Shown: positions 1 through 64,000, numbered from the stretch's first letter. The stretch is 64,000 bases of DNA from Candidatus Daviesbacteria bacterium (GCA_016187035.1 JACPKL010000008.1:35990-99989); one strand, 5' to 3'. The notes: a model not told the origin generated them from the sequence alone. Made by a program: numbers and translations.

Positions 1-2
1 CT

Positions 3-299
3 GGACAAAAGGGTAATTTATATCTTTTTTCCCATTCCACAGATGCTCCCTGGAATATTGTCAGGTTTAATGCTATATTTTATTTACTAAGGGAACTGGT
101 ACCAGGGGATAGGGTAATTATTTTTTATCAAAATAAACGTTATGATTATATAGTTTTTGATAAAACAATAGCTTTTCCTCAAGATGTGTCTTACTTGACT
201 AATAAGTACGATACTCCTGTTTTAACTTTACAAACCTGTGACCCGCCAGGAACCCTTTTAAACAGGCTGGTTGTGAGAGCAAGGCTGGTAAATTCTTAA
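3..299 (+). CDS. Sortase-family transpeptidase, C-terminal part (5' end outside window)
   Basis: Frame open from window edge to TAA 297-299. Translation GNLYLFSHS...YDTPVLTLQTCDPPGTLLNRLVVRA shows sortase His, TLxTC Cys and downstream Arg. Absent from ORF track because it has no start. Confidence 0.75.
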   Translation, partial: GQKGNLYLFSHSTDAPWNIVRFNAIFYLLRELVPGDRVIIFYQNKRYDYIVFDKTIAFPQDVSYLTNKYDTPVLTLQTCDPPGTLLNRLVVRARLVNS

Positions 300-300
300 G

Positions 301-1389
301 ATGAGCAAACGTTTTATCATCACTATCATAACAATACTAACCATCATGATTTCTGCTGGGATAGTGATTATGCTAGCTAAAGGTTATACTTTTTCCCCTA
401 AAGAAATGAAAGTTGTGGGAACCGGCATTATGACCATTTCCTCAGAGCCGGATGCTGCCTCAGTTTTCCTGGATGGACATTTAACAACTGCCACCAATGC
501 CACTGTATCTTCTTTGGCTCCTAAAAGTTATTCAGTTAAAGTGGTTAAAGAGGGTTTTATCCCCTGGGAAAAGTTGGTAGAAGTGAAAGAAGGTTTGGTC
601 ACAGATTTAAAAGTTACCCTTTTTCCAGCCATCCCCACTATTTATCCTTTAACTTTTAATGGTATTGTTAATCCATTGTTATCTCAGGATGGATCAAAAT
701 TAGCCTTTATTGTGCCTAAAGGTAAAAAGGCAGGTGTTTGGGTCTGGACCCAGACCCGCAATCAGCCAATTGCTTTTGCCCGTACTGCAGAGCCACACCA
801 GATTGCCAACAGCACTGTGGCAGATTTTTCCAGCGCCAATCTGCGCTGGTCACCTGACTCTAAACAAGTCCTGGCTACAGTTGACCAAAACAATTATCTG
901 CTTAATGCTGATTCACTAAACACAAATCCCAGGGATATTACTCCCATACTTGCTGCTACTTTAAATGAATGGGAAGAAGATATCAAGCAAACCCAGCAGT
1001 CAAGGATACTGACCATTGGGGATGCAAAGTTTAGAAAAATAGCTTCAGATTCTGCCCTGCTGCGTTGGGCTCCTGATGAGACTAAATTTATGGCCAGTGA
1101 CCAAAATACCAAAATGAAGATATATGATTTAGAGGAAAGAAAAGAATATTCTTTGCCTGAAGCTAAAGCTTATCTGTGGCTGCCTGATTCAAGGCATGTT
1201 ATTTTAGTTGAGGAAGGGGATATTGCTTTAGTTGATTTTGATGGCACTAATAAAGCTATAATTTATGCTGGTAAGTTTGAGGACTCTTTTGTTTTTCCCT
1301 GGCCGGATTCATCCCGTTTAGCTATTATCAGCTCATTCCCCACCCCTACAGCCTCAGAGCCAAACCTGTATGGGATAAACTTAAGGTAG
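301..1389 (+). CDS. Membrane-anchored PEGA-domain / beta-propeller-like protein
   Basis: N-terminal TM helix. PEGA-like segment ASVFLDGHLTTATNATVSSLAPKSYSVKVVKEGFIPW. Repeated LRWSPDSK / LRWAPDETK / LWLPDSRH blade-like motifs. ATG lies 1 nt after the sortase stop. Confidence 0.6.
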   Translation: MSKRFIITIITILTIMISAGIVIMLAKGYTFSPKEMKVVGTGIMTISSEPDAASVFLDGHLTTATNATVSSLAPKSYSVKVVKEGFIPWEKLVEVKEGLVTDLKVTLFPAIPTIYPLTFNGIVNPLLSQDGSKLAFIVPKGKKAGVWVWTQTRNQPIAFARTAEPHQIANSTVADFSSANLRWSPDSKQVLATVDQNNYLLNADSLNTNPRDITPILAATLNEWEEDIKQTQQSRILTIGDAKFRKIASDSALLRWAPDETKFMASDQNTKMKIYDLEERKEYSLPEAKAYLWLPDSRHVILVEEGDIALVDFDGTNKAIIYAGKFEDSFVFPWPDSSRLAIISSFPTPTASEPNLYGINLR

Positions 1390-1446
1390 TTTGACCCATT
1401 TAGTATATCTTGTGAGTGGGTTTTCCCCTTGATAAAATAACACCAG

Positions 1447-1497
1447 TGTCATCCCTGCGAAAGCAGGGATCCATACAAAATCAAGTACGGAATGACA
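1447..1497. repeat. TGTCAT...ATGACA palindromic (MITE-like) element, 51 nt
   Basis: Termini are tgtcatcc / ggaatgaca. Inner perfect stem is ccctgc-GAAA-gcaggg. Intergenic, upstream of mreB. Confidence 0.8.
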
Positions 1498-1507
1498 GAG
1501 GAAGTTT

Positions 1508-2524
1508 ATGTTTAATTTCTCCAAAAGAGTTGGGATTGACCTTGGTACTGCTAATTCCTTAGTTTACCTGGCTGGACAGGGTATTGTGTTAAACGAGCCA
1601 ACAGTGGTAGCTATCACCACAGATGATAACAGGGTTTTGGCTGTTGGGAATGAGGCTAAAGAAATGCTTGGCAGGACTCCCGGGAATATTATGGCCTCCC
1701 GTCCTATGAAAGACGGGGTAATTGCTGATTATGTGATTACTGAAGCTATGATCAGATATTTTTTGGATAAAGCTTGTGGACAAAGCAGGTTGTTTAAACC
1801 TGAGGTGATGGTTTGCGCCCCGGCAGGAGTAACTTCAGTAGAAAAAAGGGCTATTTTAGATGCCACGCTGTCAGCCGGAGCCAAGACTGCTTTTTTAATA
1901 GATGAGCCTTTAGCTGCAGCCATTGGGGCTAAAATTCCTATAGCCAACCCTTCAGGTAACATGATTGTGGATATTGGCGGAGGAACCACAGAGGCAGCAG
2001 TGATTTGTTTAGGAGGAGTAGTGGTTCATTCATCAGTTCGGGTAGGGGGTAATAAGCTGGATGAGGCCATCCAGAATTTTGTCAGAAAAAAGCATAATTT
2101 AGTCATAGGGGATAATATGGCTGAGGAGGTTAAAATTAAGATTGGTTCTGCTACCAAGCTTAAGCCTAGTGAGGTTAGTAAAATGGCAGTCAGGGGAAGG
2201 GATGCTTTTACTGGTTTACCCAGGACAGTGGAGGTCAGCTCTGAGGAAGTTACAGAAGCTCTTTCAGAGATAGCCCAAAAAATTGTTTCAGCAGTTAAAG
2301 GGGTTTTGGAAAATATTCCTCCTGAGCTGGCCTCAGATATTATTGATAAGGGAATAGTGATGAGCGGGGGAACCTCACTGTTAAGAAACTTGGATAAACT
2401 GTTAACAGATTCTTTAGGAGTGCCTGCTTCTTTAGCAGAAAACCCGCTTTTATGTGTAGCCTTGGGAACAGGACTAGCCCTAGAAAACCTGGATCTGTAC
2501 AAAAGATCAGTTTCTAGAAGATAA
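1508..2524 (+). CDS. mreB: Rod shape-determining protein MreB (copy 1)
   Basis: Actin-fold motifs GIDLGTANSLV, DEPLAAAIGA, DIGGGTTE. 338 aa, full length. Confidence 0.9.
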   Translation: MFNFSKRVGIDLGTANSLVYLAGQGIVLNEPTVVAITTDDNRVLAVGNEAKEMLGRTPGNIMASRPMKDGVIADYVITEAMIRYFLDKACGQSRLFKPEVMVCAPAGVTSVEKRAILDATLSAGAKTAFLIDEPLAAAIGAKIPIANPSGNMIVDIGGGTTEAAVICLGGVVVHSSVRVGGNKLDEAIQNFVRKKHNLVIGDNMAEEVKIKIGSATKLKPSEVSKMAVRGRDAFTGLPRTVEVSSEEVTEALSEIAQKIVSAVKGVLENIPPELASDIIDKGIVMSGGTSLLRNLDKLLTDSLGVPASLAENPLLCVALGTGLALENLDLYKRSVSRR

Positions 2525-2531
2525 TAGTTAT

Positions 2532-3782
2532 ATGACTATTGGTTTTGACGGGTCAAGGGCTTTTGGACAAAATAAGCAAAGCTCTTCCTGGAATGAGCAA
2601 AGCTCTTCCTGGAATGAGCAAAGCTCTTCCTGGAATGAGCAAAGCTCTTCCTGGAATAAAACAGGAACAGAAAATTATTCTTATCAGCTGTTAAAAGCAT
2701 TGGCAAAAATTGACAATAAGAATAGCTATATTGTTTATTTAAGACCTGATGTGGTTATTCCTGGTTTTTCTTCTGTCGTTCCGAACGTAGTTATGTTCGC
2801 TCGCAATGACCAGGAGGATTGGCCGGAAAATTTCCAATTTAGGGTTATTCCCTGGCCCAGGTTTTGGACCCAGGGAGGCCTAGCTTTGCAGACTTTTAAA
2901 GACAAGTTGGATGTGCTATTTATTCCTTCCCATACCTTGCCTTTAATCAGGAAAAGAGGGCTTAAGACTATGATTACAGTACATGATTTAGGATCAGAGT
3001 ATCTGCCATCAATGCACCAAATTAAGCAGCGGTTATATTTGTCTTTTATGCAAAAATACCAGCTTAAAACTGCTAGCAAGATAATTGCAGTATCAAAGGC
3101 TACCAAACTAGATCTAATTAACAAAATAGGTATCAAGTCAGATAAAATAACAGTTGTTTATGAAGGATATGATGAAAAAAGATTTAAGATTCAAGATTTA
3201 AGATTTAAGAATGATATAAAAGTTAATAGTTTGAGATACTTTTTGTTTGTAGGGACAGTACAACCAAGGAAGAATTTGGAAAGGGTAATAAGAGCTTTCT
3301 CAACTCACCTCGAAGGTGAAAAAATGCAGTTACACCTTCGAGGTGGATTGAAGCTGCTGATTGCTGGTTCCAAGGGTTGGTTATCTGATGAAATATATAA
3401 ACTCCCTAAAAAACTGGGAATAGAGGATAAAGTCAAGTTTTTAGGCTATGTGCCTGACGAAAAGCTGGCTTATCTTTATAAAGGAGCTATAGCTTTGGTT
3501 TTTCCCTCTCTTTTTGAAGGATTTGGTTTGCCTATTCTGGAAGCCCAAGCTTGTAGTTGCCCGGTGATTACCTCAAACCTCTCATCCATGCCTGAAGTGG
3601 CAGGTAAAGGAGCAATTTTAGTGAATCCGTATTCTGTAGATGATATAGTAAGGGGGATGGTACAAGTTCAAAGTTCAAAGTTCAAAGTTCAAAGTTTGAT
3701 AAAAGCAGGGCTTCAGAATGTTAAAAGATTTAGCTGGGAAAAGGCAGCGAGGGAAACATTGAAAGTGCTATCGTCATCCTGA
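2532..3782 (+). CDS. Glycosyltransferase family 4 (GT-B, GT1-type C-terminal domain)
   Basis: FPSLFEGFGLPILEAQACSCPVITSNLSSMPEVAG (E-x7-E region). N-terminus MTIGFDGSRAF is typical of GT4. Carries several in-frame repeat insertions. Confidence 0.85.
   Translation: MTIGFDGSRAFGQNKQSSSWNEQSSSWNEQSSSWNEQSSSWNKTGTENYSYQLLKALAKIDNKNSYIVYLRPDVVIPGFSSVVPNVVMFARNDQEDWPENFQFRVIPWPRFWTQGGLALQTFKDKLDVLFIPSHTLPLIRKRGLKTMITVHDLGSEYLPSMHQIKQRLYLSFMQKYQLKTASKIIAVSKATKLDLINKIGIKSDKITVVYEGYDEKRFKIQDLRFKNDIKVNSLRYFLFVGTVQPRKNLERVIRAFSTHLEGEKMQLHLRGGLKLLIAGSKGWLSDEIYKLPKKLGIEDKVKFLGYVPDEKLAYLYKGAIALVFPSLFEGFGLPILEAQACSCPVITSNLSSMPEVAGKGAILVNPYSVDDIVRGMVQVQSSKFKVQSLIKAGLQNVKRFSWEKAARETLKVLSSS
2576..2659 (+). 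repeat. Tandem repeat, 21 bp x 4 (gcaaagctcttcctggaatga)
   Basis: Three identical units and a fourth with one mismatch. Encodes (QSSSWNE)x4 near the GT4 N-terminus. Confidence 0.95.
3179..3213 (+). repeat. Heptanucleotide-period array (aagattt family), in frame in GT4
   Basis: aagattt aagattc aagattt aagattt aagaatg. Translated KRFKIQDLRFKND. Confidence 0.85.
3306..3345 (+). repeat. Perfect hairpin element (13-bp stem, 14-nt loop), in frame in GT4
   Basis: cacctcgaaggtg (3306-3318) and caccttcgaggtg (3333-3345) are exact reverse complements. Translated HLEGEKMQLHLRG. A second copy lies at 59238-59307. Confidence 0.9.
3663..3696 (+). repeat. Heptanucleotide-period array (caaagtt), in frame in GT4
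   Basis: caagtt followed by caaagtt x4. Translated VQVQSSKFKVQS. Confidence 0.9.
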
Positions 3783-3796
3783 TACGAATTTCGCAG

Positions 3797-3877
3797 TGTC
3801 ATTGCGAGGAAGGAGTCTTCGACTGACGAAGCAATCTTCCGAGCTGGGAAGATTCCTCGGATGCACTCGGAATGACA
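3797..3877. repeat. TGTCAT...ATGACA palindromic (MITE-like) element, 81 nt
   Basis: tgtcattgcgagg...ctcggaatgaca. Inner stem aatcttcc-gagctg-ggaagatt. Fills the GT4/GT26 intergenic spacer. Confidence 0.8.
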
Positions 3878-3887
3878 GAAAGGGATT

Positions 3888-4661
3888 ATGAAGAAGGATG
3901 TTCTTGGAATCAAAATTGATGATGTTAATATTAACCAAGCTGTGGAAGTAGTATTTGGGTGGTTGAAAGAGGGAGGTAGGCGCTACATTGTTACTCCTAA
4001 TCCTGAGATAGTGGTGATGGCTCAAAAAGACCAAGAACTTAAAAATATTTTGAATAATGCAGATCTGGTAATTCCTGATGGGGTTGGTTTAAAAATAGCA
4101 ACTGATATAGTTTGTAATACTCCAGGAATAGACTTAATGGAAGCATTAATAAAATTAAGCAATGGAAAAGGCTTTACAACAGCCTTTTTAGGAGGCAAAG
4201 AAGGAGTAGCAGAAAAAGCAGCTGAGTGCTTACTGCGGAAGTATCCAAACCTTAAAATCTCATTCACTGGTTCTGGTGGTGAAATAAATGAGAATGGAGA
4301 GTTAATAGGAGAAGATTTAAGATTTAAGATTTATGATTTAAGAGATAAAAACGTTCATAAATCGTTAATCGTTAATCGTAAATCTCTGCCGAAGGCAGAT
4401 CTGCTCTTTATAGGTTTTGGTCCTCCAAAACAGGAAAAATGGATTGCTAAGAATTTAAATAAACTGCCTGTGAAGATAGCTATGGTTGTAGGGGGATCAT
4501 TAGATTATTTGTCTGGCCAAGTGCCAAGAGCTCCTAAATTTATCAGAAGCTTAGGATTGGAATGGCTATTTAGGCTAATAATTCAGCCCTGGAGGATCAG
4601 AAGACAGCTTGCGTTGCTCAAATATCTTTGGTTAATTTGGACAATGGATGGTGGAAAATAG
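3888..4661 (+). CDS. WecB/TagA/CpsF-family glycosyltransferase (GT26)
   Basis: VTPNPEIVVMAQKD, IPDGVGL, FIGFGPPKQEKWI, GGSLDYLSGQVPRAPKFIRSLGLEWLFRLIIQPWRIRR. Confidence 0.85.
   Translation: MKKDVLGIKIDDVNINQAVEVVFGWLKEGGRRYIVTPNPEIVVMAQKDQELKNILNNADLVIPDGVGLKIATDIVCNTPGIDLMEALIKLSNGKGFTTAFLGGKEGVAEKAAECLLRKYPNLKISFTGSGGEINENGELIGEDLRFKIYDLRDKNVHKSLIVNRKSLPKADLLFIGFGPPKQEKWIAKNLNKLPVKIAMVVGGSLDYLSGQVPRAPKFIRSLGLEWLFRLIIQPWRIRRQLALLKYLWLIWTMDGGK
4311..4385 (+). repeat. 75-nt heptamer-based imperfect hairpin, in frame in GT26 gene
   Basis: Left arm is aagattt-type units (4312-4346). Right arm is aaatcgt/taatcgt units (4356-4385), roughly the reverse complement. This is exactly 25 codons (EDLRFKIYDLRDKNVHKSLIVNRKS). 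Confidence 0.8.
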
Positions 4662-4787
4662 AAGATAGTGGTGGAAGGTAGATAATAGATGATAGATAAT
4701 TTCTATCTTCTAAGAGCGAAGCTCGCAAGCTTTGCTTATATTCTATTTTCAAAAATACCATCTTCCATATTCTATCATCTATCGTCT
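4651..4787. repeat. Composite purine-rich / pyrimidine-rich repeat block with central gagcgaagc core
   Basis: gaaaatagaa / ttctattttc and gatgatagata / tctatcatctatc occur as reverse complements. Centre is taagagcgaagctcgcaagctttgcttatattct. Intergenic, overlapping the GT26 stop. Confidence 0.75.
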
Positions 4788-4798
4788 AATATAATAAT

Positions 4799-5302
4799 AT
4801 GATAATCACAAAAAGCGCTAAAGATTTAAAACCAGTGTTAATGAAAGGAGCAAAATCAGGAGTTAAAAACCCCTATTATTTGATTGAAGATCAGGATCAA
4901 GTCATATTTGTAGTTGCTCCTGGGAGAAATGGCATAGAGTTTAATAAAACTTTAGGTTATTTTAGCTTTTTTCCTAATATGCAAACCTATCAGTGTTTAT
5001 ATGGACAAGGGGTAATTGTCATGCAGAGAAATGATGATTTTGGAGCAAAAGAGTTTAAAGTGGTAACTATAAATTCTAATAAACAAATTTTAGTGCCAGC
5101 AGGCTGGGGAATGTGCTTAATTAATACTGGAACTAACTTGTTAGTAGTAATAAGGAGCAGCAGGTTTGATGATAAGTATCTGGATACTAAACCAATTTTA
5201 GAAAAAAAGGGTTTTGCCTATTATATTGTGGAGAAAAAGGGTGAGATCAGTTTTGAGGAAAACCCTAATTATTCCATGCACCCACAGATTACTACAGAGT
5301 GA
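4799..5302 (+). CDS. Cupin-fold protein (cupin-type glucose-6-phosphate-isomerase-like; function uncertain)
   Basis: 167 aa. The beta-rich pattern GIEFNKTLGYF...YGQGVIVMQ...VPAGWGMCLINTG resembles cupin PGI-like proteins, but the metal-binding His residues are not obvious. Confidence 0.35.
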   Translation: MIITKSAKDLKPVLMKGAKSGVKNPYYLIEDQDQVIFVVAPGRNGIEFNKTLGYFSFFPNMQTYQCLYGQGVIVMQRNDDFGAKEFKVVTINSNKQILVPAGWGMCLINTGTNLLVVIRSSRFDDKYLDTKPILEKKGFAYYIVEKKGEISFEENPNYSMHPQITTE

Positions 5303-5334
5303 TAGTTTTTAGCTTTAGGACAACATATCCAAGT

Positions 5335-5550
5335 TTAATTAGCAGAAGATACCTTCTGAGTGATACCCAATAACCAGAGTACTGCTTCCTTTTTGTAGCG
5401 GCGGTCTCCTCTGGAATTTATTCTGATAGCTGGGAGTTTTCCTCTTTTACCCCATCTTTTAATAGTTAAAGGAGAAACTCTGAGAACTTGTGCAACTTCT
5501 CTAACAGTTAATAAATCAGGGAGATGTTCAAGGGAGATTTTATCAGCCAT
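5335..5550 (-). CDS. Excisionase/MerR-type helix-turn-helix DNA-binding protein
   Basis: LLTVREVAQVLRVSPLTIKRWGKRGKLPAIRINSRGDRRYKKEAV matches the excisionase-family HTH pattern. Confidence 0.7.
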   Translation of the reverse strand: MADKISLEHLPDLLTVREVAQVLRVSPLTIKRWGKRGKLPAIRINSRGDRRYKKEAVLWLLGITQKVSSAN

Positions 5551-5613
5551 TCTGTCTCAGAATATATCACATGGTTTCAGAGCATGTCAATACCCAGCCG
5601 TGTTGTTCCAGGG

Positions 5614-6054
5614 TTATTGTAATTCTACAGTAGCACCTGCTGCTGTTAATTTGGTTTTTGCTTCTTCAGCTGTTTGTTTGTTAACATTTTCTAAAACCGG
5701 TTTTGGAGCTGCTTCTACCAAATCTTTAGCTTCTTTAAGTCCTAAAGTAGGTACTAATTCCCTGACAGCTTTAATTACGGCTATTTTATTAGCTCCTGCT
5801 TGAGAAAGGACCACATTAAAGGTTGTTTTCTCCTCTTGCGGCTCACCTGCTGCTTGCCCTGAGTTTGTCGAAGGGGCTACTGCCACAGGCGCTTGAGCTG
5901 ATACACCAAACTTATCTTCCAGAGTATGGACTAAATCTGCCAGTTCTAGAACTGATAATTTCTCAATAGTAGCAATTATTCCTTCTAAGTTTTTACTAAC
6001 TGGTTTCTTTTCAGAAGACTTAGATTTCTGATCTTGTGTATTATCCATGTTCAT
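5614..6054 (-). CDS. rplL: 50S ribosomal protein L7/L12 with about 20-aa K/S-rich N-terminal extension
   Basis: [26 protein letters not shown]...[31 protein letters not shown]...ATVELQ. Confidence 0.9.
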
Positions 6055-6055
6055 T

Positions 6056-6147
6056 TGTCATTCTGAACGAAGTGAAGAATCTCTAGACTTGTTCTAAATA
6101 CATCTGAAATGAATTCAGAGATCCTTCGCTAATCGCTCAGGATGACG
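6056..6147. repeat. TGTCAT...ATGACG palindromic (MITE-like) element, 92 nt
   Basis: Left arm tgtcattctgaacgaagtgaagaatctct. Right arm agagatccttcgctaatcgctcaggatgacg. Fills the rplJ-rplL spacer and overlaps the last codons and stop of rplJ. Confidence 0.85.
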
Positions 6148-6679
6148 CTTGCGTGTCACCCCCCTTCATCTTTTGAATTTCTGAAAGTGCATATACTAAA
6201 TTTCTTAAGTTAGCTTGCAACACTCCCACAATTCCTTGCAAAGGAGCAACTAATACTCCTACTGTTTTAGCTCTTAGCTCCGGTTTTGAAGGAAGGGTGG
6301 AAAGTTGGATAATCTTTGCTTCATCCAGGCTGTCTTTACCTAAAAATCCTGATTTTACTTTACCTAAGCTGGCATCTTTTAATATTTTAACTAATATTTT
6401 AATAGGGGAGATCTCATCATCATAAGCAAAAAGTGCGGCAGTAGGACCTTCTAGATTGGAAGTTGGAAGTTGGAGGCTAGAAGCTGGAAGGGCACGCTCT
6501 AAAAGAGTATTCTTAGTAATACTAAATTCTGCAGATTGTTCCCTGAGTTTATTTCTTAGATCAGAGAGTTGCTTCATGGTCAGACCTTTGTAGTCTGTAA
6601 AAACCACTGCTTTAGCTTTAGCTAATTTTTCCTGTAATTTAATAACCAAATCTTGCTTTTGTTGTCTTGTTTTAGCCAT
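6137..6679 (-). CDS. rplJ: 50S ribosomal protein L10
   Basis: MAKTRQQKQDLVIKLQEKLAKAKAVVFTDYKGLTMKQLSDLRNKLRE. I place the start at ATG 6679. The 33 upstream codons of the track ORF look like non-coding leader. Confidence 0.85.
   Translation of the reverse strand: MAKTRQQKQDLVIKLQEKLAKAKAVVFTDYKGLTMKQLSDLRNKLREQSAEFSITKNTLLERALPASSLQLPTSNLEGPTAALFAYDDEISPIKILVKILKDASLGKVKSGFLGKDSLDEAKIIQLSTLPSKPELRAKTVGVLVAPLQGIVGVLQANLRNLVYALSEIQKMKGGDTQASS
6456..6490. repeat. Heptanucleotide-period array (ttggaag family), in frame in rplJ
   Basis: ttggaag ttggaag ttggagg ctagaag ctggaag on + strand. Read on the minus strand as PASSLQLPTSN. Confidence 0.8.
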
Positions 6680-6752
6680 ATTTGCCTTGGTTGGATTTAT
6701 GCTTCGACTGGTTCGACTACGCTCACCACCAGTCCGCTCAGCACCAACTGTC

Positions 6753-7832
6753 TTAAGCTGAATTATTATTATAACCAATTAACCACCAGAAAGCAAGCAG
6801 GTTAACCACACTTAAAGGATTAAACAGCATAGCAGTCATCAGCCCTAACAAAGCAGTTGTTTCCAGCAGTTTTTTATGCTGGATAAAGCGCTGAAAAGCT
6901 AAATATATCAGTAAAGATATTGAAACAACCCCTACCAGTCCTCCCTGGATCCAAAAATCCAGTAAAAAATTATGGGCACTGTCTACTATCTGATATTGAA
7001 CATTATTATTTAGAGAAACTGCCTCTTTGTGGATTATCTTTTGAATACTGCCAAATCCATGCCCAATAAAAGGAGATTTAAGACCTGCCATCAAAGCTGT
7101 CTGCCAAATTTCAGCACGGTTTTCAAACAGTCTTGGGGTGGCTGCAACAGGTAAGGTCAGACTAAGCATCATTAGTAAAATGCATATTATTGTTGCTTTA
7201 AGAGTTGAGGTTTTGACTCTGATGAGAATAATAAATACTACCTCAATTATTAGACCAATTAATCCAGCCCTGGAGCCTGATAATAAGATCAAAGTGCAGG
7301 TGGCAACCAGTGTCAGAAAACGTATTAATCTTCTGCAATGAGACCAGGTAAAAGGGAAGATAAACAAGGCAGTGGCAGCCAGGGCGTTTGGTTCACCCAG
7401 TGTGCCAAAAGCCCGTCCCTCAAAACTTCCTAAAATTACTGTTCCCATAAAAAGAAAAAGTAAAGACAATTGATACAGAAATTTAGGTATTTGATCTAGT
7501 TGGATATTTTTGGTCATTAGGGAGAAAAGTAATAAAGACATAAACAAAAATTGCCCCTGCAATCTAAAAGCATTACCAAAAAAAGCTCCAGCGCTCTTAA
7601 AAAGCAAGCTGGTATCCAAACTTAAAATAAACAAAATGCCTACAAAAATAATTTGAGGATTGATGAATTGTTTAAGCTGAGGTTTTTTAAAATTAATTAT
7701 TTTTAGGAAAAGCAGGGTATTAATAACTGCCTCTGTTAGAATCACCTTAGGAGTTTCAAAAGGGGAAATGCCGATGGGAATAACTACCAGGGGTAAAAAG
7801 AATAATAAAAAGACAACAAGGTATGCAGCCAC
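6753..7832 (-). CDS. O-antigen ligase / Wzy-like polytopic membrane protein
   Basis: About 10 TM segments. LGEPNALAATALFIFPF and LLSGSRAGLIGLII are typical of the O-antigen ligase family. Confidence 0.65.
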   Translation of the reverse strand: MAAYLVVFLLFFLPLVVIPIGISPFETPKVILTEAVINTLLFLKIINFKKPQLKQFINPQIIFVGILFILSLDTSLLFKSAGAFFGNAFRLQGQFLFMSLLLFSLMTKNIQLDQIPKFLYQLSLLFLFMGTVILGSFEGRAFGTLGEPNALAATALFIFPFTWSHCRRLIRFLTLVATCTLILLSGSRAGLIGLIIEVVFIILIRVKTSTLKATIICILLMMLSLTLPVAATPRLFENRAEIWQTALMAGLKSPFIGHGFGSIQKIIHKEAVSLNNNVQYQIVDSAHNFLLDFWIQGGLVGVVSISLLIYLAFQRFIQHKKLLETTALLGLMTAMLFNPLSVVNLLAFWWLIGYNNNSA

Positions 7833-7848
7833 AATATTAGTGTAGCAT

Positions 7849-10800
7849 TTATCTTTGGAAAAAGTGAATCAAAAGGTTAATGAATCTGTTAAATACATGC
7901 CCGGTTTCAGCAACTATCCTTTGAGGTTTAGCTTGGGTGATTGGTTTAAATTTAATATCAGCCTCAGATGAAGCAGGCTTGTTTTGAGTTGATAATACTC
8001 CAGCTTTGAATCCTTTAGCTGGACCAATTATATTGTCTCCTGATGTTTTAACAGCCAGCTCATTTGAAAATTCCCCTGGCATACAAATGTTACCGGCTCT
8101 GACTTTGAAATAATAAGTCTGACCATTATTTAAGCCCTTAACCACATAGCTGGTAGTATCTTTGCCTCCAATATTAGGATTACCATATTCTGGTTTGCCT
8201 GATTTTGTGCCATAAGCCACTAAATAATAGGTGACTGGATCAGCTGCTTTAGACCAGGTTAAAGTCACCTGGTTTCTGCCAGATGCTTTTGCTGATAAGA
8301 GTTTTGGAGCAGATTGTGGTTTGCTATCTACACAAGATGCAGGAGTAGATGGATTAGAAGGAGATGAAGGATTAGAGGGGGAAGAGGGATTAGATGAATT
8401 AGAGGATGAATTTTGAGTTAGGGTATAAGTGACAAACTTGGTAAAATGCTTGGTCCAGATAACCATATCAGACCCTACACTAATGAAACAGTCTCCATCA
8501 GCTGGTAAATTATCACCTGCAGTTTGTGAATCTTCAGTACAGCTTTGGGCGATTTTAGTAAATGTTGAGCCTCTTTGATAGCCTGTCAGTTTACCGGCTT
8601 GGTTTGGAATTAATATTCTGACAGCTTTATCAAAGCTTAAAGCAATATCACCCAAACCAATTTCCAAAACAACAGATACTGTATTCATTTTGCCGGTTTC
8701 TGAAGGAGGATTGGCCTGATTGTTTGCCAATACTTTTGGAGCATTAATGATGCCTGTCCAACTTAACGGACCTGAAATGGTAGTAGAAGTTGGAATTTCT
8801 ACTTTAATAGTGCCTAAATCAGTATTAGCATTTATATTTAAAATGTTATTGAAGGTAGCTTGTTTAGAAGTAGCTGAAGTTACCATTATATTGCCAAAGT
8901 TTAAAGTTGGATTTGCCACAGATTTTGGAATAGATAAATTAACATTAAAATTGCCATAAGCCATCAGCATTTCCGGATGATCTGAGTCAAGATTAGCCTG
9001 AGGGTCAATTAAGACTTGGTTTGCATTTGGAGTTGCTAAATCCTGGCGCACTGATGGAGCAATAGTCAAATTAAGCTCGTTACTTTTTATGCCATCCTCC
9101 ATAACATATAATTTGTATGTTTGTCCTGCCTGGTAGTTTGTAAAAGCAGGTAAAGTGAAGCTAAGACTGTGGTGGTCTGCAGAGGCTGGTTTGTAAAAAT
9201 CAGAAACAACTAAAGAGTTATCTATATATATTTGAGTAGAGTTAGTTAAGTTTGAACCAGAAATGACAATAACTGTTTGCCAATTAGCAGGATTAGGGAA
9301 GATACTGTTTATCACAGGTGTAGCTACTGGAGTAGGTGATAGTGTGGGTGATGGATTTGGATCTGATTTTGGAGTAGGAGTTGATTTAGCATCAGGACCT
9401 GCTATCAAATTCCACCAGTCGCTTGGCATATTCTGCATCCACCATTTTAACCATCCATCTCCTGTGCAGCCCCAGGAATTACATGTTAATGGTTCGACTT
9501 CACCTGAATTATCATAATTGAAATTTCTACAGTCACTATCGAACCTGTCTGTGTTTGTCCTGTCATATTCAAATCTTGAATTAGGTGGATTATGGACATT
9601 GCTGCAAGAATTTCTGTCACTCCAGTTTGCATACCCGGTTTTAAACTGACCAAATACTCTTTCCAGGTGATGACCATAACTTTCCAAAGCTTCCGTAAGG
9701 CCTCTGGTGTAGTTTAAACCATAAACTACGATTGTTTTGTCTGGGCAATAGGGTAGATTTGCTCCGTTTGTGGTAAAGCCATTGCTTCCGGTGATTGCTG
9801 ATTCCCAGGATCCTCCAGCATACGGGCCTAAACCATCTGCCCAGAGAATGACTGCTTTAATATCATTTTGTTTAGCCAAGTTACAAAGATTATATTTGGT
9901 GAAAAGGGCTTGATAATCATATCTTCCACCTGCTTGTGGAGGAGTATTATATTCTACATGAGCATCAGAGTCAGATAAGGTATAGTTCAAAGCGGGTTGT
10001 GCAGAAGAATTTGAATAACCATGATATTTAGAGGCTTCATTCATGGCTGGTAAAAGCACATTCTGGGTGAATATTTTGTTATCTCCATTGACATGAAAGT
10101 AGTCTCCGCTTGGGTGGTATTCCAGCATCCAGACTTTTATTTGTTGAGGAGCAGGTATAGCTGATGAGGAAGGGGTTGAAGTAGGAGCAGGAATGGTTGA
10201 GGGGGAAGGGGAGGGAACAACAACAGGAGTGGATATTGGAGTTGGACTAAGATCTGGTAAGCAAAGGCGGAAAATCCAGAAATTTAAGCAGTTTGCAGGA
10301 TCATCAGTAATAGGAGAACTGATAGGCTGGGTACTTGGTGTGGCGCTGGCTGTAGCTTGAGGGATGGCTGAAGGAGAAACTGTAGGAGTAGGTTGTGGGG
10401 TAGGTGTAGAGGTTACTGTAGGGAAAGTGATATTAGAGTATAAACAAGGAGTATATTTAGAACAAGATTGGGCATCTGAGGATAAATCATTAGATCTTAA
10501 AGCTATATTTATCATTTCAATTTGTTGGTCAACGCGGTGATAGAAATTAAAATCAGCTGTAAAAAAGGCAATATTTCCATTTTCATCTGATCTCATTTGA
10601 TCTGATCTGACCGGATCATACCCTAAGAAATTGTTATGGACAAACCAAATAGTGTAGAGTGAGTTAGGTGTCAGGTTACTAAATACCCCGTTAACATAAC
10701 CCTTTTCTATTACTCCAACTGAACCAGACGGGCTTCTGTCAGTTAAGGTCACAGTCAATGTGCCATAACCATTTGGAGTTGGGCTTTCAGTAGCAGGTAT

Positions 10801-11055
10801 AAGGTTTACAGCCACAAAATTAGTTTCAGGGTGAGGAGCTGGAGTAGACGTAGGAGCTGGGGTAGGTGTAGCTGATGGGGAAGGGGTTGAGGATGGTTCC
10901 GGAAAGGGGTTCAGATTTTCAATAGCAGAAGTAATTGCAGCAGTTATGGGATTATTTGGATCAGAGGCAACTGCCAAAACAATGTTAGTTTGGACTAGCA
11001 TTAATATCCCAATTAGGGAATAAATAAAGGATGAAAGCAGTATTTTTGATTTCAT
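7849..11055 (-). CDS. Giant secreted surface protein (P/T/S linkers, unknown central domain, IPT/TIG-like, C-terminal FN3)
   Basis: Probable start is ATG 11055 (MKSKILLSSFIYSLIGILMLV signal); the track ORF starts at TTG 11097. FN3-like segment VTLTWSKAADPVTYYLVAYG...GQTYYFKVRAGN. C-terminus is IVAETG plus a short hydrophobic tail ending QR. Confidence 0.7.
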   Translation of the reverse strand: MKSKILLSSFIYSLIGILMLVQTNIVLAVASDPNNPITAAITSAIENLNPFPEPSSTPSPSATPTPAPTSTPAPHPETNFVAVNLIPATESPTPNGYGTLTVTLTDRSPSGSVGVIEKGYVNGVFSNLTPNSLYTIWFVHNNFLGYDPVRSDQMRSDENGNIAFFTADFNFYHRVDQQIEMINIALRSNDLSSDAQSCSKYTPCLYSNITFPTVTSTPTPQPTPTVSPSAIPQATASATPSTQPISSPITDDPANCLNFWIFRLCLPDLSPTPISTPVVVPSPSPSTIPAPTSTPSSSAIPAPQQIKVWMLEYHPSGDYFHVNGDNKIFTQNVLLPAMNEASKYHGYSNSSAQPALNYTLSDSDAHVEYNTPPQAGGRYDYQALFTKYNLCNLAKQNDIKAVILWADGLGPYAGGSWESAITGSNGFTTNGANLPYCPDKTIVVYGLNYTRGLTEALESYGHHLERVFGQFKTGYANWSDRNSCSNVHNPPNSRFEYDRTNTDRFDSDCRNFNYDNSGEVEPLTCNSWGCTGDGWLKWWMQNMPSDWWNLIAGPDAKSTPTPKSDPNPSPTLSPTPVATPVINSIFPNPANWQTVIVISGSNLTNSTQIYIDNSLVVSDFYKPASADHHSLSFTLPAFTNYQAGQTYKLYVMEDGIKSNELNLTIAPSVRQDLATPNANQVLIDPQANLDSDHPEMLMAYGNFNVNLSIPKSVANPTLNFGNIMVTSATSKQATFNNILNINANTDLGTIKVEIPTSTTISGPLSWTGIINAPKVLANNQANPPSETGKMNTVSVVLEIGLGDIALSFDKAVRILIPNQAGKLTGYQRGSTFTKIAQSCTEDSQTAGDNLPADGDCFISVGSDMVIWTKHFTKFVTYTLTQNSSSNSSNPSSPSNPSSPSNPSTPASCVDSKPQSAPKLLSAKASGRNQVTLTWSKAADPVTYYLVAYGTKSGKPEYGNPNIGGKDTTSYVVKGLNNGQTYYFKVRAGNICMPGEFSNELAVKTSGDNIIGPAKGFKAGVLSTQNKPASSEADIKFKPITQAKPQRIVAETGHVFNRFINLLIHFFQR
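8351..8410. repeat. ggattagaagg-family simple repeat, coding (SNPSSPSNPSSPSNPS linker)
   Basis: ggattagaaggagatgaaggattagagggggaagagggattagatgaattagaggatgaa. The same k-mers occur at 45231-45269 and 46862-46892. Confidence 0.75.
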
Positions 11056-11105
11056 GAAGCCGATAGTATAACAGACTATCGGTCCATTGTCAAGCAACTA
11101 TGGGT

Positions 11106-11993
11106 TTATCTGGGGATCCACATCCAATAGCCTTGCTGGCCAGATGGGCCTCCTATAGAAGAGTCATTAACTAGGGATGCAGAAGGAGAGGAAACTTTAG
11201 GAAGAGGTGAAGTCCAAGCGCCGGAAGCGCCAGCTTTGCCCATATTTTTAGAAATAAAGCTTAAATCAAAGGTATTAATTACCCCGTCTTTATTAAAATC
11301 AGCATTTTCATTCCAGTTAGCTGAAGATTTAGTTTTACCTAAAAGATTTTGAATGATATTATAGTCAGCAGTATTAATAATATTATCTTCATTTAAGTCA
11401 CCTGTGAGCATATTAATAGGCTGGCCTTCATTTAAAACAGTGGTAGTAGGGGTCATCACAAAGCTAGATGAGGTAGCAATCTGGACAGAGCCTTTAAGCA
11501 AAGCTGTATATTGGGTCCCTGCTGTTAATCCTGCTAAGGATAAGTTAGAGTACTGCCCTGAGGCAGGTAAATCTACCGAGAAGGTAAGTAAAAATTTAGG
11601 GTTTGAGGTTAGCGCGCCTTCTATAATTCCAATAAATAATTTAGTAGCCCAGGTTTGTTGGGGCCGGCCTTCCAGCAAAGCTGTGAAAGACATAGTAGGG
11701 CCATAAGATGAGGCAATAGTAGGGGAGGAATCAGAAGGAGCAGGGTTTGGTGAAGATGAGGCTGATGGTTTAGATTCTTCAACCAGGCCTAATAATTGCT
11801 TTGCTCCTGAAGACAAGGACTCTTTATCAGGCAAAGGAAGTATAGAGGAGGTTTTAGCAGATTTAGTATTAGTTTCAGAGGCTTTACTTTTATATGTTTG
11901 GGCGTGGGATGCCAAATAAGCTCCAACAGGAATAGATAAGACAATAAAGACATAGATTCCCAGCATGAGACGTTGTTTAAACGTAGAGAACAT
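11106..11993 (-). CDS. Membrane-anchored/secreted protein with C-terminal dockerin-like EF-hand pair
   Basis: N-terminal TM. TGDLNEDNIINTADYNIIQNLLGK and NADFNKDGVINTFDLSFISKNMGK match the duplicated dockerin type I calcium-binding repeat. Confidence 0.65.
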   Translation of the reverse strand: MFSTFKQRLMLGIYVFIVLSIPVGAYLASHAQTYKSKASETNTKSAKTSSILPLPDKESLSSGAKQLLGLVEESKPSASSSPNPAPSDSSPTIASSYGPTMSFTALLEGRPQQTWATKLFIGIIEGALTSNPKFLLTFSVDLPASGQYSNLSLAGLTAGTQYTALLKGSVQIATSSSFVMTPTTTVLNEGQPINMLTGDLNEDNIINTADYNIIQNLLGKTKSSANWNENADFNKDGVINTFDLSFISKNMGKAGASGAWTSPLPKVSSPSASLVNDSSIGGPSGQQGYWMWIPR

Positions 11994-12018
11994 AAGACAA
12001 TTGTACTACAATAGTTAA

Positions 12019-13002
12019 ATGATAAAAATCCTTGTTAACGCATTAATAGGCATAATTCTGATTGTAGCCTGGTCGCGTTTTGTAAACCTTGATCAGATTC
12101 TTTCTACCCTTAAGAAAGTTAACTTAGTTTATTTGTTGCCTGTACTTGGTTTTTTATTCTTTTCTTCCATATTGAGAGCTGTCAGGTTTAAAGTATTTTT
12201 AGCAGAAATTAAAAAAATCAGCCTACAGGACCTGATATTTTTAAATGGGGCAGCTCAGATGCTTAATTTTTTTATCCCTATCAGAGCAGGGGAAATAGCC
12301 AAAGGAGTTTATTTAAATACTCAATATAGCCTAAATTTAGGCAAGTCTATTATCTGGGTTTTTATAGACAGGTTTGTGGATTTTTTGGTGTTATTGCTTT
12401 TGGCTGCTGCACTTTTGTTGGTAGTTCCGACCGCCCTTAGTATAACAATTATAAAAATTATAACCATTATACTAATCACAGTTTTACTAGCCGCTTATTT
12501 AGCAGTTTTTCAACTTAGTTCTGCCAGAAAAATCATTGTTTTTTTGAGGCCTCTCTTAATATTTAATCTTATTAAGATATATTTTGATAAAGTTACATCA
12601 TTCATTTTAGACTCTTTTTCCATTTTAGACAGGCATCCTAAGGATTTAGCTTTAATGGTGATAATTACTGTATTAGCTTATTTTACTGATGCTGCTGTCT
12701 GGTATTTTACTTTTTTATCATTAGGGGTTTCCCAGTCCTTTATAAAAATGTATCTGGGGCAGATGCTGTCTGCTTTGACTTATCTGATTCCTGCAGCCCC
12801 GGGATATGTGGGTTCAGCAGAAGCATCAGGATTATTAATACTTTCAGGAGTTTTTAATATAGAGGCCAATTTAGCCTCAGCCATGATAGTTTTATTCCAT
12901 ATAGTTTCAGCTGTTTTTATTTTAATGTTTGGCTTAATTTCTATATTCAGCCTCAAGATCAATCTTGGGGAAATATTAAAAAGAGCCTTAAATAGAAGCT
13001 AG
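12019..13002 (+). CDS. Lysylphosphatidylglycerol-synthase-TM-like (flippase-like) membrane protein
   Basis: 8 or so TM helices. N-terminal LRAVRFKVFL motif is typical of this family. Confidence 0.55.
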   Translation: MIKILVNALIGIILIVAWSRFVNLDQILSTLKKVNLVYLLPVLGFLFFSSILRAVRFKVFLAEIKKISLQDLIFLNGAAQMLNFFIPIRAGEIAKGVYLNTQYSLNLGKSIIWVFIDRFVDFLVLLLLAAALLLVVPTALSITIIKIITIILITVLLAAYLAVFQLSSARKIIVFLRPLLIFNLIKIYFDKVTSFILDSFSILDRHPKDLALMVIITVLAYFTDAAVWYFTFLSLGVSQSFIKMYLGQMLSALTYLIPAAPGYVGSAEASGLLILSGVFNIEANLASAMIVLFHIVSAVFILMFGLISIFSLKINLGEILKRALNRS

Positions 13003-13899
13003 ATCCAGCTTTATTGATGGGCCCATGGTGGGTGAAAGGGAGACTTTTTTAATCCTGGATTTGCCTATGGTTTGGAGAAGAGTTTTAATATTAGCTGATA
13101 ACTCCTCAGTGGGTTGATTAAGTTTACCTAAACCAAGATGGATAACAGGAGCTTTGGCTTCTGTTTTATATTCTGAGCGAAGCGAAGAATTCAAGCTCTG
13201 CTTATATTCTGTTTTACCAGCCTGGAAAGACTCTACTGCCTTTTTTAAATCAGTCACAATAGTACCGCTCTTAGGATTTGGCATGAGGCCCTTAGGTCCT
13301 AAAATCCGGGCAACTTTAGCCAGTTTAGGCATACCAGCAGGTGTTGTCACAATTAAATCAAAATCTATTTTGCCTTTACTGATATTTTCAATAGTCTCAT
13401 CGTCACCCTCATAAGCTAAGATCCTTAATTTCTTGCCTGAGGCATAGGGGAGGGAAACCAGTCCCCGTAGCCCGGTTTGGATAGTTAAAATATGGGCTTC
13501 CAAAGTGCCTGTAAAGGCTGAGAAAGAATGTTTTTTTACCAGATCTACAGCCTCATTCAGAGGGTAGGTTTTACTTCTATCTAAGTCTTTAGTAGCTTGC
13601 TGGTATTTTTTAGATCTGGGCTTGGATTTAGCAGGTCTCCTGTTATCAGGTTTCTGTTTTCGGTTTTCGGATGTAAGTTTATCAGTTCTCTGTTTGTCTG
13701 TTTCTGAAACTGATAAACTGGTAACAGATTTACCTTTATCTGACAACTGAGAACTGAGAACCGATGACTGATCTTCTCCTTCCAGCTCTGCTTTGAGTTT
13801 TTCCACCAGCTCATCTGTCCTGCCTAGTTTTTTGGCAGGTTTTTTTGGTTCTTTTTGTTGGATGGAATCATCCATTATTTTTGTTTTAGTTTTACCCAT
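12988..13899 (-). CDS. rplA: 50S ribosomal protein L1 with about 95-aa N-terminal extension and an internal 12-aa insertion
   Basis: Core motifs [33 protein letters not shown]...[11 protein letters not shown] overlaps the rplK stop (ATGGGTAA), as in coupled rplKA. Confidence 0.9.
13166..13211. repeat. 36-nt element insertion bounded by 10-bp direct repeat TTATATTCTG, in frame in rplA
   Basis: TTATATTCTG at 13166-13175 and 13202-13211. Between them lies agcgaagcgaagaattcaagctctgc. Duplicates the EYK codons of L1. Confidence 0.85.
13746..13773. repeat. Heptanucleotide-period array (actgaga), in frame in rplA N-terminal extension
   Basis: actgaga actgaga accgatg actgatc. The neighbouring sequence 13649-13670 has ttttcgg units. 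Confidence 0.8.
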
Positions 13900-14317
13900 T
13901 TATCTTCACCCCCATGCTTCTGGCTGTGCCTTCCACAATCTTCATGGCAGCCTCAACATCTTTAGTGTTTAAATCTGGCAGTTTAGCCTCAGCAATGCTT
14001 CTGACCTGTTCTTTAGTCAAGCTTCCAACAACATTCTTTAAAGCTGTGCCAGAGCCTTTTTCTAAATTAAGCATCTTTTTAATCATCTCAGCCATGGGCG
14101 GTTCTTTGGTAATAAAAGAAAAAGTCCTGTCTTCATAAACAGTAATGACCACTGGTAAAATATTGCCCTGTTTGTCTTTGGTTTTTTCATTAAAAGCTTT
14201 GACAAACTCCATAATAGGCAGGCCGTGAGAACCCAATGCAGGACCAACAGGAGGAGCAGCAGTAGCTGTAGCTGCTGGAATGTTTAATTTTATATAAGTT
14301 TTTACTTTTTTAGCCAT
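13892..14317 (-). CDS. rplK: 50S ribosomal protein L11
   Basis: [27 protein letters not shown]...[17 protein letters not shown]. Confidence 0.95.
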
Positions 14318-14351
14318 AATCTGATTTTGATATTTTACCTGACTCCAAACG

Positions 14352-14420
14352 AGATTTAAGATTTAGGAATTAAGATTCAAGATTTTTATTCTTAAATCAT
14401 AAATCTTATCTCTTAAATCT
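14352..14420. repeat. aagattt-family imperfect hairpin in the nusG-rplK spacer
   Basis: agatttaaga (14352-14361) is the exact reverse complement of tcttaaatct (14411-14420). The interior is made of aagattt-like units and their complements. Confidence 0.8.
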
Positions 14421-15108
14421 AGATTTTTTGTACCTGCAGAAAATCCAGTTCAACAGGTGTTTCCCTGCCAAATATAGAAACCAGAACCTTGATCTTTCCT
14501 CTTTCTTCATCCACATGATCTACTTTACCAATAAAGTCTGCAAACGGGCCGTCAACAATTTTAACAGTATCAGAAACAGTAAAAACCTGTTTAAAAGTGG
14601 GAGCTTCCTCTTTGGTGAATTTAACAATAGTAGCTACTTCAGCATCAGAAATTGGGGTAGGTTTATTTCCCATACCCACAAAAGAAGTGACTCCGGGGGT
14701 GGTCCGTACAGCCAGCCAGGATGCTTCATCCAAAATCATTTTTACCAGAATATATCCGGGAAAAATCTTTTCTTTAACTTCTATCTTTTTACCGCTCCTG
14801 ATTTCAATTTTATCCTGCATTGGCACCAGGACTTCCAGGATTTTTTCTTCCAGATGTTCTGATTCAATTCTCTGCTTTAAAGTAGCAGCCACCTTATTTT
14901 CATGGCCTGAATAGGTATGGACTACATACCATTTAGCATTGGGGTTAGAGGATTTGACGGTAGATGGTGGAAGATTGATGGTAGAATCTTGAGGATTGAT
15001 GATAGAAGGTGGATCTTCTTCTTTCGATTTTCCATCTTCTATTTTCAAAGTACTATCTTCTACTTTTCTATCATCTATTGTCTGTTCTTCTGTTTTATTA
15101 TTGTCCAT
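14419..15108 (-). CDS. nusG: Transcription termination/antitermination factor NusG with about 55-aa N-terminal extension
   Basis: WYVVHTYSGHENKV (NGN domain). KOW region VKIVDGPFADFIGKVDHVDEERGKIKVLVSIFGRETPVEL. Confidence 0.9.
   Translation of the reverse strand: MDNNKTEEQTIDDRKVEDSTLKIEDGKSKEEDPPSIINPQDSTINLPPSTVKSSNPNAKWYVVHTYSGHENKVAATLKQRIESEHLEEKILEVLVPMQDKIEIRSGKKIEVKEKIFPGYILVKMILDEASWLAVRTTPGVTSFVGMGNKPTPISDAEVATIVKFTKEEAPTFKQVFTVSDTVKIVDGPFADFIGKVDHVDEERGKIKVLVSIFGRETPVELDFLQVQKI
14959..15083. repeat. gatagaag-family imperfect hairpin, in frame in the nusG 5' extension
   Basis: The left arm ggtagatggtggaagattgatgg...gatgatagaaggtgga is collinear with the reverse complement of the right arm tccatcttctattttcaaag...tctatcatctattgtct. 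The right arm closely matches spacer 4741-4787. Confidence 0.75.
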
Positions 15109-15289
15109 TGTTTCCTACTAAATAAGCTGTTAGAGATGTCAGGATATAATCCAACCCTCCTAAAAAAAGCCCTACAGCCACTGCTACAGCTACTACTAAA
15201 ATAGTGTAGCGGATGGTTTGCCCTCTTGAGGGCCAGGTCACTTTTAACAGCTCCTCTTTAACCTCTTTTAAAAAACTGATTGCATTCAT
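15098..15289 (-). CDS. secE: Preprotein translocase subunit SecE
   Basis: 63 aa. FLKEVKEELLKVTWPSRGQTIRYTILV plus one TM helix. Position is upstream of nusG. Confidence 0.85.
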   Translation of the reverse strand: MNAISFLKEVKEELLKVTWPSRGQTIRYTILVVAVAVAVGLFLGGLDYILTSLTAYLVGNNGQ

Positions 15290-15373
15290 GGTAATAAGGA
15301 CCTTCTCACTCGCAGTATGAGAAATTCTACTGCTCGCTTCGAAGAACCTTGCCTTTTGACTTCGTCAAAACGT

Positions 15374-15397
15374 AAAAAAGGGTCCTATCTTGGACCC
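15374..15397 (-). terminator. Intrinsic-terminator-like hairpin (GGGTCC-AAGATA-GGACCC-TTTTTT on minus strand)
   Basis: Perfect 6-bp GC-rich stem followed by T6. Lies upstream of secE with no minus-strand gene ahead of it. Confidence 0.4.
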
Positions 15398-15471
15398 ACT
15401 TTGTCAAGTATAACAGAAACACCTTGATTTTAGCAAGTAGAGAAACTACACTGAATTTAGATAGATTAAAT

Positions 15472-16185
15472 ATGTTTTGGAAAACTGCCCGAATAAAAGT
15501 TTGGTTTTTGATTGCTTTTTTTGTACTTGGAGTTGTTTTGGGCATTTTTTTAGTCGCTTTTGCTTTGGAGCCAAAATCTGTAATCAAAAGTCTTGTCTTT
15601 TCTAATATCACTGACCATCAGATTACCATCTCCTGGGTAACTGAAAAAGAAACTAAAGGGGTTGTAGTGGTAAGCCAGGGTAAACTTCCTGTTTGGCCAA
15701 TCTTTGTAAAGAATTATTCTAAAGATGACGGAGAAAAAAGTTTAAAAAAAGTTGGCAGGTATATTACTCATCATGTGACTATTACCAACTTAAACCCTGA
15801 CAATAAGTATAAATTCAAAATATTTCAGGGATTAAAAACAGCTTTTAATGGAGAATTTAGAACTTTTAAAACACTTGATTCTCTTGATGGGCCAAATCCG
15901 ATATATGGCAGAGTTCTATCTAAAGATAAAAGACCAGTCATTGGGGCAATTATTTATCTGCAAGCCAAGACAGCTTCCCAGTCATCTTCTTTAATTTCCA
16001 GCCAGACTAATTTAACAGGCAGATGGAGTCTTGATTTAGCAAATTTAAGAACCAGCAATTTAGATGAAGGATTTGATTTAAAAAGCAATACTTTAGAAAT
16101 AGTGATTGTGGAAACAGGGAAAGGCAAGGTTAAAGCTGAAACTAAACAAGGCCAGGATAAACCCTGGCCGGACATTATTATATGA
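15472..16185 (+). CDS. TM-anchored FN3-like + CarboxypepD_reg-like protein (paralog A)
   Basis: Probable start MFWKTARIKVWFLIAFF. ITDHQITISWVTEKETKGVVVV...THHVTITNLNPDNKYKFKIF is FN3/PAP-N-like. IYGRVLSKDKRPVIGAIIYLQ follows. Paralog of 19968-20669. Confidence 0.65.
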   Translation: MFWKTARIKVWFLIAFFVLGVVLGIFLVAFALEPKSVIKSLVFSNITDHQITISWVTEKETKGVVVVSQGKLPVWPIFVKNYSKDDGEKSLKKVGRYITHHVTITNLNPDNKYKFKIFQGLKTAFNGEFRTFKTLDSLDGPNPIYGRVLSKDKRPVIGAIIYLQAKTASQSSSLISSQTNLTGRWSLDLANLRTSNLDEGFDLKSNTLEIVIVETGKGKVKAETKQGQDKPWPDIII

Positions 16186-19100
16186 AAAAAATATTACTCA
16201 GCGCAGTTAATATCCTTGTTATTTTTAACCTGCTATTTTACCAGTTAGCCCCAGCGCTTATCCATGCCCAGGAAGAACCTTTGCCAGAAGAAGCGCCTGC
16301 TGCGGAAACCCAGGAATCAGAAGTACCACAGGAATCAGTTACAGCAGGAGAGGAAGAACAGGTAGCAGCAGCTTTGGCGGATAACGAGGATGATGAAACA
16401 GGTGTTGACTCAGGTATTGGTATTATTGATGTTGCAGATGCTGTGACAGGAGCGCCGGCAGAGGTAATTGAGGCAGTTGTTGATGGTGCGGAATCTGTCG
16501 TTGACGGACTGCAGGGTTTGGGCGGAACTGTACAGCAAGCTTTTGATAATAGCGATCAAGAAGGTATTTTAACAAGGAGAGCAGAAGAACTGGAGGCTGA
16601 GGAGCAGGCAAGACTTGAAGCACAAAGATTGGCTGTAGAAGAGGCTTTAAACAGGTCTCCTGAGGAAAGATCACGTTCTGTTGCCCAAGCTCTTGAACTG
16701 CCGGAGGATACCTCGGCTGAACAGGTTGTAAACGAGCTTAACAACTTGGTTAACCAAACTGGGATAAAGATAGAGGGAGATCCCAGTTCGCTTGTATTGA
16801 CACAGGTTTCTTTGACTGAGGATGAGTTGGTGGAGCAAGTGTCGCTTGCCCTTACTCTTCCTCCGGTAGAAAGAGACGCAGAGCTAGAGCGGATAAAACA
16901 GCAGGTTCTAGGCGGGACAGAGTTTGTTGCCAATCTTGTTACCCAAGACTTCTACAATCTTTTCAAGCACACGACAGATCTTCAGTTCAATGACTTACCA
17001 AGAATTGAAGGGCTGAAAATCCAAGCAGGATTTGATGATGATTACATTAGAAATAATACAGCAGACTATCTTCGACAAACTAAAGACTTACAGAAATTGA
17101 CAAGCGAGCAGCTTGAACAGCAGATTCAAGGTCTTTATACATATTTAGCAGAAGATGAAGCGAATCGCGCAACTGAGCAGTTAAGAGCTAAGAAAGAATA
17201 CGCAGATGCTCTCAAGGAAGTTGAACAAAAAGCTCGAGACCTTCAACAGGAAGCTCAAATCACAGGCGCCCTGGCTCTTGCAGGATATATTCCTGTAGAT
17301 CAGTTGGCAGCACCGGCCATAAAAAGAGTGGCACAATCAGTAGAGACAAGAACAGGTTTACTTATCAGAGCCCAAAGTTTCCTGGGTCAAGCAGGTGATT
17401 TTGCAAATGGACTGTTTGGGAGAGGGACAAACCAAGTAGCAGAGACAGGCACACGCACAGCTTTGAGTAAAGCTGAGCCGGTTTTTGCTATGCCTGCCCG
17501 GGTTGGTGAGTCTGTTGTAGCGGGTACATTTGGAATTCGAGCCGACTCAGTTGCGGGCCCTTTATACTATTCTAGGGAGGTTATACCGAGAGCAGCTAGT
17601 CTCTCGGAAAGGTTATTAGGCCCCCACGACATAATAAATGACGCAGCGGATCAGCAAGTTAAGCAGGCTGTTGAAAATTTGAGAAGAATTTATCCTGACG
17701 AGTATGCTTCTCCTGAAAAGGCAGCAGAAGCGGAAGCTATGCTTAGAGGTGCCCTCTTAGGAAAATTGCAAGCAGAGAGGGAGATGGCTGAGAGGTTAAT
17801 TGCTGACTGGGTTTACAGAGAAGTCCCCGAAGGGGATATTTACTTAGCAATGGATGCGTCCAGAAGGTTAAACAATTTCCTTTTGACTCCCGGTGCAAGC
17901 CTTAAGAATCTCCCGGATGACTTGCGCTATGCATTTAATGCAGGGGTCTATGACTCTAGGGTTGAGAGCGGGCTTTCAACTGTTGTTGGTATGATGGATA
18001 CTGCAGACTCCATACTTACTCAGCAGTATAATGCGTCAAGAATTCAGAATCAGATAAATACATCCTCTGAGATCTTGCTTCGTCTTAAAGAGTATGCTTT
18101 GTCTAACGGAGCTGATGATATTAGTTTCCGAAATTTACATCGTGTTGCCGATCCAAAGTCCATACATATCGTGACTGCAGCAGATATGCAGCGATATTCA
18201 CCAGATGTTCCTGCTGGTGGTTTGTTTCTTTCTCGTGATCAACAAATTCTTTTAAGGGAAGAGGCGGCGGACCGCGTAGGTGTTTTAGCTCATGAGTGTA
18301 TTCACAGGGCTTGTAGTATTAACCGTTTAGATGATGGTACAACCTATCAAGCTATGGTCCAAGCCCTTGGGGGGCAGAATTTGGAGCAGGGTGAAAACAA
18401 CTACAGTAAGCTTGCGGAGGGGCTTACTCAATGGACTCTCACAAAAGGTAGGGAACTAGCTGGTGTTGTTGATGATGCAGGCCCGGGTTACATTCCACAG
18501 GTTGCGGCTGTTGAGGAGATTGTAACAACAATACAAAAGAATGCCCGGGTCTCGAGGGAGCGAGCTGAAGCTATAGTAATAGAGGCGCAAGTTAGCGGGT
18601 ATTATGGTAAGTTGCATGAGCCGCTTGGGCATCGGTGGTTGGGGCCAATAGATCGTGGGAGTGATAAACAGGTTGGGAATGAGATTTTGCGCGATATTCT
18701 CGATAGAACTCCGAAGACTACTTCCAATGTTGATTACAGACAACCTAAGCCCGAGCCAAGTACTGTAATTACCCCGGCGAATATTGGAAGGGCTACTGTA
18801 GCAGTTGGTGGTGCCGGGGTACTGGGGTATCTTAGTCATCTTGCTAATCAGGCTGTGCACCCTATAAAAGAGAGTGATAAAAATCCTTCAAGACGTTTGT
18901 TGCCTATGATTTTAGTTAAACCTGTTTATGCTCAAGGTACTATTTCGCAGAATCAGATGTCTAGTTTGTCGGATTTTGAGCAGCGTATCAGAGTTCAACT
19001 GGTTAAGGATGCTTTGAAGGCAAATGGTGAAGTTAATCAAGTATATCTTGAAAATGCGGCTCGTGTACAAATTTTTGCTCCACAGGTTTTGCAGATTACT

Positions 19101-19964
19101 GATGGTTTTGCTTTTGTAACTGGGGAAGCAGGTAGTTCAGAAGGTCAGTTGCCGGCAGGTACTTATTTGGTAGATGTGTCCGCTTTAGCTAACACTGAGA
19201 TTTCAGTACCGCAGAGTGTTGAAATTGGCGAGAAAGCGGTTACGATCGCGGTTGGCATTAGGGAAGGTTCTGGGAATGTAAAGAAAATAAGAGCAGAAAA
19301 CACTAAGAATTCTCTTGTTGCATATGCAGCAGAACAAAAAGGAAAGCAAAGTGTAAAAGTTTTGACTTACTACGACGAAAATGGGAACGGAAAGTGGGAT
19401 AAGAGTGAGCACTCTGTTCCTTGGGCTGGGGTGCAGGTGGAGTTAAAGAATATGCACCAGGATAAACTCGTTTCCCTACTTTCTGGTTGGAACTTGGTAA
19501 CTTTGACTGCTGTGCCGAGTAAACCATTGACTGCTTCCGGGTTAGTTACGGAGATTGCAAAACAAGAGGGTTATGCAACAACTATTTCGACTTTGGAAAA
19601 TGGGAGTTGGAAATCATTTGTGCAAAGAGGAGACAAGAAATATACAGGGGAAGATTTTGTGATAGAACCAGGGAAGGCATATTTTGTTAAGGCTCTGAAA
19701 AGATCTGCTTTCCTCTATCAAGGTCAAGAGTTTGTTGCCCCAATTAAACTTAACCTAGACTCGGGTTGGAATGGGGTAGGTATCCCTTTTTCTCAAAAAG
19801 ATTATAAAGCCTCAGATTTTAAAGCTGAGGTAGCTGCCAGGTGGGAATCAGGAGCTTGGGATGCTTTTGTTAAACTGGAAGAAGAATATGGCAATAATTT
19901 TCCAATTGAAAATGACAGGGGGTATATTGTCAAGGTAGGGCAAAATACAGAGTTTAAGCCTTAA
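16182..19964 (+). CDS. 1260-aa secreted/membrane protein: signal peptide, acidic region, coiled coil, HExxH motif, C-terminal GWN-repeat modules
   Basis: The ATGA junction couples it to the upstream gene. Signal is MKKILLSAVNILVIFNLLFYQLAPALIHA. HECIH at 18291-18305. Hydrophobic stretch ATVAVGGAGVLGYL. C-terminal LLSGWNLVTL / LDSGWNGVGIP modules. Confidence 0.7.
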   Translation: MKKILLSAVNILVIFNLLFYQLAPALIHAQEEPLPEEAPAAETQESEVPQESVTAGEEEQVAAALADNEDDETGVDSGIGIIDVADAVTGAPAEVIEAVVDGAESVVDGLQGLGGTVQQAFDNSDQEGILTRRAEELEAEEQARLEAQRLAVEEALNRSPEERSRSVAQALELPEDTSAEQVVNELNNLVNQTGIKIEGDPSSLVLTQVSLTEDELVEQVSLALTLPPVERDAELERIKQQVLGGTEFVANLVTQDFYNLFKHTTDLQFNDLPRIEGLKIQAGFDDDYIRNNTADYLRQTKDLQKLTSEQLEQQIQGLYTYLAEDEANRATEQLRAKKEYADALKEVEQKARDLQQEAQITGALALAGYIPVDQLAAPAIKRVAQSVETRTGLLIRAQSFLGQAGDFANGLFGRGTNQVAETGTRTALSKAEPVFAMPARVGESVVAGTFGIRADSVAGPLYYSREVIPRAASLSERLLGPHDIINDAADQQVKQAVENLRRIYPDEYASPEKAAEAEAMLRGALLGKLQAEREMAERLIADWVYREVPEGDIYLAMDASRRLNNFLLTPGASLKNLPDDLRYAFNAGVYDSRVESGLSTVVGMMDTADSILTQQYNASRIQNQINTSSEILLRLKEYALSNGADDISFRNLHRVADPKSIHIVTAADMQRYSPDVPAGGLFLSRDQQILLREEAADRVGVLAHECIHRACSINRLDDGTTYQAMVQALGGQNLEQGENNYSKLAEGLTQWTLTKGRELAGVVDDAGPGYIPQVAAVEEIVTTIQKNARVSRERAEAIVIEAQVSGYYGKLHEPLGHRWLGPIDRGSDKQVGNEILRDILDRTPKTTSNVDYRQPKPEPSTVITPANIGRATVAVGGAGVLGYLSHLANQAVHPIKESDKNPSRRLLPMILVKPVYAQGTISQNQMSSLSDFEQRIRVQLVKDALKANGEVNQVYLENAARVQIFAPQVLQITDGFAFVTGEAGSSEGQLPAGTYLVDVSALANTEISVPQSVEIGEKAVTIAVGIREGSGNVKKIRAENTKNSLVAYAAEQKGKQSVKVLTYYDENGNGKWDKSEHSVPWAGVQVELKNMHQDKLVSLLSGWNLVTLTAVPSKPLTASGLVTEIAKQEGYATTISTLENGSWKSFVQRGDKKYTGEDFVIEPGKAYFVKALKRSAFLYQGQEFVAPIKLNLDSGWNGVGIPFSQKDYKASDFKAEVAARWESGAWDAFVKLEEEYGNNFPIENDRGYIVKVGQNTEFKP

Positions 19965-19967
19965 ATT

Positions 19968-20669
19968 ATGAGTAAATTGATTACCGTCACTGTTCTTTTA
20001 TTATTAATCATTAGCTTGCCTGCGGTTTTGTATCTTGTCAGCAAACAAACTCAATTTTTTTCTAAAGCCTCAGCCGGTTCTGAGCCGAACGAGATCCAGA
20101 TTACCAATTTAGCTGATAATTCTTTTACAGTCAGCTTTACCACTACAGCACAAGTACCCGTCTTTATCCAGTATGGCGCCAGTGAAAGTTTAGGATTTGC
20201 TGCAACTGATGATCAGGATCAATCTAATTCTTCTCCCAGGTTTACTCATCACATTACTTTAAAAAACCTGGATCCTGAAACTGAAATCTATTATAAGATT
20301 AATTCAGGAGGGAAAATATTTGATAAAAGTGGTCAGCCTTTTCAGCAGAGGACTGCTCAAGTGGTCAAAGATACTCCACCACTGCCTTCACCGGTTTTTG
20401 GCAAAGTCATTTTTGAAGACAAATCTACTTTTAAGGAAGCTGTTGTTTACTTAAAATTAAAAGACGGCCAGAAACTATCTTCTTTTATAAGAGAAGGAGG
20501 TAACTTTCTGATCGTTTTAAACAGTGCCAGAACAGAGAATTTATCAAGTTTTGTCAGTCCTAAAGCTGGGGATAACATGAAGATTACTGTACGGTCAGCA
20601 AATAATCAAATCATCAAAGAAACAAAATATAGCGGCGAAAATAAACCATTGTCTGATATTACCATATAG
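19968..20669 (+). CDS. TM-anchored FN3-like + Ig-like protein (paralog B)
   Basis: ITNLADNSFTVSFTT...THHITLKNLDPETEIYYKI, then VFGKVIFEDKSTFKEAVVYLK. Same architecture as 15472-16185. Confidence 0.65.
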   Translation: MSKLITVTVLLLLIISLPAVLYLVSKQTQFFSKASAGSEPNEIQITNLADNSFTVSFTTTAQVPVFIQYGASESLGFAATDDQDQSNSSPRFTHHITLKNLDPETEIYYKINSGGKIFDKSGQPFQQRTAQVVKDTPPLPSPVFGKVIFEDKSTFKEAVVYLKLKDGQKLSSFIREGGNFLIVLNSARTENLSSFVSPKAGDNMKITVRSANNQIIKETKYSGENKPLSDITI

Positions 20670-20681
20670 TATAATTTTAGG

Positions 20682-21071
20682 GTGAAACATTTAGCTATTT
20701 TTAAAGAAGATGGAGCAGATAAAATATTATCAGGGGAGAAAACTATTGAAAGCAGGTTTTCCAGACGGCGGATTGCTCCTTTTGGTCAAGTTAGCAGTGG
20801 AGATTTAGTTTATATAAAGCCAGCTGGGAAAGAGGTTATTGGCCAATTTAGAGTACAAAAAGTGATCTTTTATGATGGGCTGGGGATAGAGGAAATAAGG
20901 GAAATCAGAGAAGAATATGGAAAAAAAATAGCTGTGGAAGAGAGTTATTGGAAAGGGAAAGGAGATTGCCGGTATGGGACTTTAATCTTCATAGGAGAAT
21001 CTGTCCGTTTCATTACCTCACCTATAAGACTTAAGAAAAAAGACCAAAGAGGCTGGGTGGTGTTAAGATAA
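20682..21071 (+). CDS. ASCH-domain protein
   Basis: ILSGEKTIESRF...GDLVYIK...GQFRV pattern of the ASCH/PUA-like fold. GTG start. Confidence 0.6.
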   Translation: MKHLAIFKEDGADKILSGEKTIESRFSRRRIAPFGQVSSGDLVYIKPAGKEVIGQFRVQKVIFYDGLGIEEIREIREEYGKKIAVEESYWKGKGDCRYGTLIFIGESVRFITSPIRLKKKDQRGWVVLR

Positions 21072-21075
21072 AATG

Positions 21076-21084
21076 TGATATAAT
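21076..21084 (+). promoter_or_regulatory. Extended -10 (TGaTATAAT) 6 nt upstream of ATG 21091
   Basis: tgatataat at 21076-21084. The ATG follows after ttttat, implying a leaderless or near-leaderless mRNA. Confidence 0.4.
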
Positions 21085-21090
21085 TTTTAT

Positions 21091-21300
21091 ATGCCTTTAA
21101 TCTGGGATTATGATATAAATGAGCTGAAGAAAACTAAATCAGGCAGGCTCCTGATTTTGGAAAGATTAATTAATTATGGCCCCACCAATAAAAGGGAAAA
21201 AATCAGTTTATCTGAGGTCAAGAAGAATTGGGAAAGACTCAAAGGTAACTTATTCCCATTGCCAAAAAGACTAATGGAACTTCTTATATGGGGAAAGTGA
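21091..21300 (+). CDS. Small protein, putative partner/antitoxin of the downstream AbiEii-like toxin
   Basis: 69 aa. Overlaps the next gene by 13 nt. No recognisable motif. Confidence 0.45.
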   Translation: MPLIWDYDINELKKTKSGRLLILERLINYGPTNKREKISLSEVKKNWERLKGNLFPLPKRLMELLIWGK

Positions 21301-21956
21301 ATCAAAGAATAAATCTTACTCCAAAACAGCAGATCATATTTAATGAGTTCAAAAAAAGCGACTTTTTAAAACAAAACTTCTATTTTACAGGTGGAACCGC
21401 TCTTTCTGCTGTTTATTTAAACCATAGATTATCTGAAGACTTGGATTTTTTCTCTCAAGAAAAGTTTGATACTTTACCAATAGAAAATTTGATAACAGCT
21501 TGGGGGCAGAAATACCAGTTTAAAATTAATTTAAGGGAGGAGGAAGTAGTCAAAGTTTTTCTTCTGCAATTTGAAGATAAAGAGCAACTTAAAGTTGATT
21601 TTGGCTATTATCCTTATAAAAGATTAAGGCCAGGACAGGCCATTGACTGCGTGGAGATTGACAGTTTATTTGATATCGCTGTTAACAAGCTGCAGACCAT
21701 ACATCAAAGAGAGAATGTTAAGGATTTTGTTGATCTTTACTTTTTACTTAAGGATTTCACAGTGTGGGATCTAATAGAAGGTGTGAGGATAAAGTTTCGC
21801 ATGGAAGTAGACCCTTATACTATCGCAGCAGCTTATCTAAAAGCTGAAAGGTTTGATAGTTTGCCAAAAATGCTGGTATCACTGGATTTATCAGAACTTC
21901 AAGCGTTTTATAAAGATTTAGCTAAAAAGCTGGGCAAAAGTGTGGTAAAGCCTTAA
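21288..21956 (+). CDS. Nucleotidyltransferase AbiEii/AbiGii-family toxin (type IV TA / abortive infection)
   Basis: FTGGTALSAVYLNHRLSEDLDFF N-terminal signature. Size 222 aa. Confidence 0.7.
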   Translation: MGKVNQRINLTPKQQIIFNEFKKSDFLKQNFYFTGGTALSAVYLNHRLSEDLDFFSQEKFDTLPIENLITAWGQKYQFKINLREEEVVKVFLLQFEDKEQLKVDFGYYPYKRLRPGQAIDCVEIDSLFDIAVNKLQTIHQRENVKDFVDLYFLLKDFTVWDLIEGVRIKFRMEVDPYTIAAAYLKAERFDSLPKMLVSLDLSELQAFYKDLAKKLGKSVVKP

Positions 21957-22201
21957 GGAGTAAATCTAACTTTAAAGCGGCGTTCATTAACCTTAAAAGT
22001 GGGTACTGGAATTTCATCCTGAATAGTATCTTCAACTCTTTGGAAATCTCCGCTTAATCCATTAGCTGCTTCATTAGTAGCTTTAGGCTTAAAAATCAGG
22101 GGGTGTTTAACCAAATATAATCCCACACTCAAACCAGCCAGTATTATTAATAAAGTAACAATCTTTTTCCAGTTTGCTTGAACTATTTCCATATTCTTCA
22201 T
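21953..22201 (-). CDS. Small TM-anchored protein (last gene of 4-gene operon)
   Basis: 82 aa. TM segment IVTLLIILAGLSVGLYLV. ATGA overlap with the upstream giant gene. Confidence 0.5.
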   Translation of the reverse strand: MKNMEIVQANWKKIVTLLIILAGLSVGLYLVKHPLIFKPKATNEAANGLSGDFQRVEDTIQDEIPVPTFKVNERRFKVRFTP

Positions 22202-25200
22202 ATACCAATCGCTTCAACACTAGGAGCAGGAGTTTGCTCTTCACCTAATGTATAAATTACACTAATACTGTCAGCGCTGCCATCCTCAAAAGTTCTAATC
22301 AAAGAGCAGGTCATGGAAGTTTGGTCCTCAGGAATAGACAACCATATATCTTCCCCTGAGTTCATAATATCACCGGTTGTTTCACCTGGGCACTCCAGCA
22401 CTGCTGAAGAAGTAACTTCTGGTTCATCAGGAGCAGGTGCCGGGGCAGGCAGATTAAAGTTAATAGGATGTGGTTGAATGTTTGTTTCTAAATTATCTGC
22501 GGTGAAAGTTACTGTATATGATCCCGGGTCTAAAGGTTTATATTCTGCATAATAGGTGCAGCCACCTTTGCATAGACTTTGATCAATGTTAGCAGAAATA
22601 GTTTCTTCTCCGTGTGGGCTGGTGACCAAAAACTTAGGGTTTTGGAGGGATTGGCCGTCAGTATATATAAATTTAATAGGTTGGTTAACTGGCACATCAC
22701 CATTATTATCAGGGAAAGGTTCGATACTGACAGTTATCAAGAGGGAATCTAGACTTAATTCTAGTGATTCTCTGGGTAAAGTTACTCTGTCCCAGCCGGT
22801 TGTTGACCTGAATTTATCTGATATTTCAAAAGCCCCTGTCTGGACATCATAATAAAGTATTTCTCCGGAATTGGAAGTTATTACTTCAACAGGGTTGCCG
22901 TTAACTGATTTATCAACCGGGATTTGTGAAGAAGTATTGTTTTGATTTCTGGCATTAATAACCACATCAACCAGCTCTACTGTCTTATCATCTGAAGGGT
23001 TGTTTACCGGAGTGACAAACGGAACTATATGGAAAGAATAATTTTGGTTATTTTTAACTTTTCGGCCGTTTTTCCAGGAAACAGCAGTACATTTAAATGC
23101 AGGCCTTGGGTTAGTTCCCTCAGAATAAAACTCTTCCTGAATCAAATATTCACCATTGGGATCTAAATCATCCAGCCTGGAAGAAAGATTAGTATTAGCT
23201 TCAGCAGTAAACCTTAAAGAATCATTAACATAAATATTAACCCTGTTATATTCAGCAGGCAGCGTTCCTTTAACATCAGGGTAAGAAACAGTAGTGGTAT
23301 CAGTTTGCCCAACCTTTGTTGCACACCAAAGCACAGATCCTATTACCGGTGTTTGGACAAACTGGATATCTGAAAGCAAGGTTAATTTAGCTTTTGCCAG
23401 TGTTTGGTATTGATCAGTGTCCTGGTGGCTTACCCAGAGTTCATATTCTCCTGGGATCAACTTTAAATTCTTAAAATCTAACACATAAGAGTGACAATTG
23501 GCAAAATCAGCATAAGGTAGAGCTATTAATTTAGGGGAGGATTCTTGGATCTGATATAGCTCAAGCTTAATTGATGCATTCTGGCAAGCTTCATCTTCAT
23601 TTTCAGTAAACATTTTCCCGCCGATATTGACAGTTCCGGCAGAAATAGGTACTTCCATTTCCTGTAAACCATTAATATAAGCTTTAACCTGGGCAGTTTT
23701 TTTGATAGAGGCTGGAATTGGAGTTGGGGCAGGTTGTTCAGTTGCAGGAGCTGTTGGTTCAGCACCAACTGGTGCTTGGGCAAATTTGCCTAAGTTATAT
23801 CTTTTTTGAATACATTCTGCAAAAGTGATTGATCTATTAGTTGTTTCTTTTAAAACCAGGGGAGCACAGGTGTTTTCTGCCAGATTATCACAATCTTTTT
23901 CTTTTACCCCTGTTTTACCAGCTTCCCCGCACCAGGCTCCAATAATACTGTCTATACTTACCTGATCTGTCCAGACATTTCTTAGCTGGTCAATAGGAGC
24001 AACTATGGCAGGAGCTGTAAATAATCTTTCTGCTGCTGTTTTGACACAGGATTCCAAATCCTGGAATGCATCTACTTTCAGGTTCTGACAGCCTCTTTGG
24101 ACAACAGTTTGCTCACATCTTCTGCCATTATTGTCATCTAGTCCCTCATCTGGATGATGGGCTTTCCAGACAAACTCGCAATATTGTCCAACATATTCAT
24201 CAAACTTAACTTCACCTTCATCTAATTGCTGCTTTATATTTCTTGGTATATTCTGGTCTTCTTCTGAACAAACCAAAAATTTATCTTTGGTATCTTTCAT
24301 ACAAGTATCAACGTCATCCCCATACCCAGTACAAGTTTGTGTACCTAGATAAGTTCTACAACTTTTGCCTCCACAAGTGTTTGTTACATTAGTACAGTAA
24401 TAATCAGTTTTTTGCTTAATTTGGCAATCTCTATCACAAGGAGCTGCTGCAGCCGGAGCAGCTGCAGGGGGCGGCGGTGGGGTTGCTGGGGCTGGTGGAG
24501 CAGCCGGTGGTGGAGTAGCTGGTGCTGCTACTGGAGCTACCGGGGCAGCATTAGACAGCAATGAATACTGGTAGTCTGACATACACTTGTTTTTGTCTGC
24601 ATCAGATTTGCACATCTCAAAAGTCTGCCAGCAGATTTCGTCTGTAGGACTACAAAAATCTGAAGCTGTTAGGGTAACAGGTCCTGCTGCAGGTGGGGGA
24701 GCTGGAGGTGCTGGTGGAGCAGCAGGGGGTGGAGCTGCAGGTGGTGGGGGAGGGGCTGCTCCTGAACCTCCAGTTGCTGCGGCTGATGAAGCTGCTTCTT
24801 CTCTGGCTTTATTTATTGCTTCCTGACGTGATGATAATACACACTCATTAAAAGCATCCAGGTATATATCCTCATCATAGCAATTATTAGCTTGGTTATA
24901 TCCTAAACACACTTGAGGATTATAATCAGGGACACTCTGAGGTTTATTATTGCAAGTTTCCTCAATCCTGATTTTTGCTTGTTCTTTTTTGCGTTGTGTA
25001 TTTATACCTGCAAAATGATCTGTGACACATTCTTTAGGGACAATAGCAGGATCTTCTAATATTTTACTGGTACATTCAGCTATTACTGATGATTTACAAG
25101 CAGAATCTTTCTGACACTTATTATCGCTTACGCTGATTAATTGATCAAATTTATCTGGATATCCAATATAAAGCCCATGAAGCCTGAGAGTATCTTCGCT

Positions 25201-26685
25201 GACTGTTCCAGCTTTTGGTAAACAAACTGGTTTGCTGCCAATTGCCATTTGAATACATTCCTCAGCTGCCAAACAGTATTTTGTCTCTAAAAATAGACAA
25301 AAAGAGGGATTCTCTCCCAGAATACTTTTGAGTGTTGTATTCTGATTAGCTTTTGTCTTAGCTGCTGCTATAGCATTATTAATTTCTGTTTGCTTGGTTT
25401 GTTCAGCTTCCCGCGCTTCTACTAAGGCACAGTCTTCAGTGCTGGTTGCATCAACACAAGCGCTTTTACCTGAACATGTCCGCCATGCACAATTTTCAGC
25501 GCTTGATATACATACATCTGGAGATTTAATGGTAGTATCATTGCAACTGTTTGGAGAACCTGGATTGGTCAGGTTTTTTATCTCATAAAAAACTGGTTTA
25601 AGTAGTCCTGTTCGGTGATCGATTAAGCCTAAATTTCGCCATTCAAGCTGCCCATCGCTTACTCTAGCTTGTCTAACATCATGGAGGCTAAACAAAAACG
25701 CCTTTTCAATCTCTGGTCGGCCTTGAAAGAAAGCAGTTGCATCTTTATCATAATCAGCCTGATTTTTTGGTGAATAATTTTTTTGTTTTTGTATTTCCTG
25801 TTGAATTTGATCATCACTGAAAGAATCTAAATAATCAGGAGCTGATCTCCAACCGTATTCTGTCACCCAGAATTTGCTGTTTTGGTAACCCTGCAAATTC
25901 TTAATAGCATTTATAAAAGCATTTAACCTGTCTCTATTATATGGGGGACCGCCGTTTTTCTGTCCTTCATTAATATAAAAATTAAGGCCAATTCTTAAGG
26001 CTTGCTCATCTGATAGGATATCAGTACGGCCTAGCCTACGGAGTTCTGTGTAAAAACGGGTAAAATAATTTATCACAAAGTTATATATTTTAAAGTTTTT
26101 AGAAGTTTGATAACCAGCTTGTCTATTAGTAGGATCCACATTAAACATATTTTGTAAATAATCGTCTGATATATAAAGGCCACCAGATACAATAGTTTTA
26201 TTAGAGTCTTTAAGGCCATCATAAAAGTGGATTACTTGTTGAACATAACCCTCAGGAGTGCAGTTGAAAAAATCATCTCCAATTTTTGGTGGATCTGGTT
26301 CTTTATTTTGTTCATTACCCACCTGCACTGCTTGAATAGCCTGGTTGTTTTTGATCTTGTCAATAAAGACTTGTTCATCATTAGGATTTCCACAATTATC
26401 TTGGTAAACTGCCAGCACATTTGTGCCTGTAAGACCGTAATTTTTAGGATTAAAGCCAGTATTATCAACAGGTTTGACAGTTAAAACTGTTCTGATCCAG
26501 TTAATATTTAATAAAGAGAATATATCAGATGTTTTCGATGTAGGTTTCCCCGAGGCATCATATTGTTGGACTGTCAGTGGTTGATATTGTCCTCCTACAT
26601 CAATACCAATCTCCCCAGCAAAAGCTGACTTTGGGAAACTGACTAAAAGACTTAATAAAAATAGATAGATAAATTTTTTAATCAT
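22198..26685 (-). CDS. 1495-aa secreted protein: clan GH-A-like glycosidase domain, Cys-rich modules, Pro/Ala linkers, C-terminal Ig-like repeats
   Basis: Signal peptide ...FPKSAFA. AVQVGNEQN and FWVTEYGW resemble clan-A acid/base and nucleophile motifs. Dozens of Cys. AAPPPPPAAPPPAAPPAPPAPPPAAGP and a second PA linker. Confidence 0.7.
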   Translation of the reverse strand: MIKKFIYLFLLSLLVSFPKSAFAGEIGIDVGGQYQPLTVQQYDASGKPTSKTSDIFSLLNINWIRTVLTVKPVDNTGFNPKNYGLTGTNVLAVYQDNCGNPNDEQVFIDKIKNNQAIQAVQVGNEQNKEPDPPKIGDDFFNCTPEGYVQQVIHFYDGLKDSNKTIVSGGLYISDDYLQNMFNVDPTNRQAGYQTSKNFKIYNFVINYFTRFYTELRRLGRTDILSDEQALRIGLNFYINEGQKNGGPPYNRDRLNAFINAIKNLQGYQNSKFWVTEYGWRSAPDYLDSFSDDQIQQEIQKQKNYSPKNQADYDKDATAFFQGRPEIEKAFLFSLHDVRQARVSDGQLEWRNLGLIDHRTGLLKPVFYEIKNLTNPGSPNSCNDTTIKSPDVCISSAENCAWRTCSGKSACVDATSTEDCALVEAREAEQTKQTEINNAIAAAKTKANQNTTLKSILGENPSFCLFLETKYCLAAEECIQMAIGSKPVCLPKAGTVSEDTLRLHGLYIGYPDKFDQLISVSDNKCQKDSACKSSVIAECTSKILEDPAIVPKECVTDHFAGINTQRKKEQAKIRIEETCNNKPQSVPDYNPQVCLGYNQANNCYDEDIYLDAFNECVLSSRQEAINKAREEAASSAAATGGSGAAPPPPPAAPPPAAPPAPPAPPPAAGPVTLTASDFCSPTDEICWQTFEMCKSDADKNKCMSDYQYSLLSNAAPVAPVAAPATPPPAAPPAPATPPPPPAAAPAAAAPCDRDCQIKQKTDYYCTNVTNTCGGKSCRTYLGTQTCTGYGDDVDTCMKDTKDKFLVCSEEDQNIPRNIKQQLDEGEVKFDEYVGQYCEFVWKAHHPDEGLDDNNGRRCEQTVVQRGCQNLKVDAFQDLESCVKTAAERLFTAPAIVAPIDQLRNVWTDQVSIDSIIGAWCGEAGKTGVKEKDCDNLAENTCAPLVLKETTNRSITFAECIQKRYNLGKFAQAPVGAEPTAPATEQPAPTPIPASIKKTAQVKAYINGLQEMEVPISAGTVNIGGKMFTENEDEACQNASIKLELYQIQESSPKLIALPYADFANCHSYVLDFKNLKLIPGEYELWVSHQDTDQYQTLAKAKLTLLSDIQFVQTPVIGSVLWCATKVGQTDTTTVSYPDVKGTLPAEYNRVNIYVNDSLRFTAEANTNLSSRLDDLDPNGEYLIQEEFYSEGTNPRPAFKCTAVSWKNGRKVKNNQNYSFHIVPFVTPVNNPSDDKTVELVDVVINARNQNNTSSQIPVDKSVNGNPVEVITSNSGEILYYDVQTGAFEISDKFRSTTGWDRVTLPRESLELSLDSLLITVSIEPFPDNNGDVPVNQPIKFIYTDGQSLQNPKFLVTSPHGEETISANIDQSLCKGGCTYYAEYKPLDPGSYTVTFTADNLETNIQPHPINFNLPAPAPAPDEPEVTSSAVLECPGETTGDIMNSGEDIWLSIPEDQTSMTCSLIRTFEDGSADSISVIYTLGEEQTPAPSVEAIGI

Positions 26686-27068
26686 TTTGGTAGTTTAAAG
26701 TCCTCTTCTTTAAATTGGGGGAAAGGTCTTAGGTATGCCCTTAGTTTAATTACAGCTTTTTTAATCTCTATAGTAGCTGAATTCTGATACCTTTGGTAAA
26801 TTAGCTGGTAAGCCTTGCTGTAATCAATATATTTGGTTTCCAAGGTCCTGTCTTTGGAAGCAAAAGAAACATACCTGACTATATCCTGGTCTTTTGGGTC
26901 TTTAAATGTTTGTTTAATGGTTTGCTCCAGATCTTCTTTGGTAGAAAAAGTTTTTAATGGTGTACTAACAGGTTTAATCATCTGTTTTTTAATCAAAACA
27001 GCACCTGTAACAGCCAGAATAATCAATAAACTGATAGATATGATAAAAATAATAATTTTTTTGTTCAT
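26682..27068 (-). CDS. TM-anchored small protein (paralog 2)
   Basis: 128 aa. Shares ...DIV.Y...A...........Y......Y......Y......L.......PQFK..DF..P with 27065-27463. ATGA overlaps at both ends. Confidence 0.55.
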   Translation of the reverse strand: MNKKIIIFIISISLLIILAVTGAVLIKKQMIKPVSTPLKTFSTKEDLEQTIKQTFKDPKDQDIVRYVSFASKDRTLETKYIDYSKAYQLIYQRYQNSATIEIKKAVIKLRAYLRPFPQFKEEDFKLPK

Positions 27069-27463
27069 GGTGATGGGAAATCTGTATCTTTAAACTGGGG
27101 ATAGATTTTGCTGTACTGTTTAACTCTTAATAAAACCAGATTATATTGGGGATTTTTGGAAGATTTATAAGCTTTGAGGATTTTGGAGTAAATGGTTGTA
27201 TAATAGGAATAGCTTTTATCAGGACTTTTCTCATTAAAAGCTAAAGTAGTATAGCCAACAATATCTTTATACCTGGAAGCAGTAAAAGTAGTTTTGATAA
27301 GTTTTTCCAGAGTTAATGTGGGGCTGGTTATTTTTGGTTTATTAATTAACTTAGGTACAGGTTTTGGTAAAAGCAAAGCTGCAGCTAAGACTACTGTTAA
27401 GACTACTGTTAAGACTATCCCAATACCAACCAGTAGTTTAAGATTCTTTTTAAGAATCCACAT
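27065..27463 (-). CDS. TM-anchored small protein (paralog 1)
   Basis: 132 aa. Tandem paralog of 26682-27068. The TM helix contains a 12-bp duplication (LTVVLTVVL). Confidence 0.55.
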   Translation of the reverse strand: MWILKKNLKLLVGIGIVLTVVLTVVLAAALLLPKPVPKLINKPKITSPTLTLEKLIKTTFTASRYKDIVGYTTLAFNEKSPDKSYSYYTTIYSKILKAYKSSKNPQYNLVLLRVKQYSKIYPQFKDTDFPSP

Positions 27464-27590
27464 ATCTTACATCTTGCTCATATAATAATAATGTTGTCAA
27501 GATAAGACGTGCTTGACAGAAACTAATACATATAGCTTCCAACCCCAGGGGTTTGAACGTAATATTTTTCTCATAGTTTTAATGATAAAA

Positions 27591-29882
27591 CTAATAGTTT
27601 CTAATTCCATCCAGGGTGGCTTGTTGGGCTGAGGGGGAGGCTAAAGTGGAAAAAGGATCAGAAAAAATCATCTTTTCCTCTTTACGCGCTACCCTGACCA
27701 GACTTTTGGGAATAACAGTGGCAATAACCAGATCTTTTCTGCCATCAACATTAGCCTCAACAATGCCTGCAGGACGCTCAAACGGATGATCGCTCCTGCC
27801 TGCCAGTAGTAACTTCATAATTCCATTCCAGATTGGAGCAGCTCCTGTCACACCTGAAGCTAAAGCTGGATTCATGGGGGAATTATTATTATTACCAACC
27901 CAAACTCCCACCACAAAATCAGGAGTGTAACCAAAGGTCCAATTATCCCTTTTATTATCTGAGGTGCCGGTTTTAACTGCGAGAGTTTTCCCTTCAATTT
28001 TTAATAAAGAGTCTAATCCAAAAGCGCTCTTTCTGGCCTCATTATCAGTTAAAATACTGGTTATTAAATATGCCACCTCTTTAGGAACAACCTGGATAGG
28101 ATGAGGTTCATATTCCTCCAAAACATTACCGTCTGAATCAGTTACTTTCAAAATTGGAGTGGAAATGTTTTTATTGCCCATCTGGGATAGTGTGTCATAA
28201 AGGGTCATCATATCTATCATTTTGACTTCAGCTGCTCCCAAGGTTAAAGCCAAACCATATCTTTTTGGATCAGTAAAAGTTGTCACACCCATATCTTTAG
28301 CAGTTTGGATTACCTCCTCCACCCCAACTATTGCTTCTACTTTAACAGCAGGCACATTATATGATGAGCCTAAAGCCTGCCTGATAGAAACAGCTCCATG
28401 ATATGACCCGTCATAATTAACAGGGGAGTAGCTGTTTCCCCAATTATCCCTAAAAGCAACCGGTACATCCAAAACAGTATTGCCGGGAGAAAAGCCTTGT
28501 TTAAAAGCAGTAGCATAAGTAGCCACTTTAATGGAAGAGCCTGGCTGTCTTAGAGAAAGAGTCACATTAAATGCTCCAAACTCCTCATTATGGTAGTCTT
28601 TGCTTCCTACCATGGCTAGAATTTGGCCTGTTTTAGCCTCTACCACCATCGCTGCCCCGTTTTTAACATTTAAAGGGCCTAACTTGTTTACTTCCTCAGC
28701 CACAATTTTTTCAACTTTTTCCTGCATATTTAAATCAATAGTAGTAATGATTTTTAATCCTCCTTGTGACACAGATCTTTGGCCATATTTTTGGGAAAGG
28801 GAATCTTTAACAAACATCACAAAATGCGGGGCCTTGATATTATTTTGAGCAGGTTTTAAATATAAGTCCTCTGAATAGGCTGAATTAGCCTTATTTTGGG
28901 TTAAGAATTTATTTTCCACCATTCTTCTTAACACTTCTTTTTGCCTGTCTTTACCAAGTTCAGGATTTGAGCCATAAGGGGAAAATTGAGTTGGGGAAGC
29001 TGGCAAGCCTGCCAAGTAAGTTGCTTGAGCCAGGGTCAAATCTTTGGCTGGTACCCCAAAATAAGTTTCTGCAGCTGCTTCAACACCCCATGCTGTACCG
29101 CCATACGGAGCTTCATTGACATACATTTGTAAAATCTGATCTTTTTTATAAAGCCTTTCAGCCCAAAGAGCCAGAATAATCTCTTTAACTTTACGGATAT
29201 AAGTTTTTTCCGGAGTAAGCAGGGTGTTTTTAATCAGCTGCTGGGTGATGGTAGAGGCGCCTTCTAAATTCTCGTTGTCAGGGCGTTTTTGAAAATTTGC
29301 CAAAGCAGCTCTGAGAATAGCTCTGATATCTATTCCCGGATGTGAATAAAAATTCCTGTCTTCAGCAGCAATGGTTGCTTGAATAAAGTAAGAAGGGAGG
29401 GAATTAAGATTAGCCAGGCTGCGGTTTCTGCCTTCATACATTCTATATAAAAGTTTTCCATTCCTGTCATAAAATTCAGTGGTTAAAGCTCTGTCCGGGG
29501 AAATTAGCTTTTCAGGAGAGGGGAGCTGGTAAGCGGCAATAAAAACAAAAGAAGTATAAAAATATACTAAAATAGCTATCAAGCTTAAGGCAAAGCTTAT
29601 TTTAATTTTTTTGGATACTCTTTTTCTATAATAAAATTTAAGCTTATTTAAGTAGTAGGGGATAAACCACTCTTTTCTGGGCCTGCCCCTGCTTCTATGA
29701 AGCAGATGGAGGTTGGGGATTGGCAGTAAATAGATTACAACTTTAAGAGCATATACAGGGAGTTTGACAGTGTGTTTAACTAACCAGATTTCTGCCTGCC
29801 CGATTTTTATTAAAATATATTGCACGAACAAAAGAACCGTTTTAACAGGATTTAAGTTGTTCAATATTTGTCCTCTAGGCAT
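27591..29882 (-). CDS. Bifunctional class A penicillin-binding protein (GT51 transglycosylase + transpeptidase)
   Basis: EDRNFYSHPGIDIRAILRAA, GASTITQQL, RQPGSSIKV (SxxK), KTGTSDN. Confidence 0.9.
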   Translation of the reverse strand: MPRGQILNNLNPVKTVLLFVQYILIKIGQAEIWLVKHTVKLPVYALKVVIYLLPIPNLHLLHRSRGRPRKEWFIPYYLNKLKFYYRKRVSKKIKISFALSLIAILVYFYTSFVFIAAYQLPSPEKLISPDRALTTEFYDRNGKLLYRMYEGRNRSLANLNSLPSYFIQATIAAEDRNFYSHPGIDIRAILRAALANFQKRPDNENLEGASTITQQLIKNTLLTPEKTYIRKVKEIILALWAERLYKKDQILQMYVNEAPYGGTAWGVEAAAETYFGVPAKDLTLAQATYLAGLPASPTQFSPYGSNPELGKDRQKEVLRRMVENKFLTQNKANSAYSEDLYLKPAQNNIKAPHFVMFVKDSLSQKYGQRSVSQGGLKIITTIDLNMQEKVEKIVAEEVNKLGPLNVKNGAAMVVEAKTGQILAMVGSKDYHNEEFGAFNVTLSLRQPGSSIKVATYATAFKQGFSPGNTVLDVPVAFRDNWGNSYSPVNYDGSYHGAVSIRQALGSSYNVPAVKVEAIVGVEEVIQTAKDMGVTTFTDPKRYGLALTLGAAEVKMIDMMTLYDTLSQMGNKNISTPILKVTDSDGNVLEEYEPHPIQVVPKEVAYLITSILTDNEARKSAFGLDSLLKIEGKTLAVKTGTSDNKRDNWTFGYTPDFVVGVWVGNNNNSPMNPALASGVTGAAPIWNGIMKLLLAGRSDHPFERPAGIVEANVDGRKDLVIATVIPKSLVRVARKEEKMIFSDPFSTLASPSAQQATLDGIRNY

Positions 29883-30074
29883 GTTTTTTATTAAGTAGGA
29901 CAGTTGGAGCTTTGTGAGCGTATTCTAAGATATTTTTCTTAAAGCTTCAAGAGGGTAAATTGAAATGATTATAGGATGTGGTAAAATGCAGAATAACTAT
30001 GATACAAGTTTCGCTGGAATGACAGGAAAGTAAGAATGATGCTGGAGAAAACTGAACTCATGCTGCTATAAAAG

Positions 30075-30103
30075 TTGACTTTTAAAAACCTATAGTGTAG
30101 AAT
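30075..30103 (+). promoter_or_regulatory. Sigma70-like promoter TTGACT-17 nt-TAGAAT
   Basis: TTGACT at 30075-30080 and TAGAAT at 30098-30103. ATG 30112 follows 8 nt later, making this a leaderless candidate. Confidence 0.5.
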
Positions 30104-30111
30104 GTATAAAT

Positions 30112-30402
30112 ATGGGTATTTGGAGTAAAGAAACTGTTAATATTGAACATGGGCTGCCAATAGGCAAGTTAGCAGAACGGGAAGTGGCAAAAAGTCCTTT
30201 TTTAAGCACCGTGAAAAGGACTCGTAGCATCACTGGTGGCGCTCCTCAGGTATTGCTAGTCATAGGTGGTGTAGCCTTATCTATGCTTTTTGCGACAGGG
30301 ATCACTGAATGTAATCTGCGTTCAGCTGAAAAGGATGTAGCAGCAGCCAAAGCCATTGCTGTGAGGTTAGCTACTCCTACTCCTCAACTAACCAGCAGAT
30401 AA
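30112..30402 (+). CDS. Hypothetical small membrane protein
   Basis: 96 aa with one TM (VLLVIGGVALSMLFATGI). Supported mainly by the well-placed promoter. Confidence 0.35.
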   Translation: MGIWSKETVNIEHGLPIGKLAEREVAKSPFLSTVKRTRSITGGAPQVLLVIGGVALSMLFATGITECNLRSAEKDVAAAKAIAVRLATPTPQLTSR

Positions 30403-31301
30403 AGTCCAACTCCCAAAAGTCCTATTCCTGCTAGTTTAGATAGCAGTATCAGGAAAGAGTATTTTTCTTTAAACAGCCATAAACTAAATAAAAATAAAAA
30501 CACATATTGAATCCCTTGCAGGGAATTGACTAAAGCAGGGGAGGTTAGAGAAATAGCATAAGTTAACAGCAGCTGTTGGGTACCTCCCAGAGCCTGCCCA
30601 AACAGAAACAAAAATCCCGTTTTCTTGCCACCCTGGATAACAGAATGATTGTTGGAAGAAAGGACTATTTTGCGCAAAGAAGGAATCACTAAAATACTTA
30701 AAATAAGAGGAATTAAGATTATTCTTGAATAAACTAAAACTGTTAAAAAGTTAGACTCTAAGTAAGCCTGTCTCAAAACTAGATAAGAAACAGCGAACAA
30801 GAGAGCAGAGAGTATCCCCAGTAACAGCTCACCTCCGAGGAGTGGCTTTGTCCCTTCACCGGAGGTGTTGGTACCCATACATATATACGATCGTATCAAT
30901 GTATGGGAATTGAGGGTGATTAATCCTAAGATTAAAACTGCTACTGCTGCCAATTGAGTTTGGGAGATGCTTGAAAAAATTGCAGCATGGATCAAAAGCA
31001 AGAGGGGAACAAAAGTTCCAATTGTTGGCACTACCTTGGATACTTGCCCAATTTTGATGGCAGCAAACATGAAATAAGCGCCTGAGGTCCAAAGTATGGT
31101 TGAGACAGATGCTAAAAGTAAGGTATAGGAGTTAGGGATGGGGGTAAAAGGTAAAGCCAGAAGAATTAATAAGCTAAATAAAGAAATATAAATAACATAG
31201 CTTAAAGGGTTGGGGATGGATTTGGCCAGTAAGAATTTATCAATTGTTACAGCAATGCTGTTTAAAAGGTAAGCTAGGATGGTAAAAGGTAGATAAGACA
31301 T
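30384..31301 (-). CDS. EamA/DMT-family transporter
   Basis: 10 TM helices in two halves. TAATG junction with the upstream GH1 gene. Confidence 0.7.
   Translation of the reverse strand: MSYLPFTILAYLLNSIAVTIDKFLLAKSIPNPLSYVIYISLFSLLILLALPFTPIPNSYTLLLASVSTILWTSGAYFMFAAIKIGQVSKVVPTIGTFVPLLLLIHAAIFSSISQTQLAAVAVLILGLITLNSHTLIRSYICMGTNTSGEGTKPLLGGELLLGILSALLFAVSYLVLRQAYLESNFLTVLVYSRIILIPLILSILVIPSLRKIVLSSNNHSVIQGGKKTGFLFLFGQALGGTQQLLLTYAISLTSPALVNSLQGIQYVFLFLFSLWLFKEKYSFLILLSKLAGIGLLGVGLYLLVS
30830..30907. repeat. Two adjacent palindromes, in frame in the central loop of the EamA gene
   Basis: cacctccg (30830-37) pairs with cggaggtg (30860-67). cccatacat (30874-82) pairs with atgtatggg (30899-907), enclosing the perfect 12-nt palindrome atacgatcgtat (30885-96). 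Confidence 0.85.
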
Positions 31302-32581
31302 TATTTTCCTTTTATAATTTCTTTATACCTTTTCTCTAACACTTCTTCAGCATCAACAGTGTGACCTAAAAATCTAAGCAGGGAATGGGGAATCCCATTA
31401 TGTTGAATAATATCTGTATACACCAGCGCTGAAGGTCTGATTTTTCTTTCCTGGGTAGTATAATCCACCTCAATCAGACCAAACCTGGGATCAAAACCTC
31501 TGTGCCATTCAAAATTATCAATTAAAGACCAATAGAAAAATCCTCTGACATTCACTCCTGCCCTGATAGCCCTAAACACTTCCTGCAAATAAGCAATCAG
31601 AAAGCGGTTGCGTCTGTCATCATTAGTTGAAGCAATCCCGCACTCAGTAATATAAATAGGTATGTCATCAGAAAGATCAGTTAACACTTCAAATAACCCT
31701 TCAGGATAAATTTCCCAGCCCAAATCTGAAACATCATGAGTTTGCTGAAGTAAATTAACCTGCTTGGGCACTAAACCATGAGTGGTAAACCTGACATGGA
31801 AATAATAATTAATGCCTAAAAAATCATGAGTGCCTTTAGTTAAAAAATAGAATAAATGATTTGCTGCTAAATCATTTAAAGATACAGCTGCCTGTTCTAA
31901 GATTGAGTGTTTATGATAAGACTCAAAAGATAACACATTATTAGCAATTCCAATAGGTTTGCCAGCCGGGAAACTTTGATGCAAAAATTTATAAATTCTT
32001 TTGTGGGCTGAAGCTAAATTAAGGGTAGTTTTTATTTGTCCAAGAAAACTTTTTTTAAGCTGGGGCCATTCTTTCCTAATATAAGTTTCATAAATATAAA
32101 CACCTGGTTCATTTAAAGTAATCCAAAAATCAACATACTCAGCCAGTTCCGGGACCACTCTTTTAACAAATTCTTCAAAATATTTAATAGTTGCCCTGTT
32201 TTCCCAACCGCCTAATTTAGCTACCCATTTAGGCAAAGTAAAATGCCAAAGGGTTAAAAAGACAGTCATCTTAAGAGACTTAAGGTACTTGAGCATCTTA
32301 ACATAATGCTCTATTTCTTCAGGGTCAAATTTACCCTGTTCAGGCTCTATCCTGGACCATTCAATAGACAAACGGTGGGCATTATGATTAAGCTGTTTTG
32401 CTAAGCAGAAGTCTTTCTCATAAAGATGATACTCGTCACAAGCTTTACCTGCGCTTTTAAAATCTTCCCAATCAGCATTTAGATTGTTTCCTTCTACCTG
32501 ATAAGCTGAGGTAGCAGCCCCCCATAAAAAATCAGGAGGAAACTTTAAAGTATCATGGTCGTGTTTTTCTTGAGGAGGCAT
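31301..32581 (-). CDS. Glycoside hydrolase family 1 (beta-glucosidase-like)
   Basis: FLWGAATSAYQVEGN, TLNEPGVY (acid/base), YITECGIA (nucleophile region), WSLIDNFEW. Confidence 0.85.
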   Translation of the reverse strand: MPPQEKHDHDTLKFPPDFLWGAATSAYQVEGNNLNADWEDFKSAGKACDEYHLYEKDFCLAKQLNHNAHRLSIEWSRIEPEQGKFDPEEIEHYVKMLKYLKSLKMTVFLTLWHFTLPKWVAKLGGWENRATIKYFEEFVKRVVPELAEYVDFWITLNEPGVYIYETYIRKEWPQLKKSFLGQIKTTLNLASAHKRIYKFLHQSFPAGKPIGIANNVLSFESYHKHSILEQAAVSLNDLAANHLFYFLTKGTHDFLGINYYFHVRFTTHGLVPKQVNLLQQTHDVSDLGWEIYPEGLFEVLTDLSDDIPIYITECGIASTNDDRRNRFLIAYLQEVFRAIRAGVNVRGFFYWSLIDNFEWHRGFDPRFGLIEVDYTTQERKIRPSALVYTDIIQHNGIPHSLLRFLGHTVDAEEVLEKRYKEIIKGK

Positions 32582-32651
32582 GATATATTATATTTATTAT
32601 GTACTATTCAAAGGTAAGTAGCAATCAATATCTTAATCAAACTACAAAAAG

Positions 32652-33371
32652 ATGATTAAATTGCTGCCCTTTATCTTAATACCTGTTCTAATCATAGGGG
32701 TTTTAGGCTACTGGCGTTTTTCAGCCTCATCCAAGAATTTAACTACTCCACAAACTGAAAGTGATGTTCCTATTGAAGTTCCCAAAACCTTACCTCAAGC
32801 CAGTTTAGAAGATAGGGTTAAAGCTTTGGAAGAAGTGGTGAATAAATTAGTTGCTCAGGTGAATAATTTAAAAGCTCAACCAAGTCCGGCTTCATCTGCT
32901 AACTCTTCAAGCTCTAACCCAAATGATCTGGATTCTCAGGTAACGCAGTTAAAAGTAAGGGTGTCTGCTTTGGAAAAAGCCACTCCAGCGCCTGTTTCTG
33001 GCAGCTCTAAATATCCTTTATATATTCCCTTGGGTTCCAGCGCAGGGCCTTGGAGCAACCAGGATTGGGTCAGCGCCTCAGAGTATGAGACAGTTATTGA
33101 TCCTGGTAATTATGCCAATTATACCAGTATGCAGCTAGAGGTTAATTTTAGATTAATAGAAACAGCAGGAACAGGTTCTGTCAGGCTGTATAATGCTTCT
33201 GATAATTCTGCCATTTCTTCCCAGGTAGATACCACCTCTTCCAGTTTTAGTTTGAAAACCTCATCTACTTTTACTTTACCCTCAGGCAGCAAAACATATA
33301 AATTACAAACCAAAAGCTCCCAAGGAAAAGATCTATATATCCAATCTGCCAGGATTAAAGTTAATTTTTAA
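32652..33371 (+). CDS. TM-anchored hypothetical protein (coiled coil + beta-rich C-terminal domain)
   Basis: 239 aa. N-terminal TM, then LEDRVKALEEVVNKLVAQVNNLK coiled coil. Confidence 0.5.
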   Translation: MIKLLPFILIPVLIIGVLGYWRFSASSKNLTTPQTESDVPIEVPKTLPQASLEDRVKALEEVVNKLVAQVNNLKAQPSPASSANSSSSNPNDLDSQVTQLKVRVSALEKATPAPVSGSSKYPLYIPLGSSAGPWSNQDWVSASEYETVIDPGNYANYTSMQLEVNFRLIETAGTGSVRLYNASDNSAISSQVDTTSSSFSLKTSSTFTLPSGSKTYKLQTKSSQGKDLYIQSARIKVNF

Positions 33372-34093
33372 AGGGTAATAACCAGGTCATCAGTAGCACA
33401 GATGGTGTTGGGGAAAATAGATTGGGCTGCTTTTTCTGCTTCTCCTCTTTGTTTTAAGCTGGTATAAAGGCTGGCATCAAAGTGAGTTAAAACCAGCTTG
33501 TTAACTCCTGTTTCTTTGGCCAGTGTAGCTGCCTCATCTGGACCAACATGGCCCCAGCTGCTTTTTGGATGATCTAACAAATAAGAACTTTCATGGATCA
33601 ACAAATCAGCATTTTCAGCCAGTTTGTAGCTGGCCTTAGAAATTCCTGCATCTCCTGAATAAGCAATTATTTTTCCATCAAGAGTAATCCTAAATCCATG
33701 GTCTTTATAAGCATGGAAAAGCTCTATTATTTCAACCGGGAAAGGCAAATCCTCACAAAAATTTACCTTCATCTTATATTTATTAGTAGGAGTGGTAAAA
33801 GGAGGGGTAACTAACTTGTCAAAATCCTGCTTTCTGCCTTCAGGCAAACAAATATTTATCCCTTGGGCAAAGGTAAATTTATTTAAAACATGCAGTCCTT
33901 CAACATGGTCAAGATGGAAATGGGAAATAAACAGGTAAATTGGTTTTGTTTCTTTAATATGTTGGTCTAATTTATAGATGCCATTTCCCCCGTCAAAGAT
34001 TACATAATAATCTTTGCTGTCTATCAAGATACAAGCAGTATTTCCGGTCTGAGTTGTATACCAACCATTAGTTCCCAAAAAAATAATTTTCAT
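33368..34093 (-). CDS. MBL-fold metallo-hydrolase (RNase Z-like)
   Basis: MKIIFLGTNGW...FISHFHLDHVEGL. Start moved to ATG 34093 because the track ORF's first 21 codons overlap tRNA-Trp. Confidence 0.8.
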   Translation of the reverse strand: MKIIFLGTNGWYTTQTGNTACILIDSKDYYVIFDGGNGIYKLDQHIKETKPIYLFISHFHLDHVEGLHVLNKFTFAQGINICLPEGRKQDFDKLVTPPFTTPTNKYKMKVNFCEDLPFPVEIIELFHAYKDHGFRITLDGKIIAYSGDAGISKASYKLAENADLLIHESSYLLDHPKSSWGHVGPDEAATLAKETGVNKLVLTHFDASLYTSLKQRGEAEKAAQSIFPNTICATDDLVITL

Positions 34094-34096
34094 TTG

Positions 34097-34171
34097 TGGC
34101 AGGGGCGGGAGGAATCGAACCTCCAGGGTCGGATTTGGAGTCCGATCGTTTGCCAATTAACGGACGCCCCT
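34097..34171 (-). tRNA. trnW: tRNA-Trp (anticodon CCA), CCA end encoded
   Basis: Acceptor AGGGGCG/CGCCCCT. Anticodon arm TCGGA-CTCCAAA-TCCGA. T arm GGAGG-TTCGATT-CCTCC. Ends G-CCA. 75 nt. Confidence 0.9.
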
Positions 34172-34822
34172 AGATTTACTGAAAACATTATATATTGCCT
34201 CAAGTTCCTTAGCAACGCTGGCATCATAATATACTAGGGCGAGACACCCTGGATAATTTTCCTTAAATCTCTTTCCTGTATTCGGTTTTAAATAACTCCT
34301 ATGAAATTGGTTTAGGGGGATATCCGTTATCTTACTCCAAAATTGTTTTTGAGTTTCATTGTTGTGGTATTCATGTATATGTACTAGCGCTCGTAATTTA
34401 GACTCATCTACCTTAAAACCAACTCTTAAAAGGTAGAGAAAGTTACTTATTAGAGAAGGATCGGAACTAGTAAATTTTACTGAAGTCAAATTTTTATTTC
34501 CCTCACACCACCAAATCAAGGAACAACAAAGTTTAGCTAACATTTTAGAAAAAGGTATGGTGGATAACATCTCAGAGGCTGTTCTTTCCAGAATTACTCT
34601 ATTTTCCTCACGGGCCTTTTTTCTGATGAAAATACTTTTATATTGACCAATAATCTTTCGTTGTGATAAACGCTCTTGGGCCTTAGAGGACAAAATAATG
34701 CTTGAAAGCCATAATGAGGAAGTACTTTGTGCAATACTAAGTTTAGCTGCGACTTCTTTTATTGAATATCCCCGTTTTCTAAGAAGAATAGCCTCTTCTT
34801 TTACATCAATGGGGTAGGGCAT
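34157..34822 (-). CDS. HTH-domain protein, possibly LAGLIDADG-like homing-endonuclease relative (uncertain)
   Basis: N-terminal HTH GYSIKEVAAKLSIAQSTSSLWL. Later LIWWCEGNKN...FTSSDPSLISNFLYLLRVGF is loosely LAGLIDADG-like. The 3' end overlaps the tRNA-Trp 5' end by 15 nt. Confidence 0.5.
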   Translation of the reverse strand: MPYPIDVKEEAILLRKRGYSIKEVAAKLSIAQSTSSLWLSSIILSSKAQERLSQRKIIGQYKSIFIRKKAREENRVILERTASEMLSTIPFSKMLAKLCCSLIWWCEGNKNLTSVKFTSSDPSLISNFLYLLRVGFKVDESKLRALVHIHEYHNNETQKQFWSKITDIPLNQFHRSYLKPNTGKRFKENYPGCLALVYYDASVAKELEAIYNVFSKSRGVR

Positions 34823-34890
34823 AAGGTTATATAACCATCATAAATGGTTCGAAAATTGTTGTCAAGACTGATCTAAATTGAATTTACATT

Positions 34891-34940
34891 TGATCATTGT
34901 AACATTGAAAACTCACTGAAAATTAGAAATTGAAAATTTA
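34891..34940. repeat. Dispersed about 45-nt repeat (atcattg..cattgaa.actca.tg.aaatt...), copy 1
   Basis: tgatcattgtaacattgaaaactcactgaaaattagaaattgaaaattta. Close match to 37219-37265. Confidence 0.75.
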
Positions 34941-35105
34941 TAACTTTACTTCATTATGGGGAGTAGTTTTCCTGCAGTGTTTACAGAATTTACTCAAAGT
35001 CAGCTTTTCTTTTATCTCTACTGTGTTTTTGCTGTTTGTATAGTTTTTGTTTTTACAAACAGAACACATGAATATAAATAATTGTCTGTTACCCTTTTTA
35101 GCCAT
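34938..35105 (-). CDS. rpmG: 50S ribosomal protein L33 (55 aa; below ORF-track size cut-off)
   Basis: MAKKGNRQLFIFMCSVCKNKNYTNSKNTVEIKEKLTLSKFCKHCRKTTPHNEVKL. Has the two CxxC pairs and the KFC..C.K.T.H.E.K tail of L33. Confidence 0.85.
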   Translation of the reverse strand: MAKKGNRQLFIFMCSVCKNKNYTNSKNTVEIKEKLTLSKFCKHCRKTTPHNEVKL

Positions 35106-35130
35106 AATCAAGTGATTATATCACACTGGG

Positions 35131-35202
35131 AGCCGAAGACGGGAATCGGACCCGTGACCTGCTCCTTACCATGGAGCTGCTCTGCCACTGAGCCACTTCG
35201 GC
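35131..35202 (-). tRNA. trnT: tRNA-Thr (anticodon GGT)
   Basis: Acceptor GCCGAAG/CTTCGGC. D arm GCTC-AGTGGC-AGAGC. Anticodon arm GCTCC-ATGGTAA-GGAGC. T arm ACGGG-TCCGATT-CCCGT (C at position 55 is unusual). CCA not encoded. Confidence 0.8.
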
Positions 35203-35235
35203 GTAAAAACATTTTAGCATAAATCTGTTAAACTT

Positions 35236-35814
35236 ATGATTATGTTATTTGCACCATATATTCTATTGGCTGGGACTGTTTTGGGTATCAATGTGGTGCC
35301 TGTATTAATGCCGCCTACCTGGACTATCCTGGCTTTTTTTGTGACTAAATATGACTTGTCACTCTTGCCGGTAGTCTTAATTGGAGCTACTTGTGCTACC
35401 TTGGGAAGAATTATTTTAGCTGCTATGGCTGGTTCTTTTAGAAGATTTTTGTCAAAAGAGTCTCAGGACAATTACGCCTCAATTGGGGTCTATCTTAATA
35501 CTCATGAGCATATAACAATCCCCCTGGTTATTACCTATGCTTTTATTCCTATTCCATCAAACCATGTTTTTATAGCTGCTGGATTAGCTAAGGTTAGAAT
35601 AAAGCTTTTAGCAGGAGCTTTTTTTGTGGGCAGGTTGATAAGTTATACTTTTTGGGTTAGTTTAACTAGTAGGCTGGCTGATAATTTAGCAGATATTTTT
35701 AGCAGCCATTATTCTAAAATAGGATCTGTGGTGGTTGAAATAGCAGGACTAGCTGCCCTTTATTTTATAGGCAAAATTGCCTGGAAAAAGATTTTAAAAA
35801 GAATAGAGAGATGA
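35236..35814 (+). CDS. Polytopic membrane protein (DedA/VTT-like?)
   Basis: 192 aa, 5 or so TM helices. Family assignment is weak. Confidence 0.5.
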   Translation: MIMLFAPYILLAGTVLGINVVPVLMPPTWTILAFFVTKYDLSLLPVVLIGATCATLGRIILAAMAGSFRRFLSKESQDNYASIGVYLNTHEHITIPLVITYAFIPIPSNHVFIAAGLAKVRIKLLAGAFFVGRLISYTFWVSLTSRLADNLADIFSSHYSKIGSVVVEIAGLAALYFIGKIAWKKILKRIER

Positions 35815-35884
35815 GCCTCCTGGCAGAATCGAACTGCCGTCGACGGTTTACAAAACCGCTACTTTACCACTAAGTTAAGGAGGC
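35814..35884 (-). tRNA. trnT: tRNA-Thr (anticodon TGT)
   Basis: Acceptor GCCTCCT/AGGAGGC. Anticodon arm GCGGT-TTTGTAA-ACCGT. T arm GGCAG-TTCGATT-CTGCC. 71 nt. Confidence 0.85.
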
Positions 35885-35960
35885 AATAGGGTTATATTCT
35901 ACCAGTTTTCAGTTATCAGTTTCTAGTTCTAGAGTATTATGGAAAGAGATACAGGAGTTA

Positions 35961-36014
35961 ACAAAAACTGGAAGATCCGCTATACTCAGTTAGCGGCAGG
36001 TTAAATTCTTCCAG
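35961..36014 (-). terminator. Terminator-like stem-loop followed by TTTTTGT on minus strand
   Basis: Outer stem ctggaaga/tcttccag (35968-75 / 36007-14). Inner stem ccgcta/tagcgg. A5 on the + strand (35963-67) is a T-run on the minus strand. Confidence 0.4.
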
Positions 36015-36064
36015 AAACTTAATGAATAATTTCTCCCTACTAAGTCGTTAGCCAGATTTTCTCC

Positions 36065-36283
36065 TCAGTAGTCTGAGGTGGGTATCCTATGCATTATTCC
36101 TAAGAAGTAATGCAACAGCAGATGTCCCTTAAATTTAAAAAACAGTGAAGAAAAATATTCTGGCTTTAAACGTGCTAAGCAGGGCAGTCCTTCGACTCCA
36201 CCAAGATGACTTGGCTTCGCCTCAGGATTATAATCCTTTAGGCCATCTACTAAATGCCCTTCAGGTACTCTAATCATAACCAT
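36065..36283 (-). CDS. Doubtful 72-aa ORF, partly made of repeat-element sequence
   Basis: HLGGVEGLPCLA is encoded by a cttcgac-type repeat (36190-36230). The only support is the downstream terminator-like hairpin. Confidence 0.2.
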   Translation of the reverse strand: MVMIRVPEGHLVDGLKDYNPEAKPSHLGGVEGLPCLARLKPEYFSSLFFKFKGHLLLHYFLGIMHRIPTSDY

Positions 36284-36322
36284 TTTTTAGTCCTCTTGTC
36301 AAGAGGGATTTTAACAAAGTAA

Positions 36323-36351
36323 TTGACAAAAAAAGATGTGCATGTTAATAT
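36323..36351 (+). promoter_or_regulatory. Sigma70-like promoter TTGACA-17 nt-TAATAT with TGCATGT direct repeats (possible operator)
   Basis: TTGACA at 36323-28 and TAATAT at 36346-51. TGCATGT occurs at 36338-44 and 36351-57. ATG 36360 lies 8 nt after the -10. Confidence 0.55.
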
Positions 36352-36359
36352 GCATGTGT

Positions 36360-36560
36360 ATGTTAAACAAAAGGGTTCACGTTCTTTTTGATAAAGATTT
36401 ATGGAACAATCTAAACAAAGCAGCAAGAGCTGAAAAAGTCTCTGCAGGGGAATTCATCAGAAGAGCTGTTAAACAAGGACTAGAACACAAAAAGGAACTT
36501 CTTAAGCAAAAACAAACACTACCCTTTAAAGGACTTTTTAAACCCAGAGACAGTAAGTAA
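36360..36560 (+). CDS. Ribbon-helix-helix (CopG/Arc-type) DNA-binding protein
   Basis: MLNKRVHVLFDKDLWNNLNKAARAEKVSAGEFIRRAVKQGL is the RHH beta-strand plus two-helix pattern. No toxin gene follows. Confidence 0.65.
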   Translation: MLNKRVHVLFDKDLWNNLNKAARAEKVSAGEFIRRAVKQGLEHKKELLKQKQTLPFKGLFKPRDSK

Positions 36561-36561
36561 T

Positions 36562-37197
36562 CTAAAATCCTAAAGCAGAACTAAATAAGTTGACAAAATA
36601 TCCCAAAAGAGTTTGAAGTAATGTAGATCTCCCAAAGGGAATCATTAAAAAGATTAATAGAATCAAAAAGCCATATCTTTCCAATCTTTGGTACTCCTTG
36701 GCTAAATTAAAAGGTAAAAGTGATAAAAGGATTTTTGATCCATCTAATGGGGGTATAGGGAAAAGGTTAAATATCCCTAATATTAAATTAATCTTAACAC
36801 TAAATTGTAAAATTGCTCCAAGCAGAGAAGGGAAAATCTGAGGTAAAGCATTTAACAAATGAAAGATTAATGCAGCTATAATAGCTAAAATAAAGTTTGA
36901 TAAAATTCCAGCAGCAGCTACAAATAATTCTCCGCGTCTAATATTGGAGAAATTCAATGGATTTACCGGAACTGGCTTGGCCCAACCTAAAAGAATAGGG
37001 GAACCGCTAACTATCAGCAGAATGGGTAATAAAATTGTTCCAAAAAGATCTATATGAGGTATAGGATTTAGAGTTAATCTGCCCATCTTTTGGGCAGTAT
37101 GATCTCCAAACTTTAATGCTACAAGTCCATGCATAACCTCATGGGTGATAACTGAAAAAAGCATTATTATTATTGATAAAGCAAGTAATTCTGGCAT
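36562..37197 (-). CDS. Site-2 protease family (M50) membrane metalloprotease
   Basis: HEVMHGLVA (HExxH) and NLFPIPPLDGSK motifs. Multiple TM segments. Confidence 0.85.
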   Translation of the reverse strand: MPELLALSIIIMLFSVITHEVMHGLVALKFGDHTAQKMGRLTLNPIPHIDLFGTILLPILLIVSGSPILLGWAKPVPVNPLNFSNIRRGELFVAAAGILSNFILAIIAALIFHLLNALPQIFPSLLGAILQFSVKINLILGIFNLFPIPPLDGSKILLSLLPFNLAKEYQRLERYGFLILLIFLMIPFGRSTLLQTLLGYFVNLFSSALGF

Positions 37198-37212
37198 AAG
37201 ATTAATTTTAAA

Positions 37213-37272
37213 TTTTCAATCATTGAATCATTGAACACTCATTGTAAATTGTAAATTGTAAATTGTAAATTG
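37213..37272. repeat. Dispersed repeat copy 2 plus gtaaatt heptamer array (x4)
   Basis: aatcattgaatcattgaacactcattg followed by gtaaatt x4 (37244-37271). Lies in the divergent spacer between the M50 gene and rpmB. Confidence 0.85.
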
Positions 37273-37291
37273 GTATGTTAAACTTAGCCTC

Positions 37292-37504
37292 ATGTTAATA
37301 TGTTCAAGATGCGGTAAGGGAAAAAATACCCTCTCATTTTCCCGTCATAAAAAGGGTTCCTCTGGAGCTGGAGGAGTGTGGGCTTTGCGCGCCCCAATCC
37401 ACAAAAGAGTCCAAAAACCCAACCTCCATATTTATAATGGAAAAAAATACTGCACTAAATGTTTAAGAATAGTTAAAAAAGACGTGTCCGCAATAACTGC
37501 TTAA
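37292..37504 (+). CDS. rpmB: 50S ribosomal protein L28
   Basis: CSRCGKG...SFSRHKKGSSGAGGVWALRAPIHKRVQKPNLH pattern of bL28. Confidence 0.65.
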   Translation: MLICSRCGKGKNTLSFSRHKKGSSGAGGVWALRAPIHKRVQKPNLHIYNGKKYCTKCLRIVKKDVSAITA

Positions 37505-38405
37505 GAGGAAAATCAGGGTAGCCGTTTAAGAAGTCTTTGAAGGATATTGGTTTTTTCCCCTCCATTTGCAATAAATGTTCATCCTTCCTGTCATTCTGAG
37601 CGATTAGCGAAGAATCTTCCATGGATCGGGAAGATTCCTCACTCTGTTTTGGATAACGTATGGGTGGCAAAAATTTAATAATTTTGTTATTCCATTTTGT
37701 CCATACCCCTGGCCAGGGATAATAAGCGCGGATCTCTCTGTCTAATTTTTCAGGTTGGGGAGGATTATTAATATTAAAATAACCATCTTCTTTAACAAAG
37801 TGTTTAGTGTAAGTAGCCTTGGAATGATCTTGGGGGGTAGGATTAATTGATCCTTCCAAGTATTGTTTTATTACCTTTAAAATTAGTTGTCCTCCTAGTT
37901 CATTTAGCTTAGTCAATAAAGTATCTCTAGTTTCTTTGGGAGTCAGTATATATTCCTGTTGGGCTAGTATATCTCCGCTATCTACCTCATCAGTTATTTG
38001 AATGATAGTAACTCCTGAAATCTTGTCTCCATTAAGAATAGCAGTAGGAGCAGGGGAAGGACCTCTATATTTGGGTAAAAGTGAATGATGGATATTTAAT
38101 GGAGCATATTTTGGTAAGGTTAGCAAGTCTTTAGACAGGATTAATCCATAATCTTCCACTACCAAAAAATCACTCTTCAGCTTGGCAATTTTATTTATTA
38201 CTTCCTTGTCTAATTTACTTGTTTCCAAAGTTGGAATATTTAATTCACTGGCTAATTTTTTAACAGGACTATCAGGAATTGTGATAACTAACGATACAGG
38301 AAAGATTGAATAGACAATCTTTAATCCAATAATTGAGTACTTTGTATTCCCAAAAAAAACTAGTTTAAGTTTTGAGTTTTGATTTGAAGTTTTAACATTT
38401 GACAT
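37473..38405 (-). CDS. fmt: Methionyl-tRNA formyltransferase
   Basis: VFFGNT..., NIHHSLLPKYRGPSPAPTAIL, C-terminal LQMEGKKPISFKDFLNGY. Position is downstream of def. Confidence 0.85.
   Translation of the reverse strand: MSNVKTSNQNSKLKLVFFGNTKYSIIGLKIVYSIFPVSLVITIPDSPVKKLASELNIPTLETSKLDKEVINKIAKLKSDFLVVEDYGLILSKDLLTLPKYAPLNIHHSLLPKYRGPSPAPTAILNGDKISGVTIIQITDEVDSGDILAQQEYILTPKETRDTLLTKLNELGGQLILKVIKQYLEGSINPTPQDHSKATYTKHFVKEDGYFNINNPPQPEKLDREIRAYYPWPGVWTKWNNKIIKFLPPIRYPKQSEESSRSMEDSSLIAQNDRKDEHLLQMEGKKPISFKDFLNGYPDFPLKQLLRTRLF
37589..37646. repeat. TGTCAT-type palindromic element, in frame in the fmt C-terminal domain
   Basis: tgtcattctgagcgattagcgaagaatcttcc-atggatc-gggaagattcctcactctg. The arm nearly matches the reverse complement of the right arm of the 6056-6147 element. 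Translated (minus) as about QSEESSRSMEDSSLIAQNDRK. Confidence 0.8.
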
Positions 38406-38422
38406 TTGAGTTTTGAGTTAAA
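38367..38422. repeat. Heptanucleotide-period array, 8 units, spanning fmt codons 1-13, the fmt/def spacer and the def stop
   Basis: aagtttt gagtttt gatttga agtttta acatttg acatttg agttttg agttaaa. The sense strand of fmt reads MSNVKTSNQNSKLK. Confidence 0.85.
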
Positions 38423-39020
38423 TTGTGATTTCTTCAAACATATCTGTACCTGTTTTGTCTTTACCAATAAATTTATAAAATCTGCCTTTTTGCTCAAGGA
38501 CTCTGTCTGAAAATAATATTCCATTTAAATGATCAACCTCATGCTGGAAAATCCAGGCAGCAATACCTTTTAATGTTTTAGTAACCTGGTTACCATTAAT
38601 ATCCTGGTAAGCAACTTTAATGCTGATATGTCTTTTCAACTGGCCCCAGATATTTAGAACAGAAAGGCATCCTTCAAAATAAGTTTTAGTAGCTTTTGAA
38701 TAAGATAAAATTTTGGGATTTATAATAGCAACAAAATCTTTATTGTAGTTTTTCCATCTGGAAGACCTTTGTCCAGGTTCTGGGGGAGGGATATTTTTTG
38801 AATCATGAATTCTGGCTACAAAAAAGCTTTCTTTTAGCCCAACCTGAGTAGCTGCTAATCCAACTCCTTCAGGATCTTGAAAGGTCTGAGTTAGTTTTAC
38901 CATCTCCTTTAAGGTATCTAAAAGAGATGGGTTAAATTTTTTAACCTGTTTACACTGGATTCTAAGTCTTGAGTCAGGCGCTTTCACAACTTTTAAACTG
39001 AGAGAAGTCGGATCTTGCAT
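38418..39020 (-). CDS. def: Peptide deformylase
   Basis: GVGLAATQVG, EGCLS, QHEVDHLNG. Confidence 0.9.
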   Translation of the reverse strand: MQDPTSLSLKVVKAPDSRLRIQCKQVKKFNPSLLDTLKEMVKLTQTFQDPEGVGLAATQVGLKESFFVARIHDSKNIPPPEPGQRSSRWKNYNKDFVAIINPKILSYSKATKTYFEGCLSVLNIWGQLKRHISIKVAYQDINGNQVTKTLKGIAAWIFQHEVDHLNGILFSDRVLEQKGRFYKFIGKDKTGTDMFEEITI

Positions 39021-39097
39021 GAAAGAATTTTAACAGAAAAATTCCTATATTGCATGTATCCTGCTATCCTACCTCGGAGGTAGGAATGAAGCTACAC

Positions 39098-39367
39098 CTA
39101 GGGTCTTCTATTATTTTGAAGTTGATGTAACCGCCACATAAATATTTTGGCTTTGGATTTGGCAGAAGTGTATCCTTTGGTAAAACTCAAAGTTTCCTCC
39201 AAGAGCCTTCTATCCAGCTGTTTGGCCAGTTTAATATATAGGGAATAACGCTTAGTATCTCCTAAGCTTTCTGCTAAGTATATCCCATATTCCTGAAATT
39301 CATGTGCTATATTCTTGGGTCTATCTTTAAACTTAGCATCAGCTATAGCTGTTTTGATGGACTTCAT
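39098..39367 (-). CDS. Hypothetical 89-aa protein
   Basis: ATGA-type 4-nt overlap with the upstream gene. No motif recognised. Confidence 0.45.
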   Translation of the reverse strand: MKSIKTAIADAKFKDRPKNIAHEFQEYGIYLAESLGDTKRYSLYIKLAKQLDRRLLEETLSFTKGYTSAKSKAKIFMWRLHQLQNNRRP

Positions 39368-41403
39368 GGACTTCCTGATTTTGTTGCCTCTTTTAATTGT
39401 TCTAATGCTTCCAGATAATCTGGTTTTAAGTTTAAGGTAGTTTTTAGATTTTCAATTTCTTCATCCTTTTTACCGATACTTTCTAAAATTAAAGCCTTAT
39501 TATAATAAAGCTTAGGATCAGTTGGGGCCAGCTTGATAGCCATATCTAAAGCTTCCAAAGTTTTGTTAACATACTTTTTATCTAAACTAGCTAATTCATA
39601 ATATGTCCTAATAGCTGTTCTCCAAAAAGAAACGTTTTTAGGGCTAATTGTTAAACTGATTTTTAATTGATTTAAAGCCTCATCTTCTAAAGCAGCAGAA
39701 AGAGAAGCGTCAGTTTCTTTTAAAGCAGCAGCAGCCGCAGCTGCAGAATAGCTAAGTTCAGAACGGTAGAACGGCTCTCCTTTATTTAAGTCAGAAGCCA
39801 TGCTTAATAAATTATATGCTTTGCCAGGATTACCTAAATCTGAGGCTTTTTGACCTTGATTGAACAGTGTATCAGCATACCAAAGCTGGAAGATAGAATA
39901 TAGAAGATAGAGGGTGGAAAAAATCACAATCCCTTTAGCTATATTAGTATAAATTTTCCGACGGTAGATGATAGAAAATAGATGATGGAATTTTGAAGCT
40001 GGAAGATGGAAGGTAGAAATAGAATCAGTAGCAACAAAAACCAAAGCAGGAAAAAGGTAAAAAAAGACAGCTATGATAACTACTGAGAATAGGAAGAAGT
40101 TATAGATAAGATAGGAGATATATGAGGCAAGAATACTATAAAGTAGCAGATTTTTGGTTCCTTTGCGTTTTAGTATAAGCGAAGCTTGATACTTCGTATT
40201 AACAATTATAAATTTTATAAAAATTATAATAATTATCAAATAAGTTCCAAATCCTACAATGCCTGTGGTAGCTAGATAATTCAAATACTCATTATGGGCT
40301 TTATTGTATAAAAAATCCCACTCAGAGGTTAAGTTATGCTCCTTTGGCCTGAATTGATAATATGAATAAGCAAATGTCTCCACTCCTGAGCCAAACAAGG
40401 GATAATGTTTAAAAATATCCAGGGCTCCATGCCAGACAATAAACCTGATTTGTCCTGATTCTGTGCCGCCATTTTCCAGTTGTGTACCTACAGAAGGATT
40501 GGAAGGTAAGCTGATGGTAGGTCTTGCTGGAGCAGCAAATTTAGAGACTAACCTGAAAGAGGTTAAAGCAGACCCAAAAAGAACATTAATAACCAGAAAA
40601 CTTAATATTACTATAAGTAATGATTTCAACTTAACTATATTTACGATTCCACCCTTAGGGTGGAGCCTTAGAATATAGAGACCGATAAGAGTGATAAATC
40701 CAACTATTAGGCCTAATGTTGGACCTCTTGAGTAGGTAAAGGTAAAAGCCAGGTAATAAATAACAAGTAGTAAGTAGTAAGTAGTAAGTAGTAAGGGGGA
40801 AGGAGCAGATAAGAAGAAATACAGGGCAGGGAAGATCAACATGGCAAGGTAGGCTGCCATCCAGTTTGGCTGGCCTAAGGTGGCAAAAACTCTTTCATAA
40901 ACTTTTTGCACCCAGCAGTCAGCATTAAATTCTCCTCTTAAAATTACACAGGAAGGTGATACCTGAAAGTGTTCTAAAATTCCCCAGACAGCAATAATCA
41001 GACCTGAAGCTAAGCCTATTTTTAAAAGGGGCTTAATTTTATCTGCTGTAACATTAGATACAAAGGCCCAGTAAAGCAAAAGATAACAGATTATGGATAA
41101 GAGGCCTCCATTGGAGCGTGAATAATAACCCCAGATAGAAGTATGAAGGTCTATTGAGAAAATAGTTGATAAAATATTAGCCCCTAAAAACAGCAGTAAT
41201 GGAATGTCCAAGGGTGTACGATTTAAGATTAAAGATTTATGATTTATGATTTTAAGAAGCCAACTCCCTACTATAACTACAGTCAATCCATAAGTTAAAA
41301 TCATCTTGTTATATTCAAAAAGCTCATAATTTAAAGAGGTCCAAAAAAGAGGAGTTAGAAAAAAGAGAGTATAAAAAGAATAGGAAATAATTTTATCAAG
41401 CAT
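39364..41403 (-). CDS. O-antigen-ligase-like polytopic membrane protein with C-terminal TPR repeats
   Basis: YSRGPTLGLIVGFITL (Wzy_C-like) and NEYLNYLATTGIVG. The C-terminal 150 aa are TPR-like (AYNLLSMASDLNKGEPFY..., YYNKALILESIGKKDEEI). Confidence 0.65.
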   Translation of the reverse strand: MLDKIISYSFYTLFFLTPLFWTSLNYELFEYNKMILTYGLTVVIVGSWLLKIINHKSLILNRTPLDIPLLLFLGANILSTIFSIDLHTSIWGYYSRSNGGLLSIICYLLLYWAFVSNVTADKIKPLLKIGLASGLIIAVWGILEHFQVSPSCVILRGEFNADCWVQKVYERVFATLGQPNWMAAYLAMLIFPALYFFLSAPSPLLLTTYYLLLVIYYLAFTFTYSRGPTLGLIVGFITLIGLYILRLHPKGGIVNIVKLKSLLIVILSFLVINVLFGSALTSFRLVSKFAAPARPTISLPSNPSVGTQLENGGTESGQIRFIVWHGALDIFKHYPLFGSGVETFAYSYYQFRPKEHNLTSEWDFLYNKAHNEYLNYLATTGIVGFGTYLIIIIIFIKFIIVNTKYQASLILKRKGTKNLLLYSILASYISYLIYNFFLFSVVIIAVFFYLFPALVFVATDSISTFHLPASKFHHLFSIIYRRKIYTNIAKGIVIFSTLYLLYSIFQLWYADTLFNQGQKASDLGNPGKAYNLLSMASDLNKGEPFYRSELSYSAAAAAAALKETDASLSAALEDEALNQLKISLTISPKNVSFWRTAIRTYYELASLDKKYVNKTLEALDMAIKLAPTDPKLYYNKALILESIGKKDEEIENLKTTLNLKPDYLEALEQLKEATKSGSP
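39884..40025. repeat. gatagaag/ggaagat-family repeat blocks, in frame in a TM region
   Basis: agctggaagatagaatatagaagatagagggtgg (39884-39917) and ggtagatgatagaaaatagatgatgg...ggaagatggaaggtagaaatagaat (39963-40025). The antisense strand is read as FSTLYLLYSIFQLW / DSISTFHLPASKFHHLFSIIY. Confidence 0.75.
40767..40794. repeat. Heptanucleotide array gtagtaa x4, in frame in a TM region
   Basis: Four exact gtagtaa units, read on the minus strand as LLLTTYYLL. Confidence 0.9.
41221..41255. repeat. aagattt-family heptamer array, in frame
   Basis: atttaag attaaag atttatg atttatg attttaa, read on the minus strand as LKIINHKSLILN. Confidence 0.85.
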
Positions 41404-41465
41404 AAAATACTACCATTATGCTAACAGATAGAATAGATTCAGAGCAAGAGCAGAAGCCTAAAACA

Positions 41466-41474
41466 TGATATAAT
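41466..41474 (+). promoter_or_regulatory. Extended -10 (TGaTATAAT) upstream of VIT-family gene
   Basis: tgatataat at 41466-74, followed by an AGAGGG Shine-Dalgarno and ATG 41496. Confidence 0.4.
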
Positions 41475-41495
41475 CTTTCTAAGAGGGATTCATTA

Positions 41496-41993
41496 ATGAA
41501 GTTCAACCTGCATGAGGACTATCTTAGAAGTATAATGTTTGGGTTGCAGGATGCATTAGTTTCTATAACCGGGGTAGTGGTTGGAATCAGCGCCGGAGTT
41601 TCTAATCAGGCGATTATTATCTTAGCCTCTTTTGTGGCAGTGTCTGTAGAAGCTTCTTCTATGGCTGCAGGTCAATATACTTCAGAAAAAGCGGTTCATC
41701 AGATGGATAAAACCGGCAGGCATACAGATGCTCTGATCATCGGAGCGCTACTTATGTTTTTCTCATATCTTGGGGCAGGTCTAATTCCCATCATACCATT
41801 TTTAATTTTTCCTGCTGATTCTGCCAGAGTTATTAGTATCACGGCTGCGTTGGCAGGTCTTTTTGTAGTTGGTTATTTGAAAGGCAAGATTGTTAAAGAT
41901 GGTGCTTTAAGAAGCGCTATTGAGATCTTTATTATTGGAGGATTAGCAACAGTAATTGGTTTAGCGGTTGGTAATCTCTTAAAAGTCTACTAA
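41496..41993 (+). CDS. VIT1/CCC1-family iron/manganese transporter-like membrane protein
   Basis: IMFGLQDALVSITGVVVGISAG and C-terminal TM helices. Confidence 0.65.
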   Translation: MKFNLHEDYLRSIMFGLQDALVSITGVVVGISAGVSNQAIIILASFVAVSVEASSMAAGQYTSEKAVHQMDKTGRHTDALIIGALLMFFSYLGAGLIPIIPFLIFPADSARVISITAALAGLFVVGYLKGKIVKDGALRSAIEIFIIGGLATVIGLAVGNLLKVY

Positions 41994-42167
41994 AAACCGT
42001 TGTGATAAGTTAACCTATTAGCCATAGGGAGAGAAGCCAAAAGGATGTAAGGATTAGATCTAGGAGCGATAGCAAAAGAAACAGGCAACTCATCCCCAGC
42101 TGATTTACAAAATCTTAAAAGATAAAACTGTTGTGGATTTATAATCTTGTGTGTTACACTCCCTTCA

Positions 42168-43226
42168 ATGTTTGATATCTGGAAATATTTATCTTTTGAT
42201 ATTGGTATAGATTTGGGGACAGTTAATACCCTGGTGCTGGTTAAAAGCAAAGGAATAGCCATCAGAGAACCTACTGTAGTAGCACTTCATAAAAAAACCA
42301 GGCAAATTTTAGCAATTGGAGCTGATGCTAAAAGGATGTTAGGCAGGACTCCTGTTTCTATTGAAGCGATCAGGCCTTTAAGGGGCGGAGTAATTTCAGA
42401 CTTTGATACAACCGAGGCTATGCTCCGTTACTTTATTCATAAAGTGCATGAAACTCCTGTAAACAGATGGTCTTTGCCCAAAATCCCCAAACCAAGAGTA
42501 GTAGTGGGAATTCCTTCAGGTGTGACAGAGGTAGAAAGGAGAGCTGTACAGGATGCCTGTTTATCTGCTGGAGCCAGGGAAGCTTTTCTGATTGAAGAAC
42601 CTATGGCAGCAGCTATTGGAGCAAAACTGCCTGTTGAGGAACCAGATGGAGTGATGGTAGTAGATATAGGCGGAGGAACTTGCGAGATTGCAGTTATTTC
42701 TTTAGGAGGTATGGTTATTAACAAATCAATGAGAATAGCTGGGGATGAGTTGGATGAGTCAATTGTTTCTTATATGAGGTTAAGATATGGAATGTTAATT
42801 GGGGAAAAAACTGCAGAAGATGTCAAAATTGAGATTGGTTCAGCTTATCCTTTAGACAAAGGAGACTGCTTAGCAACAGTAGTCAGGGGTAGAGATTTAC
42901 AAACAGGTTTGCCAAAATCTTTAAAAATTACAGCTGCGGAAATCAGAGAGGCTTTATCACCAATTATTACCCAAATAATTTCAGGGGTCCAAGAAGTTTT
43001 GGAAGAAACTCCGCCGGAACTTTTAACAGATATAGTGGAAAGGGGGATATTTTTAGCAGGGGGAGGGGCGCTGCTTCGGGGTTTGGATAAAAGAATTGCG
43101 GAAGAGACAAAACTGCCAATTTATATCACAGATGATCCTTTAACAACGGTAGTTAGGGGTTGTGGTGAAGTATTAAATAACTTGGATTTACTATCCAAAG
43201 TCAAAGTGACAGGCGGATTAAGATAA
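42168..43226 (+). CDS. mreB: Rod shape-determining protein MreB (copy 2)
   Basis: Start taken at ATG 42168 (MFDIWKYLSFDIGIDLGTVNT); the track ORF starts at TTG 42147. EEPMAAAIGA, DIGGGTCE. Confidence 0.9.
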   Translation: MFDIWKYLSFDIGIDLGTVNTLVLVKSKGIAIREPTVVALHKKTRQILAIGADAKRMLGRTPVSIEAIRPLRGGVISDFDTTEAMLRYFIHKVHETPVNRWSLPKIPKPRVVVGIPSGVTEVERRAVQDACLSAGAREAFLIEEPMAAAIGAKLPVEEPDGVMVVDIGGGTCEIAVISLGGMVINKSMRIAGDELDESIVSYMRLRYGMLIGEKTAEDVKIEIGSAYPLDKGDCLATVVRGRDLQTGLPKSLKITAAEIREALSPIITQIISGVQEVLEETPPELLTDIVERGIFLAGGGALLRGLDKRIAEETKLPIYITDDPLTTVVRGCGEVLNNLDLLSKVKVTGGLR

Positions 43227-43230
43227 TATG

Positions 43231-43239
43231 TGTTATAAT
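43231..43239 (+). promoter_or_regulatory. Extended -10 (TGtTATAAT) for the antitoxin-doc operon
   Basis: tgttataat at 43231-39, then the strong SD AAGGGGGTGA, then ATG 43268. Confidence 0.45.
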
Positions 43240-43267
43240 TATGTTCTAACACAAAGGGGGTGAAGAC

Positions 43268-43516
43268 ATGTTACAAAAAATTATTCAAGTAGGTAATTCA
43301 TATGCAATAACTATTCCTAAAAGTATCATTGACGCGTATGGTGTGGCAAAGGAAAAATTTGTCAATCTTTATGAGGAGCCTAAAAATAAAAGAGTAGTTA
43401 TTAGTTTTTTAACCGAAGACTCAACAGATGAAATTATAGACCCTGAAGTTTATATGGTAGCAAAAAAACTCCTAAAAAGATATTTGCCTGCCTTTAAAGA
43501 GCTTGCAAGAAAATAA
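43268..43516 (+). CDS. AbrB/MazE/SpoVT-fold antitoxin (Phd-like partner of Doc)
   Basis: IIQVGNSYAITIPKSIIDAYGV swapped-hairpin motif. Lies directly upstream of doc. Confidence 0.7.
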   Translation: MLQKIIQVGNSYAITIPKSIIDAYGVAKEKFVNLYEEPKNKRVVISFLTEDSTDEIIDPEVYMVAKKLLKRYLPAFKELARK

Positions 43517-43529
43517 TTCGAGATGATTA

Positions 43530-43922
43530 ATGAAGTACTTATCTGTTAAAGATGTATTGCTTTTGCATAGTATGGCAGTTGATGAGAGCGGCGGTTCTCA
43601 CGGATTACGTGATTTAGGGCTTTTGGAATCAGCTGTCGCCAGACCTCAATCCTCATTTGGTGGAGAGGATTTGCATCCAGACATGTTTTTGAAAGTAGGA
43701 GCCTTAATTCATGGACTCTTGAGAAATCATCCGTTTGTGGATGGGAATAAACGTACCTCAATGTTTTCAGCCATGACATTTCTAGAATTAAATGGTTATC
43801 TCTTCGATGCAAGGCAAAAAGAAGTAGTTAATTTTGCTTTAAAAGTGGAAAATGAGAAATTATCTGTAGAGGAAATTGCAAAATGGTTAAAAGAGCACAC
43901 CAAAATTAGAAAATTAAAATAA
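43530..43922 (+). CDS. doc: Doc (death-on-curing) Fic-fold toxin
   Basis: LLESAVARPQ...HPFVDGNKRTS (Fic/Doc motif). Confidence 0.85.
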   Translation: MKYLSVKDVLLLHSMAVDESGGSHGLRDLGLLESAVARPQSSFGGEDLHPDMFLKVGALIHGLLRNHPFVDGNKRTSMFSAMTFLELNGYLFDARQKEVVNFALKVENEKLSVEEIAKWLKEHTKIRKLK

Positions 43923-43925
43923 ATA

Positions 43926-43934
43926 TGTTAATAT
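43926..43934 (+). promoter_or_regulatory. Extended -10 (TGtTAATAT) 8 nt upstream of ATG 43943
   Basis: tgttaatat at 43926-34, then actaacaa, then ATG. Leaderless candidate. Confidence 0.35.
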
Positions 43935-43942
43935 ACTAACAA

Positions 43943-45013
43943 ATGCTACATACTCCTTTTTATGATCCAAGTAAAAGTTATGAAGAAAATTATGATAAGG
44001 GGCCATATGGTGCATTTGCAGATGGGCAAGTTTACCAACAGATTAACAAACCAACTTATGACTTTCTAGGTCAAAAAGTGTATTTGCCTTTTGGTATTCC
44101 GGCAGGACCGCTTTTGAATTCTAACTTTTGTAAGAGCGCTTTTGAAAAGGGGTTTGATATTTGTGTTTATAAAACTGTCAGGGCAGAAAGTTTTCCCTGC
44201 CATCCATTTCCAAATATTTTGGCTGTAAAAATTGAAGGTGATTTAACCGCTGTAAAAGCCCGGAGTAAACTGACTGCTGATAATGAATACTGCGAACCTT
44301 TAAGTATTACCAACTCTTTTGGGGTACCTTCTAAAGAGCCTTCTGTTTGGCAGGAAGATGTTAAAAAGGCTATCAGATATGCAGGAAAAGGCCAATGTTT
44401 AGTTTTAAGCTTTATGGGTACTGTTAAACAAAACCAGACAGCAGATGAATTTGTGGCAGATTTTGCTAAAGCTGCCAAGAAGGCCAAAGAAACAGGGGCA
44501 AAAATATTAGAAGCTAACTTATCCTGTCCAAATATTGGGAATGAGGGGCTGGTTTGTTATAACCTGGAAATGACTCAGAAGGTTTGTGAGGCTCTCAGGA
44601 GAGAAATTGGTAATACCCCTTTAATATTAAAAGTAGGTTACTTTCAAAATAATGAAGACTTAAACAAACTGGTTGAGGTTGCTTCAAAATATGCCCAAGG
44701 CATTGCTGCTATTAATACTGTTTCAGCTGAGGTGGTGGATAAAGCAGGTAATCAGGTTTTACCTGGAAAGAACAGGCTCAGATCAGGAGTATGTGGGACT
44801 GCTATTAAATGGGCAGGTTTGGATATGGTGAGAAAACTTAAATTCAAAATTCAAAATTCAAAATTCAAAATTCAAATTATAGGGGTAGGGGGAGTGATGA
44901 AGCAAGAGGATTATTTTGAATATATTGAAGCCGGGGCAGACTGTGTGATGAGTGCCACCGGAGCCATGTGGAACCCTTATTTGGCCCAGGAGATTAAAAA
45001 GATATTACGTTAG
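43943..45013 (+). CDS. pyrD: Dihydroorotate dehydrogenase-like (class 1) flavoenzyme
   Basis: FGIPAGP, LEANLSCPNIGNEG, IIGVGGV...GADCVMSATG. Confidence 0.7.
   Translation: MLHTPFYDPSKSYEENYDKGPYGAFADGQVYQQINKPTYDFLGQKVYLPFGIPAGPLLNSNFCKSAFEKGFDICVYKTVRAESFPCHPFPNILAVKIEGDLTAVKARSKLTADNEYCEPLSITNSFGVPSKEPSVWQEDVKKAIRYAGKGQCLVLSFMGTVKQNQTADEFVADFAKAAKKAKETGAKILEANLSCPNIGNEGLVCYNLEMTQKVCEALRREIGNTPLILKVGYFQNNEDLNKLVEVASKYAQGIAAINTVSAEVVDKAGNQVLPGKNRLRSGVCGTAIKWAGLDMVRKLKFKIQNSKFKIQIIGVGGVMKQEDYFEYIEAGADCVMSATGAMWNPYLAQEIKKILR
44837..44878 (+). repeat. Heptanucleotide array tcaaaat, six units = 42 nt = 14 codons, in frame in pyrD-like gene
   Basis: cttaaat tcaaaat tcaaaat tcaaaat tcaaaat tcaaatt. 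Translated LKFKIQNSKFKIQI. Confidence 0.95.
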
Positions 45014-45604
45014 TTAGCTGTTTTTGTATTTGTAAGCCAAACGCTTTTTAAGAAGATTTTCTGAATAACCACCTTCTGTTTCATGTTTTCTCTCTAAAGC
45101 ATTCATCTGTTTATCCAAAAGATAACCTTCTCTGATTAAAACGTCAATCAAATAATTGACTATTCCCTCTATTCCTTCTTTTCCACCTAATCCCTCTTTA
45201 TTAATCTTGAGGATAGCCTTGACTGAAGTTAAAGAAGAGGGATAAGAAGGATTAGGAGAATTAGAGGGGTAATTTTCTATAGCTAGGCGAAGTCTAAATA
45301 AACGAGGATCTCCTTTGTCCCAAAAGGGGAGATTTTCTAATTTTAAAATATCTTCAAAATCCTCCAAAGCCTCCATACCAGATGATTTAGCTACATCATA
45401 AAGCTTAAGTTTGGTAGATAAACTTCTTTCAGAGCAACCTTCCACAATATTTTGCTTATTTGACCTTAGAGCTTGTTTAATCTGGTCTCTTTGACGGTGG
45501 TCCTCGTATTTATGATAGTAGAGAGGGACAAATTCCCAACCTATTAAAAAGGCAATTTCAGATAATTTATAAGAAAGAAGCTGTTTGTAACCTGGGACAG
45601 CCAT
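45014..45604 (-). CDS. Four-helix-bundle protein (23S rRNA-IVS-protein-like family)
   Basis: YKLSEIAFLIGWEF...QALRSNKQNIVEGCSERSLSTKLKLYDVAKSSGMEALEDFEDIL. Confidence 0.6.
   Translation of the reverse strand: MAVPGYKQLLSYKLSEIAFLIGWEFVPLYYHKYEDHRQRDQIKQALRSNKQNIVEGCSERSLSTKLKLYDVAKSSGMEALEDFEDILKLENLPFWDKGDPRLFRLRLAIENYPSNSPNPSYPSSLTSVKAILKINKEGLGGKEGIEGIVNYLIDVLIREGYLLDKQMNALERKHETEGGYSENLLKKRLAYKYKNS
45165..45269. repeat. 105-nt imperfect hairpin (ggattagaagg family), in frame (35 codons)
   Basis: The left arm ccctctattccttcttttccacctaatccctcttt faces the right arm aaagaagagggataagaaggattaggagaattagagggg. Confidence 0.8.
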
Positions 45605-46323
45605 TAGATTCTCTTTGATTGTTTTAAATATTCAACACTCTCATTATACTGCTCTTGGGTTATTGTACTTTTTTCCAGGTAATAATCTAAAATCCCTTTT
45701 AATGTCAAAGGCGCATAGAATTGATAACCTGCTTGTTCAATCATTTCTTTTCCACCCTCACCTCTATCAATCAGCACAATTAGTCCTAGGACTTTATAAC
45801 CCAACTGTTCAGCCACTTGAAAGCTTCTGAATTTGGATTCTCCTTTGGTGATAACATCATCAATAATAAGTATAGTTTTGCCCTTACCTTTTGGCGCATC
45901 TTTGGCAGGTAAAATTCTGGGGCTGCCAGGCTGGTCATCTTTCTCAAAGATTGTCAAATAAGGGATTTTAGTCACAGTGGCAAATTCTTTAGCATAAGGT
46001 ATGGCTGCATTAGGTATGCCTGTACAAGATTGGGGAATTTGTTTAAGGGTCATTTTTGCCATGCATTCGGCGATCTTTTTGTTTAGGCTGTCAGGAAGAT
46101 TTCTTAAATTAACAATAATTGGAGAAAGCGGAGCTTCAGGGTGTTTTTCATGGTATACAAAAGCAAATTCAGATGGGTCAATCCGAAAGTCAATAGGGCT
46201 GGTATCCCTTATTACATAATAAAATTCATAACTACCATCAGGATTTTGTTTTTTCCTCCTGACTTTGGCATGAGTTTTAGTGCTGATTAATAAGTCAGCT
46301 AATTTTTTCTCTGATTGTTTCAT
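45604..46323 (-). CDS. pyrE: Orotate phosphoribosyltransferase-like
   Basis: PRPP-binding motif TILIIDDVITKGES. Lies between pyrF and the four-helix-bundle gene. Confidence 0.6.
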   Translation of the reverse strand: MKQSEKKLADLLISTKTHAKVRRKKQNPDGSYEFYYVIRDTSPIDFRIDPSEFAFVYHEKHPEAPLSPIIVNLRNLPDSLNKKIAECMAKMTLKQIPQSCTGIPNAAIPYAKEFATVTKIPYLTIFEKDDQPGSPRILPAKDAPKGKGKTILIIDDVITKGESKFRSFQVAEQLGYKVLGLIVLIDRGEGGKEMIEQAGYQFYAPLTLKGILDYYLEKSTITQEQYNESVEYLKQSKRI

Positions 46324-47047
46324 GTAATTTTAAAACAGCTTCTCTGGGGTTAGCTGCAAAAATAATATCCCTTGAGGAGTTTATTATCAAACCCTGCTTT
46401 TTGCTATCAAGGCCATTTTCCAATGTAGCTTTTAAGTTTCCACCCTGGGCCCCAATTCCTGGAACTAATATTGGCATATCGCCTATGATTTCCCTGACCT
46501 TTTTTAACTGCTTAGGATATGTTGCTCCCACCACCACTCCTACATTATTATTTTTATTCCAACTCTTAACATGTTCAGCTACTACCTGGTACAGTGGTTT
46601 ATCACCCACTTTTAAATCCTGGAATTCTGCTGCTCCTGGATTTGAAGTTCTCACAAGTATAATGACCCCTTTATCTGCTCTATCCAGGAAAGGCTGTAAA
46701 GATTCCCTACCCAAATAAGGGGAAACAGTTACTCCGTCAACTCCTAAAGTGTCAAAAATAGCCTTAACATAAGCTTTATTGGTGGAGGCCACATCACCTC
46801 TTTTAGCATCTAAAATAATGGGAACTTCCGGATATTTTTCTTTAATGTATTTAATTGTTTTTTCTAATCCTTCTAATCCTTCTAATCCTTCTGCTTCATA
46901 AAAAGCTGATTGGGGTTTATAGCAACAGACTAAGTCTGAGGTTTGATCAATTATAGACTTATCAAACTTAAAATCACCAATGTCTAGCCCCACACACACA
47001 AACTTTCCCTCAGCCCATTTAGCTTTTAATTTAGTTAAAAAGTCCAC
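46295..47047 (-). CDS. pyrF: Orotidine-5'-phosphate decarboxylase
   Basis: VCVGLD..., ILDAKRGDVASTN, PGIGAQGG. Confidence 0.8.
   Translation of the reverse strand: MDFLTKLKAKWAEGKFVCVGLDIGDFKFDKSIIDQTSDLVCCYKPQSAFYEAEGLEGLEGLEKTIKYIKEKYPEVPIILDAKRGDVASTNKAYVKAIFDTLGVDGVTVSPYLGRESLQPFLDRADKGVIILVRTSNPGAAEFQDLKVGDKPLYQVVAEHVKSWNKNNNVGVVVGATYPKQLKKVREIIGDMPILVPGIGAQGGNLKATLENGLDSKKQGLIINSSRDIIFAANPREAVLKLHETIREKIS
46862..46892. repeat. 9-bp tandem repeat ttctaatcc x3, in frame in pyrF
   Basis: Read on the minus strand as EGLEGLEGLE. The k-mers are shared with 8351-8410 and 45231-45269. Confidence 0.9.
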
Positions 47048-47089
47048 GCAGACAATATACCATACCTGTGATATATTGTCTTAAGCTTT

Positions 47090-47878
47090 ATGGACAAAGT
47101 AATTCCTGACCTCAAACTTTTCCTGTACTTATTAATTATCAGCATTTTAATTTTGGTTTTAGATCAATTCCGTTTGCTCAATCTTACTAAAAGTCTTATT
47201 TCTTATCTAACAAACCCAATTTCTTTTGGTCTTTATCAAACTAACCAGAAATTAAGCAGGCAGTTTTATTTTGTTTTTGAAGCCCGTTTTGCAGCTCAAG
47301 AGAACAAGGCGTTAAAAGAGCAAATTGGTAAATTATTATCTGAAAACACCCAGCTTAGAAAGAAATTAGCTGAGACAGAGAGTTTGGTTTCTCAGTCAAA
47401 ATATTTAGATACTCCAAATTACAATCTAATAGTTACTAGGCCGATTGGCTTATCAAGATTTTTAAAAGTTGATAAAGGTTCGAATTCAAACTTAAAATTA
47501 GGGGAAGCGGTTATTTTTAATAATAATTATATAGGAAAGATAGTCCAAATTTTCCCAAAATCAGCTAACGTTCAACTTTTAATTGATCCTGATTCTAAAG
47601 TAGCTGCATTTTCTCAAGGATTAGAAGGCAGGGCTAAAGGTGTGTTAGCTGGTCAGTTTGGTACTGAGATGTTAATGGATAAAATCCTGCATGAGGAAAA
47701 AATTAAACTTGGGGATTTAGTTTACTCAGAAGGAACAGAAGGGTTTTTACCAAGGGGATTAATTTTAGGTCGGGTTAGTCAAATTCTAGAAAGAGAAAAC
47801 GAAGTTTTTAAACAAGCTAAAGTTCAACCTGTTTTTGATATCAGAGACTTAGAATTAGTATTTGTAATAGGAGAATGA
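47090..47878 (+). CDS. mreC: Rod shape-determining protein MreC
   Basis: N-terminal TM, coiled coil (ENKALKEQIGKLLSENTQLRKKLAE), beta-rich C-terminal domain. Precedes mreD and PBP2. Confidence 0.7.
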   Translation: MDKVIPDLKLFLYLLIISILILVLDQFRLLNLTKSLISYLTNPISFGLYQTNQKLSRQFYFVFEARFAAQENKALKEQIGKLLSENTQLRKKLAETESLVSQSKYLDTPNYNLIVTRPIGLSRFLKVDKGSNSNLKLGEAVIFNNNYIGKIVQIFPKSANVQLLIDPDSKVAAFSQGLEGRAKGVLAGQFGTEMLMDKILHEEKIKLGDLVYSEGTEGFLPRGLILGRVSQILERENEVFKQAKVQPVFDIRDLELVFVIGE

Positions 47879-47879
47879 T

Positions 47880-48326
47880 ATGAAAACACTAATTTTTATC
47901 TTAATCATTGCTTCTTTTATCCAAACTACTATCCTCTCGGTAGATTTGGTTTTACTTATTTTGATCTGTAGAGCATATATTAGGACTGATAAAAATAATT
48001 TATACCTGGCATTTGGTTTTGGAATATTAATTTCATACCTAGATTTAAGGCCTGTAGGTAACATAAGTATAATTTATTTAATTTTGACAGAACTTGCTCA
48101 AACTTTATCCAAATCAAGGCTGGCTGGAAATTCCTTACTAATTATTCCACTAAGCTTTGTTTTCTTAATGATAAATCAAATTGTAAATACCTTGTTGTCT
48201 TTTGATCAGCTGCAGCTTTTTCCAAAGATAGTGGTTGAAAGTCTGTTATCTTTACCTATTTTATATTTTCTAAGACTTTGGGAGGAAAGATTTATTGTTA
48301 GAAAAGAGCTGAAACTCAAAATTTAG
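47880..48326 (+). CDS. mreD: MreD-like small polytopic membrane protein
   Basis: 148 aa, 4-5 TM segments. Called by position between mreC and PBP2. Confidence 0.5.
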   Translation: MKTLIFILIIASFIQTTILSVDLVLLILICRAYIRTDKNNLYLAFGFGILISYLDLRPVGNISIIYLILTELAQTLSKSRLAGNSLLIIPLSFVFLMINQIVNTLLSFDQLQLFPKIVVESLLSLPILYFLRLWEERFIVRKELKLKI

Positions 48327-48341
48327 AAATTAAATTCCACT

Positions 48342-50144
48342 ATGCTTAAAAAAAGGAAATTCTTAGGATTTGGATTCCCGGATGAAGTAGCTAAAGTTAC
48401 TTCAAAGATTGGGCATTTCAGCAAAAAAAATGAATCTGATTGGGTAGATAATTTGTTGCCTAATTTTGATCCAGGCTATACTCACTTAACCAAAAGCCCC
48501 TGGTTGCTTTTACCTTTTTCTGCTTCTTGCATAATATTGTTTTTCATAATATTTATACGCCTTTTCCATCTGCAAATTATTGAGGGAGAAACAAACAGAA
48601 GTTTAGCTGATGAAAACCGTATTCAGATTAAAGTCATCCATGCCCAAAGGGGAGTGATATTTGATCGGAATGGTAAAATCCTGGCAGCTAATTCCCCAGC
48701 ATTCAGGTTATTTGAGAAAGATTTAAAAAAAGTTAAGTTAATCAGCAGGGAAAAGGCTTTGGAAATGGAGGTTAAGAAGGATACGAGGACCTCTGATTTA
48801 GAGGTTGATAATGTCCGTACTTATCCAATGGCTGAAAAATTTGCTCATGTGATCGGGTACGTAGGTGAAGTTTCCCAAACACAGCTTAAGGAAAGCGGGT
48901 ATCGTTTAGGTGACAGGATCGGGCAGATTGGAATCGAAGCGCAATATGAAAAATTACTTAAAGGGAAAGATGGGGGAGAGATTATTGAGGTAGATTCTAA
49001 GGGGGTTAAACTTCGCACCTTAAGACGGGATCCTCCAGTCCCTGGGCAAAACGTTTATTTAACAATTGACGCTGATTTACAAGATAAGGTTTACAATGAG
49101 TTAAAGCAAGCTTTAACTAAAGCAGAAAGTTGTTGCGGTTCAGCAGTTGCCATGGATCCCGCAAATGGCCAAATTCTGGCATTAGTTTCTTATCCGTCAT
49201 TTAACCCAAATGTTTTTACCAAAGATTACGATGAAGGGAGAATAGCCCAAATCTTTTCTCAAAAAGAGGCTCCTATCTTAAATCGCGCTATTTCCGGCAC
49301 TTACCAACCAGGCTCCACATTTAAAATAGTTTCCTCTTTGGCAGCCTTGTCTTCTGGTAAAGTTAATGCCAGTACCACTATTTTGGATAATGGAGCAATT
49401 TTCTTAGGTCCATACAAATTTACTAATTGGTATTTTACTGAATATGGAAAAGTAGAAGGTAATGTGGATTTAGTTAAAGCTATTAAGCGTTCTAATGATA
49501 TATATTTTTATGAAGTTGGCAGAATGATTGGAGAAGGTAAGCTTATTGAATGGGCTAAAAAGTTAAATTTGGGAGAGAAGTTAGGTATTGATTTGCCTGC
49601 TGAAGCAGAGGGTTTAGTGCCTTCTGATGAGTGGAAAAGAAAAACTTATAATCAAGTTTGGTATCCTGGGGATACCTTGCATATGGCAATAGGTCAGGGA
49701 TTTGTGTTGACCTCACCTTTGCAAGTTTTAGGAATAACTTCTTTTATAGCCTCAGATGGAATTTTGTATAAACCACAATTGATGCTTACAAACTTCAAGC
49801 CAAAAATCTTAGTTTCAAATGTAATTTCAGCTGATAAAATTGAATTAGTAAAGAGAGGGTTAAAGTTAGTTCCCAAAGATGGTGGTACTGCCTGGCCATT
49901 TTTTACTTTTCCTATTCCTACTGCTGGAAAAACTGGTACAGCAGAATTTGGGGATCCTAAAGGAAAAACTCATGCCTGGTATACCTCTTTTGCGCCAGCA
50001 GAAAAGGCTAAAATTACTTTAACAGTTCTAGCAGAAGCTGCAGGAGAAGGGTCAAACGTGGCAGCTCCAGTAGCTAAAGAAGTATACCGTTGGTATTTTT
50101 CAGAAAATAAAGCTGATTTGATTAAAGATATTTACACCCAATAG
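48342..50144 (+). CDS. mrdA: Penicillin-binding protein 2 (class B transpeptidase)
   Basis: RGVIFDRNGKILA, GSTFK (SxxK), KTGTAE. Confidence 0.85.
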   Translation: MLKKRKFLGFGFPDEVAKVTSKIGHFSKKNESDWVDNLLPNFDPGYTHLTKSPWLLLPFSASCIILFFIIFIRLFHLQIIEGETNRSLADENRIQIKVIHAQRGVIFDRNGKILAANSPAFRLFEKDLKKVKLISREKALEMEVKKDTRTSDLEVDNVRTYPMAEKFAHVIGYVGEVSQTQLKESGYRLGDRIGQIGIEAQYEKLLKGKDGGEIIEVDSKGVKLRTLRRDPPVPGQNVYLTIDADLQDKVYNELKQALTKAESCCGSAVAMDPANGQILALVSYPSFNPNVFTKDYDEGRIAQIFSQKEAPILNRAISGTYQPGSTFKIVSSLAALSSGKVNASTTILDNGAIFLGPYKFTNWYFTEYGKVEGNVDLVKAIKRSNDIYFYEVGRMIGEGKLIEWAKKLNLGEKLGIDLPAEAEGLVPSDEWKRKTYNQVWYPGDTLHMAIGQGFVLTSPLQVLGITSFIASDGILYKPQLMLTNFKPKILVSNVISADKIELVKRGLKLVPKDGGTAWPFFTFPIPTAGKTGTAEFGDPKGKTHAWYTSFAPAEKAKITLTVLAEAAGEGSNVAAPVAKEVYRWYFSENKADLIKDIYTQ

Positions 50145-50185
50145 TAATTTCAATTAGGTAGCTGTGCTACAATTTGACTATTGTA

Positions 50186-51262
50186 ATGAATAATGTAGTT
50201 TATCTGTTAGCGCTACATTCTATTGATGGCCTTGGGCCAATAAGACTTAAGGCAATTATTGATTATTTTAAAGATCCAAAACTAGCTTGGGAAGCGAAGG
50301 CAGAAGAAGTCAGAAACTTAGGATTACCACAAAATGTAATAAATCTTTTTCTGGAAACCAGAAAGAGATTGGATCCAGAAAGTTATGCACAGTCAATTAA
50401 AAATTCTGGTATTAACTGGGTAACAATTTTTGATGATGATTATTCAAGTCTTTTAAGGCAAATATATGACCCGCCAATAGTTTTATATTACAAGGGAAAA
50501 ATAAAAAACTGGAATAACCCGGCTATAGCTATAGTAGGAAGCAGGAAAATGACTGGATATGGCAGGGTAGTGACTGAAAGATTTACCAAAGAACTGGTTG
50601 CTTCTGGGTTAACTATTGTTTCTGGGTTGGCTAGAGGAGTAGATGCTAAGGCTCACTGGACAGCAGTTAAAGAAAAAGGTCAAACTCTGGCTGTTTTAGG
50701 AGGTGGTTTAAATCAAATATATCCTCCGGAAAACAGACAACTGGCAGAAGAAATTGAACAGCAGGGGGCTGTGATTTCTGAGTTTCCTCCTGACTACCCA
50801 TCACTTCCGGGTAATTTTCCCCAAAGAAATAGAATTATTGCTGGATTATCAAAAGCAGTATTAGTAACTGAAGCAGCTTCAGATTCTGGTTCTTTAATTA
50901 CTGCAAGGTTAGCTGTAGAAGGAGGTAGGGAGGTTTTTGCTGTACCCGGTCCTATCACCTCCTCTTTGTCTAAAGGACCAATTGATTTAATTAAAGCAGG
51001 AGCAAAGCCTATTTTTGAGCCTCAGGAGATTTTAGAGGAATTAGGAATTCAAAATAAGGTAAAAGCCACCTTTCATAAGGAACTACAACTTTCTGAGGAT
51101 GAAAGAAAAGTGTTAGAGTATTTAGGAGAAGAAAGCCATCATATTGATGAGATAGGCAGGATGTTAAGTTTTCCTGCTGCAAAGATTTCTGCAATTTTAT
51201 TAAAAATGGAGATTTCTGGCTTGGTGCAAGGTTTGGGTAGTGGTAATTATTGTAAATCTTGA
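50186..51262 (+). CDS. dprA: DNA-processing protein DprA
   Basis: GSRKMTGYG, GLARGVDAKAH, GSLITA. ATG 50186 is preferred over the track's TTG 50174. Confidence 0.85.
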   Translation: MNNVVYLLALHSIDGLGPIRLKAIIDYFKDPKLAWEAKAEEVRNLGLPQNVINLFLETRKRLDPESYAQSIKNSGINWVTIFDDDYSSLLRQIYDPPIVLYYKGKIKNWNNPAIAIVGSRKMTGYGRVVTERFTKELVASGLTIVSGLARGVDAKAHWTAVKEKGQTLAVLGGGLNQIYPPENRQLAEEIEQQGAVISEFPPDYPSLPGNFPQRNRIIAGLSKAVLVTEAASDSGSLITARLAVEGGREVFAVPGPITSSLSKGPIDLIKAGAKPIFEPQEILEELGIQNKVKATFHKELQLSEDERKVLEYLGEESHHIDEIGRMLSFPAAKISAILLKMEISGLVQGLGSGNYCKS

Positions 51263-51274
51263 TACCATAAAAGT

Positions 51275-51625
51275 ATGGACAAAAATTTTCTATTAATATT
51301 CTCCTTAATTGTAATTTTGCTGGCAGCTTATCTAACTTTGGCTTTCAATAATAATTTATCTCAAACTGTTTCCAAAAGCGGGATAGACACTGCTATCAAC
51401 CAATCTAAACATCTTTACAGGCAGGAGAAGGAAAAGGGCAGGGATTTTTCAAATGGACTATGTTTATCAGATGCTTTAATGCCTAATTGGGTAGTTGATA
51501 TTGTTCATGATCCAAGACTGCCTATTGATGATCTTGCAGAAAACCAATGTACTTCATACAGGGAAGGAAGGTCAAAGCATTTTGTGGAGCTGGATCTTGA
51601 TGGGAATTTGGTAAGGGCTAAATAA
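51275..51625 (+). CDS. TM-anchored hypothetical protein
   Basis: 116 aa with an N-terminal TM helix. No motif recognised. Confidence 0.5.
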   Translation: MDKNFLLIFSLIVILLAAYLTLAFNNNLSQTVSKSGIDTAINQSKHLYRQEKEKGRDFSNGLCLSDALMPNWVVDIVHDPRLPIDDLAENQCTSYREGRSKHFVELDLDGNLVRAK

Positions 51626-51640
51626 TGCTGACTTAAAATC

Positions 51641-54157
51641 GTGAAATACCTAATGCTGCCCATACATTTGATTGAATTTTGGTATCCGGAAGGGATTGCT
51701 TTTTTTATTAGAATTTGGAGAAACTTAATGCTTCTTTTAGAAGAAGATCTGGCAGTTGGTCTAATGCTGAAGCTTTTATTTGTACCTCTTTTCCATGATG
51801 CAACTATAGTTGGAAGAGTACTTAGCTTTCTTTTTAGGATAATCAGGATATTTATAGGAGTTTTTGCCTTTACTTTAGCTACTCTGATTCTTTTTTTAAT
51901 TGGAGGTTATTGGTTTTCTTTACCAGTTTTGGCTTTTTTTGATACACCGCCCTTAATGTCACGGATTTTATTTTTTTCAGGATCATCCCTTTTTCTCATC
52001 CACGTTTTTACTCATCCTCATAAGAAAGTTTGGTCGATCAGGTCTTCTGATAATCCAGAAGATATTTGGCAAGCTTGTCAAGTGAAGCCAAAAGATTTAA
52101 GTTTAAAGAAACTTTTATCTACTTTTGAAGTTTCGGATTTACTATCAAATTTGGAAGTTCAACTTAATGGTTTTCCTGATTTTGAAATTACTGATAAAGA
52201 TAAAACTATCAAAAAGGCTTTTGAACTGGCTAAGAATAGCAGCAGTAAGTATATAGGAGCCCGCCACTTTTTTGTAGCAGCGCTGTTTGAAATTCCTAAT
52301 ATAGACCAATTTTTATTAAAATTAGGCCTAATCCCAACTGATTTTGTAAAAGCTTTGTCTTTTTTAGAAAAAAAGAGACAGACTTGGAGAAGGGTTTGGA
52401 TCTGGGATGAAGATTTTGCAGTCCGCCATCTTAAAGGAGTAAATAGGGGATGGTTAGGTGCGCCAACTCCCCAATTAGATTTAGCGGGGGAGGATTTAAC
52501 TAAAAGTGCTGCAAAATCTGCTGACTCCGAATTCATTAGAACTAATACTGTAGTTTCTGATGTAGTTAATATTCTTTCTCAAACCTCTGGCAGGAATATT
52601 ATTTTAGTCGGACCTAGTGGTTGCGGCAAATCTGCTTTAATCAGGCATTTGGCTAAGATGATAGTTTTAGGTGATGCTCCGCCATCTTTAGCTACTAAGA
52701 GATTAGTGATGTTAGATCTGACAAAACTCTTATCAGGAATCAGCAATCAAGGAGAACTGGCATTAAGAGTTAAAAATATTTTTGAAGAAGTAGAATTTGC
52801 TCAAAATGTCATTATTGTAATTGAAGAAATTCACCAGTTAGGTATGGGAGAAGCAGGTAATAGTTTCAATTTATATTCTCTGATGCAGCCTTACATTGAA
52901 TCAAACACTTTTCAGTTCATTGGTATTACAGAATTAGAAAACTACTCTAAAATTTTGGAAAAAAATGCCTCTTTTGCAAGAAACTTTAGAAAAGTAGAAA
53001 TGCCGCCAGCCACAGAAGTTGAGACTCTGGATATATTGGAATATAGAAGTATTGACACAGAAAGGAAAAGCAAAACCAAGGTAACTTTTATTGCTTTAAA
53101 GGAAGCTATCGAACTTTCCAAAAAATTTATCAAGGATAGAGTATTACCTGACAGCGCTATTTCAGTTATCAAAGAGGCGGTAGTTCAAGCTGCTAATGGA
53201 TGGGTAACCAAGGGAGTGGTAAAGAGAGTTGTTTCCTCAAGAGTGAAGATACCTTTACTGGAAGTTGGAACTGTCCAAAAGGATAAACTATTAAACTTGG
53301 AGTCAGAAATACACAAAATAATGATTGACCAGGAGCAAGCAGTAAAAGTGATTTCAGATACATTAAGACGATCTGTAGTCGGGCTTAGAGAGGAAGCTAG
53401 ACCAATTGGCTCATTTTTATTTGTAGGCCCAACCGGAGTTGGTAAAACTGAAATGGCTAAAACCTTAGCCCAGGTATATTTTGGAGACAAGGATACTTTT
53501 ATCAGGTTTGATATGTCTGAATACCAGAATCCCGAGTCTGTGGCTAGGTTAATAGGAAAGGACGGGGAAGGTGGTTTATTAACAGAGGCTGTCAGAAACA
53601 GACCCTATGCTTTAATTCTTTTAGATGAGTTTGAAAAAGCTAATGAAAAAATATTAACTTTGTTTTTACAGGTACTAGATGATGGGAGATTAACTGATGG
53701 TATGGGTAGAACTATCGGTTTTGAAAATACTATTATAATTGCCACTTCTAATATTGGGTCGCTTCTAATTGCTCAGGGTCTGCAAAGTGGGAAAGGTATG
53801 GATGAGATTGAAAGATGGGTGAATGATGAGATGTTAAAAGTTTTAAGGCCAGAGTTGGTTAACCGTTTTGACGATATAATCATTTTTAAACCACTCTCTG
53901 AAGGAGATTTAGGAAAAATTGTTGCTTTAAAACTAAAGGTATTACAGGATCAGATGAGACAAAAGGGGTTTGTAATAGAGTTTACTCCGCAACTAGTTGC
54001 AGAATTAGGAAAGAGAGGTTTTGATCCGGTTCTAGGAGCAAGACCCTTAAGAAGATTAATCCAAGATACCCTGGAAGCTGAGTTATCTAAACTTATCTTA
54101 GAAAATAAACTATCCAAAGGCCAACCATTTGAAGCAGGAGTGGAGCTGTTGGGATGA
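51641..54157 (+). CDS. Membrane-anchored double-AAA+ Clp/Hsp100-family ATPase (no N-domain, no M-domain seen)
   Basis: N-terminal about 130 aa with 3-4 TM helices. D1 has GPSGCGKSAL and IIVIEEIH. D2 has GPTGVGKTEMAKTLA, ILLDEFEKA and RPELVNRFD. Confidence 0.8.
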   Translation: MKYLMLPIHLIEFWYPEGIAFFIRIWRNLMLLLEEDLAVGLMLKLLFVPLFHDATIVGRVLSFLFRIIRIFIGVFAFTLATLILFLIGGYWFSLPVLAFFDTPPLMSRILFFSGSSLFLIHVFTHPHKKVWSIRSSDNPEDIWQACQVKPKDLSLKKLLSTFEVSDLLSNLEVQLNGFPDFEITDKDKTIKKAFELAKNSSSKYIGARHFFVAALFEIPNIDQFLLKLGLIPTDFVKALSFLEKKRQTWRRVWIWDEDFAVRHLKGVNRGWLGAPTPQLDLAGEDLTKSAAKSADSEFIRTNTVVSDVVNILSQTSGRNIILVGPSGCGKSALIRHLAKMIVLGDAPPSLATKRLVMLDLTKLLSGISNQGELALRVKNIFEEVEFAQNVIIVIEEIHQLGMGEAGNSFNLYSLMQPYIESNTFQFIGITELENYSKILEKNASFARNFRKVEMPPATEVETLDILEYRSIDTERKSKTKVTFIALKEAIELSKKFIKDRVLPDSAISVIKEAVVQAANGWVTKGVVKRVVSSRVKIPLLEVGTVQKDKLLNLESEIHKIMIDQEQAVKVISDTLRRSVVGLREEARPIGSFLFVGPTGVGKTEMAKTLAQVYFGDKDTFIRFDMSEYQNPESVARLIGKDGEGGLLTEAVRNRPYALILLDEFEKANEKILTLFLQVLDDGRLTDGMGRTIGFENTIIIATSNIGSLLIAQGLQSGKGMDEIERWVNDEMLKVLRPELVNRFDDIIIFKPLSEGDLGKIVALKLKVLQDQMRQKGFVIEFTPQLVAELGKRGFDPVLGARPLRRLIQDTLEAELSKLILENKLSKGQPFEAGVELLG

Positions 54158-54501
54158 TAACTTTATTAGCCTTTATAGTATTTGCCCAATCAATTACTTT
54201 GGATCAGGTAAACCAAAAGGTCAGTGACAGGTTTGAGGAAGATGTGTTTAAGATGGCTGCAATTATGGAGCAGGTCAGGGAGAGAAAAGGTATTACAGAA
54301 ACAAGAGTTGCTTTTGGGGGTTCTGATACACCAATCAAGCAGGCTGATTATTGGGTCAATTTTGCAGCAGAAGCAGTTGCATATCAAAGGGTGCAGAAAT
54401 ATTCTTCTAAAAGTCAACTAAGATCCAGCCTGGAAATATTAAAAAATAAGCTGTTGCAGGCCAAAAGTAAGGTAAGAAAGGCTTTAGTTGATATACAGTA
54501 A
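54154..54501 (+). CDS. Small secreted/TM-anchored hypothetical protein
   Basis: 115 aa. ATGA overlap with the ATPase gene. Confidence 0.5.
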   Translation: MITLLAFIVFAQSITLDQVNQKVSDRFEEDVFKMAAIMEQVRERKGITETRVAFGGSDTPIKQADYWVNFAAEAVAYQRVQKYSSKSQLRSSLEILKNKLLQAKSKVRKALVDIQ

Positions 54502-54733
54502 ACATACATTGTTAACAGTCGTATTAGTAATATTACTGGCAACAATTTTAACGATCGCATTTTTTGTTTCCAAGTTTGCACATCCAATAAAAACAGTATT
54601 GGTAAATCCATCATTGGTGAGTTCATCCTCACCGGTACCTACTCCTAAACAATACCAATTTGATGTTTCCACTGATTTAAAACAGGAACTTGAATCTATT
54701 AACCCCCAGGTTTTAGATAGCGATTTTGAATAA
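54488..54733 (+). CDS. Small TM-anchored hypothetical protein
   Basis: 81 aa, TTG start, TM segment LLTVVLVILLATILTIAFFV. Overlaps the upstream gene by 14 nt. Confidence 0.4.
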   Translation: MIYSKHTLLTVVLVILLATILTIAFFVSKFAHPIKTVLVNPSLVSSSSPVPTPKQYQFDVSTDLKQELESINPQVLDSDFE

Positions 54734-54787
54734 GTTTAAAAACGTAATACTTGACAGGTGGGTTAAAATCCCTTTAAGGTTAAACAT

Positions 54788-56815
54788 ATGCAGAATTTAG
54801 TTGTAGTGGAAAGCCCTACGAAGGCCCGCACGCTACAGAAATTTCTTGGAGATAAATATCAAATCGAAGCTTCAATGGGACATATTAGGGATTTGCCAAA
54901 GTCTGACTTTGGGGTAGATATTCTTCATGATTTTGAGCCACAATATGTTATCCCTCGCGATAAAAGGAAGAAAGCATTTGAGTTAAAAAGAATAGCTAAT
55001 AAGGCTCAGACTTTATATTTGGCAACAGATCCTGATCGGGAAGGTGAGGCTATAGCCTGGCATATAGCAGAGTTGCTACGCAATTCTGAACTCAAAACTC
55101 AAAACTCAAAAGTGAAAAGTGAAAACATAAGACGTGTGGTTTTTCATGAAATCACAGAAGAGGCTATTAAAGAAGCATTTAAGCATCCTAGAGAACTAAA
55201 CATGCAGCTGGTTGATGCCCAGCAAGCCAGAAGAGTATTGGACAGGCTGGTTGGTTATAAACTGTCTCCTTTGCTTTGGCAAAAAGTTAGAAAAGGTTTA
55301 TCAGCAGGAAGGGTGCAGTCTGTAGCTTTAAGGTTAATTGCAGAAAGGGAAAGGGAGATCCAGGCATTTAAAGCAGTGGAGTATTGGGTTATTGAAGCAG
55401 AGCTGCAGGCAGAAAAGGGGATGTTTTTAGCCACCTTAATTGAATTAAATGATAAAAAATTAGAAATTAAAAATGAGCAGGAAGCTAAAACCCATGTATC
55501 CAATTTAGAAAAAGCAAATTACATTGTAGAAAAGGTTATTCAAAGGCAGGTCCGCCGTTACCCTTATCCTCCATTTACCACTTCTACCTTGCAGCAAACT
55601 GCAGCCAATAGACTTGGTATGTCAGCAAAAAAAACCATGATGTTAGCCCAAGCTTTATATGAAAGAGGATTAATTACTTATATGAGGACAGATTCTGTTA
55701 ATTTATCCGTTCAGGCAGTTGGGTCTGTTAGATTATATATTGAAAATTATATTGGTAAGTCTTACATACCAAATACTCCCAGGATTTTTAAATCTAAATC
55801 CAAAAACGCCCAGGAAGCCCATGAGGCGATACGTCCTACGGACGTCAAATTCGAAATTCGAAATGTTTCGCAACGCAAAACTGTCCTCGGCAGAGCGAAA
55901 TTCGAAAATTCTTTAAATAGGGATCATTTAAGGCTTTATGATTTGATTTGGAAAAGGTTTGTAGCCTGCCAGATGAGTGAGGCATTAATTGATCAGACTA
56001 CGGTTGATGTAAAAGCAGCTGAATATTTACTGAGAGCCACAGGCAGTGTGATTAAATTTGAAGGTTGGCTTAAGTTATATGAAAAAGATTTAGAAGATAA
56101 AGAGGAAAAGAAACAAGTATTACCAAACTTATCAGAAGATCAGAACCTTAATTTAAATAAACTTTTACCTACACAGCATTTTACAGAGCCTCCTCCAAGG
56201 TTTAATGAGGCTTCTTTAATAAAAAAATTAGAGGAACTTGGTATTGGCAGGCCTTCCACCTATGCACCTATTTTATCTACTATCCAGGAAAGGTTTTATG
56301 TTGAGAAAATGGAGCGGAAATTTGTCCCAACCGCCTTAGGGTTTGCTGTAATTGATTTTTTACTAAAATATTTTCCGGATGTTTTCGACTATTCTTTTAC
56401 TGCCCGGATGGAAAATGAGCTGGACGATATTTCAAGAGGGGAGAGACAGTGGAAACCAACTATAAGAGAGTTTTATGGGCCTTTTGAGAAAAAATTAGAA
56501 GAAGTAGTAAAAACAGCAGAAAAAGTTAAAATGGAAGTTACTTTAGCCGGTAAAAAATGTCCAAAGTGTGATAAGGATTTAATAATCAGAATAGGCAGGT
56601 TTGGCAAGTTTTTAGCATGCTCGTCTTTTCCTGAGTGTAAGCATACAGAAAGCTTGGAAGAAAAGGTTAATGTCAGATGCCCGACAGACGCAGGAGAGGT
56701 TGTTATTAGAAAAACCAGGCGCGGTAAAACTTTTTATGGCTGCAAAAACTGGCCTGGTTGTAAGTTTGCCTCTTGGACCAAGCCAAAAAGCCCGTCAGTT
56801 GACACTAAAGCCTAA
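54788..56815 (+). CDS. topA: DNA topoisomerase I
   Basis: VVVESPTKA, DPDREGEAIAWH, YMRTDS, EAHEAIRPT. C-terminal Cys4 zinc ribbons (CPKCDK...CSSFPEC). Confidence 0.95.
   Translation: MQNLVVVESPTKARTLQKFLGDKYQIEASMGHIRDLPKSDFGVDILHDFEPQYVIPRDKRKKAFELKRIANKAQTLYLATDPDREGEAIAWHIAELLRNSELKTQNSKVKSENIRRVVFHEITEEAIKEAFKHPRELNMQLVDAQQARRVLDRLVGYKLSPLLWQKVRKGLSAGRVQSVALRLIAEREREIQAFKAVEYWVIEAELQAEKGMFLATLIELNDKKLEIKNEQEAKTHVSNLEKANYIVEKVIQRQVRRYPYPPFTTSTLQQTAANRLGMSAKKTMMLAQALYERGLITYMRTDSVNLSVQAVGSVRLYIENYIGKSYIPNTPRIFKSKSKNAQEAHEAIRPTDVKFEIRNVSQRKTVLGRAKFENSLNRDHLRLYDLIWKRFVACQMSEALIDQTTVDVKAAEYLLRATGSVIKFEGWLKLYEKDLEDKEEKKQVLPNLSEDQNLNLNKLLPTQHFTEPPPRFNEASLIKKLEELGIGRPSTYAPILSTIQERFYVEKMERKFVPTALGFAVIDFLLKYFPDVFDYSFTARMENELDDISRGERQWKPTIREFYGPFEKKLEEVVKTAEKVKMEVTLAGKKCPKCDKDLIIRIGRFGKFLACSSFPECKHTESLEEKVNVRCPTDAGEVVIRKTRRGKTFYGCKNWPGCKFASWTKPKSPSVDTKA
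55085..55126 (+). repeat. Heptanucleotide array tcaaaac/tgaaaag, six units = 42 nt = 14 codons, in frame in topA
   Basis: tctgaac tcaaaac tcaaaac tcaaaag tgaaaag tgaaaac. Translated SELKTQNSKVKSEN. Confidence 0.95.
55844..55912 (+). repeat. 69-nt cgaaatt-type repeat block, in frame in topA directly after EAHEAIRPT
   Basis: cgaaattcgaaa at 55852-63 and 55896-907 brackets tgtttcgcaacgcaaaactgtcctcggcagag. Translated VKFEIRNVSQRKTVLGRAKFENS (23 codons). Confidence 0.8.
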
Positions 56816-56872
56816 TTTTAGTATGATGATGAGGGCCTCAAATTCCCCCAAGAGCAGAATTGTCCAAAACAA

Positions 56873-58522
56873 ATGAAGTACATTTTTGTTAGTGGTGGTG
56901 TAATAAGTGGAATTGGCAAAGGCACAACAGCTGCCTCTATTGCTTTCCTTCTTAAATCTGCTGGTTTACGAGTTGCCCCTATTAAATTTGAAAATTACCT
57001 TAATTTAGACGCCGGCACAATTAACCCTATTGAACATGGTGATCCATTCCTTTGTGAAGACGGGACTGAAGCTGATATGGATATTGGCACTTATGAAAAG
57101 TTCTTGAATGAGGATATGGGTAAAGACAACTTTGTCACTATGGGCAGAATTTACCAATCAGTCATAGAAAGAGAAAGAAGGTTTGAATATAACGGTGAAG
57201 ATGTGGAAGCTATTCCTCATCTAACCAATGAAATTATAGGCAGAATAAAAAATCTTGGCAGATTAAAAAAAGCTGATATTGTCATTATAGAATTAGGTGG
57301 AACAGCAGGGGAATATCAAAATGTCTTCTATTATGAAGCATCCAGGATTATGACTTTGGCAAACAGGGGGGATGTTTTGCATATTCATGTTTCTTATGTG
57401 CCTACACCGCGCCATCTGGGAGAGCCAAAAACAAAACCTACCCAATTATCTGTCAGGACATTAAACTCTTTAGGGATTCAGCCTGATTTTGTGATTACCC
57501 GCTCAGAAAAATATTTAGACCAAAGAAGAAGGGAAAGATTTGCCTTATTTTGTAATATGAGGCCGGAGGATATTATCTCCAATCCGGATCTTTCATCTGT
57601 TTACGAAATTCCCTTAGTTTTGCATAAGCAGAATCTGGAAGAAAGAATACTGCAAAAACTAGGGTTGAAACTAAGAAAGCCTGACCTAAAGTCTTGGGAA
57701 AAACTGGTTGAGAAAATTCACACTAAGAAAGACAAGGGAATTGAAATTGCCATAGTGGGTAAGTATTTTGGCACAGGAGATTATCAGCTGAAAGATTCTT
57801 ATGCAGCTTTATTTGACGCTATAGACCATGCCTGTTATTCCATAGGGGTAGGAGTAAAAACTAAATGGGTTGATGCGGAGAAAGTTGAGAGAGAAGGGGC
57901 GGAGATTATAGGTAAACCGGATGGGATAATTGTGCCAATTGGCTGGGGAGAAAGAGGCTCTGAAGGGATGATTGCAGGAGCCTCGTATGCCAGAAAGCAT
58001 TTAGTTCCTTATCTGGGTTTATGTTATGGGATGCAGCTGGCTGTTATTGCATATGCACGGGATATTTTAGGTTGGCAAGATGCAGATACAACAGAGAATA
58101 ATTCTAAAACTACGCATCCGGTGATTGATTTAATACCAAAACAAAAAGAGTATATGGAAAGAAGGGCTTATGGGGGTACTATGAGATTAGGCGCCTGGGA
58201 TGCAACTGTTAAAAAAGGAACCAGGGCTTTTGAAATATATCAGCAAGCTGGAAGCTTCGCTTCTCAAACCCAGCATACCTCAGAAAGACACAGGCACAGA
58301 TATGAGTTTAATAATAAATATGCTAAGGATTTTGAAAATAATGGTTTGGTGATTAGCGCCAGGTCAGTTGCAGAAAATCTGGTAGAGATAATAGAACTGC
58401 CTAAAGATGTACATCCATTTTATATGGGCACCCAGGGCCACCCTGAATATAAATCAAGACCGCTTTCTCCCCACCCCATCTTTTTAGCCTTTATTAAAGC
58501 CACCTCTGAAAACAAAAAATAA
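56873..58522 (+). CDS. pyrG: CTP synthase
   Basis: MKYIFVSGGVISGIGKG. GATase domain GLCYGMQ, HRHRYE. Confidence 0.95.
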   Translation: MKYIFVSGGVISGIGKGTTAASIAFLLKSAGLRVAPIKFENYLNLDAGTINPIEHGDPFLCEDGTEADMDIGTYEKFLNEDMGKDNFVTMGRIYQSVIERERRFEYNGEDVEAIPHLTNEIIGRIKNLGRLKKADIVIIELGGTAGEYQNVFYYEASRIMTLANRGDVLHIHVSYVPTPRHLGEPKTKPTQLSVRTLNSLGIQPDFVITRSEKYLDQRRRERFALFCNMRPEDIISNPDLSSVYEIPLVLHKQNLEERILQKLGLKLRKPDLKSWEKLVEKIHTKKDKGIEIAIVGKYFGTGDYQLKDSYAALFDAIDHACYSIGVGVKTKWVDAEKVEREGAEIIGKPDGIIVPIGWGERGSEGMIAGASYARKHLVPYLGLCYGMQLAVIAYARDILGWQDADTTENNSKTTHPVIDLIPKQKEYMERRAYGGTMRLGAWDATVKKGTRAFEIYQQAGSFASQTQHTSERHRHRYEFNNKYAKDFENNGLVISARSVAENLVEIIELPKDVHPFYMGTQGHPEYKSRPLSPHPIFLAFIKATSENKK

Positions 58523-58904
58523 TTCCTTCTATTTTTGATACTATTAAGATATGCAAAAAGGATATACTCGAATTCTTATCTTCTTTGTAACCATTTTATT
58601 ATTGAGTAGTTTTGTGTATATTAAAAAAGAATGGTAAGGTTATTGTCCTTATCTATCCTGGCAGATGGGGTACTGAAGGACCAACATATACAGAAAAAGA
58701 ACCTTTATATATTAGATGAAGTTATCTGTGATCGAGTAGCTTCCACGATAAGATTTACTTCTAAAGAAAAGACATGATGTTAAAAGAATCCAAAGGTCTT
58801 TGCATGGAGTATCTGAATCTTAAAAAGAAAAAAGAAGCCATTTATTGCTTGCTATTCAGAAAATGGGCTAGAAATTATCCATTGATCTGTTATTATTAGT
58901 GCTG

Positions 58905-59621
58905 ATGGATAAAGGATTGCTAATTGTTATAGATGGAATTGATGGGGCTGGCAAGACTACCCAAGTTGAGCTTTTAAAACAGTCTTTAGCCTCGCAAGGT
59001 CGGATTTGGGAGGCTATCAGTTTCCCAAGGTATGAGGATAATTTGTATGGCAAATTAATTAAAAGATATTTGGAAGGGGAATTTGGGAATATAAATGAAG
59101 TTAATCCATATTTGATGGCTCCTATCTTTGCTGGAGATAGGATCTTAGCAAAGCCTCTGATAGAAGTTTGGTTGAGTACTGGGAAATTAGTTATTGCTAA
59201 CAGATATGTTTCTGCCAGTAAAGCCCATCTTGGAGCTCACCTCGAAGTCTTCGACCCTGAGGCTCAGACCCGAAGGGGTGAAAAAATGCGATTACACCTT
59301 CGAGGTGTGCATTATCAAAGAGAAAACTTTATGAGATGGTTAGATAAGTTAGAATATGAAACTAATGGATTACCTAAACCAGATTTAACAATTCTCTTGG
59401 ATGTTGATCCAAAGGTAGGACAACATAATGTCCAGGATAAAAATGTTAAAGATATCCATGAAGATAGTATTAAACACTTGGAAGAGGCAGCTAAAATTTA
59501 TCTGGAGCTTGCCCAAGCTGAGCCAAATTGGCAGGTTGTAAACTGCATGATTTCTGATAAGATGAGAAGCAAAGAAGATATCCATAAAGAAATAACTGCC
59601 CTAATTGATAGATTAGTATGA
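58905..59621 (+). CDS. tmk: Thymidylate kinase
   Basis: LIVIDGIDGAGKTTQ (P-loop), NRYVSAS, PDLTILLDVDP. ATG 58905 is preferred over the track's GTG 58899. Confidence 0.85.
   Translation: MDKGLLIVIDGIDGAGKTTQVELLKQSLASQGRIWEAISFPRYEDNLYGKLIKRYLEGEFGNINEVNPYLMAPIFAGDRILAKPLIEVWLSTGKLVIANRYVSASKAHLGAHLEVFDPEAQTRRGEKMRLHLRGVHYQRENFMRWLDKLEYETNGLPKPDLTILLDVDPKVGQHNVQDKNVKDIHEDSIKHLEEAAKIYLELAQAEPNWQVVNCMISDKMRSKEDIHKEITALIDRLV
59238..59307 (+). repeat. Second copy of the 13-bp-stem hairpin element, carrying a nested 30-nt insertion, in frame in tmk
   Basis: cacctcgaag [tcttcgaccctgaggctcagacccgaaggg] gtgaaaaaatgcgattacaccttcgaggtg. Translated HLEVFDPEAQTRRGEKMRLHLRG. Confidence 0.9.
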
Positions 59622-59636
59622 CTATTAGGAAATTAG

Positions 59637-60122
59637 ATGACTAAGAAAACCAAAACTCAATTAGGAGCAATATTTATCTTGGCAGTTCTGGTTCTAAGTT
59701 TAATCCTATCCCAAACAGCCAGCCCAGATTCTCAATTATTCTGGGGTTTAAAAAGAATCCAAGAAAAAGTTTATTTAAAGCTAAAATCTAACCCTAATGA
59801 AAAATTAGATTATATGAGGTTTCTGCTGGATCGGCGTTTGCAGGAATTAAAAAGCCAAGTAGAAAGACAAAGTTATGGTTATATTTTGCCCTCAGCTTTA
59901 AGATATTCTACATTAGCTGGACAGATTACAGACATTATCATTGTTAATAATATGAAAGATCAAGTTGCTTCCATCATCAATCAATTTAAAGATCATCAAA
60001 AAGCGCTATATGAGATTTATGTAATTTATCCTAAGAATACTGATAATTTGGAATATAAATATATTGAAGATGACATTAATTATCTCAAACTTTATTTAGA
60101 TAAATTAACAAAGATTCAATAA
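59637..60122 (+). CDS. TM-anchored hypothetical protein
   Basis: 161 aa with an N-terminal TM helix and a helical remainder. Confidence 0.5.
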   Translation: MTKKTKTQLGAIFILAVLVLSLILSQTASPDSQLFWGLKRIQEKVYLKLKSNPNEKLDYMRFLLDRRLQELKSQVERQSYGYILPSALRYSTLAGQITDIIIVNNMKDQVASIINQFKDHQKALYEIYVIYPKNTDNLEYKYIEDDINYLKLYLDKLTKIQ

Positions 60123-60140
60123 ATTCTTATCTCATTTGAT

Positions 60141-61487
60141 ATGATTGTAGCCAAATTTGGTGGGACATCTGTCAGCAGTAAAGAAAGAATCTATGCCATC
60201 TGCCAGGTAATTAAAAGTCAGTTAGAAAAAGAGCCAATTATAGTGGTGTCTGCTTTATCAGGAGTGACAGACTTATTACTATCTTTCTTACTCGTCAAGT
60301 CCAAAGCCCAAACAGTAAAAAAACTACAAGAGCTAAAAACCCTGCATAAGAAATTAATAGATAGCTTATGGGACGGTGAAAAAGCACAGCAAACCTTAAA
60401 ATTCATTGATAACAACCTTGAAAAGATAACCAAACTTTTAAAAAAGAAAACCAATACCAAAAGATTTTCCGATAAACTGGTTTCTTTTGGTGAGATAATG
60501 TCTTCCTATATTATTGCCCAGGTTTTAGAAAGCCAGGGGATTAGAGCAAGCCAAATAATTGCTACAGAACTAATTGTTACTGATGAAAACTACTCTTCTG
60601 CTGAATTTTTACCTTTGCCGACCAAAAGAAATGTAAAAAAAATATTAACTCCATTAATCAAGAAAAAGGTCGTTCCGGTAATAACGGGTTTTATAGGTTC
60701 AACAAAAAAAGGCCAGACTACTACTTTAGGCAGGGGCGGATCTGATTATTCTGCCTCAATTATTGGGTTTTGTTTAGGAGTATCGGAAATCCAAATCTGG
60801 ACAGACGTGGATGGCATCTTTAGCGCTGATCCGCGTCTTTTGGCTAATGCCAAACGTTTACTGGTAGTTTCTTTCAAAGAAGCATCAGAACTAGCAAGCT
60901 TTGGCGCAAAAATATTACACCCCAGAACAATCCGTCCTGCTATTGGAGCTGGAATACCTGTCAGGGTTTTAAATACTTTTAATATTAATAATCCCGGTAC
61001 TAAAATTTGCGAAAAGACAAATATGCCTTCAGGGCTTAAAGCAATCTCTTTTAAACGTAAAGTAACACTAATAAATATTTATTCCAGTGAAATGCTTTTA
61101 CAAAAAGGGTTTTTAGCCCGTATTTTCCAAGTTTTTGCTGACAATAATATTTCTGTGGATTTAGTCAGCGTCTCGGAAGTTAGTGTATCAGTTACTTTGG
61201 ATAATGAACAAGGTTTTGCTAATGCAGTTAAACAACTTTCCTTATTTGCCACAGTTTCTGTAAGTGAGAATTTAGGGATTGTTTCTTTGATTGGAGAAGG
61301 TATTACTTCATCACCTGATTTTATAAACATGGTTTTTACAATCCTGGCAAAGGCAAAAATATTAGTCAGGATGGTTTCTTTAGGTGCTACTAATATAAAT
61401 ATCAGTATTGTGGTAGAGTCTAATCAAATAGAACAAGCAGTTATAAAACTGCATAATAATTTACTAGAAAGGTCGATTTCATCTTGA
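60141..61487 (+). CDS. lysC: Aspartate kinase
   Basis: MIVAKFGGTSV, TTLGRGGSDYSA, C-terminal ACT repeats. Confidence 0.9.
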   Translation: MIVAKFGGTSVSSKERIYAICQVIKSQLEKEPIIVVSALSGVTDLLLSFLLVKSKAQTVKKLQELKTLHKKLIDSLWDGEKAQQTLKFIDNNLEKITKLLKKKTNTKRFSDKLVSFGEIMSSYIIAQVLESQGIRASQIIATELIVTDENYSSAEFLPLPTKRNVKKILTPLIKKKVVPVITGFIGSTKKGQTTTLGRGGSDYSASIIGFCLGVSEIQIWTDVDGIFSADPRLLANAKRLLVVSFKEASELASFGAKILHPRTIRPAIGAGIPVRVLNTFNINNPGTKICEKTNMPSGLKAISFKRKVTLINIYSSEMLLQKGFLARIFQVFADNNISVDLVSVSEVSVSVTLDNEQGFANAVKQLSLFATVSVSENLGIVSLIGEGITSSPDFINMVFTILAKAKILVRMVSLGATNINISIVVESNQIEQAVIKLHNNLLERSISS

Positions 61488-62224
61488 AAATAGCTTTAGT
61501 AGGTTTTGGTAATATGGGTCAGGAGGTGGAAAGAGTAATTAAAGACTCTAATTTACACCAGGTAGTTTCCATCAGCTTAAAAACTATTAATGGTGATTGG
61601 GATAATAAAGGATTAAAGCAGGCAGATGTAGTGATAGATTTTACCAATCCCAAGGTAGTTTTGGGAAATATTAAAAAAGTGGCTGCTTTGGGTAAAAATA
61701 TGGTAGTTGGTACAACCGGCTGGTATGACCAAATTAATGTAGTAAAAAGAATTGTGAAACAAAAGAAGATTGGTTTAATTTATGCCCAAAATTTTTCCAT
61801 CGGGGCTAATATTTTCTTTAAAATCATCAAAGATGCCAGCGGGCTTTTTGCCGGATTTGAAGATTATGATGTATATGGTCTTGAGGTTCACCACAGCGGT
61901 AAAAAAGACAGTCCTTCCGGTACTGCTGTTAGGATTGCCAGGGAGATTTTAGACAAATTCCCGTCCAAGAAAAAATTACAAACAGAGAAATTAGATAGGC
62001 AAATAGCAAAAGATGAGCTGCATTTTGCATCTGTCAGGGGAGGCAGAAATCCCGGTTTTCATCAGGTCACTTTTGACAGCCAGGCAGATTCTATTACTTT
62101 ATCTCATCAAGCCCATAACAGGACAGGATTTGCCCGGGGGGCTATTTTAGCTGCAGAGTTTATTAAAGGCAAAAAAGGCTTTTACAAATTTGACCAGGTT
62201 TTTGAGGGAGGTGATAAAAGATGA
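61484..62224 (+). CDS. dapB: 4-hydroxy-tetrahydrodipicolinate reductase
   Basis: KIALVGFGNMG, VVGTTGW, EVHHSGKKDSPSGTA. The TTG start overlaps the lysC stop. Confidence 0.85.
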   Translation: MKIALVGFGNMGQEVERVIKDSNLHQVVSISLKTINGDWDNKGLKQADVVIDFTNPKVVLGNIKKVAALGKNMVVGTTGWYDQINVVKRIVKQKKIGLIYAQNFSIGANIFFKIIKDASGLFAGFEDYDVYGLEVHHSGKKDSPSGTAVRIAREILDKFPSKKKLQTEKLDRQIAKDELHFASVRGGRNPGFHQVTFDSQADSITLSHQAHNRTGFARGAILAAEFIKGKKGFYKFDQVFEGGDKR

Positions 62225-63108
62225 GTAAAAAATTTAAAGGAGCAATAACAGCTTTGGTAACCCCTTTTCTGGAAGATGGTAAAGTTGATATTGAAAGTTT
62301 AAAGAATTTAGTACGCTTTCAAATCAAAAGCCGTATAGATGGATTAGTGCCTTGTGGTACAACCGGTGAGACACCTACTTTAAGTGAAGATGAATATAGG
62401 CTGGTAATTGAGACTGTAGTAAAAGAAGTTAAAGGCAGGATACCAATTATAGCCGGTGCAGGCAGTAATGATACCCAGAAAGCCATTCATCATTCCCAGA
62501 TTGCCAAAAAATTGGGAGCAGATGCGCTTTTGCATGTAACTCCTTACTATAATAAACCAACTCCTGCCGGGTTAGTAGCCCATTTTAAGGCCATTACCAG
62601 AGCAGTTGATTTACCAGTTATTTTATACAATGTTCCGGGCAGAACAGGTTCTAATGTATCAGCTGCTACTTTAATTAAAATAATTAAAGAAGTTCCCCAA
62701 GTAGTGGGGGTCAAAGAAGCATCAGGTAATATTACCCAGATGATGGATATTATTAAGGGTGTGCCTGCAAATTTTTCAGTGTTGTCAGGGGATGATGCTT
62801 TTACTTTGCCTTTAATGGCAGTAGGGGGTGTGGGGATAATTTCTGTTGCTTCAAACCAGATACCAAAAGCAATGCATGATTTGACGGGTGCAGCTTTGGA
62901 GGGAAATTTTATCAAAGCCAGGAAGCTGCATTATCAGTGGCTTGATTTAATGAATATTAATTTTATAGAATCAAACCCAATTCCTGTTAAAACTGCGCTG
63001 TCTATGATGGGAAAAATCAAAGAAGTTTTCAGGCTGCCTTTGGTTTCCATGGAGGAGAAAAATAGGGAAGCACTAAAAGCAGTTTTAGTTGCCCATAAAT
63101 TAATATGA
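62221..63108 (+). CDS. dapA: 4-hydroxy-tetrahydrodipicolinate synthase
   Basis: LVPCGTTGE, TPYYNKP, GVKEASGN. ATGA overlap with dapB. Confidence 0.9.
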   Translation: MSKKFKGAITALVTPFLEDGKVDIESLKNLVRFQIKSRIDGLVPCGTTGETPTLSEDEYRLVIETVVKEVKGRIPIIAGAGSNDTQKAIHHSQIAKKLGADALLHVTPYYNKPTPAGLVAHFKAITRAVDLPVILYNVPGRTGSNVSAATLIKIIKEVPQVVGVKEASGNITQMMDIIKGVPANFSVLSGDDAFTLPLMAVGGVGIISVASNQIPKAMHDLTGAALEGNFIKARKLHYQWLDLMNINFIESNPIPVKTALSMMGKIKEVFRLPLVSMEEKNREALKAVLVAHKLI

Positions 63109-64000
63109 AAAAAATACCAGTGGGAATAATAGGCGCCACCGGTATGGTTGGGCAACGTTTTATTACCCTGCTAAATTATCATCCTTGGTTTGAAGTTACT
63201 TGTGTGGCAGCATCTCCTAGGTCTGCTAATAAGAAATATAAAGAAGCAGTAAAAGACAAATGGGTAATAGAAGGAAAAATACCAGATTCTATTGCTAAGA
63301 TGACTGTTTCGGCAGTGGAAAGGGATATAGAGCAAGTTGCCAAACAAGCGAGATTAATTTTTTCTGCCTTGGATATGGATAGAGGCCAAATCAGGGAAAT
63401 TGAAAAAGAGTATGCTTCTTTAGGAATGGCTGTAGTGTCCAACAATTCTGCTCATAGATGGACTGAAGATGTGCCAATGATTATGCCTGAAATAAATCCA
63501 GAGCATTTAGAATTAATCTCCTCTCAAGATCACGGATTCATCGTGGTGAAACCAAATTGCTCAATTCAGTCTTATGTGCCAATGTTAACTCCTCTTTTAA
63601 AATTTGGTATTAAAAAAGTGGTAGTGACCACTTTGCAGGCAGTATCAGGCGCCGGTAAAACTTTAAAAGGATGGCCTGATATGCAGGATAATGTCATTCC
63701 ATTTATCGGCGGTGAGGAAGAAAAGAGCGAATTAGAACCTTTAAAGATTTGGGGGCAAGCAGTAAATGGCAGGATAAAAATGGCTAAGATAAATATCAGC
63801 GCTACCTGTATCAGGGTGCCTGTTGAGGATGGGCATATGGCATCTGTCAGTGTTTATTTTAATAAAAAAGTCAGTAAAAAAGAAATTTTAAAGATTTGGA
63901 AAAATTTCAATCCTTTAAAAAAACTTAATTTGCCATCTGCTCCTGATCCTTTTATTACTATAATGGAAGAAGAAAACAGGCCACAAACCAGATTGGACAG
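63105..64000 (+). CDS. asd: Aspartate-semialdehyde dehydrogenase (3' end outside window)
   Basis: MKKIPVGIIGATGMVGQRF..., KPNCSIQ (active-site Cys). The ATG overlaps the dapA stop (ATGA). Open to the window edge, hence absent from the ORF track. Confidence 0.85.
   Translation, partial: MKKIPVGIIGATGMVGQRFITLLNYHPWFEVTCVAASPRSANKKYKEAVKDKWVIEGKIPDSIAKMTVSAVERDIEQVAKQARLIFSALDMDRGQIREIEKEYASLGMAVVSNNSAHRWTEDVPMIMPEINPEHLELISSQDHGFIVVKPNCSIQSYVPMLTPLLKFGIKKVVVTTLQAVSGAGKTLKGWPDMQDNVIPFIGGEEEKSELEPLKIWGQAVNGRIKMAKINISATCIRVPVEDGHMASVSVYFNKKVSKKEILKIWKNFNPLKKLNLPSAPDPFITIMEEENRPQTRLD

Follow-up and report, generated by a model that had tools for sequence, protein, structure and literature searches.

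The tmk locus and its hairpin

The window analysed here, a 64-kb stretch of DNA (64,000 nt) from a Candidatus Daviesbacteria (CPR) MAG, contains an open reading frame (ORF) for dTMP kinase (tmk) whose product is a 100% match to the Candidatus Daviesbacteria protein HYW41_03265 and contains Pfam PF02223. The NCBI model of HYW41_03265, located on a 183-kb contig, has 238 aa, and an ATG at 58905 would fit as its start. Positions 59238-59307 within this ORF form a GC-rich stretch of 70 nt that becomes a perfect hairpin, with a 13-bp stem and a 14-nt loop, when 30 nt are taken out. A GT4 glycosyltransferase ORF in the same window carries this hairpin without the 30 nt and with two differences among the loop bases. 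The features are as follows.

58899-59621, plus strand: tmk (dTMP kinase) ORF, 240 aa from a GTG; host gene of the nested insertion
59238-59247, plus strand: first 10 nt of the hairpin left arm, CACCTCGAAG; same in the GT4 copy; complementary to 59298-59307
59248-59277, plus strand: nested 30-nt unit, here called U1, TCTTCGACCCTGAGGCTCAGACCCGAAGGG; missing from the GT4 copy; translated VFDPEAQTRR
59278-59280, plus strand: last 3 nt of the hairpin left arm, GTG; the 13-nt arm is complete after the 30 nt are taken out
59281-59294, plus strand: hairpin loop of 14 nt, AAAAAATGCGATTA; identical in metagenome locus L201 and two bases off the GT4 loop
59295-59307, plus strand: hairpin right arm, CACCTTCGAGGTG; matches the 13-mer arm; the tmk orthologue P0003 has a single arm-like CACCTTCCAGGTG at the same codon position
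3306-3345, plus strand: short hairpin copy, taken as the reference form, inside the GT4 ORF at 2532-3782; translated HLEGEKMQLHLRG

The complete hairpin element spans 40 nt, with 13-nt arms CACCTCGAAGGTG/CACCTTCGAGGTG around an A-rich loop. The two copies, each inside an ORF, share orientation and frame and read HLEGEKM[Q/R]LHLRG. A first-pass annotation had described the tmk copy as the GT4 hairpin plus exactly 30 nt, in frame, at 59248-59277, and the two sequences confirm this with a 1-nt ambiguity at the junction: 59247-59276 (GTCTT...GAAGG) fits equally well and gives the form in which the unit recurs elsewhere, GTCTTCGACCCTGAGGCTCAGACCCGAAGG. The ctgag-g-ctcag palindrome that it saw in the insert is present, as is the repeated cgaag, which occurs just before the insert and again, as cgaagg, at its end. 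U1 sits 3 nt inside the left arm of the big hairpin, not at the apex. It starts with GTCT, the hairpin element with CACC. Alone, U1 forms a weak hairpin (DNA, -4.8 kcal/mol, z = -0.7); the GT4 hairpin folds at -24 kcal/mol (z = -6), and the tmk composite at -31 kcal/mol on the minus strand versus -24 kcal/mol on the plus strand.

Within the window, the 13-mer arm has three matches against 0.02 expected. U1 occurs once: no second copy was found in the 64 kb even at eight mismatches, and BLAST-short returned only 8-11-mers. The first-pass annotation had proposed a 'cttcgac-type' family inside the window, with members at 3814 and 36192, and had cited a recurrence of gtcttcgac at 3814-3822 (the match lies at 3815-3823) as evidence for it. 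This part does not hold, as gtcttcgac has five window matches with at most one mismatch against 3.6 expected, a chance level that removes it as a family marker, and CTTCGAC is not over-represented in the window (6 occurrences versus 4.9 expected). Evidence from the window alone would leave the 30-nt 'unit' unproven; its support comes from outside. About 14 period-7 tandem arrays were also observed in the window. In an Rfam scan of the window only three tRNAs reached the gathering score; weak matches to Acido-Lenti-1 and to miRNA-like families fell elsewhere than the element and were discarded as generic hairpins.

Most of the 847 Tmk homologues are 210-225 aa long, and solved TMPK structures align to the window protein on either side of the insert. 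Confidence in an AlphaFold model of Tmk (pLDDT 84) is lowest (51-59) at the inserted residues, about 116-138. Helices 104-112 and 135-155 flank these 23 extra residues. Confidence is also low at 181-190, where by likeness to other TMPKs we place the LID. The M. tuberculosis TMPK aligns with query residues 7-115 and 145-206, and the gap at 116-144 corresponds to its 8-residue stretch 109-116; because the alignment breaks there, the insert is a loop extension after the NRY...AHLGA segment, not part of the LID. The first-pass annotation had asked whether the 23-aa insert occupies a surface loop near the LID; the model and the M. tuberculosis alignment put it in a low-confidence loop that is not near the LID, and a position within the LID is rejected by the same two lines of evidence. 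For the extra residues the model predicts a disordered loop that is clear of the P-loop, the NRY motif and the LID.

Distribution of U1 and its host palindromes

Independent copies of the 30-nt unit, whose absence would have weakened the first-pass reading of a nested insertion, exist in other genomes. The 21-nt core of U1, CGACCCTGAGGCTCAGACCCG, has at least 120 exact loci in GTDB species-representative genomes and six exact matches in IMG/VR viral contigs, where a degenerate pattern for variants returned the same six matches only. At least 114 copies are identical over all 30 nt. All loci listed share a conserved block that starts with GTCTT and ends with GAAGG(G), with flanks that vary by locus. 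Among the matches listed, the carriers comprise about 70 MAG assemblies from about ten phylum-level groups (by record title), mostly Planctomycetota and often with several loci per genome. The other carriers listed are Zixibacteria, Ignavibacteria, Deltaproteobacteria/Thermodesulfobacteriota, Methylomirabilota, Acidobacteriota, Verrucomicrobia and Alpha- and Gammaproteobacteria, together with seven CPR assemblies: Daviesbacteria, Microgenomates, three Curtissbacteria and two recorded as 'Patescibacteria group'. Among these matches the GC fraction of the locus is between 0.39 and 0.71. The carriers are without exception MAGs or metagenome contigs, some in records titled chromosomes or in contigs >1 Mb. 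No match to U1 was obtained in PLSDB plasmids of cultured bacteria, in GenBank phages, or in Rfam for eight loci at E <= 1, and literature searches by sequence and by concept returned nothing on these sequences.

U1 is nearly always embedded in another palindromic repeat. In many loci (L018, L019, L024, L058 and others) its flanks are complementary to each other and differ between loci, as in cctgcctgccg[U1]gcaggcagg, gcaggct[U1]..agcctgc and gtgggct[U1]..agcccac. An empty palindrome, CCTGCCTGCCGGCAGGCAGG, was found in the same MAG assembly as its U1-filled form. When the 30 nt were removed and the host sequences folded for 103 distinct sites and for controls, 49% of host sites, versus 30% of controls, had the junction in a predicted apical loop (p = 2e-4), and 73% versus 52% had it within 3 nt of such a loop (p = 7e-5); the enrichment at the apex is moderate, given the high baseline of the controls. 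The host palindromes include a 24-nt sister unit, U2 (GGCTCGACTGAGCTCGCCGAAGTC), which also exists alone and occurs in nine viral contigs. Nesting of the two units is reciprocal and takes place at fixed points: U1 enters U2 between ggctcgact and gagctc, and U2 enters U1 between gaggctc and agaccc. We also considered U1 itself as an older composite, in which an outer hairpin GTCTTCGACCCGAAGG surrounds an inner palindrome that duplicated GACCC. This idea was set aside, as 1.4 Mb of loci contained no outer-only form; the GACCC/GAGCC direct repeat in U1 co-varies.

Two further CPR loci show how the unit splits its hosts. At L026, U1 interrupts a TGTCAT-type repeat, cgctcag[U1]gatgac, of which window positions 6119-6146 hold an uninterrupted copy, cgctcaggatgac; at L016, it separates CCTTCGACAG from GCTCAGGG in a repeat of the CCTTCGACAGGCTCAGGG type. 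At the three CPR sites with an empty form known or inferable, the net gain is exactly 30 nt, adjoining a G, and AGG is common to target and unit. No target duplication longer than 1 nt accompanies insertion of U1. A 5-nt duplication of CGAAG at tmk was rejected, since the empty site would then carry two extra G, a misfit of 2 nt. The nested insertion proposed for tmk, a unit within a hairpin within a gene, is supported: the unit recurs in at least 126 other places with the same ends and unrelated flanks, empty and filled host palindromes are present in the same MAG assembly, and the short hairpin is the common form.

Genes hold copies too. In-frame U1 units are found in MnmG (Pirellulales), a Lyase_1 enzyme (Microgenomates), an Aas-like fusion protein, and a KH/R3H protein and a UvrD-like helicase (both Curtissbacteria). 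Both U1 and the hairpin are found within ORFs that have Pfam domains on both sides, in unrelated coding regions and in both orientations. The reading frame is necessarily preserved, because U1 is always 30 nt and U2 24 nt. The two insertions in tmk are both in frame, as had been pointed out, and the notion that this marks a coincidence falls away, since U1 always adds 10 codons. Selection for open frames in U1 was considered and dropped: four of its six frames are open, which by our estimate matches chance for a 30-mer of 63% GC. Among the matches listed, 5 of 25 copies in low-GC loci lie within long ORFs; the coding density typical of such compact genomes is, as an estimate, far above this proportion. 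Either a preference for intergenic palindromes or purifying selection, or the two together, would fit this figure.

History of the tmk site and competing explanations

Metagenomes were scanned for the two hairpin arms at a distance of 17-47 nt, a spacing that admits both the short and the long form, and 79 loci were recovered. Eighteen of them, 40-41 nt long and with the loop A[A/G]AAAATGC..TA, constitute a family A; none contains U1, and 12 are located within long ORFs. In a 'family B', the same arms surround other inner hairpins, and nested content is common in the element because these copies hold inner stems that differ from one another. Genes that host the hairpin encode a SpoU methylase, YchF, a RadA-like ATPase, GT4, a Wzy_C-domain protein, an ATP-grasp protein and a pilin-like protein. 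The hairpin is dispersed in low-GC, CPR-like genomes, often within housekeeping genes, and its arm is found in 0 of the 126 U1 loci listed.

In the GT4 orthologue P0127 (59% aa identity, BLASTP) the same hairpin sits at the same codon with its loop inverted. The arms of the two copies are identical at 26 of 26 positions, compared with 63-70% identity in the flanks and use of the same codon at 45% of conserved residues. The orthologue P0130 has a single arm-like CACCTGCAAGGTG, and in P0122 the arms have changed complementarily, to CACCTCCGAGGTG/CACCTCGGAGGTG, around a 23-nt loop. For tmk, the single-arm orthologue P0003 alone shares an extra 'HY' with the window; at the site, the sequence is ANLPExQRE in P0002 and some 58 further orthologues, and the whole inserted stretch is absent from about 60 Tmk orthologues. 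A filled hairpin site and a single-arm site differ by 27 nt (9 codons). We read the single arms as deletion footprints between CACCT direct repeats; a pre-existing arm-like target is a possible alternative. We also read the hairpin as older than U1 at the tmk site, where U1 was probably inserted in place, rather than arriving already nested.

Our main reading, to which we give a probability of about 0.78, is that tmk has acquired two layers of tiny non-coding repeats, a 40-nt hairpin and then U1 within its left arm. The unit is independent of the hairpin, has fixed ends and prefers host palindromes. As to how it is copied, structure-directed insertion in trans is our best guess. U1 appears too small to encode anything and would be copied by a factor acting in trans, which probably recognises a folded target, hairpin or cruciform, and would join the unit at the apex or within ~3 nt of it. 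Candidate routes are a single-strand HUH/RAYT-like enzyme, an RNA- or oligonucleotide-templated process, and microhomology-guided template switching. Phages would be likely vehicles between phyla. Genic copies may persist only where 10 stop-free extra codons reach a tolerant surface loop, and at tmk the hairpin would have come first, with U1 entering afterwards in place. A search for the mobilising gene revealed no protein family enriched within 8 kb of the 126 listed copies and no RAYT near any of them. The orientation of U1 relative to local GC skew has no bias (68 versus 63), which gives no support to a strictly lagging-strand, IS200/IS605-like mode.

Microhomology-guided template switching is the main rival to insertion in trans. 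Under this explanation, which we consider rather unlikely, there is no dedicated mobility, and homology or microhomology directs the copying, by template switching at stalled forks or extruded hairpins or by gene conversion, from a phage-borne template. The 6-nt identity between target and unit end at the tmk junction (CGAAG/G) is compatible with such a homology-guided, enzyme-free route as well, and the AGG common to the three CPR sites with empty forms favours it. Quasi-palindrome template switching is known to yield co-varying complementary arms of the kind seen in P0122, where CACCTCCGAGGTG/CACCTCGGAGGTG have stayed perfectly complementary through change; the lack of a linked enzyme gene and the copies in phage-like contigs also agree with it. 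However, the left junction has no consistent homology and the host sequences are very diverse. Constant ends of a 30-nt unit in more than 120 contexts, together with nesting of U1 and U2 at fixed points, resemble site-defined cutting and joining, and near-identity across phyla is hard to maintain without a sequence-specific step.

A less probable explanation still is that the unit and the hairpin are selected cis-elements, such as a terminator, an RNA-stability hairpin or a protein-binding site, and that their presence in tmk is a by-product. This is compatible with mobility. It draws on the viral contig L003, whose three U1 copies are each followed, ~25 nt downstream, by a T-run, AGGAG and ATG, on the arms conserved between the two GT4 orthologues within far less similar flanks, and on the stronger predicted fold of the minus strand of the tmk composite. 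Against it, tmk has no T-run, Rfam returns no match, and copies occupy many unrelated coding regions in both orientations; moreover, function would leave the exact nested gain of 30 nt and the pairs of empty and filled sites unexplained.

The reverse order of events, in which the hairpin originally held the 30 nt and the GT4 and other short copies are deletion derivatives, is very improbable. The CGAAG before the unit and the CGAAGG at its end do form a short direct repeat able to mediate deletion, but deletion through it removes 28 nt and leaves two extra G, which differs from the observed short form. All 18 family A hairpins of the metagenomes and the GT4 hairpin of P0127 are short and lack U1, and the same 30 nt with the same ends occur in more than 120 unrelated contexts without the arm (0 of 126 listed loci). 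The first-pass ordering, with the long form derived, is thereby supported. That the 30 nt in tmk arose as an artefact of assembly or binning, such as a chimera joined at a repeat that co-occurring organisms have in common, is just as hard to credit: every carrier is a MAG and U1 recurs in MAGs of the NC_groundwater series (L014, L026, L055, L092, L115), but both parts of one arm and one stop-free tmk frame flank the insert, which a chimeric join would not restore together, the tmk contig is 183 kb long, and similar in-frame copies within single genes occur in other assemblies, including chromosome-titled records and contigs >1 Mb.

Relation to known repeats and significance

The closest precedents for U1 and the hairpin are the cyanobacterial SDR elements of Elhai and the palindromic elements of Rickettsia. 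Elhai et al. in 2008 reportedly described SDR1-8 in heterocyst-forming cyanobacteria, nested in their own copies and often lying within heptamer tandem repeats. SDRs are non-coding, dispersed units of 21-27 nt, and SDR5 is inserted precisely between bases 3 and 4 of the HIP1 palindrome (PMC5861425, PMC4390886); in HIP1-rich cyanobacteria outside Nostocaceae no SDR was found (PMC5861425). The units described here are likewise tiny and dispersed, with precise junctions in palindromes, nesting of U1 in U2 and of U2 in U1 at fixed points, and coexisting empty host palindromes; the ~14 period-7 arrays of the window may be set beside the heptamer arrays. U2, at 24 nt, falls within the SDR size range, whereas U1, at 30 nt, is above it. 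Unlike the SDRs of Nostocaceae, U1 is found nearly invariant in Planctomycetota, CPR, Deltaproteobacteria and phage contigs, and in frame in essential genes. The comparison with SDR1-8 is one of descriptions, with no known sequence relation.

Rickettsia palindromic elements are said to have been presented by Ogata et al. in 2000 as selfish sequences that enter protein-coding and housekeeping genes in frame and give a peptide tolerated at the surface. They measure about 100-150 bp and are restricted to Rickettsia, and nesting is not a hallmark of theirs. They are mentioned in PMC1779305. In-frame copies of U1 or the hairpin in tmk, GT4, mnmG, uvrD-like, lyase, YchF, SpoU and RadA-like genes follow the same pattern, but our units are 24-40 nt long, stacked and cross-phylum, and the host here is a Daviesbacterium.

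Bacterial REPs carry a conserved 5' tetranucleotide of the GTAG type. REP, BIME and REPIN sequences are imperfect palindromes of 20-40 nt with many copies per genome, moved in trans by RAYT, a Y1 HUH enzyme; REPs form mosaics, act as insertion targets, are extragenic in the species studied and have a family-specific RAYT gene (PMC3116915). U1 resembles them as a short palindromic, non-autonomous, multi-copy unit. Unlike them, it has no GTAG head, occurs both in spacers and in genes, keeps an identical sequence in different phyla and has no RAYT beside the listed copies.

Organelles offer a further parallel. Yeast mitochondrial genomes contain GC clusters, including an optional in-frame one in var1, and Magnusiomyces mitochondria contain 'byp' elements, which are skipped by the ribosome so that frame need not be kept. 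Palindromic repeats are also recorded in Volvox organelle DNA (PMC2670323). All of these are, like ours, short GC-rich palindromic units that invade AT-rich compact genomes, coding regions included; by contrast with the byps, U1 and U2 have lengths that are multiples of three and keep the frame open, and there is no sequence relation.

Several other classes were tried and rejected. A MITE was dismissed, as the net gain of exactly 30 nt with a junction ambiguity of at most 1 nt does not correspond to a model of terminal inverted repeats with target-site duplication in an IS-derived element of 50-500 bp. An intrinsic terminator was dismissed for a site within the tmk ORF with no T-run after it, terminator-like context being confined to the viral contig L003. 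A CRISPR repeat was dismissed because copies are single and dispersed; the sole close pair among the loci listed, 78 nt apart at L023, is a tandem duplication of the composite. Membership among SDRs, Rickettsia palindromic elements, REP/RAYT systems, MITEs, terminators or CRISPR repeats fails on defining features. As far as the searched literature goes, a near-invariant 30-nt unit that is cross-phylum and nested in palindromes and genes is new.

If the same 30 nt are copied unchanged from CPR loci (~40% GC) to Planctomycetota (>60%) and phages, some widely shared or transferred activity recognises U1, and its identification would reveal a new way for DNA to move, at the lower limit of size. 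The insertions lengthen loops of essential enzymes (Tmk, MnmG, YchF and RadA-like) and account for part of the length variation among CPR orthologues, as in GT4 (337-461 aa). They also yield spurious 'hypothetical' peptides, hamper homology-based annotation and structure prediction, and, for organisms beyond the reach of culture, provide natural markers of recent events. We propose, tentatively and at less than even odds, that U1, U2 and perhaps the CPR hairpin belong to an undescribed cross-phylum, phage-carried system in which units are written into the apices of DNA hairpins in trans, possibly from an RNA or oligonucleotide template, with near-perfect fidelity. If so, no horizontally transferred mobile element known would be smaller, and the units would be a general means by which essential proteins of uncultured bacteria gain loop insertions of 8-16 residues.

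Orthologous sites of the hairpin element

In P0127, a GT4 glycosyltransferase orthologue from another species (L206, 2335-2374), the hairpin occupies the same codon as in the GT4 gene of the window; its arms are identical to those of the window copy at 26 of 26 positions and its loop is inverted. In P0122, also a GT4 orthologue, both arms are changed and are complementary to each other. Single arm-like 13-mers, CACCTNNNAGGTG, lie at the orthologous sites of P0130 (GT4) and P0003 (tmk, L209). Loci L207 and L210 belong to the same set of orthologous sites as L206 and L209.

GT4 orthologues vary in length between 337 and 461 aa, and their alignment (A3) identifies the loop between RxIxAF and LVIAGSKGW as an insertion hot spot. 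In P0123 and P0190, this loop holds peptides such as VIARSETTKQSS...RVARND, which look like translated TGTCAT elements. In the window, inverted-repeat elements of this type, GTCATT[CG][TC]GA...AATGAC, lie in intergenic spacers:

3797-3879, TGTCAT-type element
6056-6146, TGTCAT-type element
37590-37650, TGTCAT-type element

In hairpins of family B (L135, L136, L147, L151, L154-L157 and others, mostly from metagenome Ga0213870), the same arms, CACCTCGAAGG...CACCTTCGAGGTG, enclose many different inner hairpins, whose stems vary by copy (cgagg/cctcg, ccccg/cgggg, cgaagg/ccttcg). The 41-nt subfamily of the hairpin (L128, L149, L196, L203) has extra flanks in common, a left-hand AATC and a right-hand T[AG]A, giving 48 nt (16 codons) in all; its host genes are SpoU, RadA-like and pilin-like.

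Carriers of the nested unit and its sister

U1, the 30-nt unit nested in the tmk hairpin, interrupts a TGTCAT-type element in Daviesbacteria locus L026, and in L016 its host is a repeat, CCTTCGACAGGCTCAGGG, related to the GC-rich CCTTCGACAAACTCAGGGC-type stretch that is translated in the L7/L12 hinge:

5614-6054, minus strand, rplL (ribosomal protein L7/L12)
5840-5890, CCTTCGACAAACTCAGGGC-type stretch

The 24-nt sister unit U2, GGCTCGACTGAGCTCGCCGAAGTC, shows reciprocal nesting with U1 in Planctomycetota; it stands alone in L007, L080 and L114, lies inside U1 in L025, L054 and L064, and is also present in nine viral contigs (L211-L219). The 5.8-kb viral contig L003 carries three U1 copies (888-917, 1823-1852 and 3629-3658), of which two show a divergence of 1-2 nt. 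Each copy is followed about 25 nt downstream by a T-run, AGGAG and ATG, a terminator-like or regulatory context.

Within U1, GACCC is directly repeated at positions 7-11 and 21-25. In a paralogous unit (L029, L105), both repeat copies are altered together, to GAGCC...GAGCC; this joint change does not represent base-pairing covariation.

The Planctomycetota locus L025 carries U1/U2 alongside a cluster of several matches to the Acido-Lenti-1 motif of Rfam that fall below threshold (5979-6032, 6640-6694, 7389-7441 and others; 28-33 bits versus a gathering score of 37); the cluster may represent another repeat family.

Period-7 tandem arrays

Period-7 tandem arrays are numerous in the window, with AAGATTT, AAGTTCA, TTGGAAG, ATTGTAA, AAATTCA, AACTCAA and others as units:

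3179-3210, 3664-3696, 4312-4343, 4360-4384, 6456-6490, 14352-14385
37241-37272, 38364-38419, 40765-40795, 41220-41257, 44840-44876, 55089-55126
Also 2571-2657

Several lie within ORFs, and the GT4 gene by itself contains two heptamer arrays and one array of four 21-nt repeats, translated QSSSWNE. The period-7 arrays are similar to the STRR heptamers of heterocystous cyanobacteria.
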